Shown here: positions 1 through 64,000 of the stretch, piece by piece | Numbering within the stretch: the first letter of the stretch is position 1 | Layout: each line of letters opens with the position of its first letter | From: Styela clava | Taxonomy: Eukaryota | Assembly (NCBI RefSeq): GCF_964204865.1 | Contig: NC_135262.1 | Coordinates: 2,232,001 to 2,296,000 of the forward strand | DNA length: 64,000 nucleotides | Reading direction: 5' to 3' | Position numbers and translations under genes: made by a program | The notes under the pieces: model-generated | What the model was told of the DNA's origin: nothing | Databases searched by the model: none | Seen by the model: the letters and a program-made list of their open reading frames with translations, nothing else

Positions 1-205
1 CTAACAATATAGGCATCATAGAAAACTAAAAATCGAATGCGGATTATATTATTCTGGGATGGCTATGTCTGATAACTATGTGTTTGCACAATAAAAGTGT
101 TTGTTTTATATTGCACTGTTTACCTATTCTTGGCCCTATTGTGACCCGCGAACAATGCAAAAATAATTTTGTGGCCCGCGAAGCCGACAACCTTGGACCA
201 CCCTG

Positions 206-2634
206 GCTTAGATTATGATGGGTTGGGTCGGGGTTCTGCAGTGGTTCCTGAACTTTTTTCCCGCGACCCCAATTTTCGTAAAAAATCAAAAATTATAGAT
301 ATTCGCGACCCCACAACAAATAAAGTACAGCATTTTCAAAAATCATTCTTTTTAATTATCTTTTCGAGAACATACGCCGGTATGTCGTCTGTGCGTTTCT
401 GGAACCTTGGTTTGTTACCGTATTGTACGTCAGCGGAAGGCGACCTCGGAAAATCTTCAAGTGACCCCACCCGGGGTCGCGACCCACAGTTTGGGAACCA
501 TTGATTCGAGGGTAATATCCAAATATTGCCCCGCTACACAGTAAAGTAGCCTTAGTTGTCCTAACCTTACCTAAAATGAACAGAATCGGAGAAAAAGGAC
601 AGAAAATATCTTTTGTATATTTCAAACAGGTGTTTATTTAATACCTGCTGCCCCACGCCTAGTTTTCTCACCCGTTTTCTGGGATTCTATTGTTTTAGTT
701 TAGGATAGAGCAGTGTTTCCCAATCTATGAGTCGCGATCAAGAGCGTATAGCCAACAAAGCCAGATAAAAGCAAATACTAATATCTAACAATATCTTAAA
801 GAATCGCTCTACAGAGGTACTTCGCTGTCGAAGTTATTCACGGCATATAAGCGCGCATTTTCAACTATAAATGATTATTGATAACAAACCAGAAAACGTT
901 CGGTTTTCCGTAAATCGTTTCATAATAGATCAAAATGGTGTTGGAAAAGACGTATGAATTTAAATCTTACTGCGAATGCCGCAAAATTGCTTCATAAAAA
1001 AATGTTGGAAATTTTTTTGAGAGGTGTGTGATGTCGGGGTAATGGTCCCTAAGCCCCTACTCACCCCACCCTCGACTACGCCCATGGGCTAGAGTGCTAT
1101 CCTGTCATTACGCTACCACCATTTTTGGATGAACCAAAAAATATTCCGATCATTTGAAAATAAAGTAGCTCAACGTCTTATTACGCCATTATACCCCCCC
1201 CCCCTCCCCATTTTGGGCTGGCTACGCTCTTGCAGTCATTACATATCACTAGATACTTGCGCAGAGACTTGTTTGAAGTAAAATGGCGTTTAAATACCTT
1301 GTATTTACTCCCGAAGTAACTTGGATTAAATTAACTCTTTTGCCACAACCTATAAGCTTAAATAAGCATACTTTTATTACGAATATCCGTTGAAATCAAC
1401 TATTATGACTAAATAATCAGCAAAATCAGAGGACACAACAAAACGCAACCGACCTCCATACCAACGGCCGAAGAAAGAGAACGAAAGATATATTTTCTCT
1501 CGGACGTGTAATGAGTGCTCGCAGTACAGACCCGGTTAAAACTGTCCCAGTTAAAGGTATGGTGAATAGCATACAGAGAAGTACAAAAATATATTAACAC
1601 AATACAAACACGGACATGGTCTGTGTCATAACCGAGATGAAATTGCGCATGAGTGAATGAAGATGGGTTATATATTACGATGCACGGGTATCAACGACAC
1701 GCTTAAGCATAAATGCTTTGATCATTGTTTTATCATAACATTGCTCCGCCTTTAACTGTATGATATATTTTTTATCCCGTTTAGCTTAGATTATGATGGG
1801 TTGGGTCGGGGTTCTGCAGTGGTTCCGAAACTTTTTTCCCGCGACCCCAATTTTCGTAAAAAATCAAAAATTATAGATATTCGCGACCCCACAACAAATA
1901 AAGTACAGCATTTTCAAAAATCATTCTTTTTAATTATCCTACCGAGAACATACGCCTGTATGTCGTCTGTGTGTTTCTGGCACCTTGGTTTGTTACCGTA
2001 TTGTACGTCAGCGGAAGGCGACCTCGGAAAATCTTCAAGTGACCCCACCCGGGGTCGCGACCCACAGTTTGGGAACCACATGGTTAGGGTACCATCTTAA
2101 TATTGCCCCACCACACAGTAACGTAGCCTTACTTGGCCCAATCTTGACTAAAATAAACTGAATTGAAAAAAAAATATCTCAAACAGGTGTTTATTTAAAG
2201 CTGGTGCGCCACGCCTAAGTCTCTGAACCGTTATTTGTTCCTCTTAGTTTAGAGCAGTGTTTCTTATAGCCTGGGTCACTTGTTCTTTCAACAAAAACCT
2301 AAGAGTTAATGATTTTATTTTTAAGTAAATTTTATCGTTTATTTTGTATTTTTTAGAGCAAAAGGCACGAATTAGCGTCGTATTACGTCATTATTCAAAA
2401 AAATCCTCCCCCCCCCCCCCAAAAAAAAAATTGCGGACTGGTTACGCTCTCGCTCATCACATATCAAAAGCTGCTTTTACAGAGTCTTGTTCAAAGTCAA
2501 TAGGCATATAAGTACTTCCTATTTACTCTCGAAGTAATTTGGATCAAATTAACTCTTTTGTCACAACCAAAAAGCTTAAATAAGCATCCTTTCATTCCGA
2601 ATTTCCGTTGAAATCAACTATTATGACTAAATAA
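206..2634. repeat. Local segmental duplication (206-1415 versus 1784-2634)
   Basis: Colinear blocks; the first ~295 bp are near-identical at offset 1578, the rest is more diverged. Confidence 0.85.
239..503. mobile_element. hAT-type MITE (duplicated at about 1817-2082)
   Basis: CAGTGGTTCC ... GGGAACCATTG termini. Confidence 0.75.
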
Positions 2635-2962
2635 ACACGTGTCGCGCTAAATAAACTTGTCAATACCATAAAAGAGAAGAGAAAAGTTTTGAACTTGTCC
2701 AACTTTGGGATTTCTATCGAAATCAAGTATTATTTGACTAAATAAACTTGTCAAAATGATAATGGAAAAAATCTTGAACTTGTCAAAGATCCCTTTCATT
2801 TGGGTTATGCGAGACTAACTTTTGGATTATGCTTGTCTGAAGAAGTCTGTACACGTTCAGATGCAGCGTTACTGGAAGTTAATTTTTGTTACCGTGCAGC
2901 ACGAATCCTGAGTCTTCAGTTTCTATACGTAACTATATTGTACTTAGTTCTGACTCCTAGAG

Positions 2963-3479
2963 CAGGGCTACTCAACTATTTTCACCAAAGGTCCGTTTAG
3001 AAAACTTCGGACATTACAGAAAATTTATTTCATTAAATAAACAAAACTTCAAATGCAATATTAAACTAGAGCTGCGTGCAGCTTTAACAGGCTTCCCGCG
3101 TAAAAAAAATTTGCGCGTAAAAAAAAATTTGCATTTTATTGCTAGCTGAGAACTTCTGCACATTTGAGGTGAATTTCAAGTTTGTAGGACCAATTTGAAA
3201 AAATAATAATAATAAATAATAATAATAATAAAACACAGGAATACAATAGGTTCCCTGCTGACAAGCAGCGGGAAGCCTAATTAAATACAAGAGCAATGAA
3301 TGGCTCACAAATATGGACACAGATATCTCACATCGGTAGCTTTGTATTTAAATTGTATCAAAATCATCTAAAACTTTAAAACAATGCTTATAATGCCAAA
3401 ATATACAAGCAGACGCGGTTCAAATTAAATTGTCGAAAGGTCCGGATTCGGACCGCGGTCCGCCAGTTGAGTAGCCTTG
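2963..3479. mobile_element. hAT-type MITE interrupted by a Helentron-type element (related copy 7754-8134)
   Basis: CAGGGCTACTCAAC ... GTTGAGTAGCCTTG; the 7754-8134 copy is flanked by CTCTAGGA / CTCTAGGC. Confidence 0.75.
3064..3280 (-). mobile_element. Helentron/DINE-1-type non-autonomous element
   Basis: Subterminal inverted repeat AGGCTTCCCGC (3089-3099) / GCGGGAAGCCT (3268-3278); hairpin AGCTGC-GT-GCAGCT at 3070-3083 followed by CTAG-TT on the - strand; internal (AAT)n. Confidence 0.75.
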
Positions 3480-6400
3480 TCCTTGCTAGAGTATGAATGT
3501 GTTGTGAAAAATATCTGATGAAAAGAGATGTCTGTCAAACTAAACCAAAAGAGCAATGCTCAAAAATATGGACACAAAAGTCATCAAGAAGCAGTACAGG
3601 CTCCAACCATTCACAGACTTTGTCTTCTAGACCTTGACAGATCACTCGAAAGCAATGATCGCGAACGCGAACTGTCACAAAGTGTGCAATTTTCAATATT
3701 GAGTCACACAAAAAATTGCTCAAAGCAAGGTCACACGCACTTACTTAGAAGTGAAGGAGATTAATATCTGGGCAAAGTTACAGACATTCACAGAAGTGCC
3801 AAGAGCTACTAAGATTTATAGAAATATAGCATAAAAGCTCAAACTAGTTTTCCATTTCTTGTTCAATCTTTATTGAATATTAAGCTGTGAAGCGCACAAC
3901 TCGCGCTAGATTTTGGTACAGTTCGAACGTTTATATTTTTACTTATTCTGTATTACAGTATTGCTAAGTAAATAATATAAGTGATTAAATACAACATCGA
4001 GCCATGCTCAGATGCAGCGTTACAGAAATTCATTTGTGTTAGTGTGCAGCAAAACTTATGAATGACATACCGGTATAATTGAAGGTTCCATTACATTTGA
4101 ACCCACGTACATTTGAACCCATGACAATTGCACCTGCATACTATTGCACCTATGGAAATTTTGTTGTTGTACGGATAGTTGAACCCATACTAACCCTAGT
4201 TAGTACCCAAAAAGTTGAAAACATATAGTGTTAAACTGTTTCACTCGAGTTTGGCGGGTCATATTAAATCGTTACGTAATTGGCCCGCGGGCCCCGGTTT
4301 GGGGACCCCTGCTGTGGACATTGATGAAATTTCTCTGATTTTAAACTTCATAGGAAAGTCTTGATGGCAATTTCCATCTCCACGTTTTATATTGCTGTGT
4401 ATTACAGTGTTTTCAAAATATTCCAAGTATGTATTTTGTCATGGCCGTTTTTTTTAAGTTGCTTATGTTATGTCTAGGTACGTTTCATTTTTAAATGAAT
4501 GTTTTTTGAGTCACAGATGGTAAATATAGAGTGCGATATTATAATATGCTTAAAATACAGCAAATTTGATACATGTTATATTTTTGAACAGTGATTTCAA
4601 AGTACGACTGAAAAAAGTTCTATGTATTCACATGTTTTTAGTTTGGATGTGATTTGCTTGATTCCTTGTAAATTGATGAGCAGGCCCATGAGATGTCTCG
4701 CGTTTTGTACTTCGGTTATAAGTCTTGCTTGTAGTCCAGTGTTTTGTTTTTATGTTAGTGTGTGTGTTTCGGAGTTTTCAAAATAATCTACCTATGTACA
4801 TAGCACATAGCCCCCCCCCCCGCAAAAAAATCCTACATATTATAAATGCAATTTTGCGGCATTCGCAGAAGTAAGAAGACAAGTAAGTCTGTAGAGAGAT
4901 TTGCTCCCTCCTTAAAAATTGCGGCTCGATACGCTCTTGTGTATGTATATTTTATCATCGCGGGAGTTTTCTGGGTACGTTTCACTAATAAAAGAATCTG
5001 TTCCCGTTGTATTTCTAGTACGATATGAAATTGCGCCTAAAATAGAGAGAAATATATATATATAAATAATGTTTGTTTAGCGAGATTTCTCGCGCTATTA
5101 AACTTTATTTGAAGTCTTGCTCGCTCCCCCGAATTTATATAAAAGTGTGTATTCCAGGGTTTTCAAAATAAACTGTGGATGTATATTTCTATTATTGCCA
5201 GTATTTTGCCTCCATAACCGTGAATTTACTGTTTTGGTATGTTTCGCAATCAAAAGAATGTCTTTCGAGCCCCAGAATATACATAGAACTATATTGAAGC
5301 ACAATATTATTTGCTATGTTTTCACGGCACCGGCTAATCTGATTAGAATCCAAAATAGTACAGAAGTCAGACAAGAGCGCGTGGGTGAAAGTATATGTCA
5401 AAATAAATTGTGATTCATCCAGGTGTCGAAATATATGAAAAATGTTGGCGTTCCAGAAGTGTGCGTACCAATATGGAGGTAACTAATTTTGTTCGCCTGC
5501 TTTTCATCAAGTTGTGTGAATGGACTAAAACCTACGGGCAGGGGGTATATTCACCTGGCTAACACAGACAGTCCCCGAACTCGTAGTAGAACTAAAAAAG
5601 GGAAAATCGGAATGGAATAGCCCTAACCTCAACCTGGTACACACACTACGGGAGTACCAAAATTTTAAAGCAGTGGTTCCCAAACTGTGCGTTGCAAGAT
5701 ATTTCGAAAATGTCGCGAAATTTTAATGCTTTGCTTAAAAACTTATTTCTTATTTTTCCACATTCAGAACTTATGATAATCAAAACGTTTCAACTTATCG
5801 TTGACGGGAAAGTACAACTCGCGGTGTTAGAAATAAATTGAATTGTATGAAAAATTTAGTATGGATATGGGGATTTATAGTAGACGATTATAAGACCTTT
5901 TTGTAGAAATGTATAAGACTTGAGAGAATAATTTAGTCTAGCTTCTGAACTGTTACTGCTGGTTAATTTCGTGTGCGTTGCGAAAAATCAATCCTATGCC
6001 TAAAAGACCTATTTCTTATTTATTCAAATTCTGAACTTCAGAAAATGATTAAGATTGTTAAAATTAACGTTGAGATAGAAGTATGAGTGGCAGTATCGAA
6101 TATTCACGTGCGTTATGACAGTGATTTGCAGCCAGGTTTCTGCGCACCCAGGGGTTCCTGTTCAAAAATTCAAGAGTCTATATTACTATGTATATTGGGG
6201 GCTCCCGAAGTATGCGAACCAAGATGGCGGACATCGGAATGTAATATGTGTACTAGGTTAGGGTTAGGCTATAATTTTAGATATAAATACTACGGGAGGC
6301 TCTTGGCTAGTAATAATAACTAACTAAAATAAGGAAAATTGGAAAGAAATTATCGCCTAACCCTAACCTGTTACCCATGTTACGTTCCGATGTCCGCCAT

Positions 6401-8502
6401 CTTGGTCCGCATACTTCGGGAGCACCCAATGGTCTTTGGATTAAACTTTAAACATAATTTAAACATAATCAAATATATATTGGGGGATCTGTGAACAAGC
6501 CGACGTGTATGTTGTGCGTAATACTTACCAAGGGTCCCCAGAAATATTGAAAACGGCGTTTTTATAGAAAAAGGAGAAAGGAATAAAAAGATCCAAACAG
6601 GCAAAGTGAGGAAGATATAAAAAAAAAAAAATTTAATCTTCTGTACAAAACCTTCGTCACTACTACAGAAATGAAAGATTTGGAAAAAACCTTTTTTTTT
6701 ACTATTACGGGGAAATCCAATGCCTTTGAACGACTTAATGAATTTTTATTGCTTTCCAAGTATCCATTTAAATGTCGATCAGAAAATACACAATAAAGCC
6801 TGACTGGATCTTATCTTTGTTTTTCTCTTATTGGGCACGAAATGTACATATGAATCGTTTTTATTCAAAAACATTTTCTGTGTGATGACGTCATTAAATT
6901 AAAAATTGCGCACCCTGTGGCGGCTCCGCCTTCGCGTTAGCGATCTTCTGGTCCGGTGAAGTCGTGAACATTGAGGTACCGTGTCGATAGGCTACCGTGA
7001 CAGACTGTATAACCGTACTACTTTGTGTACATATATTTGAGCATAGCTCTCTTGTATTCATGTATTTTTGCAATCTCAAATCTAGATTAGAAATAATCGC
7101 GTGTATTTTCACTTGTATTCATGTGTTATCACTCGTATCCATGTAAAACCTCGTTTGAAAAGTATCACATTGAGTTTTACAATAATATTCCATCTCACAA
7201 TGTGAGTTCGTCCATAAGCTAGTTTCATGACTAATACTCAAACCTTATTTGGTGTTTTGGCAATTTTATTATTTTTTGTACCGCACCGTGGTACAGACCA
7301 AAATAAATTATCATATCTATCTATTTTTTATGAAATAACGAGTTTTTAATCATTTTTCGTTCGGAACAGGATTAAGGCAATAATTATTATCAAATCCCAA
7401 GTCAGTTATCAGTCCCTCAATGACGTCACAGAGCTCTTTTGTGACCTTGCAATTGACGTTTGAAAGTAATCAAGAAAATGCTTATTAAATCAATAATACG
7501 TTGGGTTATCATATCGCCATGTTTGGACGAGCTTGAAAATGTTTTTTTATGCCCTTCATCCGTCGCAAACGATTACTTGATAGGTTAATCGATTTTTCTT
7601 TGAGCTTCGGGAATTGCATGTTTTAGATGGATTGGCTTTTAAGAAAATGCAGAGAGCAGGAGAGTCCAACTCATCAGAATACTGAATGCACGTTAGGTGT
7701 TGCTGCGCTCATTTCGAATGTTTATTCTACCGGGTTTTCGCGGTACTCTAGGACAGGGCTACTCAACCAGCGGACCGCGGTCCAGATCCGGACCTTTTGA
7801 GTAGTCGATTTGGACCGCACCTGATTCTTTCTTTTAGATTGAGCAATAGCGCTATTATATTTTGATATGTTAAAGTTTCCCTTCATTGAATAACTTTTAT
7901 TTATAGTTTTAAAATTAGTTTAACCATTTTCTCATATTTGCATCAAACTATATATAGGAAAAGAACTGTGATCTGGTGATGACTTGTGGTTACTCAATTT
8001 CACATGAATTTTTTTCGTTGCCTCTCTGATCTTAATTCAGACTTACTGTAAAATATATTTTTTTAAAAAACTGGACCCCGCAAGTTTTGGAGTTTTGTAC
8101 ACGAACTTTTAGTAAAAATAGTTGAATAGTGCTGCTCTAGGCTCTGACAGTGCAGACCAGAGGTTTCAGAAGTTTTGATTCAAATCTGAGTGTCAATGGT
8201 ATTATATGTATATTGTTTAAATATAACCAAACACATATAAGGTTTTCCATTATTATTGAACATGCTATACTTTTATAATTTAGTTTTGCCTGCTTTTATA
8301 TATATTTATATTTCATACAAATGCAGGCAATGAAAGACAGTTAAAATATTCCTCAAGGGTTTCTCTTCCCTCTGGAATGTTTCATTTGGAGTTTCGCTTC
8401 TCCAAATAGGTTGAAAGCTACTGTTTTAACCTTATAGATAAGAGAACCGACCCAAGCATTTCAGCTCGGGTTCTCCGTGTACAACTGTTAAGCACACTTT
8501 TA

Positions 8503-8612
8503 AGTACTCCTGAAGTGTGCGCACCAAGATATCGCACAACCTGAACCTTAACCTGGTACACAACCTGAGTTCAGGCTGTGCGCCATCTTGGTGCGCATAC
8601 TTCAGGAGGTCC
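8503..8612. mobile_element. Family A short variant, about 110 bp (also 17918-18027 and 59477-59585)
   Basis: Near-perfect hairpin; TSDs CACTTTTA (perfect), ACAAAATT / ACAAAATC, AACAAAAA (perfect). Confidence 0.85.
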
Positions 8613-8734
8613 CACTTTTAGATAGATTACGCAGATAAGAATAGATAGTAAGATATCCATTCCATTCGCTTCCCTTCAAATCCGAGAGCCTGTATTATTA
8701 AACTGTATACTTTAAATACTATCATACTTTAAAG

Positions 8735-9124
8735 CAGGGGTTCCCAAACCAGGGGACGCGACCCCAAATTGGGTCGGAGTGATAAGTAGGTAGGGTTGCA
8801 AACAGGTCATGGGGTCGCTGAGGTATAGTGGAAGATGAATGTACAAAACATCCATGATAAATTTAGCAGTTTGTAGCATGGCTTACTGTAAAACAGGCCC
8901 ATAGGCATCGCTCTATGCTTATGCTATAGGAAATGTAGGTGCTTATTGCGACATCACTGATTGGTTTTAGCTCATTTTACTCAATATCACCACATGACCA
9001 AACTCAAACGTTCAGTGAAAGAAGCTCTAAAGTTTCATTAAAAATATATATATTGACCTGGGGTCGCACTGGTCACTTAAAATTTGTCTTTGGGATCGTC
9101 CTGAAAAGAGCTTGGGAACCCCTG
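8735..9124. mobile_element. hAT-type MITE (first element of a triple stack)
   Basis: TIRs CAGGGGTTCCCAA / TTGGGAACCCCTG; flanks CTTTAAAG / CTTTGAAG. Confidence 0.85.
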
Positions 9125-9132
9125 CTTTGAAG

Positions 9133-9583
9133 CAGGGGTGTGCAACCTTTTTTATTGGCGGGCCAAATACACGTAAATGGGTGAAGCCGCGGGCCGCACC
9201 TTTTTTTAATTTTGGCTTTCTGGTAGTTGCAAGCACAAAAATTGCCTATATTTGCTATTGATCTTACGGCATTATTAGGGGTTCTTGCAGAAATAGTAGA
9301 TTTAAAACGCATAAACTTCTGAAGAAACTGCTATTTAACTTTTTTTTCACACCGACTTCAAACGAATGCAGTGAGAAACACGTTTTTGTAATATAAATCG
9401 TGTATTTTGCAACAGAATTTTGCTAGCTTGTTTTGCTAATATGACTGGTATGGGCTTTGCGACGAAAAAGAATACATACTTGTTTTGCGGGTACACCATT
9501 CGAAATTGTTATTTCTCCGCGGGCCGCACAATTTCTTCTTGCGGGCCGCATTTGGCCCGGGGGCCGCAGTTTGCACACCCCTG
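9133..9583. mobile_element. hAT-type MITE (second of the stack; near-identical copy at 35597-36065)
   Basis: TIRs CAGGGGTGTGCAA / TTGCACACCCCTG; flanks CTTTGAAG / CTTTAAAG. Confidence 0.9.
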
Positions 9584-11104
9584 CTTTAAAGCATTGATAC
9601 TTAAACTGCGGGGCGTACCCCCCTCGTGGGGCGTAGACAATTTTTTGAGGGGGCGTGAAGCTAATTAAAAATAAAAATATTAGCTAGATTTGATCTTGCC
9701 GCGTTATTTTGGATATTTAAACATTTCTATATTTTGTATATTTACGTTCCATTCATGTCTTTTCAACGAGTTTCGAATAAAACATACTTTCGCTTTCTGT
9801 TATTTGTGGCTTAACGTTAGCTAGTTATTTTTGAGGTGAGACGCGAGAGAGATAAGTTTGGTCCCGTTACAACCGTTAAGCATCACAGATAGTAAGATAT
9901 CAGAGCCTACATTGTTATTTTGACGCTTTGGTCTGGTTTTAGATAGTTTATGTTGATAAGTATAGGTTCTATATATCATTGTATGTATATCATGGTTTCC
10001 ATTCCCAATCAACAGAAACCTTGCAGCACACCGACATATATATAGGAAATATAAGGCCTTACTTTCATAGCAAAATATCAGCAAGTATAGCCTAATCGTG
10101 TTAGGAATACCTTTACCTAGATTCGTAAATAATAAAAAAAAAAAGATGGTACTATTGAACGTATATTGTGTTGTATATTTATATTCATCACCTTTATAAT
10201 AACGTGTATATGTAATATGAAATGCTAGCAAAGTCCTGAGCCATTCTTTAAATGCTTATTTAGGCTGGCTGGCTTTTGCCTCAGATTTTGGCATTGCTGA
10301 TAACTTGGGGAAAATCACTAAAATCATTCACTATTGTAAAACAAATAATAATAATAAATCCCCTATGGAATATAACTGAGTTGTCAAATAGATTGGACTT
10401 CTATAGCAAGTATTCGTGCAATACTTTTAAACTGATAGTATACTGGTGAATGAGATCTGCGGCGAATAAAGGTAGCATTGCGGTCGTTTGAGAGGGTGAC
10501 CATACATTTGAATCCACGTACATTTGAACCCATGTGTATATCCGCGGGTTCAATCTAAATGCATGTGCAATTGTCGTGGGTTCAAATGTACGGGAACCGT
10601 TTGAGAGACTAAACAACCAAATTCATATATTTGACGCGGCAGACATTTTTTCCACTATGTATCAAGACTATTTACCACAATATGATATCCGTTTTCATTT
10701 AGTCTTGTTTGCGCATCCTTGAGAATGTCGGATACGCTGAAATTAGAGAATATTTCCCGTAATCCTAATTGGCAATGAATTCCAGAATTTGACTGATTAT
10801 AACCAAATTCATACCGGCATGGCTTTGTCACACCGTGAAAGATAATTAAATTACCTAATTGATTGAGTTTTCAATTTTTCAGTCTTTAGGAGAATCCAAA
10901 AACGCATTTTCGGCCCCGGGCTTAATCTTAAACTATGCAAGCAGGCCATTTCAGGCAAGTTTTAAAATTTGAATCGAAAGTTTCTGACTCGACGTGGTTT
11001 TATAACAGTTGGCGCAGTTATGATCCAGAATCAATAAGATACAATAGTGAAAAAGTTAGCGCTGTGACTGTTTGACGTGAAACGAGATTAAACAAACCGA
11101 AGTT

Positions 11105-11296
11105 AAGAGACGCCGGTGCGAGAGGATTGCTGGACTCCTCACCGCGGTAGGGTGGTTCACGTAACCGCTGGTAGGTTACGGCTTTCTCCACCATCAATCA
11201 AGATCATGCATCTGAAGACAAATAACTGGCTTACCAATCACATACCAGGCATGAACTGGTATCCGGATGAGAGGCCGTGCTTCGCCATATGATTAA
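11105..11296 (+). mobile_element. SINE-like repeat fragment (related pieces at about 20300-20415 on + and about 30470-30580 on -)
   Basis: Shared core CAAATAACTGGC...ACTGGTAACCGGACGAGAGGCCGTGGTTCGCCATATGATTAA in three places and both orientations; no TIRs. Confidence 0.65.
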
Positions 11297-12017
11297 TATG
11301 TGGAAATAGTGTGACGCTCGCTTGCGCCAGCGCCTACACGACGTTACCGCTAAATTCATAGAACTGTTTTCAAAGCTCCCGACTCATTTCCCAATAGACG
11401 ACCAACGAAAACCGCATCGAGACGACAAGGCACCGCATTCCCATTCCAAGAAAAAACGATTCTGAATTCAGCCGTTTTGTTTAAAATTCAGATTTGCCTT
11501 TGCCACTAGACAGCCGCTTTGGATCAATTATTCGTCGGGAGCATTTGGCTTTGCTACGGCGAAATGTTAGAATGTGTGTAATATTAGAGAGCAGTACACC
11601 CGTGGAAGATTTGCGATAACGGATTTGAAGTAAGTGCTTGCAAGGATTCAGTGATAAGTTCTGGGTTGAGAGAGATATGAAACTTTGAGAAAATGGTCAG
11701 AGTAAGCATATGAAGTGGGATTGATGTTCTGGGCTAGGAAATATATGAAACTGAAAACAAGTAAACACCGACCCTCAACTTGAACGCTCAATATAGTTAG
11801 ATTTAGGCGAAACTTTTACCTCACGGTATCCAATCGTTTTATTCATAAAAATATATGAAAACATAAGCGGAATAGACATAAATGTTTCAATCAAACATTT
11901 ATATATCTAAGCGGACACTCGAATGTCAGCGGCACCTGCATGTGAATTGATAATTGCGCTGCCGCTGCCAGGCTTATTCAGCGTACAAAAGTAACCAACT
12001 TTGAAATAAGCTATATT

Positions 12018-12500
12018 CAGGGATTCCATACCGACCTTATTTCTAAGATTTGTCCTTATTTTTGGCATATTTTTAGCTTGCATCCTTATTTTTGGCTTGC
12101 GCGTCCTTATTTTGTCATATTTGGACTTCATAAAGGAAGCTTTGTGTAGTTTGTCTTATAGCCAAAGCTTTATTGTGGCATCGTATAAGCAGCATAATCT
12201 TATTTGGAACACAAAGAAGCAAGGCACAGATAGACATGAAGCGTTGTTAGTGTGGCAATCCTTAGATTTTGTCGTGGTGGTGGTTATTTTAGCCTAAATT
12301 TAAAAATGAGCAAACGTAAAACGTTTTTCGTGGTGAGTACGGGAAAGAATTTTAAAAGTTAAACGAAGTGCTTCGCACACTGTGACGTCTGTAATTGTGA
12401 CATTAACCTGGAGGCCATAGGAAAGCCAGCTATTTCTGCTCACAATGCAGAAATATTTCCAGTCGTCCCTATTTTGGGTTCCAGGTCGATGGAATCCCTG
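12018..12500 (+). mobile_element. Internally deleted hAT element retaining a transposase N-terminal BED-finger-like fragment
   Basis: TIRs CAGGGATTCCAT / ATGGAATCCCTG; perfect TSD GCTATATT; about 12363-12449 reads TKCFAHCDVCNCDINLEAIGKPAISAHNA. Confidence 0.85.
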
Positions 12501-15310
12501 GCTATATTATTTGTTTCTTATCATCTGGGCATGTTTGGAATAGTTAATACCTCATAATTTACGAATCAGATTCGGGAATATTCAAGCCGAGCTATAGCAC
12601 GTGATGTTGAATGGCTTGGTATTGCTTTTTGGACACAAAGTGGGCCTATAGATCGTTTTGTTATTGTGTTGCTGTTGTTGATTGGTCGCTATGGGGAAAT
12701 TATTTATTTCAAAAGTTTTCGTGGGCTCTATGAAATTCGTTTCACACTATGAACTTTTGCGTGATGACGTCATCGAATTAAAAAATGCGCAACTTATGCT
12801 GCGCACTGGTACAGTAAAATATTAGATACCCGTACTTCTCAGTTTTAGCTTTCGTGTCCATTTATTTGAGCATTGATCTCTTTGCACGAAGGATATGAAA
12901 TTGGACATGCAAAGCTTGTGGACCATATTATCCTAGCAAGCTGACGATTAAGCCGTTTCGTCGATCAGTAGCAGGCTACGTAGTATTGAATTTTAATGCA
13001 ATCACCGAGTTTAATGTTCAATTTCCGTATTGATTATTTTGGTAAAAAGTGAGCTATCTGACAATAATAACATATGATGATAATCCGTATATTTCATACA
13101 ACTTCCAAAGACTGTTGAGATTCCTTAGAACTGAACATAACATTCCTCTCATAAGGCATTTAATACATGTTACATTTAATACATAGCGATTCCGAGAGAA
13201 TACATAAGATCAGAGGAACGGAGCACTTGCGGAACAATGGCGACTTAACAGGGTGTGTTAAAAATTTAATATATTGCAAGGGGTTGCGAGCTTAAAGTTT
13301 GGGAAGATTTGACTCCTACAATTTTATCAGAGTGTTCAGATTCATAACGGCTGATACTGTTTGAGTAGTTGTATATTGTTCAGATGTACTAATGGAGAAC
13401 AAGGCAAAAATAGTTAGACATGATGTAATACAGAAGTATGCTAACTCGATGTTGATTGAAAATGCCATTTTGTTTTTGATATCAGTAATCCATGGCGATT
13501 AAGCGTTTTCGGCGATCAGAAGCAGGCTGCGGTATATTGGTTTTTAATACATTCATCGGTTTTCCTGACCAGATTACGGGTTCCATTCTTCAATCAATAC
13601 ACGAACCTCAATTTAGGATGTAATTTCTTCTAGCGAATATCGATTAATCGGCGATAAGCCTATATGAGCGGCAGAGCAAAAGGCTGTTAAAATGTTAGTT
13701 AAATTATTTGAATTATTAAGTAACTGATTTACGAGAAATAAATATCAGACTTGAGATACACACGGGCCACGCGTAATTGAATGTTATATCTTTGTACAAG
13801 CTTGAATAATTTATACAGCGAGGTCACCGCTGTTTATTTCTTAACTTTAATGACGATGTGTTTTTACTAATTTTGTTTTATTTTTCAGCAGTATTTGAAT
13901 GGCGATTGGAAGCTGGTATTATAGCTGTCAATAATAGCTATTAGTCTCCAGCTCTGGTCGCAGATTATGGCGTCAGGGACTTAATTGAGAAGCGCTTTAA
14001 GTAATGTGTTAGTGTCAGATTGAATTGAAGGGAAGCAGCAACCAATTGATTGAATTTTGTAATGCGGAATAGTTCAGACTTTGGTGCAGGGTTTCCTAAA
14101 CTTTTAAGCTCGCGACCACTTCCAATATATTGGAATTTTCAGCGACCCTTGTTAAGTCGGCATTGTTATGCAAGCAGCTTTCCTGATCCTATGTGTTCTC
14201 TCGAAATCGTAAGATTTATGTTTTGCACTAGTTTTATGTTTCGAATCAAAAGTCTAAAAATGTAGATAGTACTTTGTGTGGAACTGGTGTACTCTTTGCG
14301 ACCCCTAACCCCACCCTCCTTCGGGGTTGCGACCCCACTGGATCTAGGCCAGTGGTTTCCAAACGATGTTCCGCGGCACCTTAGAGTTTCGTCAGCACAG
14401 TGCATAAGTTCCGAAAGTTTCCTGTCAAGCTAAGCATTCATAATATTATATGTATATTATTTAAATATAGCGAACTGCCTCTTCGGTTTGCCACTATTAT
14501 TAAGCTTGCTCCACCCTAAAGATCATATTGTTTTGCCAGTTTAGGTTTGTTTTTATATACATTTATAGTCTATAAAATACAGGTGAGCAACTACACAGGA
14601 TTTCTTTGAGCCTATGAAATGTTTCTTTGAGGTTCCACTCCGCCGAAAGAGTTGTCGACCACTCATTTAAAAAAGCATTGTTTTGAATCAGTTTTTTCAG
14701 TCTCAGAAGTTAAAAGAAGTCTATTCTATGTATAGCCATTAGAAGGTAAAAATCTACAACGTCGCACCAATTGTGATGCCACTTTGGCATGCGTTTAATC
14801 TCATAGAGACATTCTCATAGACTTCAGTTCCTAACCCTAACTAAAATCACCCAGATCTGCAACCTATACGATCGCATACCAAAGTAGCACCTTAATATCT
14901 GCCAAAGCAGGATAAGAGTCAGTTTTAAATGGTGGCGATGATAAAAGACTATAAAAGTGTCACCACATGTTCGAATTTCCGGATATTGTAGTCTAAAATG
15001 ATATTGGAGTATGCTCTGTTGATCAATAAACTTCGAAGGTTTCTCGCAGTGATTTGTTTGGCAATTAATCATACTAATTAACCGTTAATCATGTCTAATC
15101 AATTCACTGATATATTTCGAAAAAGCTTTTTAATGGCGAAAATACTGTCTGAATGCTGTCAGATTTCATTGCTGTTGTCCATTTAAAGAATGACTTAAAT
15201 AATGTAAATTTTACTTATTGTCGTATTTATCAAAAGCTTCACAATACAATACCAAACGCTTTCTTCGACAATATACAGAGTGTCCATTAAGATGGACACA
15301 TAGCATATTC

Positions 15311-15502
15311 GGTTCCATTACATTTGAACCCACGTACATTTGAACCCATGACAATTGCACCTGTATGCTATTGCACCTATGGATTTTTTTTTGTTTTTCG
15401 GATAGTTGAACCCATACTAACCCTAACCCATGGGTTTTAACACCCGCATATAGATTGAACCCGTGGATATGATATGCACATGGGTTCAAATGTACGGTCA
15501 CC
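15311..15502. mobile_element. Family C MITE, 9-bp TSD, MULE/Mutator-like (also 10495-10598, 51196-51413, partial about 4084-4200)
   Basis: GGTTCC...GGTCACC ends with tandem TACATTTGAACCC subrepeats; TSDs AGCATATTC / AGCATAATC, GTTTGAGAG (perfect), TAAATTAAT / TAAATGAAT. Confidence 0.85.
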
Positions 15503-16324
15503 AGCATAATCATATATTTTTAGTAAAATTAATGATAATTGGTGGAATAAGGGTGAAAAAAATACTAGTTTCAATTACATACTAAAAATTATCTAAATAT
15601 TCTATGTGTCCAGACCCGGTACAGTGTATATGGTGTCTCCTTCAAGAAAATCTCTTACGCAACCCGTTAGTTAATAGTACTGCAGTACTAAGGCACATTT
15701 TTTCGGCGCAATGAATAGAAGCAGGGATGAAACATTAAATGCAACCAGTATGCTCCCAAGCTTTTCCTTTTAGGGAGAAGGGTTCCACTTTTGGGGGTGA
15801 TAAATATTTTGATATTAGTGATGAAACTATTCGTAACTCATAAATATGTGTCATGTATTTGACTGAACATCTGCATCAGATATGCTCCAATTTCTGAATA
15901 TTTAAATACAATTATATTCAAGTTAGGAATTTAAAATGTGGTGTCACACCTCACAATTAGAATGAGGGTGTAGGAAAATCATTGTGTGCAAATAAATCAA
16001 AAGACCTATACATATCTTGCCAGCTCATTATTTCTACCATGGTGAAGTATGTATGGTAAGCAGCATAAAATACAGTTTAGCAACATTTCGATGTTTATAC
16101 AGAGAAACTTCTATTATTTTTTATATAGATTGTCCTGATGAAGTTTGTCAATATAAACATTCGAATCATTGACTAAACTTAATTATATCGTTTTTTTTCG
16201 TACTTACATAACCTCGACTCTCATATTCGATTAAACCAATCCGTTACTGACGAATATTGAGAGAGGATAATCTTTGTTCCCGATTAGCTTTTTAGTCATT
16301 TCATGCATAATTGAACAAGCTCTA

Positions 16325-16850
16325 GCGTTCAGCGATTCATTGAGGCAGACGCAAACGAAATCATATTTAAAATTAAAGTTTTTCGATTTAATAAGGCAGA
16401 CGTACACGAAATGATATTTTAAATTAAGATTTAGCGATCCAATAAGGCAGACGCAAACGAAATGATTTTTAATCCTAAGGTTTTTGCGACCAATAAGGAT
16501 GCAAACGAAATGGTATTATAAAATCAAGGTTTTAACCATTTTCAACAAGGCAGATGCAAAAGAAATGATATTTAAAACTAATGTTGAGCGATTCAATGTG
16601 GCAGACGCAAACGAAAATGTTTTTGAAATTGAGGTTTAGCGAATCAAGAAAGCAGACGCAAACGAAATGATATTTAAAATTTAGGTTTAGCGATTCAATA
16701 AGACAGACGCAAAAGAAATGATATTCAAAACTAAGGTTTGGGTTTAAGCAATCCAACAAGGCAGATATATATTCAAAGGAATTGATTTTCGAAAACTAAG
16801 GTTTTAGCTGATCAAAAGAGCTGGACACAAACGATATTTAAAATTGAGGC
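16325..16850. repeat. Minisatellite, about 51-bp unit, roughly 9-10 degenerate copies
   Basis: Unit GCAGACGCAAACGAAATGATATTTAAAATTAAGGTTTAGCGATTCAATAAG; GCAGAC recurs at 16345, 16396, 16447. Confidence 0.9.
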
Positions 16851-17118
16851 TTTCTAGAGTGTTCACATAGTCCTGTTGCAATTTCGGTTTTGTTATGAAG
16901 TCAGTTCTCAATATATCTTGAACACGTTAGTTTTATTTTAACCTGTGTTTGTTTGTATCGATGTAATATGTTCTTAGTTATTTAAAAAAATCTGGGATAT
17001 ATCTCGGCAGTTTTGTTGTAAATTTATGTTATTCATCTATTTTCAACAGATTTTAGCATAATTATCTTTTTCTATTACTCATTTACAAAGCAAACAATGA
17101 CTGAGAACTACTGACAAA

Positions 17119-17403
17119 ATGTCGAATTCAGATCGTGACGTCATACCGAGTGTGACATCATCAAATTACGTCAAAACAGACTTTCTTCCTTCACCTCGAC
17201 GAAAAAGTACCGAAGCAAAAAGTCCCGGTCGTGCATCAACTTGCTCTGCAATGTCGGCAAGTTCAGAGGACACTTCCGATTCCGGGTTTTATCAGTTGGC
17301 CCCAGAAGTAAACACGGAAGTAACAGGACTGAGCCCAAGACCTTCTCCGCGGGCCATAAGAAGATTGTCAGGAATGACTGAATCTAACGACGGTGAAGAT
17401 ATA
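17119..17403 (+). CDS. Gene 1 coding exon 1 (Ser/Pro-rich disordered N-terminus)
   Basis: ATG at 17119; donor GTAAGT at 17404; upstream acceptor tttcaacag ends at 17049. Confidence 0.8.
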
Positions 17404-20400
17404 GTAAGTTTATAAGATTTCAGTGCATTATTATACTGATTATTTGAATCAGGGTGTTGATATGATAATTATATGACGTCATGAACGATTACGACATTGC
17501 TATGGGCAATTACTTTTCCGAGTGGGCCAGTTACAGATAATTACTGGTTACTGGGCCGCAGGCTTAAAACTGAATATGGACAACTATGAATAAGAACAGT
17601 TTATTTACAACACCTGGCCCAACAGCTAGGCTAACGTTTGTATAATAATAGAAGCACAGTGGTCAACAATCGGGTTATTATGACGTTATTTTGATTGATA
17701 TTTTCAGTGGAAATTTATATCCATGAAAACTATAGTCGTAATTTCAGAAGACACAAGTATGCCGAATGAAACACTTTGATGAGTCGGATCCGGCCCGCGG
17801 GTCGTAATTTTCCCACCTGGCTGGTGCTCACATCTGGGTTCAACCATACCCACCACCTCTCTCAGGGTGCAATGAATTGGGCAGGTTGTGCCGAACCGGA
17901 AAGATATTTACAAAATTGGACCTCCTGATATATGCAAACCAAAATGGCGCACAACCTGAACCCAGGTTATTTACTAGGTTAGGGTTCAGGTTATGTGACA
18001 TCTTGGTGCGCATACCTCAGGAGTACCACAAAATCTCTACAAAAATAACTTTCATGTTTTCAGGATTTCTTTCTTAAAGTTGTGAGCGAGTTCCGGGATT
18101 ACGTGACTGAGAAGATCGAAGGACTCGAAGAACAAAACGTCGTCAACGAAAATCGTCTTCATGACCTACAACAATTGTTAAAAGAATCGGAGGTTTGTTA
18201 CGTCATCATTATTTTTTAATTTTTCCATAACTTTTAGAATCAGGTCAAGGTTATTATTGAGCGACAAAGAAGTGCAGAAGTTTTGGTATTCCAGAAGTAT
18301 GTGCACCAAGATGGCGGACACCGAAACGTAGTATGTGTACCAGGTTAGGGTTAGGCCATAATTTTATTCCAATTTTCCTTATTTTAGTTCTATTACAAGT
18401 TCGGGGACTAGCCAAGTTACTCCCGTAGTATTTGTACCTGATATTGTGGCCTAACCCTAACCTGGTACACATACTACGTTCGAGTGTCCGCCATCTTGGT
18501 TCACATACTTCTGGAATACCAAAGTTTTACTATTAGACGTAGTAGGTTAAAATCATCTGCATGTCATAGCAAAATCATGACAACTTGTGCGCCAAAGATG
18601 AGCGAATTTTATCATTTAATCTAAATCAAAATCATCCACATAACTTGCTAACATGTGTTACAAAAATCGGAGGTTTGTTACGTCACAATTTTTTCAATCA
18701 ATATTTGTATGACCTTCAAAGTTGGTTCAAGGACAAATTAGATGTTAGTGAATTATTATACTGAGTAACAGTAAAATATAGATGTTGATTTAGGGTGTGG
18801 ATTTGATAATTTCTTAAAAATAAAATATTTTAGAATTTTTTAATCCTCTCTTACTGTGTATAAAAAGTACTTTAATTATTCAATCTTTAGTGGATTCTTA
18901 ACTAGTGTTACGCGCAAGTCGCACTCCAGATTTAGTACAATTTAAGCAGTTTATAGTATGTACATTAGTATTATCAGTAAACCTACAGCAAATACAAAGC
19001 AAACTTCCTCCTCAATATCAACAAAAATCCTCCCTGGGGACGAATTTCTCCCGATTGGGAAACGTTACCTTTAGCTTAATCAATGCAAGGTAACCTAATT
19101 AGAATTTACATTTTGTAGTTGACCTTTACTTTATAGAAGGAATCAATAATACGAGTGAATCGGACGTTTTTTCTAATATTAAACTCTATTTGTTGGCGAA
19201 ACGAAATGGAGAAGCTTGTTATTTTAATCCCGCTTCATTATTTCGGCGGGAAAACAAAATTCGCGCTAATTTTGGACCCATTGTTAATCCATTGTTACGT
19301 AACTATCGATTTCTGCTTACGTCAATGAGCGCGGGAAAACACAATTGTGATAAAATAATGAGATTTTCAGATTGTTGTTCTATAAAACCAGACTGAAATC
19401 ACACACCTGTCGGTTCCATGTCCCGGCTTTTTTTAGTTATTTTTGGAAACACGCTGATCAGGATGTTAGTCATTGTACAGAATGCAAAGTAGGTCTGTGA
19501 CTCGAATTTGGAATCCAGGAATAATAACTAATTTCAAAACGTTGTAATATATCGCAAATGTTTAGTAATTAATAGTAAATTCATAACGGATAAGAGGCAA
19601 ATGAAATAGTTTGTCGACATTTCGGATGCATATAACAGCGGTTCCTAACTGGAGCACAGAGAGAAGCCATAAAAATTTTCATTCGACTATCAAGACACAT
19701 CTTTCAAACTTTGTCGATATTTTTTCATGAGAACGCTCTTCACTTAATTTTTTGATAAAAGTTTGCATGAAAAAAGTACCGGCCCTTCAACTAAATTTAA
19801 GAAACCGTAATGGCAGATAAGTGGCAATCGATAACTGATGTATCGATAACTACATATATATATATATATATCTGTAGTCAACACATATGTCAGTATGTTT
19901 TCAGAAGATTTATTTGAATTTAAGACTCGCTCAAAGACCTGAAAAAAAAAACAGGTTTGAACCGGTTCGAGTCGGTATTTTCAAGTTCAAGCAGGGTTGT
20001 GCTTCTAAAATTAAACCCATGAACTGGTCAAATGGAAATCAATTTTTCTATTGGACGCGCAACTAAGCTGACTTATGTATAATTGATTTGGCGTTTTAAT
20101 GGATTCAATTGACGTAAGATTAACTTCATAATTATAACGCGATATATCGAAAACTAATCGAAATGTCATTCCGGCGATTTAATAATATGGTCAAATATTG
20201 CATTAATATGTGATCCGCATTGGAGAATTTGTCTTATTTCGTAAGCAAGGATTTCGCACTTTATTTCATTTAATTCGTTTACATGTTTCGTCTACACTAC
20301 AGTCTACACCAAGTCCATGTCGTCTGAAACAAATAACTGGCTAACTATTCCCATGCCCGACATAGACTGGTAACAAGACGAGGTGCCGTTGTTCAGCATA

Positions 20401-23400
20401 AGATTAAACCGTCCTCTTTGTCTCATTTCGTAAGTGAGAATTTCGCACTTTATTTTATTTACATGTTTCGCAGGTACCAAGAACATGTGTCAAATAACTG
20501 GAAAGAGAATTCCATGCCCGTGGTGTGGTCTGGACCAATTGCTTTTCTTTTTATTTATTTCGAAAATATCTGTGGTCTCTATGCGATTTGTTTTTCTCTT
20601 CGAAGTTTTGTGTGATGACGTCATCAAATTAAAAATTGTGTGCCCGTGGTTTCGTGATCACATCTCAGTGATCTGGTGGTTAGACTGGAAAACTAGTGCA
20701 GTCCATGTACCGTTACCCTGATACAGTAACTAGTAAGTTACCGCATATCATTTTCGGGGAATTGATGATAAAATATTTCGTTTTGCCCTCCGTATCCACA
20801 TATTTGAGCATAACTCTATTGTTCTTTTTAGGATTCCTGGACAGAATATGAAGTCACCCTTACGAAGGACATCAATCACGTAGTGGCTCTACTGCACAGG
20901 CAACAAGGCATCTTTATGGAGAATATTAAGGTATTTTATTTCGTAAATTAGTTTGAGAATGTAGCGGAATTTTTGGTTACGAAATTAATTTATGGACCAT
21001 TTTAAAAAATTGATGTTGCTGTTATATTTCTGACTTGGGTAAACTACTGCCCGCGGGCCGAATCCGGCTCATTGGGTAGATCAATCTGGCCGCCTGATGC
21101 TGCGACAACCAAACTCTAAAACTAAATTTTTGATCCTTTAGCTGGAAAATAGCACAAAAAATTGTTGAGTTCCGATTAAATATTGGTTTGGCACAAAGGT
21201 TATTGTTTGCTACTTCTGCTTTTGTGACACTGTAAATATTGTTCCTGAAATGTAACTTTTTACATCACACCTACATGGCCTGTCATTCTAAGTGGGCGAA
21301 ATTGTTGGCTCCTGGTTCAAAAACCTTGCTCACCTCTGGTCTAGTTTGAAGGTCTACCGGGAAATATCTAGTTGAAATTTCGGGCCAATTCGTAATTTTG
21401 CTATAGCTTGATGTTGCACCAGTCTGTAGACGTGATAGCTATTTTCTTGACGAATTATACTAAATAGTATTTCTTAAAGATCTTGTGCGTACCATAGCCA
21501 GTACTCAATATACAGGGAGTCCACAATTTCCCTTTACAATTTCAATTTTGTTAGTCAGTTTTCAATATATCCTAACCGGGTTTGTTGTTTTTTTTAATCA
21601 GTAATTGTTCAAGTATTTCTACTTCATTTAATACATCTGTGAAGGCCAAAACAATATATGGTATCGATAAATTCCCTTCGCAATTTTAAAAACTTTTAAG
21701 ACTTGATGAACATCCTACGTTTATATTGTTAGAAACATCGAGCAAAAGGAACTGATTTCCTGCGAGAAAAGATGGACGTTTGTCGGCGGAACATGAAAAT
21801 TATTGCCGGTGTTTTAAGTTTTGCAAGAAGAGTGAAAAATGAAAAAGACGATACAATAAGGGAACAAACTTTAAAGGAATTGAAACAAAGGTAAATTTAG
21901 TTTTGCGCAGATATCAATAACCCTCATTTTTGTACGTGCAACTACTAGAAAGACTGTGTTAAATAATGGAGCGGCCCGCGGTGTTAGCCAGTTTTTTGTA
22001 TCTTGCTCTCCTGTATTAAAAGTTGCACACTGCTGATTTACACCATTTTTTAAAAAAATTATTCCCCTAGACCAGTCTATTACGACCCAAAGCGGTTACT
22101 GAAATTAATGTCGGAAATCGGGATTCGCAATAAAAATGCCATTATAATAAATAGTGCTTCTTTATTATGTGTTTTCACGCATACACTTCGAGCCAGACTC
22201 CAAAAATCAACTACCTTTACGGAAGTTGTTAGTGTTTTGGAAAAAAACGATATTTTCCTGAATTAACACTGCTAATCAATTTTATTTATTTATTGAAACC
22301 TCGTTCAAATTCCGGGAAGGGAATACGGAGGTAGAAAGTCGATGTAAACAACACATTGTGAATTGTGAAAAAACGGCAAATAACAGCTATTATCATGTTC
22401 AATAATTTAGTTATCTTTTTTAGCTATTTGAGTAGACCTTTGCAGGGGAATAAGGATGAAGTGTAATACCGACATTTGCAGTTATTTGAAACAACATGTT
22501 TTGCATTATACTGTTAGCTGGTACTTTTTATCCATTACTTTGTATTCACAGTTGGATTTCTTCAAACAAAATGTTGTACCAGCATAATAAAGTTAGCACT
22601 GTAACCTTTAGAACAGTGGTTTCCAACCATTTTGGTGACCGGAACCCGAATGAAGTATTCCAGATGCTCGAGGAACCCTTGTGCAACAGTTGAATTGTAT
22701 AACTGATAAATATAAATAAACGCAAACCTAATGAGAAAGAAACAAAATGATCTTTAAAGTGTCAAGTTTAATTATAGTGGAAAGTATTCGATCATATTTG
22801 AACAATATACATATATAGGTATATAAATAAACTATAATATGAACTCTCGAATTTGAGAGGAAACTTGTGTATGAAAACCCTTTCTGGTTGAAACCACTGG
22901 ACTATGCTCTATCTATGTTACCGCGCCCACAAATTGTAAACCGTGATGCGAACAGTCCAATTAACCATTCGTCTCATTTGCAGATTCACGATGGCAAGCG
23001 AAAGAACGTTGCCAGAAATTGAAGGAATGGATGTGACCAAGGAACGTCTAGGATTAGATAAACTAGACGAGATGACAAGGATATTAGAAAACATGATGTC
23101 AGGTAAAAAATATTTATATGTATGTTATGGGGTCACCGCGGGACTCACTACTTTATCCTTCTATGCTTTTGCACGGTGGATTCGTATGCATATAATGCGA
23201 GGATACAGAGGCAAGATTGAAGATAACTAACTATTATTAACGAGTCTTAAAAATAAATCAAGATTATAGTCTTTCTTGCAAAGATCGCCTACCTTGTTTA
23301 TTGTACCCAAATAACCTTGTTGATGCGATGAAGGCTGATATCAGAAAAGTATATATTTGCCTTGCATAAACGATCACTGGTTTGTAAGAATGTATATTTT

Positions 23401-26400
23401 TAAGCGCATCAATTTGAAGCGGATTACATTGAATTTTTATTATTTTTATTATTATACCTCTTTGGTACCTTATTATACCTTTTTGGTAATGCGCTTTACA
23501 TTTAAATAAAAAAACTTGTACATGTATGCCGACATTTGTGTCATAGCTAGGATTGCGGGAAGCAATGGCTCTAGATATGTAACTGCCTATAACAGTTACG
23601 TGCAGTGTTCCCTCTAAAGTGTGCGCGTGTGCGCGCGCACACAGCTTTCAGAGGCTGCGCACACGCATAGATTTACTGCGCACAGACGTATTTCGATGTA
23701 ATGTAACAATGTTCTCGGTTGGCAGGTTGAGAAAGTTTGTTGTTGGCCCACCCATTACCCGGTTAGAACGCCAAAATTTCTTCATTAGTTTTTACACAAA
23801 TATTAATCATTACGCACACACCAAAATTTCTGCGCACACATACTACAAAAAATTAGAGGGAACATTGGTTACATGTGTCAATTCCACGTCATAAACTTCT
23901 GGTTTTCCAGTGAGGCGCCTTGTACGGTTTTCACCCCGAGCAAATCTGTCGTTTATCTGTCAATTTTCAATCCCCAAATCACTGAAATTAGGCGTACTGT
24001 GAGATATATTTTCTTTAATGTGTGTGTGTGTGGTATGAAAGTATATGGCGCTTTAAACAAATTAAGTCTTTTGCGCCAGACAATTTAAATCAAACTTTGT
24101 ATATGCCTATAGTACTCTCTTGGTAGATGATCCGCCCCCCATAATTCTGAAGCTCTGCAATAAATTCTTTGGTAAGAATGTAGTTGAATTTTTCTGTTGT
24201 AAACCATATAACTAAATTCTTTCTAGATGAACCCAATGGGAGTTCAAAAAATACTCCCCGAAATATCGCGCCAGTTATTCTTGCCCAAGCCTCTCGTAAC
24301 GACATAACTAAGAATAACGTACTGGTTCGATGGACTGGTGATGACGACACAGATGACGTCACATACGAAGTTTTTTGGGAGTTTGTTAGTGATGGAAAAG
24401 TCGTGAAAAGGTACGTATTTTTACCTTTTGTGTATATATACTAATCATTTAGCCTCGCCCAGGCTAAATATCCTGTACTCCTGTAGTGTGTGTGCCAGGT
24501 TAGAGTTAAGTCTTATCTTATTTTAGTTCTATTACGAGTTCGGGAACTAGTCAAGTGACTCCCGTAGTATATGTCCCTGGAATTATGGCCCAACTCTAAC
24601 CTGGTACACATACTACGTTCCGGTGTCCGCCATCTTGGTTTACATACTACGGGAGTACCGAATATCCCATATTCAAACTTCATTACACCACCAGCACGGT
24701 TATAATAAGTTTTATGGGCTTCCTTTTAATTTTCCTCAAGTTATGTTCTGGTGTCTCTGCTTTTTATATGCTTTTTGTGCTGTTTCGATTTATGTCACAC
24801 TCACAGGACCGTGATAAAAAACATGATTGGTTGATTTTTCTTCTCAGAAATGCGTACGGAATTACAGAAACTTTCTACATCATCAAAGATTTGAGTCCTA
24901 ATCATGACATCACAGTACAAATACAGAAACATCATCCGGAATTTTCAACTCAGCTTAGCCAATCAGCAATCTTTAAAACATTGCCACGTGAGTAGAAAAT
25001 GAATGTCTGCAGACATACAATTTCAACGAGATGGAGAAATGGAAATTTTTGGGAAATAACTCTCTCTTGTGTAATAACTGAAACTTTGAAAGCAATTGGA
25101 TCAGTTGTTAAATAAAATTTTATGTCTCAACAAAGACAACAATGGTGGCAGACGCGAAAGCCTAATTTTTAGAGCGTTGGATGTAACCTTTTTGTAAGGT
25201 TGTAAGGTTTTGTAAGGTTAGAGGTCGCGCCTCCGAATTCCGCGTCGGGCTAACGCTTTACCTAGGGATGTAGTAATTGGGCAGGCATTGAACTGAAATA
25301 ATTCTGGCCTTTTTTAAAATAAGAGCATACTTTACATACGAAGCTCCAGAAGTGCGTGTACCAATATGGATGTAACTAATTTTGTTCGCCTACTTTACAT
25401 CAAGTTGTGACTAGCACAGACAGTCCCGGAACTCATAATAGAACTAAAATATGGAAAAATGGAATAAAATTATGGGCTAACCCAAACCTGGTACGCACAC
25501 TACGGTAGTACCTCACGTACTATTAAATATTACGCGATCTGTAATTGTTAGTGCAGAGACTTAATCGGAGTTCCGAAACTCAGCATCTATGTGTCGCTGA
25601 GCAATTTCCAACTATTCGTCATGCGTCACGGTACGTCACATTGCGTTGTTAATACCGTCACGTTGTCGTAGTGACGCAGTCAAAACTGCAGGATAATAAA
25701 CACATTTTCCTATAAAATTCGGAAGGCTCATCCCAAAATCGCTGCAAAGTGTACATAGAAAAGATATTCAAATCCTCTAGATATATTGTCAATTTCACAT
25801 TAGGTTATTTCCGTTGCAAAACGAAGTATTTTGGTATTCAATAGTTGTTTCAATTTAAACGTGTATATTCTAGTAAATTTTCTCTTCCTCTTCAACAGCA
25901 TTTTATATAACAATGTTCATTTTACTTTTCTTAGAACCAGCAAAGTTCAAGTTAGACTCAGACACCGCAAATTCCAAACTTCAGATTTCTCCTGACCAAT
26001 ATAGTGTTCACTTTCCCGGAGAAGACAAAGGTGTAATACAAAAGTCACCTACGAGATTCACCTTCGCTCTAAACGTCTTGGGGAACATTTCTTTTTATAC
26101 CGGGAGGTATGGTTTTATTATCTTAATTGGGTGAATAAATGCGTGTGGTAATTTCTTGTTTTGATTCTGTCCTTTTTCGGTTTATAATATTCAAATTTAG
26201 GAATTTGTTATAACAATAAATTAAAGTAGATGGCCGAATATAGTAAAGTGATCGAATCTTTACTTCTTTCCCTCCGCCTATGTTAACCCAAGGTTGTACA
26301 ACATTTTTTATCGGGAGGCCATATAACCAGTTCCAGACATCTAACTGGGCCGCACAAAACATTAAGAGAGAAAGACAATGCGGCTATCGTTTAGCCTTAC

Positions 26401-29400
26401 AGTAATAACGAGAATATCGCTCAGAGACCGAAGACTTATCGATCTAAAGTTAGGGAATCCCCCAAAACAGCGCTCTTACTCCATAGTGACACCTTGTGTC
26501 CCATCACTAATTAATTAATAACTCGCTAATTATACGACATAATTCATCCAAAATCAATAGGCTTCTGGTACGACATATGATGAATGCACATGCAAAATGC
26601 AGCAGATTCAATCTCGCTTTCATGAGATATCGCGTACATCTAACGGACAGACAAACAGACAGACAAACAGACAGACAAACAGACAGACATAGAGACAGAC
26701 AAACAGACAGACAAACAGACAGACATAGAGACAGACAAACAGACAGACAAACAGACAGACAAACAGACAGACAAACAGACAGACAAAGAGACAGACAAAC
26801 AGACAGACAAACAGACAGACAAACAGACAGACAAACAGACAGACAAACAGACAGACAAACAGACAGACAAACAGACCGACAAATACCTATCAACATACTT
26901 ACCAATTAAAATCGATAACTAATTACACTGAGCAAAACAGCGGAAGATTCAACGCAGCAATAACGGAAAAACATTATGTATTATTACACCTTTTTAAACA
27001 TAAACTGTCCGATTAGGATTTTTTTCTTGGTGGGGAAAAATCTGAGTGTTGACAAGGGCCACACCAAATGAATTGGCGGGCCAGTTGTGGGCCTCGGGCC
27101 ACTTGTTGCACACCCCTGTATTAGAGGATCCGTATTCGCTGACTGAAGGATAGTGTAGCAAGAATTAAAAGGGCTATATCGAGTGTTTCATACGTCTTGC
27201 ATCTAACTTTCGTCAATTTTACTCTGTTGCGTTTCTTCTGCAGTAAGTTAGACTTCAACAGACAAGCGATCTTACTTTGCTTAGAGAAAACGTTACAGAA
27301 TCTAATTTATAATAGAGTGACGAAAGATTATTGAAAGCCTCGTAATAAATTTGGTATATGTTGAAATGAAAAGATTTTTCTCATTCGGAAAATGTAGTAT
27401 CCCCCTCACATGTCAGCTATCGTTGTTTGTCTATATCAGGGGTCGGCAACCTTTTGTCGCTCGCGGGCCAAAATTAAAGGTTGCAAGTCATTGGCGGGCC
27501 GCACATATTTTTAGAATGTTAAAAATCGAATGGATGACCGATGAATCACATTTTATCACACAGTTCAGAAGTTAAATTTTAAGCAGCGCGCGAAGACTGA
27601 CCATTTGAATATTTTTTGCGCCATTAAACCATTTGCACTTAGCATCAACTTTTCTGCGTTTTGTTGTCATTTGTCTAAATTATATTTAAATTATAGGCTT
27701 ATTAAACGAGTAACTGTGAATTATATACTTGTTACGTTATAATACTATTTAGTCTATGCGTAAATTTTTTTGCGTTAAGTATATAATCGACAAGACAGCT
27801 ATAATTTGTTACTACAATTCAGTGAAACGTCGCGGGCCGGATTATATTGCTCCGTGGGCCGTGGGTTGTCGACCGCTGGTCTATATGTTACTGTTCAGAG
27901 TCGAGCCATATATCCATTCCTGTATTCCTATCTATAAGGCAGCCCAACATTTCTCTGCAGAGCAAGCCATTCAAACTTTGGACATCTGGTTACTTATTAT
28001 TCTACAAGACCTAGACTAGCAGCGATTCAAGTTTATCTAGGCCTACAACATAATTAGAAGATATTAACGGATTTCCTCTTTCCATTGATAAAAACAAAAT
28101 TTGCAGCTGTAATTATAATCATTTCAGGCATTACTGGGAAGTACTTGTCAACAAAGATGGCTGGGCAGTCGGAGTAGCGTATCGTAACGTACCGAGGAAC
28201 AGCTGGTTAGGAAGTAACGACTCTTCATGGATTCTTCATTACAATCCGACCAAGCGAGAATACAAGGTTCTTATTGTTTTACTTTTTTATACACATATAG
28301 GGTGAACATAAGTATTTTTTTTTTAATTGTAAAGGGAATTTGTCAATACCATATGTTGCTTTGGTCCTCACATGTGTATTAAATAAAGTAAAAATACTTG
28401 CACAATTACACAAAGTTCAAAAATTCGCCCCCTTGGTTGTCAGTTGATAATTTTTTTTAAACTGTTGTTGTTGAAATGGCATCCTTGTACTTTTTTCGAG
28501 TACAAATAATAGTTTCTATTACTTCCAATTTAAAATTATTTCATTGGAACATTTGACTTATAAAACTTTTCGGTCATTTTGCGCCCATAACACGAGCCCT
28601 GGCTAACATACGCTTTGATACTTACATAAGCAGATCCCAATTAGTTTCCGGATCGGCATTGCCCACACAATTTATTGTGAGTTGGAGAGCATGGGATTTG
28701 AACCAAAGAAGAAGTTATAATACGATGCCAAAAAGTCCAACACTCTAACCTTAAAGCCGTCTCACCCACTATAACTTAATTTACAGAGTCCCATCGAAAA
28801 GACGACCATTAATTTTTTTTGCCTTGTCTAATTGCTTAGACCAAATGATTCTCAGTTTTATCATCTTGCCTACACTTTCGGGAAATTCTGTAAACGTAAA
28901 ATTTCGTAAACGTAAAATTCACTCAGGATATAAAATGCGACAATAAAATGAATGAATGTTCGAAATGCGTTCTCCCATGGCAGAGTTTAAAAATGCTGCA
29001 TCTTGACAGCTGACTGACAATTATTAACGACTGCTGTTGAAATTAGATACTTTTACCTTATTATTTGAGTAAAAAAAACCGATTTTAATATTCCCAATTT
29101 GAAAACATTCTACGATTTAGCTTTTTTGCGTCCCAATCCACACGGTTGTCACACCCTGGATACGCCACTGGTTACGGGAAGAGTTACTATCGCGCAAAGT
29201 AAACGACTAAAAATCACTGTCACAAAAGCTATTTTGTGGCGTAAACACAAAAATGTTTTCTTTTACGTAAACTGAATATTTCATCACGCCGTGTGTTTGT
29301 TTACAATGCAATCAGCGTAAGTGAAACTGGCGTATGAATAAATCATAACCAATTATCTGATTTAAAACTTTTTGGCAATGTTTACGAAACTTTTACGTTT

Positions 29401-32008
29401 GAGAAGACAAAAACGTAATTGGTATTTTAGAGTTAATTGTGCAGCGTATCTTGGCTTCTTTAGGGAAATTTAGTAACTCTTTTATACGGCATAATATAAC
29501 GGCGCACTTAAATTGGCGCTTCTTCATCTGTTGGCCACTTCTTTAGCGGGATTCACTAGATCAAAATATATTACACCGTTTTTACGACTTCACTCCGACT
29601 AATGTCATGTACGAACAGTCAACATATATAAATATAGAGCTACTCAGGGGCGTAGCCAAGGGAGATGAGAGACAAACCTAATATAAAAATGCATTTTCTA
29701 AATCATAGCTTCATCATTTCATAGCTGAAAACGTATTTTAGACCCTCAATGCTCCGGAATTCCCACGTTTTCCCGGACCCTCTAGTTACGTTTTTACATG
29801 GCAATTCGAAAATTCAGATCCCCCCAACTTTATAAAACATTCTGGATTGGTCCAAAATTGAAGACAATTATTCGCACCGACGTAACGTAGAACCGTATAA
29901 CTGCTACATCTGGATTGGTGCTTCTGCGACAAATTTGAACTTCTTTTAGTCAGAACTTAATTTCTCGGAATTAAGCATCTGGTGTTTTATGTTTTCATGT
30001 CTCCATGCTATACGAACATCCACTTATCTGTAAAGGGTTACTTGCATAGGCAAAACAAACTTATGGACAAAACATTTCGCCGACGAAACGTTGACCATTT
30101 ATTCTGTTTTGCAGTTTTTAAAAATTATAACGGCCTCCGTGCGTCTGAAATTTTCGCTGTCAAATATGCGTACAAGACAATCAACTAAACTTTTAATAAA
30201 CTTCTTTTAAGTATTTTTGAAATATTAAACCTTTGAGCATGACCCTAAGGGCGCATTTGTGATTATTAGCAAAACATCGAAACCCCGAAGTTTTATTTAC
30301 CAAACGAAAAATTGTTTGACACCGGTAGAAAATTAAAAAAAAAAGTTTTAATGGCACGCGGTCACAGATGTTCAATAAATCATGATACCAGAACAGGAGA
30401 AGTAAGTAAAATATTTATTTCATATTTATGTACGTTTCAGGAAGTTATCTCATTGTGGTTGATGGGATAAGATTTACATATTTATCCCGGGGGAGAGGAA
30501 AGCCGATAAGACGGCTTAATCATATGGCGAACCACGGCCTCTCGTCCGGTTACCAGTCAATGTCGGGTATGGGATTAGTTAATATGCAAAATGTGATTAA
30601 TATTGACTTGATTATAATATGTTTTCAGGCAAGGCACGCAGGAGAATCAGCTGATGTTAAATTACCAAGGAAAAAAATTGGAGAAGACATCGCCAGAGTA
30701 GGAATATTTATTGATTACGAAGCAGGTAAATCCGGATACGAGAATATTCACATCCTAGTTACTTCGAAGTGTCATTTTATATTTAGTAAGAGTGCGATGC
30801 TCAAATACACGGACACAAAAACCAAAGAGAAGCAGTAATCTACTTTACCTTTTACAGTACGGTAATCCGGTACCGTCAAAAAACTTCCGCAGAGAGTTCG
30901 AAGTACCCCCACAAATAATCTGTATTAATTTTCAAAGGGTCGTCACACAAAATTTCGAAGTGAAAAACGATTACACAAAACAGAAAGTTTTGAAATAAAT
31001 AAAACTAATAGCCTTTTAGAAAAATGCAATCTTCAACCACTTAAAATTTCAAAGCAATTGATCCAGTAGTTAATGAGAAAACCGATTATTGTCATGCGGT
31101 AATAACAAGAAGAAAAACACCAACAAGAACAAAAAATTACTAACAAAACGATCTATAGGTCCATTTTGGGTCCAATAAATGAATGTGCCATTCATACTAT
31201 AGCCCTCGACACATCTGTTTTTGTTCTTGATCCCTCTTTGTATTTGTATGAGAATGCGAGTAAACATGTAATCAGGGCATCGAAACATCTATTATTCATC
31301 AAACCAACTCACCCTGTGAATAACAAAAAATTCGACAGGGACAAAACGTCTAAAGCAAGAATGTAGATGAAATAAAAAATATATTTTTATATAGGAAAAA
31401 GTGTAACACTTATTTTTTTTCCAATAGCGTGATAGCAATATTTTATATTTCAAATATTTTTGCGAAGATTACATTATTGTAGGGTTGCCACACCGTCCGG
31501 AAAATTCCGGACATGTCCGGAATCTAGGGTTAAATTTTGCGTCCGGGAAGAATTAAAAAAATGCTCAAATGTCCGGAATCCGGAATTTTACTGCATCTGC
31601 AATCGTACTGTGCACACTGCTAATACAGAACATTGTTATTTCGTACCGTGCACATATTTTTTACTACGAGGTCATGAAAATAGTCACGCATTGTCCGGAA
31701 TTTTGCTTTTTCAAAAATGGTGACCCTACATTATTAGTCGTTTTCTTTTACATTTAGTAGGCCCGGGCAAGACCCGGGCAATGTCAGATTGTCTTGGTCG
31801 TTTGTCTTCCATGTATTTGAGCGTTCCTATATTCTGCATTCCAGGTATCATTTCCTTTATCGACTGCCATATGCGAGACGTTCTTTATACTTATCACACA
31901 GCAGGATTTGAAGAACCGATCTGCGCTGCCGTCAACCCATTTTATCATGGAGGAGTTCTAACTGTGATCACGGGACTGGAGATACCAAACATTGACTTCA
32001 ACGTTTAA
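17119..32008 (+). CDS. Gene 1: coiled-coil + fibronectin type III + B30.2/SPRY protein (FSD1/FSD2-like; TRIM C-I-like C-terminus without RING/B-box), 561 aa, 11 coding exons
   Basis: Exons 17119-17403, 18064-18192, 20832-20930, 21733-21890, 22984-23102, 24227-24410, 24848-24987, 25935-26106, 28128-28266, 30629-30725, 31845-32008. All introns are GT..AG, all phases match, total 1686 nt = 562 codons. PRY/SPRY motifs: [18 protein letters not shown]...[44 protein letters not shown]3 motifs: [23 protein letters not shown]. Confidence 0.9.
18064..18192 (+). CDS. Gene 1 exon 2 (coiled coil)
   Basis: ttttcag|[43 protein letters not shown]|gtttgt, phase 0/0. Confidence 0.85.
18285..18520. mobile_element. 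Palindromic GGTAC-ended MITE, family A (Merlin-like termini, 8-bp TSD)
   Basis: About 78-bp inverted arms; TSD GAAGTTTT / AAAGTTTT. Other full copies: 6198-6426, 24474-24659, 34140-34374, 38104-38339, 57697-57932. Confidence 0.85.
20832..20930 (+). CDS. Gene 1 exon 3 (coiled coil)
   Basis: tttttag|[33 protein letters not shown]|gtattt, phase 0/0. Confidence 0.85.
21733..21890 (+). CDS. Gene 1 exon 4 (coiled coil)
   Basis: gttag|[53 protein letters not shown]|gtaaat, phase 0/2. Confidence 0.85.
22984..23102 (+). CDS. Gene 1 exon 5 (position equivalent to a COS box)
   Basis: ttgcag|[39 protein letters not shown]|gtaaaa, phase 2/1. Confidence 0.85.
23603..23867. mobile_element. hAT-type MITE
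   Basis: TIRs CAGTGTTCCCTCTAA / TTAGAGGGAACATTG; TSD GTTACGTG / GTTACATG. Confidence 0.85.
24227..24410 (+). CDS. Gene 1 exon 6 (FN3 N-terminal half)
   Basis: ttctag|EPNG...[32 protein letters not shown]|gtacgt, phase 1/2. Confidence 0.88.
24848..24987 (+). CDS. Gene 1 exon 7 (FN3 C-terminal half)
   Basis: ttctcag|[46 protein letters not shown]|gtgagt, phase 2/1. Confidence 0.88.
25935..26106 (+). CDS. Gene 1 exon 8 (PRY subdomain)
   Basis: cttag|[24 protein letters not shown]...[16 protein letters not shown]|gtatgg; an in-frame alternative acceptor lies 6 nt downstream (exon start 25941). Confidence 0.92.
26407..26922 (-). mobile_element. Helentron/DINE-1-type element carrying a GTCT-based microsatellite
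   Basis: Hairpin TCGCTC-AGA-GACCGA at 26417-26431; subterminal inverted repeat TTATCGAT (26436-26443) / ATCGATAA (26911-26918); microsatellite core. Confidence 0.7.
26645..26883. repeat. Microsatellite (AGACAGACAAAC)n, about 20 units
   Basis: Direct reading; explains the spurious SVCL and RQTD ORFs. Confidence 0.97.
27437..27878. mobile_element. hAT-type MITE (family also at 52361-52809 and truncated at about 45507-45850)
   Basis: TIRs CAGGGGTCGGCAACC / GGTTGTCGACCGCTG; perfect TSD GTCTATAT. Confidence 0.88.
28128..28266 (+). CDS. Gene 1 exon 9 (SPRY)
   Basis: tttcag|[46 protein letters not shown]|gttctt; not in the ORF track. Confidence 0.93.
30629..30725 (+). CDS. Gene 1 exon 10 (SPRY)
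   Basis: ttttcag|[32 protein letters not shown]|gtaaat, phase 0/1. Confidence 0.92.
31480..31728. mobile_element. hAT-type MITE with TAGGG ends
   Basis: TAGGGTTGCCA / TGGTGACCCTA; TSD CATTATTG / CATTATTA; repeated TCCGGA subterminal motifs. Confidence 0.82.
31845..32008 (+). CDS. Gene 1 exon 11 (SPRY end, stop)
   Basis: ttccag|[53 protein letters not shown]. Confidence 0.92.
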
Positions 32009-35000
32009 GCTTTACTTAACTACTGACATTCAAAAGAGGACGCTGTTCTTGTGGTGGTCGGATACGCTGTAGAGCAAAAACTTATTCAAATCATTTTAGT
32101 TATTAGCGTATGTTTACAAAACTAAATTTAGCGCTAAATTTACAAGGTTACCGAAATTCGGATGCGTTTTTATCGTTATCGGTTTTACAAAATCACGGAT
32201 CGTGTAGAGTGTTTGACTCTCTGCACTACCAATATTGTTCAACGCACCTCAATGTCATCACAATTGTTTCACGGTACCCATTTATGCATCACAATTACAA
32301 TACTCTACACTAGCCATGTTAAGGTCATTAAGGAACAGCGTTTGGGACTTGAAGTCTGTTTTTCAAATATTTTGTCTATGGTACTATCGCTAAATTGAAT
32401 CGATTTATGGAAGCGTTTGGTATAGTAAACTGCATTAGTCTGTTATTGGTCAGCCACTAATTTTTTGATCTATTTTCTAGGATTGTCTTTATCTTAGGCT
32501 AGGACAATTAAGGTTACCGTTAGGTTATAATCTCACTACTAATTTTGGGTATTATGTAGTTTCCCGTGATGTGACGTCGTAGTGACGTAATATTTGAATG
32601 GCGCAGTCTGTTAGGAATGGTTAGGAATAACATATGCAAAAATGGTTATGACAAGTCCGCGAGAAGTACTTGTGGTACCAAACTACACTATACCCTACTA
32701 CTGTTTTTCATATCTTTGTTTCTGTTTACCTTCGATTAGATGGCGATGAATAAGTTCAGTACGATATCACCACAATCTAACACAAGAAGACGAGAGCTCA
32801 AAATAGCCTTTCCGGCACTTGCCCGTTTATTAGATTATTCAGACAGTACAGTCTTCAGTTTTTCCTGGTGGCGTGAAGCATTCGGATGGTAACTTATAGA
32901 AAAGGGGACTAAAGAGCAAGTGGTCATTTCTCTGATATATGAACTTATTACACGCTTGGCGCTCATAACTTATTTTACTTGTGTATCTTTGTGCAATTTG
33001 TGATATATATTCTTTTATTGTATCGTTTGTATTTTATTTTTGTTATCTAAAATGCAGTTTTGTTAGTTTGCACGGTTGGGTAGATTGCTAGGTACGTTTC
33101 TGCATCATTTTTATGTTTTCTCCGGTATTTTTACTCGAGTACAAAGACATCAGGCATGTGAGTATTATTATTATTATTAGTCTAGTCCACTTGAATTCGA
33201 TGATGCGTGTTGGGCAGCATATTCTCATCTAGATATAGAAGTTCTGATTCTGTATATTATGCTCGAATTGTTTTAAGGTAGATTAGACCGCTTTGATCTG
33301 TTTGTTGGATCTATTATTTTCGAATTTTTATTACGATAATACAATCCTTCTGTGGTGAACTATACAATTATGGCGTGCGAATATAGAGGTTAAATTAGTG
33401 TGTATGAATGGAAATATCGTTAAAAGGTGCTGGGCCGCCGTCAAGCAGTTCAATAGTTTTTCTAAGCATCATTTCATTATCGGTTACGTTACTGTAAAGC
33501 GGGGATGTACAGCATATGTCGGTAGGTCGTATAACCAACTTCAGACATCTGGGCCGCACAAAATATTTAGTTTTTTCATACACACAACGAATTTTTAAAA
33601 AATACCACAATGTAAGACAAGATTAAAAAAATCATTATGTATTCCTACCCATGTGAGCGCCTTTTAAACATAAACTGTCGGATTAGGATTTTATATTTGA
33701 TGGAGAAAAATCTGAGAGTTGACAAGGGCCACACTAAATGGCCTAGCGGGTCGGGTCGTGACCCGCGGGCTGCCTGCTGGATCTTAATTACTACCTACAA
33801 TACAATCCAGAAGTGTGTGTACCAATACCTATGGGCAGGGGGTATATTCACTTGGCTAACACAAACAGTTCCCGAACTCGTAATAGAACGAAAATCGGAA
33901 TAAAATTATGGTCTAACCCTAACCCGTCACACACACACTACGGGAATACCGAATAATCACCTCTCAACAACCTAATAGCTGATACCGATGGGCGATGTAA
34001 TCCAGTAATTAAACTCGGGCTGCGCATTTTCGATACAGTCTCATATTTACTTCGAATAATCCTGTTTCTCAAGACAAAAATCTTACTCAATTTACCTAGT
34101 AATTAATTTAGTCGTATTATCGGCATTGAACTCTCTTAGGGTAAATCAGAAGTATGTGAACAAAGTTGGCGGACACCGGAACGTAGATGTGTTTCAGGGT
34201 AGGGTTAGGCCATAATTTCAAGTACAAATACTATGAAAGTCACTTGACTAGTCCCCGAACTCGTGATAAAACTAAAATAGGGGAAATTGGAACAAAATCA
34301 TGGCCTAACCCTAACCTGGTACACATACTACGTTTAGGTGTCCGCCATCTTGGTTCACATACTTCGAGAGTACCAAATATGCACAAAAAAAGACCTGTTG
34401 CGAATAAGTTATAAAATTATATTCGACTTCAACGCAGATATAATAAGAACACTATGTAAAAGTGAACTTGTAAGTACAAATACCTGAACACGCATTTATA
34501 CTGACAAAAACAATGCAAAAATCGTATATTATGCAAATATAAATATTAGGAATAGGAATTTCCCCGCTTCTGTAGCGGGCATGCGGGCTATACCTAAAAA
34601 AGCTGGGACAGTCCGAGTACCGTTTCCAGGTACCCCGATACAGGTTCTGGTGAGTTACCGTATATATAATTTTAGGGAATTTATGGTAAAATATTTCGTT
34701 TTGGTCTTTGTGTCCATGAATTTGAGTATAGTTTCCTTCTATCTCGAATGGCACGAAATATCAAATTGGATAGGAAATTTAAAAAAAACGACTAGATGAC
34801 AGTAACGGCATAATTGCCATCAATTATTGCCTTCGTTAACTTTTATGCATTTTGTGACTCGATATGAAATATCGAATTTTAGACCTTTGCTATTATGTGT
34901 ATTCAGAGAGAATTCTCAAAACTCTAATTTGATACACCTATTGATATGAAGTTGCTTAGTGATTATTAACATTAACAAGTACCTCAAAAAGAGTGCTAAG

Positions 35001-35314
35001 TACTTTTCTATGTGTATTACGGCTTTGAGAAGAATAACTGTCCTGAAGTTGTGGAAGAATGAGTTGCGAAGTCCTCAATGTATAACTTTAATATGTTCAA
35101 ACATGGATAAATTCCATCTTCCAAATATAAAAATAATTTTACGCTAATGGATTGAATGCGGCGAGTTTAAATGAATAGTTTCAAGTTAAGATCAAAAATG
35201 CAATGTTCCGTAATTTTTGTCCGGTTGGTTAATTAGAGATAGTTTCGAACCATAAATGTATATCACTTCCATTCATTTGCACGCGGATAAATGTCGTGTT
35301 CCCCAAATATATAA

Positions 35315-35488
35315 TCATGCAAATGATATTGGATGTGGAAGTGTCTGTATTTTGCTAACTCGAGCAATTTTGATCATTCCTGCCAGTCTATTTTCTTTGT
35401 CAGATTGTCTGTGCATTTCGATCTCTGCGTCTTTCCCTTCCAGTAGTTCCCTCAAATGGGCATTTTCTCTCATCTGCTTGTTTACTCG
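35315..35488 (-). CDS. Gene 2 exon 13 (coiled coil, stop)
   Basis: tttttaaag|RVNKQMRENAHLRELLEGKDAEIEMHRQSDKENRLAGMIKIARVSKIQTLPHPISFA*. Confidence 0.85.
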   Translation of the reverse strand, partial: RVNKQMRENAHLRELLEGKDAEIEMHRQSDKENRLAGMIKIARVSKIQTLPHPISFA

Positions 35489-38400
35489 CTTTAAAAAAAA
35501 TTCAATGACGTCATATTGTGAATTGGAATTCAAAAAGTGATTCAGGAAGCCAATTTATTCGATCAAATTTGAAATTAGATAACTTATCCTATAAAGCGGG
35601 GGTGTGCAACCTTTTTTATTGGCGGGCCAAATACAAGTAACTGGGTGAAGCCGCAGGCCGCACCTTTATTTAATTCAGGCTTTCTGGTAGTTGCAAGCAA
35701 AAAAATTGCCAACTATATTGCTATTGCTAAATTGCTATTGATCTTACGGCTTTATTAGGGGTTCTTGCAGAAATAGTAGATTTAAAACGCATAAACTTCT
35801 GAAGAAACTGCTATTTAAAATTTTTTTGTCACACCGACTTCAAACGAATGCAGTGAGAAACACGTTTTTGTAATATAAATCGTGTATTTTGCAACAGAAT
35901 TTTGCTAGCTTGTTTTGCTAATATGACTGGTATGGGCTTTGCGACGAAAAAGAATAAATACTCGTTTTGCGGGTACACCATTCGAAATTGTTATTTCTCC
36001 GCGGGCCGCACAACTTCTTCTTGCGGGCCGCATTTGGCCCGCGGGCCGCAATTTGCACACCCCTGCTATAAAGTTAAAGCATTAGTTTAACATCGATTTG
36101 GGTGAACATCATATTCAACTTCCACATGCCGCACTTGCCCTGCTTGAAGAAAACTTGTTCAAAAATAAAAGTAGGCGTTTCAAAACATTTATCAGAGAAA
36201 ACGTTGTTACATTGTTGCTAGGATTAACTATACCTTCATTATTCATTCATTTCTACTCATGTTGATATTGAGATAACTATGAAAACGGATTTGAGTTTAT
36301 ATGGGTTGATATGAATTGTATATAGCATAGATAACATTTAGTTGTCTTTTTGAATTCCATTCTCAAAATTGGTATAACAAATACCCACCTTTAATAAATG
36401 TTCGTTTGTTTGACTAATTTGCTGTGCTTTGGTTTCGACTCTCATTTCCATGGATTTGATTTCTTTCTGCGCCTTCTGAACGTAACTCTGACTTGCGTTT
36501 AAATCTCGAGTCTTTTCACGAAGATCCTTCTTCAAGGCTGATATCATTCTATGTAGCTTTTGGATCTGATAAAGCATAGAATGTTCTTATTTTCAATTCT
36601 GACTAACTCTGAAGAAGAAACAAACATATCAAGCAATATTTCATATTGTGGTTACGGCGACCTAGTGGTTATACTTTAAGTCTAACCATGTTTTCGCAGC
36701 ACGCTAAGGTTGTCAAATTCAAGGCGTAATAAAGCTTTTTTCATTGATCTATTAGTTTTCCACGCAATTATGAGATTTACCCTGCACGAAGGAGCGAAAA
36801 CACCCCATAAATATGTTTGAAGTGTACATGCATATTATCCGTCTAAAAGAGAGAGGAAACAGATAGAATAATTAAAACACCACTGGTGACCAGATATCCC
36901 GATTCCTTGATTCGATTGAAACAAAACTGATACTATTTCAATGTGATTGGAAATCAAAAGCCTCCACTAAGAAATTACCAAGTTACCTGGTCCAATAGCA
37001 CAGTTACAAGTTCTTCATTTTCCGGTTTAGTCAGTTTCGTCAAAGTATCTCGGGCTAGTCGGACTCTGCGTTCAAACTTCGCTTCATTCGGGTCGATCTG
37101 AGGGAGAAGTGACGGATCTTCTCTCTTGTATTCGCCGAAATCAACTGTAAATTCATTTAGATATTGTACAAGCTGAAATCTAACGTTAAGTAACCATTTC
37201 GCAGTTTCCCATTTTCTTAAAACAAAATCATACAAACCGTCAACAAAAATATAAAAACTTGCCTTTGGGTGCTCCAGAAGTGTATGTACCAATATCGAGG
37301 TACCTAAATTTGTTCGCCTTCTTTACATCAAGTCGTGTAAAGGGACTGAAACCTATGGGCAGGGGGTATATTCACTTGGCCAACACAGACAGTTCCCGAA
37401 TTCGTAATATAAATAAAATAAAGAAAATCGGAATGAAAATATGTCCTAACCTTATCCTGGTACATACACTACGGGAGTACCTGCATTTGTTTCAAACTAT
37501 CTACATGACGTAACGTTACATTATTATTGCCACAGATTTAATTCTGTAATTTAATTCTTAAGAAATTATAGAATATATTACTAAGCAATTTGAGTATATA
37601 AATCGGTTCTAGTACGATTTACTTTACACAAACCCGTATACGCTTCATATGCAAGGGCACAGGTTTAAATTTATTAGTAATTAACTAATTTATTTCAAAA
37701 CTGGTAAACTACTCGGACTACCCTGTTTGAAATAATACTCATTTAAATGGTATTATTTTGCTGATTTATCAAGTACACTGGACAGATTTCTGTCTTTACA
37801 AAAAGATTGAGTCGTGAGTTGTAAGGCAGTGCTTAAAAAAGACTTGTTCGTGGTAAAGTTGTGGAACGTCTCGCGAAACAAAATAGTTAGATTTTAAAGT
37901 TTTGAGCACAATTACTCAAGACTCAATTCGAGTCATGGGTTATTCGTGTCTCGAGTTGGGGGTTAGGCGATTCCAGGCTGGAAAGACTTCTGTTTTTACA
38001 AAAAGATTGAGTAGAAAGCTATAGAGCATTGCCTGAAAAGGGTTGTTCTGAGTAAAGATGTAAAACGGCTCACGGAAAAATACACTAGAATATTTGAGTT
38101 TGGGGTACTCATGAACTATGTGAACCAAGATGGCGGACACCGGAATGTAGTATGTGTACCTGATTAGAGTTGGGTCATAATTTCAGGTACATATACTACG
38201 GGAGTCATTTGGCTAGTCTTTGAACTTGTAATAGAACCAAAATAGGGGAAATTAGAATATAATTAGGGCCTAACCCTAACCTGGTACACATACTACGTTC
38301 CGGTGTTCACCATCTTGGTTCCCATACTTCCGGAGTACCGAGTTTTGAGTTTAATTATTCAAGCCTGACAATTGTCTCTCTGTGTGTAACTTTACCATAT

Positions 38401-41400
38401 TCAAATATATTCCATAAAACCAACCTCGAGGAAACACATGTTCTTCGTCTTCCTCTGTAATAATTTCCTTTTCAAGGTGTTTGGACTGACTCGGAGTTCG
38501 TCGCTGTATAATTGGTGTTGATATTATTTCCGCTGTAATGTGAGATAGGTAGGATATTATCAGACGATCTATTAGTGCAATGAAAGAAAGACAATTCGAT
38601 TGGCATCGACATTGCATTGATATTAATGACTCAATGTGTGATCCGGACGAAGAAAATTGTGCGGGTCTCCTTCTACGATCTTTTCAGATATGTAGATTTT
38701 AATATTCGTGTTCTTCTGATTGTATTGACAAATTGTATTTGCGTTAAGTCTCGCATCAATTAGTATTTAACTGACGCGGCAGCACAGGAGCGTAGCCAGG
38801 AATTTCCAAAAGTTTTTTTTTTGAAATTTCTAACTTAGCCAAGTTAGATGCTCTGGTCCATACGGGGTGTTTAAGAGCCTTGAAGGTCTAAATGCGTTTG
38901 GAGCTACGAAAATTGCTATGTTTGATACAGAAAAATGCTCTTTCTTTTGATTTACAGTTTAAAAGGAAGGAGAAATTTCGACCCTGGCTACGGCCATGCG
39001 GTACCATAATTGCAGTGCCATCTACATAAGCCCTGGCAATCGGCCTTGTCCTTTTTCGAAGGCCCCACCCTTATTCTAGATATAAAAAATTAAATTTACC
39101 CAGGCTTGCATGACTATTTTAGTGAGATTACTTCAATCTTTATTTTGTATAGTTGGAAGGCAATAAAAAAAATTATTTTCGTTCAATAACCTCATTTCTA
39201 CTCGGACTGGGCCCCGGGCAATTCGTTCCGCAGGCCGTCTTTGCATAATTCTATTCTGGACAATAAATTATTGGAACGAGGCCGGATCATAAATTGAAAT
39301 TTTACACGGATCCATAAAATAGACTTATTGTCTCTAAAATTTCAACTTACTGTGTTGCGCCATAGACGTGTGTGGTAATCTTCTTTGTGATTTTTGTTTT
39401 CTTGTAAGTGGGGGGAGGGTTGGGCCCGCAGGTGCTGTTCTAGCACTTCTAGTGGCAGCTTCTCGCAACTCTGCTTCTCCTGTTTGTGTTTCGGCGGGTA
39501 CTTTATCCTGCAAGTATCCCATACTTTGTGTATACTTGAGTCCGTCAGACCCTGAAAATACATTAGGTGTAAGCGAATTCATTATGATCTGAAAAGTCTT
39601 AGTACATGTCAATAAAGTGTTTCTGAGCAAAAAAAGGAACATATCAAAAATCGTTTTACCGACTGTATCTTAGGATAAGGTAACCTCGTGTAAATGTAGA
39701 CCAGACTCCGTAATTTTTTGTTTTAGAATTAAAATCCCAATATAGAAATGGACGCGTTTGTCTAAGTTAAATTACAGCTCTCGCATTTGCATTTGCTCAC
39801 AAATATCGGATTCCCGTTCTAATAAGTTAATCCCCCCCCCCCTCCCCATTCCACCATGGATCCCGCGGGCCGTAAGTTGCCGACCACTGTCATACAGTAA
39901 CCCACCATGTCTACGGCTGCCTGAATTATAATTGAATTCAGTCCTTGCCAGTCAGTTGTCTTCAATCCCAGTCGATTATAATAAACTAGATAGTATCATA
40001 CCGGGTCGGAAAGTCTTCCTCTCAGACATAGTCTCAGTTCTTAGCATTTGCACTCATTACCTGTTATTTGTACACCTTTGAGACCAAGTGACATTAGTAC
40101 GGGATGGTTTCGTCGAGCGCTATTCACAATCTTCTTTGATACGATGCAGGGCATTTGCATCACTGTGACGTAACCATCATTATTTGCCGATACTTTTGCG
40201 AGATATGTAATCTTAAAATAAAAATTTAGTTCAAGTGAATTATAAGAGTTATGCGGGTAGAAGGCGGACATTTTTTGACCGGGCATTTCTATATGTGCAT
40301 ATCACCCTTTTTAGTGAATTACCCATACCCTCAAGTTGAAATTTATCATTTCATAACTTTTTTTCAAAGCTCACACAAAAGACTCATATATGAGCAAAGT
40401 TACGAGCCACCGTTGAAATATCCGTAAAAATTTAATAGCACATAAACCAGGGTGGTCCAAGGTTGCGAGATTGAAAGGCCGCAAAAATTTTCGAGGAGGT
40501 CTCGCGGGCCGCATTGGGAGAAAATGGTTCTGCGGGTCGCATGGAATGTGTTTGCGGGCAGCATGCGGCCCGTGTGCCAGGGTTTTGACCACCTGACATA
40601 GACTATTCAGCCCATTAACATTGAGACGAAATTGAATTTGTTCGAAGCGCTATTTTCTTTGAAAATTATTCTACTTGTGTTGGATGAATGGCCAGTAATC
40701 TTGCCAGGTCTTCTTTAACACAAGCTAGTCTCGCTCTTCCAAAGCAGTAAACATCTCCATAATGGGAAAAACTGATGGTTGTGTACGTTCCTGTAGCTTC
40801 TTCGGAACCTGCAAAAATGTAAAATAATTGTCTTTGTTAACTCTCAAGTTTTTTGAATATGTTCGCGACCCTCAAGATAAGTTGCTCAATAAACAGTGAA
40901 GTGAAATAGTCGCATACAAAAGTCGAAACTAAGTATAATACTGTGAGTATAATACTGCTACTCTCTTCTGTGATAGAATATTCGAATGTAGGGATGAGAT
41001 TACCCGAATTAGAGTTTCAAATGACTGTGTAATTTAACTTGTATTATGTGGGCAATGTGCATAAATCTTATCCAGTGACAATCTCTGATGTTTTCTATGT
41101 TTTTTTTTTAAATTTAACTTCCGCGCGACCATGATCTGGTCCCGCACGTAGACCAAGTTTTCCTATCATCAAGGTTGTATTCCGGTATGAATCTGAAGCA
41201 TCGCTGTGTGAATTATATTTCTCGTGCTAATGCGAATGACATAAATCAAATTATACATACCTTGTAGAAGATTGTGTAGTGTGGCAATAATCGTTGTGAC
41301 GTCACGTTCTGATGACGCTGGCATGACGTCATAGTTAACGGTAGTTTTGTACTTGGCAACCTCTGGCGCAAACCTTGAAAATGAATCATAGTATGTAACT

Positions 41401-44400
41401 CAAAGTACTGTATTTCCCATCGTATTATATAAGCAATCAGTAGTTTATTTTCCACAATACTGAAAGCGCACTAAATATACAAATTACAATACATTATATT
41501 AAAGCATTTCAGGGTGAGGCGACCCGCGGGAAACCAGATTGGTTATCGAGCAGCGGCACCCATTTATATAACTTGGTTTGTTTTTGGCTGGGGCTACTGG
41601 GGCTAACTGGCACCAATGGGAGACTTGGAGCGTATTGGGTTAGAAGTATCTTACACATCCTGACTCCAAAATATTCAATTTGCTTGCCCTTGCATAAGCA
41701 AATTTTGGGAACATACGCTGTTGGTATAAAACTAAATGCAATGAAAGCCCTCAGATGGCTATTCTAAAATTCAGTTCAATTTCCTATTTTTTGTGTTTCG
41801 CATTTTCGCTCCGTAAATGCTTTTCACAGGTGGCCACAAAATGAGCTATTATCTTCCCCAGTAGGACCAGGATCCCTCATATATAGAATTGTGATACTCC
41901 TGAGTGAGGTGACCACTGAACCATGGCACCTATATGGCACGAAATGAACTCCATTCATGCATTTAAGACAACTCAACAAACGATTACTAAGGATATATTT
42001 CCAATGACGTCAGCAATATTCAAATAACCCGCTCCGCATCCAAAATCCCATATGTGACACTTACTTTTCTAGGAGTCCAATCTTCTGCAGTAAATGTTCC
42101 AATAAGTCTAAATCCATTCTATTAATTTTCCACAGCATTGACAATTCTTCCAATATGCTTTGTAATGAACTGAGATCCTCAATTACTTCTCTTGCAACAT
42201 GAGAAGCCATTCCAATTGCTACTTTGACCTATTTAAGTAAAGCATTATTTGGATTAACAACAAAAATATACAGTCAAAACACTCATTTATTAAGCACTCG
42301 TGTGGACCGTTTCCAATTATTGAAAAGTATATACACGGTCACCATGTAAATGATCACGCCTCAACGACTGTACAATTGCTTGTGCTTAAATGTTATTTAT
42401 ATATGCACATTCATTCCAAAAAGCGAGCTTCTTTTTCGAAAACACTGGAATCTTGCCCGTTTGACATTTTCTACACGATTTATCACATTCTGTATGTGGG
42501 ATGGTTTGTTAGTCGCTCCGTCACACGCCTATCAGAATAAGTATGCGCACGGCAATACAAGTTGTTTTTACACGAGACTTTTCCACATCTTTCACTCCAA
42601 ACAATAAAAACCCTTCATAAGCAGCTACTGGCATGTATCAAAAAACCGCTTCTGGAAGTAGCGAAATCTTTACTTTTAGCATTACATACTCAATTTGCTA
42701 CTCTCTGGACATTCAGTTTGAAACCGCGACGTAAATATTGTTCACTAACTCAAACTATCTAACCATTTGGCCACACATTAAACCGAACCTCAAATTTTTG
42801 AGACATAATCACGATAGAACTATACCTCTAACATTTGTTTGAAAGTTAGATTTGTCGTTTCCTTCCCGATGGCATCAAGTAATTCCCTAAGTGCGGCCAT
42901 TCCTGTTGGTGATCCTCTCGTTTTATCTTCTGCATCGTGATTATCCGCTTGTTTATCCTTGATTCTGACTTTCTTTGTTCCGTGCTTTTCTCTGAAAATT
43001 ATGTATAGGGTGTCCAAAGAGTCTTCTAAACATTTTTTATAATGGCAAAGGAAATTTATCAACACCACATACTAAATTAGACATTAAATGAAGTAAAAAT
43101 ATTGAACAATTACTGATTAAAAAACAACAAACCTGGTGAAGATATATTCAGAACTGACTTCATAACAAAATTAAAATTGCAAAGGGACTTTATAGATCAC
43201 AAATTAAATATTCCCGATATTTGATATAGATTCTTAAATGGAGAAATAATTTACAACAGTGCAATTCGAAAAAATAATCATTCTAAACAATTGAAGTCTT
43301 AAAATAAAGACCTTCAATAAATTCTGTGAACTGCAATAAATTTGATATTTTATTTTTGATCAACTGATGCTTATTAAATTAAAGGCAAAATCAGTATGCC
43401 ATTATATAAATCTATGCCGATCTAAGATGGATATATAGGGTGTACATAAAGTTCCTTTTCAATTTAAATTTCGTTATGTAGTCAGTTCTCAATATATCTT
43501 GACCAGATTTGTTATTTTTAATCAGTAATTGTTCAAGTATTTCTACTTAATTCAATACATCTGTGAGGGCCAAAACAATATATTGCATCGATAGATTCCC
43601 TTTGCAATAGAGAAAAAATTATGACTTTATGGACAACCAATATGTATCAGAAATAATTCAGGCATAGCATGATCATTTCAACTTTAGACCGACAGCTATC
43701 TCGGAATGTGATAAATTGAAATTGCTTTTTCTAATTTGAACTAATTATTCCTATTCTCACAACGTCGGAGATTTACGATCTCGAGCACATATCCAACCCA
43801 TGCTTGTCAGAGCAGCATTAAATAGGCAATGGATTTTTGAATTACCTTCTCTCGTGTCAGCGACGGCTTGGTTAGAGACTTGTTCGAAGCGGAATTGTTT
43901 AAAATCCCTATGCAAATATTTACGTTCGAGAAGTGTGTGTACCAATATCGGGGTAACTAATTTTGTTTGCATACTTTACACCAAGCTGTGTAAAGGAACG
44001 GAAGTCTATGGGCAGGGGGTATATTCACTTGGCTAACAAAGACAGTCCCTGAACTCGTAATAGAGTTAAAAGGAAAATCAGGTTAAAATTATGGCCTAAC
44101 TCTAACCTGGTACACACACTACCCAAGTACTCAAAAACTTACCGCTTTCCCATGATAGGTGCTGTAGATGGTAGTTTGTGTACTTGTCGTAGTTTTGGTG
44201 TAGGCTCCGGAATTGCTGTCGCGTTTTGGCGCTTGTAAGGCTTTAGGGGGCTGTCTATGTTACCCCGAAGTGGGGTTATAAGTGTCACAGCTGTATTAGC
44301 GGGGGTAAAGATCACTCGTTTTTCTATTTCGTTATCTCGTGTTGTTGTAGCGGGTGTTAACAAGTCTGTTCGTTGAACTGTAATAACAGTTTTCGGTTTA

Positions 44401-47303
44401 ACTTCCGGTTCAGGGGGTGAAATTAGTTCCGGTTCAGGTTGTATAGTTACTTCCGGTTCAGATGACGGGGTCACTTCTGGTTTCTTGACCTCTCGTGCTC
44501 GAAGAAGTTTGCTTATCTTGGGCACTCCATCTCTTTTAAGGTTTGCTTTTCCGTCGACGTTAACGACACTCGCACCAGATATTATGCTCCCAGCTGGACC
44601 AAGAACGGAATTATACGGGCTTCTGTGGCCGGTTCTGGAATCAAGTAGAAGTGATTAGGATATACAGGGTTTTCATATAGTCCTTTACAATTTCAATTTG
44701 GTTATGAGGTCAGTTCTCAATATATCCTAACCAGGTTTGTTGTTTTTTAATCGGTAATTGTTTAAGTACTTTTACTTTATTTAAATCATCTGTGAAGGCC
44801 AAAACAATATATGGTATCGATAAATGGACACCCTATATATATTTAATATTTGCTTCTGGGGTCACAGAGACAGAATCGACTTTAAAATGTAATAAAGTAA
44901 TTCAAAAATGTTCCAACACTGTCATTTCAGCAACTGCAAATATCATAATTATCGATCGACGTGAGTTTGTTTGTCTAGCGTGACGAATTAATTCGTCAAA
45001 GTCGTGACAGTCGAGTATTATGGTATCCTGTTACATACAAACACTCGTCTTCCTTCGATAGCTCAGTTGGTAGAGCGGTGGACTGTAGAGGTGGTTGCTC
45101 GGTTATCCATAGGTCGCTGGTTCGAATCCGGCTCGAAGGATATTTTTACGATACCCAGAATTTTTTTTTAATATAAGAAGTATATTTTATAACTCCATAA
45201 TCAGTATGAAGACGATAAATAAATAATAAAAATAGGGATATGTACAGAATTGGCATTTAAAAATAAGTATTTTGGGGAAACACTTTCGAATTTTCTAAGA
45301 TGTATCGAGGGCAAATGCATGTTTAAGTCGTGACACTTATAATAAGATGAAAATAATTTTTTATGTTTGTGACGCAATTGCTAGCATATTAATCATCGTC
45401 GCTTATAAAAAATTGAAATGTTTAAATGTTTTATTTTACGAAGCCCCACATGCTATCTCATAAAATATAATTTGGAAGTGTCTGCCAGTATACATATAGT
45501 GTAGAGCAGGGGTCGGCAACCTTTTTGTCGCTCGCGGTCCAAAAATAAGGGTTGCAAGTCATTGGCGGGCCGCACTTATTTTTTTAGAAAGTTGAAAACC
45601 GAACAGATGATACTTTTTAGAATGAAAATCAAGCGGTGATACATCTCTCGAATATAATATAAATTTATTTCCTCATTGCATTGTATCACAAAAAATTCAG
45701 TTCGAATATTTTAGGCGCCATTGAATCCTTTGCACTTAGCATCAACTTTTCTGTGTTTTGTTGCCTTTTGTAATTATAATTAAATTATAGACTCATCAAG
45801 CGAGTAATTGTGAATTACGTACTTGTTAAATTATAATATAATTTAGTCTGGAATTCTGGAATTCAATATACAGTAGTTATAATCTTAAATAAACCCAATA
45901 CACGAAAAAAATCTAGTCATTACTGTCCTTGAGGTTCAACCTGATTCATCTATTAGTAATAGCCCTCAGATACGTACCGGAATAAATAGCATAAAAGGAG
46001 TATTTACTTGACTGACGATTCCGCTCTCGAAGTTCTTCCTCTGTTGCTTCCTACTCGGAAGACGATATCCCCAGATTTTCTCGGATTCTTCCGAACTGGT
46101 GGCGACGGAGATTGTGGAAGAGAATCTCCCAAGTCGATTCTAAATAATAAAAAAATTCGGGTTTGTTTTTACAAAAAAATTTGTATTAAAATTGGGATCT
46201 GCGCGACTTTGTATATATTTCAATCATTGTTGTAAAGATTTTGTGTAATCGTTGTACTAGATGATAATTAACTAATATTATAACAAATATTCTTAGTGGT
46301 GCTAAATGTGATAAGAATAATTTTTATTTGAATCAATATTCAACATTAAAATTCTTTCGTAGTTCATTTTTCACTGAGTATTTTGTGGTAGTTTCCGACT
46401 TCTCGCGATTTTAAATGGGTCTAGATACTCTTAGGGTGTGACTTTCTTCACCTTATATTCCTAACGAGATATTAGATTTTAGCTTGCCATATTTACCGCT
46501 TTTAATATGCACGTATTGATGTATCTACTCAGCATAACCCAACATATTGATATTCAATACATCATCAGTGCTATCAGTCTTATATTGAAAAGACACATTT
46601 AAACAATGTACCCTGTGCCTCGCCATAGTAGCATATATCATATGCCGGTATCTTATTACATAGGCCATAGTATTTAGACATAAATATGCGTCGCTGAGAT
46701 TTCGAACACGGTTTTTGATACATTGTGTTTCAACCGTATCTCGTAAGGCCATAAAACAGATGTCGCGGACTAATCTATAAGTGCTATATCAGAAATAACG
46801 CACAGCAAAGAGTATGGAAATACTTTTGAATGCAAAAAAAAACAGCATCATTATTCATTGCGACTACAATCAAATTAAACTAATTTATCAATACCTCTAG
46901 CAATTTTTAATAGGTTTGTGGCCCAAATGAAAATGTTTCAATGATCCAGCAGTGGGCCAAGTCCCACCGGTCGAGAACCGGTTCCCTAGTTCTTCCAAAA
47001 TCAGTAGCATAAATTTAGCTGCAACTGTCTCATAAACCTTAGAAATTGACATAATTTTTATGTGTTTTTACATCACCGCACCTATAGAATGCTGAAAAGC
47101 CGGAATATTCTTCCTTCAGCACATTACCTAATTTACCATATCTTAGATGAGATAATGAACTCGATATTTTACATTGTGACTCAAACATAGCTAAATAAAC
47201 ATTAGAAGCACTATGCCATCGCAATCCACAAATCATGACTCAACAAATCAGTTCTGAAAATTATTTTGAAAACGAACCTGAGTTCAAGCTTTCTCGTCGT
47301 CAT
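35315..47303 (-). CDS. Gene 2: uncharacterised 731-aa protein; Pro/Thr-rich N-terminus, death-effector-domain-like region, TRADD-N-like region, C-terminal coiled coil; 13 coding exons
   Basis: Exons 5'->3' on the - strand: 47303-47278, 46139-46008, 44634-44143, 42991-42826, 42228-42065, 41373-41261, 40808-40675, 40211-40061, 39551-39351, 38532-38425, 37144-36987, 36565-36389, 35488-35315. All introns GT..AG, all phases compatible, 2196 nt = 732 codons with no internal stop. Confidence 0.82.
35597..36065. mobile_element. hAT-type MITE in the last intron of gene 2
   Basis: Perfect 8-bp TSD CTATAAAG; near-identical to 9133-9583. Confidence 0.9.
36389..36565 (-). CDS. Gene 2 exon 12 (coiled coil)
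   Basis: ttatcag|IQKLHRMISALKKDLREKTRDLNASQSYVQKAQKEIKSMEMRVETKAQQISQTNEHLLK|gtgggt. Confidence 0.88.
36987..37144 (-). CDS. Gene 2 exon 11
   Basis: tttacag|DFGEYKREDPSLLPQIDPNEAKFERRVRLARDTLTKLTKPENEELVTVLLDQ|gtaact, phase 1/0. Confidence 0.85.
37268..37481. mobile_element. Family A MITE, subfamily B (also 5447-5658, 25340-25512, about 33805-33950, about 43921-44131)
   Basis: Same termini with a different left interior; TSD TGCCTTTG / TGCATTTG; the 5447 copy has AAAATGTT / AAAATTTT. Confidence 0.8.
38104..38339. mobile_element. Family A MITE
   Basis: TSD GAGTTTGG / GAGTTTTG. Confidence 0.85.
38425..38532 (-). CDS. Gene 2 exon 10
   Basis: ttacag|EIISTPIIQRRTPSQSKHLEKEIITEEDEEHVFPR|gttggt, phase 1/1. 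Confidence 0.75.
39351..39551 (-). CDS. Gene 2 exon 9
   Basis: ttttcag|SDGLKYTQSMGYLQDKVP...LPHTSMAQH|gtaagt, phase 1/1. Confidence 0.85.
40061..40211 (-). CDS. Gene 2 exon 8
   Basis: ttttaag|ITYLAKVSANNDGYVTVMQMPCIVSKKIVNSARRNHPVLMSLGLKGVQIT|gtaatg, phase 0/1. Confidence 0.82.
40448..40595. mobile_element. Short hAT-type MITE
   Basis: CAGGGTGGTC / GACCACCTG; TSD ACATAAAC / ACATAGAC. Confidence 0.75.
40675..40808 (-). CDS. Gene 2 exon 7
   Basis: ttgcag|SEEATGTYTTISFSHYGDVYCFGRARLACVKEDLARLLAIHPTQ|gtagaa, phase 1/0. Confidence 0.8.
41261..41373 (-). CDS. Gene 2 exon 6
   Basis: ttttcaag|FAPEVAKYKTTVNYDVMPASSERDVTTIIATLHNLLQ|gtatgt, phase 2/1. Confidence 0.8.
42065..42228 (-). CDS. Gene 2 exon 5 (DED-like core)
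   Basis: aatag|VKVAIGMASHVAREVIEDLSSLQSILEELSMLWKINRMDLDLLEHLLQKIGLLE|gtaagt; not in the ORF track. Confidence 0.85.
42826..42991 (-). CDS. Gene 2 exon 4 (start of DED-like region)
   Basis: ttttcag|EKHGTKKV...MAALRELLDAIGKETTNLTFKQMLE|gtatag. Confidence 0.85.
44143..44634 (-). CDS. Gene 2 exon 3 (EPEV repeats, TP-rich)
   Basis: ttccag|TGHRSPYNSVLG...PEVTPSSEPEVTIQPEPELISPPEPEV...PIMGK|gtaagt; includes ORF 44139-44525. Confidence 0.88.
44664..44834. mobile_element. Tc1/mariner-like MITE family (also about 21512-21717, 43005-43180, 43436-43643, 60640-60840)
   Basis: TA-flanked (C/T)AGGGTGT(C/A)CA-type termini; shared interior GTCAGTTCTCAATATATC...CATCTGTGA(A/G)GGCCAAAACAATATA. Confidence 0.7.
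45052..45140 (+). tRNA. trnY-GUA: tRNA-Tyr(GTA) with a 16-nt intron at 45089-45104
   Basis: CCTTCGATAGCTCAGTTGGTAGAGCGGTGGACT-GTA-G [AGGTGGTTGCTCGGTT] ATCCATAGGTCGCTGGTTCGAATCCGGCTCGAAGGA. Canonical metazoan tRNA-Tyr body, intron at the 37/38 position, intact A and B boxes, 73-nt spliced length. Confidence 0.97.
45143..45147 (+). terminator. RNA polymerase III terminator of tRNA-Tyr
   Basis: TTTTT starting 3 nt after the tRNA 3' end. Confidence 0.8.
46008..46139 (-). CDS. Gene 2 exon 2
   Basis: tttag|IDLGDSLPQSPSPPVRKNPRKSGDIVFRVGSNRGRTSRAESSV|gtaaat, phase 2/2. Confidence 0.78.
47278..47303 (-). CDS. Gene 2 putative start microexon (MTTRKLEL-R)
   Basis: ttatag|A ATG ACG ACG AGA AAG CTT GAA CTC AG|gttcgt; phase 2 fits the next exon. 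Confidence 0.55.
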
Positions 47304-50300
47304 TCTATAATCACGGTTCAATGCGATTCACGTCAATCTCATGACATTCGTGTGAGGGTTGAAAGTAATTATAAACAGCTTTGCTAATATGACAATAGTG
47401 TACAGCTTAACATGTATATAGATTTATATGTATTGTACAACCTGTCTCAATAAAGTCTATACAGTTCGATAGATATAGGAAAATGTACGCAAATATAAAA
47501 CTAAGATACTGTTGGATAGATATTTCTGACTTTTTTTTTATCTTTGTGCAACGTCAGTGGAGATTTTATTCTCATAGATTTTCATTTGAGATCATTAGTT
47601 GACTCAAAATGAATACCCAATTAACGAGTAATGATTTGGTAATAATATTTGTATCATAAAATTACTCTTATAGAGTAAAGTATGTATTACTCAATTTGCA
47701 ATCCTGCAAACGCAAGCAGAGTTTGTATGAAGAAAACTAACACTGAAAAAATTATCAAGTTACGAGCATCGTACTAAATTTCATGCAGGAATCTCATGGA
47801 AGAGCTTCACGTGTGCCTAAGGGACAACACTTTGGTAACTATTGAATTAGATCAGATGTACCATCTTTATATACTTCCGGGAAAAATAAATCTACGCATT
47901 TCCGGTAGCGTGCGGGCTGCATTGAATTCCGCATATAAACGATCGCAACAATATACTTTAAATGATGCTGCACTCGTTCCGTGTTTTGTTATCATAGTTA
48001 CATGTTAATTTTTGCAAACATCTCAAATGTAACTCGTTCGCAACTCAACTATAAATTTAACCACCAGTTACAACAGATCTACTAAATCGCCCGTAACATT
48101 ACTCAGAGAGGGGCATCCTTCCCTTTAGTGTGTGTGAGTGAGACCTCACTCTGAGCACATTCTCTTGAAATGTATTTGGACTCACAGTTTTATCCAGACT
48201 AGACCGGCACCTAGCATTACTCTAAATCGCGCCCGCTTCTTGGAATTTGTCAAGTTTTGCGCCCCACCTCTAAAATAACTAGATAATAATAAGCTACAGA
48301 TAACAGATAGCAAGGCGAAAGTATGCTTTATTTGAAAAAAACATTAAAAATACGTGGATGGGACGTAAATATTGGAATAAATGAAAAGTTTTAAAACAAA
48401 TAAGGCGGGCAAGATCAAATGTAACAAATATTTCTGTTTTGCTCCACGCCATTCATAAAATTGTCTACACCCCGTTGTGGGGCGCGCCCAACCGTTTGAG
48501 ACTCACTGCTCTAAATTCATTTAATTTCACGGCAAGTATTTTATTGCAGCTCAACTATTAAACCTTTCACCTTAAAGTTCGATGCCTCAACTCATACTTA
48601 TTTATTTGCATTGTCACGACAATGAAGGGTTTAAAAGCGTCAGTCACACCTTACAATGTTTACTCTAAGTACATGATTGTGTAGTTTGCGCGATTCCTAA
48701 TCCAATAAATATGAAGTGCCTGACCTCGTGATTGTCAATCGTTACTCCATAGCAGGCGATCTATAATAAATGATTTTCAAGGTTGGGTCAGCGATTTTTT
48801 TCCTATCTTCCTATTCCTATCAAAGACTTGCAACCTGCCATATATTTTCCTTAATCGCGGAATACCCCATGCCAAAACATCAGCCAATAAGACCTGAGAT
48901 CATCAACCTGGTTGGCATAATTAATACGGGTAAATTAAATATCAAATACGCCTATCGAATAATAAACACTATCATATTCTTGAAGTGGGGCAATATGTCA
49001 ATTCTTTCGTGTTTTGCGAAGTATCTCATACAACGATCCCAGAAGTTGACTTGGAACCAAGTTTTTCAAGATAAAAAGGCTATCAGAGTATTCAATGAAT
49101 AGTTTTTCTTACTGCCTATACTTTTAAAGTCGCGTATTTTATCAAATCTTTCTTATTTTGCAAAGTATCTCATACACAGACCCTTTGCTATGAATCGAAC
49201 TGAGGTTTTGCGACCAGCTCGTGTTTGTAACCAAAGAGGGCGGTACATACGATGGTAACCATTGTGTATTCATAAAGAAAAACAAGATTGTATTGTTTGT
49301 GTTTTATTCGGCAACAATGCTAGCGTTGAGACGCTTTATAATGTAATAATCGAGGATAAGTACGTCAATACACAACACTTAGACGAGAATGTTTAGGGAA
49401 CGTGCCGTTTTACTAGTTAAATTCACATAAATATTAAAAATAGGATTCGCATTTTCATTACGAAACCATCCTACGGGGTTATGTATTTTAGGTAATGAGC
49501 GTTTCGCTCTTCACGCGGCTGTGGGCAAGTAGGAAATGTCCTTGAGCGAGTGTATATGCCATCTGTATGCTTAATATTTTTTACAGAATATTGAAGTACT
49601 AGTAGTATTGAAGCAAGATTCGAATTTTTGTTACGGATCCATCCTCTCGGTTTATATACGAATTAATCTCAAAGTAATCTTCTGATTCCAGCGATGAACG
49701 ATTTTTAAAGGTGCTTTATAAATCGAGTTACCCAGCTCTGCCTCCGATTATCATAACAACGACAGTAAATATGAAAACATGTATTAAATACTGTATATTT
49801 CACCTCTAACATGGCACTGAGATAGTAGAAAATACGCAACACATTTACATAGTTTTTCGGCTCAGAAACTCGAAACGTCGGGAAATTTTACATTGTTTTA
49901 TCTAACAACGGTTGTGATTTATTTATTCTTACCACCCCTCAATCCTATATATTAATTATAAATCACGTTATCACATTCATAGTTACTGTCTGACCATCTT
50001 AAAGTATGAATACTCTTCATATTGATATCAAACAGGCTATACATAGGCGACTATAAACAGATATATATATATATACATTTCTAAGTTCCCCTCAGTAATG
50101 GTACGACAATAAAACAATTCTGAATATAACTTACCACGTTCTCGGCTTTGATTTCACTGGACAGTGAAGTTATGTGTCTTTCTTCTGGTAACAAATTAGG
50201 TTTACAATATAATGTTTAGTGTCTGTTATAGAAATAGGGGGGAAAAAAGGTTATGAATGGAAACAAAATCTGTGCTTCGTGAAGGTTTTAACCACTAGTT

Positions 50301-52360
50301 GCCCTATTAAATAGATACATGGGACCGTATTACTGCTTTATTGAATGTAATCTTATTCATACATCATACATAAGTAATGCACGATATGCTATAATATGCG
50401 AAGACACATTCGCAGCTTAACAATGAAATGGCCCACTTTTCTCACGGCTTTTCCTGTAAGAATATCATTATGAATATAGGTGAGCAACGACTACATGAAA
50501 TAGGCTTGATTGTGAAGATGCTGATATTTTTAGAAGTCCATTAGCTTGATACATATCAGTAGGTGCTTACATAAAGACTTGCAGCAAAGGTCGAAGCCGT
50601 AATCTGTTTGAGGGTTGCCTGACAATAATTTTATATTCTGATCTTAGCAAACAATTTGATTCATCGACTCGTTTCTGGTTCCTCATGTGACAATACAGCT
50701 GTGGATAGAGGTATAGGCAACGACCACACGGAGCTGGAAACAAATTGTTTTACACTTGAATGCTGCCCTTGTTGTCGCCTTTATGAATGTTTTTAACAAC
50801 TTTGCGGTTTACTAAACAAACATAGAAACGTCTCTTTGAACATGTCGTACATAACTATAAAGTTTAACTATGCCATGGAAAGAAAAGGTCGGCAATAAAG
50901 CGAGCCATTAAATTTTTATCAGAGAATTTGCTATCAGTAAGGTTACGAGCACTCGCTTAAAAGTGAAGGGCTTCAGTCTTGGGCGAGTTTAAGGGCAGAC
51001 ACTTAAATCCTATATGCTATTCGCACTTACGTAAAAATAAAAAAAATCTCATTTTTTAGTTAAGTCGAGAGCGATTACCGAAATGTCGTCCAGGGGCTGA
51101 TTTAGGGCTTGACCATATGAAATGTAACTGTATCATTCATCTCAAGTTTTCGTTCCGCGAGCTGTTAGGGTCCAACTCGGCTATTATAAATTAATGGTTC
51201 CATTACATTTGAACCCGTGCACATTTGAACCACGTACATCTGAACCCACGACAATTGCATCTGCATACTATTGCACCTATGGAATTTTTTTTTGTTTTAC
51301 GGATATTTGAACCCATACTAACCCTAACCCATGGGTTTTAGCATCCGTATATAGATTGAACCCGCGGGTATACACATGGGTTCAAATGTACATGTTTCAA
51401 ATGTACGGTCACCTAAATGAATACCCAATGGTAAATACCTGGCTACGCTTAATCGCAATGCAAAAAGCGTCGCCGGGTCCAGTTACCAGATTTTCTATGG
51501 AATAGGAACCCATGTTTTGTGTGTCAGGGATGCGACGGCGAACATTCTAATAATAAACGACGCATGACACAATGAGTAATATATGAGCCAATAAATAAAA
51601 GCCTTGAGTTAGTGGCTATAAAATACAATTAATATATTTATTCCTGTTTTCATTTATTATTCAATCATGTTACGATACGGCAGTGGCCGACAAAATTTTT
51701 CAAATGAGGCCCAAATAGTGAAATGGACAACAATTCCGTTGGAAATTTTAATTTAACCACATTTGTAAGATAAAATGAACCTAATGCATGATCGTTTCAT
51801 AAATGAACAAAAACAATTTGGCAAACAAATTATATAATGTTGGAATATTTTTTTTTTCACTGTCGTAATTTAAATTTATTGGAGGCCCACTAAGATATGC
51901 TCGGCGACAGTGCCGATACTGTATGCGGTTAAACCTTTTTTGAATGATTCTAATTTGAATAATTCAGAATCTAACATCTAATTAATAATACACCCCTGGT
52001 CATTGAGCGGCGAAAATTGACATCATAAGATTACGTATATCCAATATGCTAATTTATGAAATTATTGCGCACGTATTTCTGTGCATCGTCTCTGTAATGC
52101 AGCCTCGTACATACACGTTATATTGGCGAATCGTTAGCTTCGGTAACAGTCAAATTAAGATGGAAACACAAAGGAGTTTTAATTTTTCTTTTATCGTATT
52201 CATTTAATTGTTAAAAAGCGATGTCTTGTACAAGAACTCCGCCACTAATGCAAAAATGTGATATTTGAATAACAAATTGGTAATTATCCAGTTGGGGTTG
52301 GAAATGATTTAAAAATTGAATTTTCAGCCCAATCTGCATTCCTAAAGCAACCCCTTACTG

Positions 52361-52809
52361 CAGGGGTCGACAACCTTTTGTCGCTCGCTGGTCAAAATTA
52401 GGGTTGCAAGTCATTGGCGCGCGGCACATATTTTTAGGAGGTTGAAAAATCGAACGGATGGTACTTTTTATAATGAAAATCAAGCAGTGATACATCTCTC
52501 GAATAGATTATAGATTTATTTCCTCATTGCATCTCATAAAACTCCATTTGAATATTTTCAGCGCCATTGAACCCTTTGCACTTAGCATCAATTTTTCTGC
52601 GTTTTGTTGCCATTTGCTTAATTATAATTAAATTATATGCTCATTAAACGAGTAATTGTGAAATATATAATTTTTAGGTTATATTATAATTTAGTCTAAA
52701 GAATATATTCGTCAAAACGGATGTGTTGTTACTATAATTTAGTGGAGCGTCGCGGGCCGGATGATAGTGCTCCGCGGGCCGGATCCGGCCCGCGGGTTAC
52801 CGACCCCAG
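52361..52809. mobile_element. hAT-type MITE
   Basis: Perfect TSD CCTTACTG; similar to 27437-27878. Confidence 0.88.
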
Positions 52810-55800
52810 CCTTACTGGATAATTACTTATTTTGAGCGTTGGCGGGGACTTTGTACAAAAGATCCGTAAAATGTACTAAAGTTCAGATGTATCACAACAA
52901 ATCGTCCAAGTAAGCAACAAACGATATCGAAATATAAGTTCGCGTTCGCGATCTTATGTACTTTGAATCAGCGAATGATTGCTCTCACGTTATACCTGGT
53001 CTACAAGACTGTCTTACTGAATTAAATAAACTTTTGTAAGTACATTTATGTATATTCCCGTACTGACATGCTTCATATGCTTGCTCTTACTTATGGTACA
53101 ACTTAGGGGTGGGTAAGATTTTTGGACCAGGGGGCTTTCATTTCTCTCTCAAAATGTAAAAATTACATTGAACTATGTCCATAAAAGAGCTTTTGTTGGA
53201 ACGAAACGTCACTAAACGTTTGAAATTTATCAACATCAATTTGACGAACAGAATTCTAGAATCAAGAATACTAAAGTACTAGAGTATGACAACATTACCA
53301 CTGACCCTACATATTATTCTCAGTTACATTATATCGAACGGAATCCATAGCGATGCTGGAATATGAGCTTAAAATCCCGCCCCTTTCTTTTTATTTCTCC
53401 TTCTTGTTTTGGTAAAATGTGATCCCGTGTTCTGTGTACATAGCAAACAAGATTCTTTAAGAATCGATCCCTTTAATCTTCTTTTGTGTCGTGTGCCCTA
53501 AATCAGATCGGCCATTCGGAATGTTGCGAATTTTGATTCCACTATATGAATTTGTTATTGCGATAGGCTATCCGTCGATCAACTATATTTGCGTCGCGTC
53601 GCACAGTATCTTAACCAACTTTTTAATTCTAGTGTGTGACGAGGGTATTTCCAACTATAGGGGTTGATAAATATTTTGCTATCAGCGATATAACTATTTC
53701 AAACTCATAATATTGTGTTATGCACAACCTGGACACAGACAGCAAAATTTCATCAACCGTTCCATAGGTCCACATCGTGCCTAAAAAAACGATTAAAAAA
53801 TACTTGAAAAAATAGTAACAACCTGGTCTATACCCTCCATTTGTACCCTCTCCTGGTTGCCCAGAAAAAATATTTTTTACAATAACAGCAATAACTACGC
53901 ACGGAAGAAAAAAAATGCGAAATTTTTCATATAATTCTACCTGAAATTTGAGTTTATAATATTCTAAACTGGAGGTATGGCAGACAAAAGTCGTCTTAGT
54001 GATGAGTAGCCGCATAAGCCGCTTATACGATATCCTTATAGGTTGGAGACGTCGGCGTATAAAACAGAACACTGTCAATGGCGTCGACAAAGCAAACATA
54101 TACGACAATCTACTGTTGGTATTGAAGTGCTAATCCTCGAATAATGAAAAGTTTTATATCTTCAAGAGGGTTTAAATGACTTTACGTCAGTTCTGCCCTT
54201 TTTGTGGGGTTGGTAAATGTATAATCTGGCGTCTGTCCTTGAATATGTTTTATTTCTAACGTAGTCTCACAACTACATGTTAAGCCTAATTTCAAGTTTT
54301 AGCAAAGTGTCAAGTCTTGTTGTATTGTCACAATGCTTACAAGCCCAAAATCTAATTATCTATAATCAAGGGATTTGATCGGTTTTCGTATTGACTGTTC
54401 TCTGTTTAAAGCCCTGTGGTTTGTGATAAATCAATAACCCGACTTTTTCTCATAATGTAACAGAACGATAGACGTGATGAATTGCTATGGCAATACTACG
54501 ATAGGAAAATTCAAAGTATTTCCGGTTTAGCATCGGCTACTTCATTTATTACACCATGGATCGTCAACTTCAATATAGTTAGGGTTTAGCCACCATGTTG
54601 AAGGTCGGGCCCCCCTCCTTCTTGTATTCAAATGAACACAAGAGAGCAACGCTCAAATATATGGACACGTGGACTAGAGCGAAGCAGGGTTTACCTTTGA
54701 TGTTACCGGTACCGTACCCTCAAAAAGTTGCGGGTTTTCAGTCGCAAGAATTTTCACACTCAGCCGCCACGCTTGGCGGATTAAAAACCGTGTTCCCATA
54801 ATTAAAAATTAACACAACGCAATTTTGAATGAAATATTAGATTTCATAAGATTCATAGAAAATTCAGGAACAAATGAAAGTAATAGCCTTCTGGCAAAAA
54901 AATCAAACTTGGACCACTGAAAATTCCAAAGAAATTGGTCCAGTATTCGAAGAGAAAAGCGATTTTTAATGATAATGACGAAAGAAAATAACAATAACAA
55001 CAAAATTTTGAAACGATCGTTATGGCCACTAAACGTGTCCAATAATTTAAAGCGTTTTTTAGACCCTAAAGACTATTGAAAACCCGGACCCGCTAGCTGT
55101 TGAGGTTTAACTTGGCAATTAGATTTTTTCCACTCGTGGTTCCGCGGAACAAGCTCAGCTAGAATGCTGCAGGGATTCCGAGGAGTTGACATTTAAATTC
55201 GATAGTCTGTATTATTACATGTATATTGTTTAAATATAATAAAATACTGCCATCGCATCCACGAAGTTGCCATATCGGTATTTAATATTTGAAGCCATTA
55301 TAAACTGACACATCTTAGATTAATGATAACACCTTATAATTTTAAATCCTTCGATTGTCCCCATGAAATCAGATACTGTTTGGATTAATGTCTGGCGCTT
55401 CGTGCAATTTATTCCATGTTTAGTAAATAAAACTAAACAAAACGGAATCGATCCCGAATAAGACATTTAAATTACATTGTATTGATTCCTGTTCGACTTT
55501 TCTGTTATTGATATGAGACGAAGCGACCTAATAAAACGCTTGTAGTATCAGATTGTGATCCTATTTGAAGTAACTAGGTGTTGGTATCGTTATATCTTTA
55601 AAGTCTTTTCTACGATGACGTTCTACTTCGATCTACTCCGAGCAAGTCTCCATACAAGCATCCCGACCTAAGAAGCTACTGATTTAAAGAACCCAAAACT
55701 GGGTCGCGACTCATGGGTTAAAAGACACTGCACTTTACACCCTCCCTGTTATTATTTTCTTTGATTGATTCAGCCGAACCAAGGCACGAAGTTGTCGCGT

Positions 55801-57696
55801 GCAACGTTTTGGCTAGGACCAGGGACAGCCGATTTTGCGCGAAGCACATCTGTTTGGGTTATTGTTTGCGACTTTCATGTATGTAACTATAAGCTGATTT
55901 TATCTTGTTCGATTAAAAGTAAAGTCGCAGTCGAACATTGACATCTTCCGATTTTAGCGTAGTAATGGCGTTTAGGTTCAACGTTTTATTCACATTCGCG
56001 CCCACTGAATTGTTGTTACATTTATGGACTCGCATAAACACAATACCGACATATCTTTAATTTAAACCCCTTTGATTAATGTTTCCATGAAATCAGATAC
56101 TATTTTGGTTGATATCTCACGCTTCGTGCTATTTATTCCCTGTTTAGTAAATAAAATCAAACAAAACGAAATTTATCCGAATAAGACATTTAAATTGTAC
56201 TGTATTGATTCTTCCTGTTATTCATATAACGCTAACTGACCTAATAAAACGCTTGTAGCCTCAGGTTTTGTTCACATTTAACTAGTATGGCCGTAGATAG
56301 GTTGGTTTTATTATGTATGGCCTGGTGTATGAGCTATATAATAGGAGATCAAATATCGAGTTCTGAGTTTTGTGACACGTGTATATAAGAAAGGTTGCAA
56401 GACATGATACGCGTGTCACATTGTTCCGTACTTATATTGTACACAGAATTTTTTTATAATGATACTTCAATATGAATACTAACAACAAAACTATCTGAAG
56501 GCTTCACCTGGGATATGTTGTCTCATACACATCCTTCTCATGCTGATGTACGCTTTATCATGCCATGCCCGGATGAAATCTTTTGAAAAGCGATTCGGCG
56601 AATTACGTAATTTTGCTTGCACCGACTGTGATAGTACACAGTCGGTGCAAGCAAAATTAATGGTTCCCAATGGTTCCTAACAATTTTTTTAGGCGACCCA
56701 AATTTAAAAATAATTACATTCAGTAAAATCTCGCGATCCAAGAACATGCTCAAATACGAAACGACTTGTAGTGCTTTTGTGACCGCAAAATTGAATGAAT
56801 AATATAAAACAATCATTTTACATAGATTAAACCAGATATAACCTTAAAGTGAAAACCCTGCCATCAGCGAGTTTTTGAAAACGTGGCTTTATTCAAGCAA
56901 AATAGATGCTGCCTAGTACTGTGATATTTCCTACATATACAATTACTATTAAAAAACACTTCAATACCAAATATAAAATGAACAATAAAATTTACTAGGA
57001 AGTAAAATCAAAAACTTTCAGTTTTTTTATGAGTTGGGTTGCGCGAGACTGACTGCCTATCCTTCCTCTATGCCCTCATGCTAGGGGATCCGTGTGCGTA
57101 TACTGCAAGGGTTCTGAGGCAGGAATGAACGTGACTGTGCTGGGATATTCAAGAGTCCTGCTGCACACAAATATATTTTTGTAACGGCCGTAACATTGTG
57201 TTAGTGTTCAATAGAACTCTAAATAGCATGATTTTAGATTTTTGTTTGAAAATACAAGCGACCCAAAAAAATTCTAATGTGACACATAGATTAACACTGC
57301 ACTATACACCCTCAACATGTTGTTTTATCATTACGATACTATGATATACCCATACCACAACAACTACAAATTCGTCGAAATGATATTTAAAAAATGAAGA
57401 TAACTATTTTGCCTAATGAAAACTCTCGGAGACTGTACTCCAACTCAAAAGCAAGTAACACCCAGAATTGTAAAAATAACTTACAACTAAAATTTACCTT
57501 GAATAGGCTCAAAGTATAACAGATGAATCTTTTGTAGAAACCCATCGCCAAAGATAACACCCCGCCACCGCTAACGTGGTAAGCGAAATCCGCAGTGCTT
57601 AACACGCGGCGGGGGTGTTTCCCTCAAATATCACTTCTTTACATCACTGGCGGGGTTTTCTACAAATGATCCCAACAAATACCGAGTTGATCTGAC

Positions 57697-57932
57697 GGTG
57701 CTCTTGTAGTATGCGAACCAAGATGGCGGACACCGGAACGTAGTATGTGTACCAGGTTATGGTTTGGCCATAATTTTATTCTAATTTTCCTCATTTTAGT
57801 TCTATTGCAAGTTCGGGGACTAGCCAAGTGACTCCCGTAGTATTTGTACCTGAAATTATGGCCTAACCCTAACCTGGTACACATACTACGTTTCGGTGTC
57901 CGCCATATTGGTTCACATACTACGGGAAAACC
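57697..57932. mobile_element. Family A MITE
   Basis: TSD GATCTGAC / GACCTGAC. Confidence 0.85.
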
Positions 57933-59646
57933 GACCTGACTATACTTAATAACTAGAAATGAAGATTACTTACAATTACATTAGGTCGTTCTGAAATCCT
58001 GCATTACTCCCACGCAAATTTTATTCTGTTGAGCATACCGAGATTAGGCTTCTTCAGACAAGCAGTTCACAATGATTATAATTAATAGATAATGATAATT
58101 AGAAAAACACGACTTGTCTGATGAAGTCTGGCTTTTGTCAAACAGAACTTTGAAGAATATTCTTCTTGAAAGCTGACGCAAGATTTTTGAAATACTCAAA
58201 ACAGTTTTGACGTTTGAATCCAGGATTTGTGGGCGATGTTCTGATTCAATGGTTTTCAACCTTTTTGATTGGTCGTAACTAGGGCTGGGCTATTCGGGAC
58301 ACTGTTTCGATACCTTTCGAAACACTGATATGTCGAAACGGCGCTGTATCGACTTCCGAAACGGATATTATGACGTCATAGCAAATGCAACCTGAAATCA
58401 GTCAAGGTATCGTTCAGCGATATCCAATTCGAATTTAATATCCGAATTTATTCGAATATCGTGACTCTCAAATATCGTTTTTAGTGTTTATAAGAATATT
58501 GAATATCGCGCACAAGTCCTGGCGTCGCCGTCCACGTTTCGAATGAAAACATTTCACAATTATTTCATTTTTATGTTTTATCGTAATCGAAGACACTCTT
58601 TGCGACGCGCAATAAATTACTGCCGACATGAGATGATTTAAGTCAGCGCCGACTTGCAGTATTTATAACAGTCAAGAAAGTTTTTGAATGAAAATATTTT
58701 ACAATTATTATCGTATATTGCAACATCGTCGAGATCACCGCGGCAATAAATCTAAATTCAAATTTTGTCGTAATTAATCTTTTTCATCTTTAGTTTCGAT
58801 AGTGAGCGAGCATTTCTTGCATTTACCCCGTATGAAATAGCTCTTATATTATTTAGTATCTATCGCAGATTTTGTTGTTAGAATGGCGTCGTTAATAATA
58901 ATATCGTTCAGTTCAAGGTTGCGGTATTAATTTAAAACAATAATAAAAGCATAACAGTCGACATGTAATATTTAAATCAGAGCTGACTTGAAGAAAAATA
59001 AAACACGATTTTTAGTCTTAATTCTCCGTCATTGGCAGATCGAAATTTGTGAATCGGGTCCACTCATTTGATTATGATGATGATCGCGTTAAAGGCAAAA
59101 TAAAAATTAAGTCCCCTCAGTAGCACAACAGTCAATATCTGTGGGGAGGGATAATTGTGGCGGAATTTAGCTCAACGATGTCGATGTCACGCTGACGATA
59201 AACAGTCAGAAATTAGCCGTGTCAAAAATCTGATTTAATGTTAATTTTACTGTATAAATTAAAAACATTTCTCTGGGCGCCTAGTTGTTCTTTTTTCTGA
59301 GCTTGTCAAGATACACCACAATTCATACCTACTGTAATGTTTATTAAGTCCATTTTCCTAGAGCCCAAAATAACTAATTTCAATCAATGATCAAAAATAT
59401 TTTTTAGAATGTACTGAATCACGAGGATCTGTGGCATCGGATAAAGCAAACCCAATTAATACTGGCAAAACAAAAAGGAGCTTCAGAAGTATATGCACCA
59501 AGATGGCGCACAACCTGAACATAGTATGTGTACCAGGTTATTTTTCAGGTTGCGCGCCATCTTGGTACACATACTTCGGAGCGCCAACAAAAATGATCTT
59601 CAAGTGCAGCAGGTTTATTAATAGTGGCAAACTAAATATTTAGGTA

Positions 59647-60038
59647 AAATTTACAATTTAAATGTATCAATATGGACTATCGGACTTGCATGGAAACCTG
59701 CGGAACCACTGGACTGCGCTGGCTCCAAAACTCTGGCTACGCCCTTGTCCACTGAATGTCGTTTGAAGTTAGACTCAAAATAATTCGAGTCAAAATTCGA
59801 AAATTTAGAACCCGAGATATCATACAGGCAGTGATGGGATTCAAATTTACAATTTAAATGTATCAATATGAACTATCGGACTTGCATGGAAACCTGCGGA
59901 ACCACTAGACTGAGCCGGCTCCAAAACTCTGGCTACGCCCTTGTCCACTGAATGTCGTTTGACGTTAGACTCAAAATAATTCGAGTCAAAATTCGAAAAT
60001 TCAGAACCCGAGATATCATACAGGCAGTGATGGAATTC
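59647..60038. repeat. Tandem duplication, 2 x 196 bp
   Basis: 59647-59842 versus 59843-60038, about 7 substitutions. Confidence 0.95.
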
Positions 60039-60204
60039 AAATTATTAGTCAGCCGGTTCTTTCACAAAGGTCATATTTTTCAGCCGGTATTGTTACAAAC
60101 AGAACATTCACAGTAACCAGTAATGCTAACCGGTTCGCTGATCTCATAAAATTCCGTGAGACGGTTCTATAGAACCGGTGCGAATCGGCTGAATCCCATC
60201 ACTG
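60025..60204. mobile_element. hAT-type MITE
   Basis: CAGTGATGGAATTC / GAATCCCATCACTG; perfect TSD CATACAGG. Confidence 0.85.
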
Positions 60205-62169
60205 CATACAGGTATATGCACGTACATTTACCTTTATGTAAATGCTTCAAATTCTGCCCAGCGTACAGAAAGAAGCCTTTAGGTACAAGACTTTGGTATC
60301 CAACACCTTTCCGTACCACTGACTTATATATGTGAATGATTTTTTTCCCTTGTTGCATCCTCACTTGTTTTTCGACACGATGTTTTAACTTACTGCACCC
60401 AATCTATAGTGCGTTACCGGTATCGGAATATTTCCAGCACGAGTTCTCGAATCAAGTGCGTTGCGACTGTGGTTGCGAAATAGGACCATCAATTCGAAAT
60501 ACAATTAATTCCAGTGTCCCGTCATTTGATAATTGATAGCGGTCCAAGCAGACTTTTTCTAAGTCCTCGCACACGAGTGAAACAGACTGTTTCGTCATTT
60601 CCTTTGAGCGAGTTGTGATTCAGGTTTCATTTTCTATTTATAGGGTGTGTCCATAAAGGCTTAAAAATGTTTAAAATTGCAAAGGGAATTTATCGATACT
60701 ATATATTATTTTGACACTCACAGATGTATTAAATGAAGTAAGGATACTTGAACAATTCCCGATTTAAAAACAAAAAAACCTGGTTAAGTTATGTTGAGAA
60801 CAGACTTCAAATTGAATTTGTAAAAGAACTTTATGGGCATGAACTTAATAAACGCTGCGCATGAAGAACTTATGTGGCATGGTAATTGCAGGGGTTGCCT
60901 CATAACGGTAAATCAATACCAGCAAATATATAGTAAACATTTATTGCAAAAAATGGCGATGTACCTCTTATGTTATAGAAAATAAAAGATAAAACCTAAC
61001 AATGACGGGATAGAAACACGACAAATAGCTCACTATAAGCTATAAATATAACCAATTAAAATATAATATAAAACACATATTGAAACTATGAGAACGTATT
61101 TTTGCGTAAAAATGATAAAATGAACAATTAAATATACTCACGCCAATATTTCCACGAAAAACCAATTTTATCGAAATAAAGCTTTTTGTTACTCAAGTAT
61201 CTGTATGTTTGTTTAGGTATGGACCAAGTTAGTAGAGGAGATGAATATATTATTACTGGCTGCCATTTAAACAACATAATTTGCTATATTATAATAAACA
61301 TTTTCAGATAAAATAGTGCAAACAAAATCGAAACTCAGGCTTCGAAATCGAAATTTGGAAAATTACATTTCAAGAACTTGCTTAAAATCACCTACACCTA
61401 ATATTACTTCCACGAAAAATCAAATTTGCGAAGTTTTACTAAACTATTCTTTCGTTATAATAATTTGTGTACAAAGTTAGAAATGGTGAATATACAGTTT
61501 CTAATTATTATTTAAAAAGGCCTCTTTGAAAGGGATACAGGACTGGCATGTAGACAACAGGATTTGATATATTTTAACGAGCGTCTTCAGATAAAATAGT
61601 TTGAACAAAATCGAAATCCAGGTCATTTGGAAAAATTGCATTTCAATATTTCAAATTAATAAAATTATAATTTCAGTTGAGAAAATCGTAATATTATTTG
61701 TGAAAAACTTTGCAACTCTATTTTCTACCCGAAGTAATATCACCGCAAAGAACGTTAAAATCGAAATTGACTCCATTAGGAGATAAATCACAACCATGCT
61801 TTGGGAATAACGTAACACGATAACTATGTCACTACGAAACCAAGGGTAATTTTGATATAAAAAAAATTGTCTTGTAAAATCTTTACACACAAAATTATAA
61901 CATAAACAGATGCAAACTCTGGTAGCACGAACGCTTGGCATGAAATTTGAAGTTTATTCCTGTACTGATCGATGATATAAAAAATAATAATTGTTGGATT
62001 ACACTTATACATGTTGTTTGAGATAGGGCGGATATAATAAAATACGAGAAAAACTTAGTTAAAGAACAATAGGGGTAGGTTGTTGGCTTGGGATATAAAA
62101 ATATATTGATCGTTTGAAACATTAAAATAAGAACTTAGTGGAAGGGCGTATTAATGTAGAAAATTATTG

Positions 62170-63402
62170 TTATTTCTGTTCAACGAAAAAATTATGACTC
62201 GGCAAAAACTGTTGATTTTGAGGGTTAAAAATATCACAAGCATTCAGTAACGACGTTTCGTCACTTCCTCCAAATACGTCATCATCAATGTCGTCATCAA
62301 AAGAACACTTCCGTTTATTTCCCGACATCATATCGTTTATATCCGCGTCCAAAAATTGTTGCAATGCGTTCGGTGAAAGAGTTGGCAGTGGGCAAGGATT
62401 AAATTGCGTCATCGATTCGGGTGATGACGCAGACGGCGCTGGTGACGTCATTATTTTTTTTGTAGCGTCTGTAATGTCATCTTTTACAATTGGTGATGTA
62501 GAAAATGCATTTGTAGCGTTAAAAGCAGCGCTTAAAATGTCCGCCTTTTCTATATTGGGTATAGGCATCACATGTGAAGCAGTCCCTGGGGACTCCCCCA
62601 TTCTGCCGGGGATTGGTGACGACTCGCCGGACGAACTTGACGGCGTTGAGGTAATTGTGGTTGTTGATTTAGGAATGTAGATAACGGGTAGACTTGAATT
62701 TGAATCTGTGAAGTAGAAAGATTTATTTAATATTGTTTTAATTAAAATATATTTTCGGTAGTTTCGTTGTGTTGCAGCATGATATAAATATTAAAGTAGC
62801 CTATATAATTTGATTCAATAGTCTTGCTGCACACTAACACAAAAGTATTTCTGTATAGTTTTGTCTGAACGGGAACAAACTTCTTCAGAGGAAACGTTAC
62901 AGAAATACATGCGTGTTAGCGTGCAGCAAGACTCTTGAATTAAATAGTATAGTCAACTTTATTCTTGCCATAGCATCCTTGTGTTACACGCACACGAATC
63001 CTTTCCAATAAAGTTTAATATGGCCAACTGATGGTTACGATAGCCCATAAATATGCTTAAATATTGGATTTGTTTACCAACATCTAATACAGGTTGTGTG
63101 ACATTTTGGGCAATATATTAGATTTTATTCAATTGTTATAAACATAATTAAGGTTTAGCAATTGCATTATATCGCATTTCATGATTGTATAACAGTGTAA
63201 TTCAATATATATATAAAAATTTGTCGCTAAAATTCACAGGTTGTGTGACTTTTATATGGCGAAGCATAGGCGTTACGGAAAAAGTAAAAAAAAATCATAT
63301 AAAACGAACCTTTATTTTGCGTAGATGTGTTAGCTTGCTGGGCTGCTTGTTCTTGGTAGTAACTGCACCTGAAGAAAGTCGGTAGTTGGGTATTGGCACC
63401 GC
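62170..63402 (-). CDS. Gene 3, 3' end only: last two coding exons of an unidentified protein with a Ser/Thr/Pro-rich and acidic C-terminus
   Basis: Exon 63402-63310 (ctacag|GANTQLPTFFRCSYYQEQAAQQANTSTQNK|gttcgt, phase 1/1) joins exon 62705-62170 (cacag|SNSSLPVIYIPKSTTTITSTPSSSSGESSPIPGRMGESP...NKRKCSFDDDIDDDVFGG...FFVEQK*). A candidate AATAAA lies on the - strand near 60940. Confidence 0.75.
62811..62942. repeat. Palindromic MITE-like element in the last intron of gene 3
   Basis: Arms ATTCAATAGTCTTGCTGCACACTAACAC...TATTTCTGTA / TACAGAAATA...GTGTTAGCGTGCAGCAAGACTCTTGAAT; single arms recur at about 2857, 4008 and 57147. Confidence 0.65.
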
Positions 63403-64000
63403 CTGTAGATAGAAGAAATATTTGTTGATATAACTATCCTGTTTAGCTTGTACAAGTTTGGTTGTAGCGAAGTCATTAGCCCTCAAATGAAAGTGGATAT
63501 ACCAAAGGTACTTTAAATAACTCTAACATGGCTTGGAAAATAGCTAAATGGTAGGGGAGGCCCCATAGTGCATTATTCGGACACATTTTTTCATAGCAAG
63601 TTCACGAGTTTTCGACTTAAGATGGGAGCAAGATATTTCAAACAATGAGTTAACACCACCCACTGAACAGCTAACTAGAAAGGAATGTACAATGTAAATA
63701 CCTTAACCCAAAACATACCATCAATTCTTATTTTAATTAATACTCTTAGTCTCTGTCGCAAATTTAATAGCTTATAACGCGCTAATGTTCGCTATCGACT
63801 GTGCCGTCAGTAATATTTACCATTTAGTTGACGGCTTGGGACGTTAAATTGAGACTTGCGAATACGAATGCAAAGATACAGTACGTCACTTCTATCAAAT
63901 ATCTTTTCACTTTTAGTTTAGGGCTCAGAACATTACTTTGAGCGAACATGTATTGTATACAAATATAAATCTCATAGCACGAAAGCTATTAGATCAGTGG

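Follow-up and report, generated by a model that had tools for sequence, protein, structure and literature searches.

We identified in the tunicate Styela clava a 13-exon gene on the minus strand of a 64,000-nucleotide stretch of genomic DNA (hereafter the window); the gene is genuine, expressed and present in a single copy. Taken as a whole, the account that we find somewhat the more probable is that of a single-copy gene for a modular protein, in which a diverged head resembling the death effector domain (DED) is clustered by a coiled coil. Judging by its sequence, the helical module of this protein is most likely a strongly diverged DED, and the protein may be an extra cell-death adaptor; we infer the death fold, the oligomerization, all of the partners and the function.

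All 12 introns of the gene are bounded by GT and AG, in-frame stops are absent, and the coding sequence of 2196 nt corresponds arithmetically to 731 codons plus the stop, with closing phases (Table 1). The 731-residue, 13-exon chain of the original prediction is thus reproduced in its length and phases as well as in its start (47303) and stop (35315), and an independent translation of exons 4-6 returned the same peptide, exon by exon.

In the reads on positions 37000-42999, all four runs (X1, X2, X3 and X5, from three studies) gave one long transcript-like contig apiece. These contigs skip seven shared introns, which have CT..AC ends on the plus strand, and thereby fix exons 4-11 (exon 11 from its acceptor at 37144 onward). 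Six of the joints are present in all four runs, among them that between exons 4 and 5 (42226/42824, +2), those of exons 5, 6, 9 and 10, and the one that sets the exon 11 acceptor; the 40211/40675 joint is present in three, and in the X5 contig both pieces are there with a 1-base shift and 12 differences. Eight exons and seven junctions of the predicted chain are accordingly confirmed in transcript-like contigs, which show exons 4-11 directly, while exons 1-3, 12 and 13 rest on other support. Upstream of exon 4, the X1 contig runs on for 624 nt, the summed length of exons 2 and 3 (132 + 492), and by the same length arithmetic the X2 contig extends 24 nt past exon 2. The donor of exon 11 (36987) is placed by sequence and by an exact abutment on a related protein (see below). 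Within exons, the contigs show 14 differences from the window, of which 11 are synonymous if each is taken singly.

Table 1. Exons of the Styela clava gene (positions in the window)
Feature	Position	Strand	Content and basis
Exon 1 (putative)	47278..47303	-	ATG and 26 nt coding, donor GT; placed by sequence and phase alone
Exon 2	46008..46139	-	132 nt, polar, Ser/Pro/Arg-rich; AG/GT ends, in phase
Exon 3	44143..44634	-	492 nt, disorder-prone, Pro/Glu/Lys/Thr-rich; AG/GT ends, in phase
Exon 4	42826..42991	-	last ~23 codons begin the conserved helical module (putative DED helices 1-2)
Exon 5	42065..42228	-	central part of the DED-like module; carries the invariant motif WKINRxDLDLLE
Exon 6	41261..41373	-	end of the helical module and conserved linker SERE/DVTTII..LH..LQ
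Exon 7	40675..40808	-	first half of the conserved alpha/beta module, originally called TRADD-N-like
Exon 8	40061..40211	-	second half of the alpha/beta module
Exon 9	39351..39551	-	conserved motif SDGL(K/R)YTQS(M/L)GYLQ, then disorder-prone basic linker
Exon 10	38425..38532	-	linker, acidic and polar
Exon 11	36987..37144	-	conserved helical segment DPxEAKFERR...VLL(D/E)Q, running into the coiled coil
Exon 12	36389..36565	-	coiled coil
Exon 13	35315..35488	-	coding part and stop; helical/coiled-coil tail continues; 3' UTR goes on downstream

The copy number of the gene in its own genome is 1, and it was recovered from at least six further sources. Among 1.84 billion representatives, exon 11 has nine relatives, which include the Ciona savignyi protein H2Z5M0. 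The C. savignyi relative, a partial and uncharacterized protein (P0008), is the only one with a species name, and the lineage is therefore probably ascidian. Two metagenome contigs, L006 and L007, carry an orthologous gene in which the exon order is kept, and four additional relatives cover exons 5 and 6 (P0012-P0015); in the latter four and in L007, these two exons are fused into one. Exons 11, 12 and 13 abut exactly on P0008, and two further junctions are thereby collinear.

Conservation is unevenly distributed along the protein. In exon 3, 15 of 19 residues are identical to L007 at the motif TPLRGNxDSPLKPYK and the rest of the exon is unconserved. Exon 4 is 18% identical to L007 overall; its first ~30 codons are unconserved and the conserved columns start at residue 33. 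Conservation thus sets in with the last ~23 residues of exon 4, and the module that starts there is of DED size. Exons 7 and 8 are 59% and 58% identical to L007, respectively, and residues 20-50 of exon 8 are 68% identical to residues 1-31 of P0008. Further along P0008, exon 9 matches residues 33-90 (57% identity), exon 10 has no match, exon 12 matches residues 162-220 (71%), and exon 13 matches residues 221-268 (37.5%, and 31% to L007).

The predicted protein has five modules. An N-terminal region of ~220 disorder-prone residues with one conserved short motif (67% of the residues of exon 3 are polar or disorder-prone) is followed by the helical module of ~85-90 residues, a putative DED that extends from the end of exon 4 to the start of exon 6. 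After a conserved linker of ~25 residues comes a compact alpha/beta module of ~100 residues, the best-conserved part of the protein; read by eye, its likely elements follow the order strand, strand, helix, strand, strand, helix, strand. A disorder-prone linker, both basic and acidic (68% of the residues of exon 9 are polar), then leads to a helical and coiled-coil tail of ~150 residues. The C-terminal coiled coil of the original prediction is supported by the heptads of exon 12, the score of which none of 2000 shuffles attains; this exon contains no proline or glycine, and its Pfam matches are weak and to coiled-coil families only. In such a protein, the coiled coil would form dimers or higher oligomers and so cluster the DED-like heads. 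The clustered heads could then join, seed or cap DED assemblies of the FADD-like and tandem-DED caspase-8-like proteins of the same genome, which encodes one ORF of each kind, while the alpha/beta module and the conserved linear motifs would bind additional partners.

The similarity of the helical module to DEDs is weak and sub-threshold yet specific and repeatable. The Pfam DED family is the best match of all seven orthologous exon-5(-6) pieces, in one register (profile positions 24-29 to 68-70), with E-values of 0.0021, 2.1e-4, 4e-4, 0.0017, 0.0026, 1.1e-4 and 0.024; the seven scores of 15.3-22.8 bits are all under the Pfam cut-off of 35.9 bits, and the matches are not independent, as a single invariant motif drives them all. 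The first of these pieces, exon 5 of the window, scores 18.7 bits over positions 27-68 of the 82-position profile. The hhalign alignment of the family with the three FADD-like and caspase-8-like DEDs of its own genome spans 47 columns in the Pfam register and scores 22.8. Of the shuffles, 0 of 300 by template column, 1 of 300 by query column and 1 of 150 by block attain this value; control scores were 8.5-10.2 for reversed profiles, 9.6 for the coiled-coil exon 12 against the DEDs and 8.3 for exon 12 against the family. When the family profile was compared with the PDB, tandem-DED chains of c-FLIP occupied the top four of 12 rows, and five of the 12 overall, in an alignment of 62 columns to DED2 residues 116-179 with a non-significant E-value of ~0.09. 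The original DED-like call therefore stands as a reproducible Pfam and hhalign similarity below threshold; against it, exon 5 alone is predicted to be a single helix.

This last result bears on another reading, possible although we hold it rather doubtful, namely that the helical module is a long, very hydrophobic amphipathic helix, a coiled-coil or helical-bundle oligomerization segment, with a convergent likeness to DED helices 3-5. The protein would then combine two coiled coils and a small alpha/beta domain in a scaffold of cytoskeletal, centrosomal or trafficking function, unrelated to caspase-8 signaling. AlphaFold2, given exon 5 plus one relative, returns one helix over residues 2-49 (pLDDT 89), whereas the corresponding piece of the true FADD DED from this genome comes out as four to five broken helices. 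Likewise, exon 5 of the window has a continuous a/d heptad register, its score reached by 52 of 2000 shuffles, and three true DEDs have none (1044-1817 of 2000). That continuity is not conserved in L007, however, whose score is attained by 487 of 2000 shuffles; the relatives place a proline at the predicted helix 2-3 turn in four of seven rows, with a glycine further on in L007. The residues L, I, V, M, F and W make up 46% of exon 5 and 25% of exon 12, a composition more in keeping with a buried bundle than with a two-stranded coil. PDB searches with one or two sequences placed the coiled-coil proteins BicD, LGE1 and Brk1 in the top rows and no DEDs, but the addition of relatives moved the top rows to c-FLIP DED2. 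The scores are uniformly low: every PDB E-value is non-significant (0.09 or worse), the hhalign probabilities are 9%, 45.5% and 17-20%, and in a genome-wide six-frame DED scan the locus ranks sixth of eight (16.4 bits, E 3.2), level with two likely chance matches. Nevertheless, the hhalign match to the DED profile is specific compared with that of exon 12. Scanned singly in Pfam, exons 4 and 6 give no DED signal, and the relatives with fused exons 5 and 6 lengthen the Pfam match only to position 70 of 82. The helix 6 R-x-D-L of the genome's DEDs and of c-FLIP is absent in the matched register, which reads G-(L/M/E)-(L/V/F)-E. For the C-terminal half, the language-model neighbors are coiled-coil proteins of the centrosome and testis, which also points to a scaffold, though these neighbors are mutually discordant. 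The pseudo-DEDs of HIP1 and HIPPI/IFT57 are comparable in that the DED-like similarity lies inside a helical, coiled-coil-rich protein, and they caution that such similarity need not imply a death fold; in crystals, the segment of HIP1 forms a coiled coil. No sequence relation to HIP1 or IFT57 was found, and neither Pfam family appeared in any scan. The label "pseudo death effector domain" is applied to HIPPI in PMC2817453.

If the module is nonetheless a diverged DED, as we prefer, the gene might be a fast-evolving counterpart of DEDD/DEDD2 (FLAME-3) with acquired disordered regions and a coiled-coil tail, and no new family; we judge this improbable. In DEDD2 and in large invertebrate expansions, a DED is followed by a TRADD-N domain, and the invertebrate DED-TRADD-N unit is constant with variable flanks (Kaur, Iyer, Burroughs and Aravind 2021, eLife; PMC8195603). 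The protein described here is similar in that its DED-like module is directly followed, after ~25 residues, by a small conserved alpha/beta module between variable flanks, and a role as adaptor in apoptosis or immunity is proposed for both; this likeness is one of described architecture. Because the DED plus TRADD-N architecture is already published, the gene is a variant and no new class, and the original statement that it matches no known DED protein was too strong; the family, and specifically the 150-residue coiled-coil tail and the 220-residue disordered N-terminus, are not mentioned in the cited part of PMC8195603. Those expansions also differ from the single-copy gene here, and tunicates are absent from the lineages named with DEDD2 orthologs in the same part of that text. 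The originally proposed TRADD-N-like identity of the alpha/beta module found no backing: at E-values up to 10, Pfam TRADD_N matches no part of exons 7 and 8, whether from the window or from L007, it does not recover the locus in a genome scan, and TRADD is absent from the matches of PDB profile searches with exons 7 and 8. Indeed, these exons have no relatives in Pfam or the PDB (those of L007 none in Pfam), and, judged by eye, the order of likely strands and helices would suit a beta-grasp no worse than it would the RRM-like fold of TRADD-N. The genome's DEDs above the cut-off are FADD-like and caspase-like only, with no strong DEDD-like DED, which would leave room for such a counterpart; a weak third DED-like exon elsewhere (G000 C4:16817271-16817432, 23.5 bits) could, however, be the true one. 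Finally, it is hardly credible that the gene model is an artifact, with open frames strung together by chance or a transcript that does not code for protein. Exons 1-3 and 12-13 lie outside the read coverage and the RNA label of the runs is a guess, but the GT-AG joints shared among the runs, the stop-free 731 codons over 13 exons, the preponderance of synonymous differences and the collinear protein-level conservation in C. savignyi and L007 all argue against it.

The working model of a diverged DED clustered by a coiled coil resembles that of CARD9 and the CARMA proteins, in which a death-fold head, oligomerized by a coiled coil, nucleates a homotypic filament. No sequence relation to these proteins was detected; the head here would be a DED instead of a CARD, and the order differs (disordered N-terminus, head, alpha/beta module, coil). 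Among solved structures, DED2 of c-FLIP (CFLAR; 8ym6, 8ybx, 8yd7) is the best match, extending to a shared Y-K just past the domain, and c-FLIP likewise has DED-like modules without an active caspase. Unlike c-FLIP, the protein here has a single DED-like module, not a tandem, lacks a caspase-like domain, and has G-L-L-E opposite the R-x-D-L site; c-FLIP orthologs are reported absent from Ciona in the cited part of PMC5668880. FADD and caspase-8/10 of the same genome share with the protein the 47-column profile-profile match, which follows the Pfam register and is specific against shuffles and helical controls. They differ in that the protein has neither a death domain nor a caspase domain, and in their DED scores, which are 69-72 bits for the FADD-like protein and 68 and 37 bits for the caspase, compared with 16-19 bits for the locus described here.

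The locus is a real, expressed and conserved gene that carries no name. The original prediction of a 13-exon chain encoding 731 amino acids was reproduced in its length and in both end coordinates: the exon phases sum to 2196 nt, equivalent to 731 codons plus the stop, all 12 introns have GT..AG boundaries, and no stop codon occurs within an exon.

Exons of the gene, their basis, and amino acid identity to the ortholog on L007, a metagenome contig
Feature	Position in window	Strand	Basis	Identity, window vs L007
Exon 1	47303-47278	minus	open frame and splice-site context	
Exon 2	46139-46008	minus	open frame and splice-site context	
Exon 3	44634-44143	minus	open frame and splice-site context	
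Exon 4	42991-42826	minus	open frame and splice-site context; RNA contigs	18%; conserved residues only in the last ~23
Exon 5	42228-42065	minus	open frame and splice-site context; RNA contigs	46%
Exon 6	41373-41261	minus	open frame and splice-site context; RNA contigs	
Exon 7	40808-40675	minus	open frame and splice-site context; RNA contigs	59%
Exon 8	40211-40061	minus	open frame and splice-site context; RNA contigs	58%
Exon 9	39551-39351	minus	open frame and splice-site context; RNA contigs	
Exon 10	38532-38425	minus	open frame and splice-site context; RNA contigs	
Exon 11	37144-36987	minus	acceptor 37144 placed by RNA	
Exon 12	36565-36389	minus	open frame and splice-site context	
Exon 13	35488-35315	minus	open frame and splice-site context	

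Of the words sampled from 36300-44700, nine small sequencing runs contain 11-21%, approximately the exon fraction, and four large runs contain 75-91%. Reads from runs X1, X2, X3 and X5, which represent three studies, were compared with positions 37000-42999 only; each of the four yielded a single long contig of 2175-3170 nt in which exons 4-11 are joined and the same seven introns are missing, confirming the predicted junctions in this part of the gene as GT-AG joints. The skipped introns have CT..AC ends on the plus strand, and six of the joints are present in all four runs, the remaining one in three. The label of these runs as RNA was a guess, but GT-AG joints lacking the intron are what would be expected from RNA. 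The contigs differ from the window at 14 exonic positions, 11 of which are synonymous when each is judged singly. In the X5 contig, the pieces of exon 7 are offset by one base, and in this run 12 of 131 exon 7 positions differ from those of the window (none in X1, X2 and X3), with four synonymous changes among the six differences listed; it looks like a divergent haplotype restricted to one exon. By coordinate arithmetic, the contig of run X1 terminates at its 3' side on an interspersed repeat, and this end is uninformative on the poly(A) site. ARAGORN found no tRNA in 33000-48000.

Relatives of the gene were first sought with exon 11. With 36988-37214 as query (the first 23 residues of which are intron-derived), phmmer returned nine real matches among 1.84 billion representatives, all confined to the exon part. 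Eight are short open reading frames that run on into the intron and therefore derive from genomic contigs; the ninth, P0008 (UniRef H2Z5M0), is an uncharacterised, partial protein of 272 residues from Ciona savignyi. Exon-by-exon BLASTP places exons 8, 9, 11, 12 and 13 collinearly on P0008, with exon pairs 11/12 and 12/13 abutting exactly, which points to an ascidian or other tunicate as the source of the window; used as a query for relatives, P0008 retrieved only itself. The frame of exon 5 retrieved one relative, the protein piece P0011. Scanning metagenomes with exon 5 recovered no relatives, while the exon 11 alignment recovered two contigs, L006 and L007, whose gene, 36% identical in exon 11, belongs to a more distantly related animal and keeps the exon order from 3 to 13. 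Exons 5 and 6 are fused into a single exon in L007 (5452-5728), and a profile search added four further pieces with the same fusion (P0012-P0015). No paralogs of exons 5, 7, 8 or 11 were found in the animal's own genome, where the gene is single-copy. Intron 5 (41374-42064) is present in the window and, judged by a read-through tail, in the species from which P0011 comes; L007 and the three species behind P0013-P0015 lack it, which amounts to an intron gain or loss within the helical module discussed next.

This module, which extends from the end of exon 4 to the start of exon 6 with exon 5 as its core, had been likened to a death effector domain (DED). We searched the whole gene exon by exon, taking the curated Pfam cut-off for DED (PF01335, 35.9 bits) as the criterion. 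DED is the best match of exon 5 (E 0.0021, 18.7 bits), and ranks first in all seven orthologous pieces (15.3-22.8 bits; E 1.1e-4 to 0.024 in the other six), each time below the cut-off; across the other exon pieces the Pfam scan gave nothing beyond coiled-coil noise. The register of the match is constant, from profile positions 24-29 to 68-70 of 82. The matchable part of the profile is limited to 24-70 because helices 1-2 lie on a separate exon and exons were searched singly; in the relatives with fused exons 5 and 6, the match likewise stops at position 70. The seven matches are not independent, as one invariant motif is common to all. In a genome-wide DED scan, the locus ranks sixth of eight (16.4 bits, E 3.2).

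Profile-profile comparison shows a statistically specific likeness to bona fide DEDs. Against the three DEDs of the animal's own genome (FADD-like and caspase-8-like), hhalign scored 22.8 over 47 columns in the same register as Pfam, a score reached by none of 300 and one of 300 column shuffles and by one of 150 block shuffles. PDB searches with exon 5 alone or with a two-row profile placed coiled-coil proteins on top and returned no DED chain. As relatives were added, the top rows shifted to tandem-DED chains of c-FLIP, which occupied five of ten rows and then, with more relatives, the top four and five of 12; the alignment falls on c-FLIP DED2 residues 116-179, at E-values of 0.09 or worse. 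Look-alikes of exon 5 and P0008 in the ESM Atlas formed no consistent family.

The main alternative is that the module is a helical segment without a death fold. The sub-threshold scores throughout suit this alternative, as does the probability that hhalign itself attaches to the DED match (9-46%); against it, control comparisons with reversed profiles or with the coiled-coil exon of this gene scored only 8.3-10.2, and it is c-FLIP DED2 chains that lead the PDB rows once relatives are included. A charge triad in helix 6, R-x-D-L, is a hallmark of DEDs. It reads RLDL in the genome's FADD-like protein, RMDL in caspase DED1 and RIDL in c-FLIP; in the matched register the family instead has G-(L/M/E)-(L/V/F)-E, with G-L-L-E aligned to the true DEDs, which favours the alternative, as does the end of the match at position 70. 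An invariant N-R-x-D-L does occur in the family one helix before the matched site, and another register is therefore possible.

A DED folds as an antiparallel bundle of six helices. On the side of the alternative, AlphaFold2 models exon 5 alone (with P0011) as one helix spanning residues 2-49 at pLDDT 89, whereas it breaks the fragment at the same position of the genome's FADD DED into four to five helices, at pLDDT 65. Exon 5 of the window has a single a/d register, attained by 52 of 2000 shuffles, unlike the three true DEDs. However, this heptad is not conserved, and relatives carry a proline at the predicted turn between helices 2 and 3; as the unbroken heptad is absent in L007, we discarded it as proof of a coiled coil. 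Weighing these points, we lean towards a true but divergent DED as the somewhat more probable identity of the module. The DED-like designation thus stands as a fair lead in its specific likeness and its first rank in every orthologous piece, while the Pfam cut-off is never reached and R-x-D-L is absent in the matched register.

The long coiled coil proposed for the C-terminal part is found in exon 12, which is a clean coiled coil: hydrophobic residues fill 71% of a/d positions and 7% of positions elsewhere, proline and glycine are absent, and none of 2000 shuffles attained its heptad score. Its Pfam matches are weak and to coiled-coil families only. Exons 11 and 13 are conserved and helical by composition; taken by itself, exon 13 has no significant heptad (its score was attained by 898 of 2000 shuffles). 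Polar or disorder-prone residues make up 67-77% of the first 220 residues and of exons 9-10; these regions contain two conserved short motifs.

TRADD-N (Pfam PF09034) is an RRM-like alpha/beta sandwich with the order beta-alpha-beta-beta-alpha-beta, and exons 7-8 had been proposed to encode a similar domain. No other part of the protein is as well conserved as this alpha/beta module (58-59% identity to L007), which in both the window and L007 is divided over exons 7 and 8. It begins ~25 residues after the DED-like module, a resemblance to the DED-TRADD-N dyad in placement only. Exons 7 and 8 from the window and from L007 had no Pfam match at E up to 10, TRADD_N included; a genome scan with TRADD_N produced a single weak match, at a site other than the gene; and PDB searches with the two exons, singly and as two-row profiles, did not find TRADD. 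The TRADD-N-like assignment accordingly gains no support from these searches, which are weak tests for divergent members, the published invertebrate ones having needed iterative and profile-profile searches in the account given in part of Kaur et al. 2021 (PMC8195603). By eye, our impression is that the probable succession of secondary-structure elements is compatible with a beta-grasp too.

The original prediction further took the architecture to be unlike that of any known DED protein, which was overstated. In the portion of Kaur et al. 2021 concerned with this architecture (PMC8195603), DEDD2/FLAME-3 is described as a DED followed by a TRADD-N domain, and DED-TRADD-N as a constant unit with variable flanks in large expansions of cnidarians, bivalves, echinoderms, hemichordates and cephalochordates; that portion mentions neither tunicates nor a coiled-coil tail. 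Because the combination is published for DEDD2/FLAME-3 and invertebrates, our gene is at most a variant of the DED-TRADD-N theme, differing from the expansions in being single-copy and in its coiled-coil tail. The literature searched describes neither this family nor any tunicate protein combining DED, alpha/beta module and coiled coil, although the source data of PMC8195603 may list some.

Within the ascidians, c-FLIP is reported absent (PMC5668880, in part) and one DED caspase, Ci-caspase 8/10, is reported (PMC10923776, in part). For a minimal extrinsic death pathway of this kind, with one FADD-like and one tandem-DED caspase gene, a third protein that is conserved, expressed and single-copy and carries a DED-like head on a stalk for oligomerisation would be an obvious candidate regulator. 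It is conceivable, though we judge it improbable, that the protein represents a previously unrecognised class of single-DED regulators that seed or cap FADD-caspase-8 DED filaments. In that case the coiled coil would hold the divergent DED head, together with a new alpha/beta domain that binds partners, in oligomers, and the protein might act as an independently evolved c-FLIP stand-in or activator in a chordate lineage without reported c-FLIP. Should the module prove to have some other fold, what remains is a lineage-specific coiled-coil protein with no name, which would also usefully illustrate how far a DED similarity below threshold can lead one astray.

The DED genes of the animal's own genome (assembly G000) are one FADD-like gene and one tandem-DED caspase gene. 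The former (C4:6114367-6115266; L002 968-1867) is one 299-codon open reading frame with a DED (69 bits) and the start of a death domain; the latter, caspase-8-like, is an uninterrupted frame of 860 codons (C1:9833752-9836334; L003 753-3335). Both are intron-poor compared with the 13 exons of the gene studied here. A third, weak DED-like exon (C4:16817271-16817432; L004 745-939; 23.5 bits, profile positions 3-55, 64-codon frame) may belong to a gene for DEDD, PEA-15 or another death-fold protein.

Two repeats occur in and around the gene. An interspersed family, made up of direct-repeat families D1-D4 and D8, has copies within introns and downstream of the gene (33827-34374, 37273-37469, 38100-38339 and 43926-44119) and includes an inverted pair (38104-38182 / 38261-38339). 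Its summed depth in transcript-like contigs is ~4,600-32,000 in repeat bins versus 4-22 in exons; this marks the repeat as extremely abundant among RNA assemblies, probably as a component of many transcripts. The second repeat has two intronic copies (35905-36085 and 40371-40606), and its GC-rich core gives ...GPHAA...LCGP... on translation. It is also found in the orthologous loci of the distant relative, at L006 5512-5634 and L007 11046-11200, and looks like a SINE-like element common to several species.
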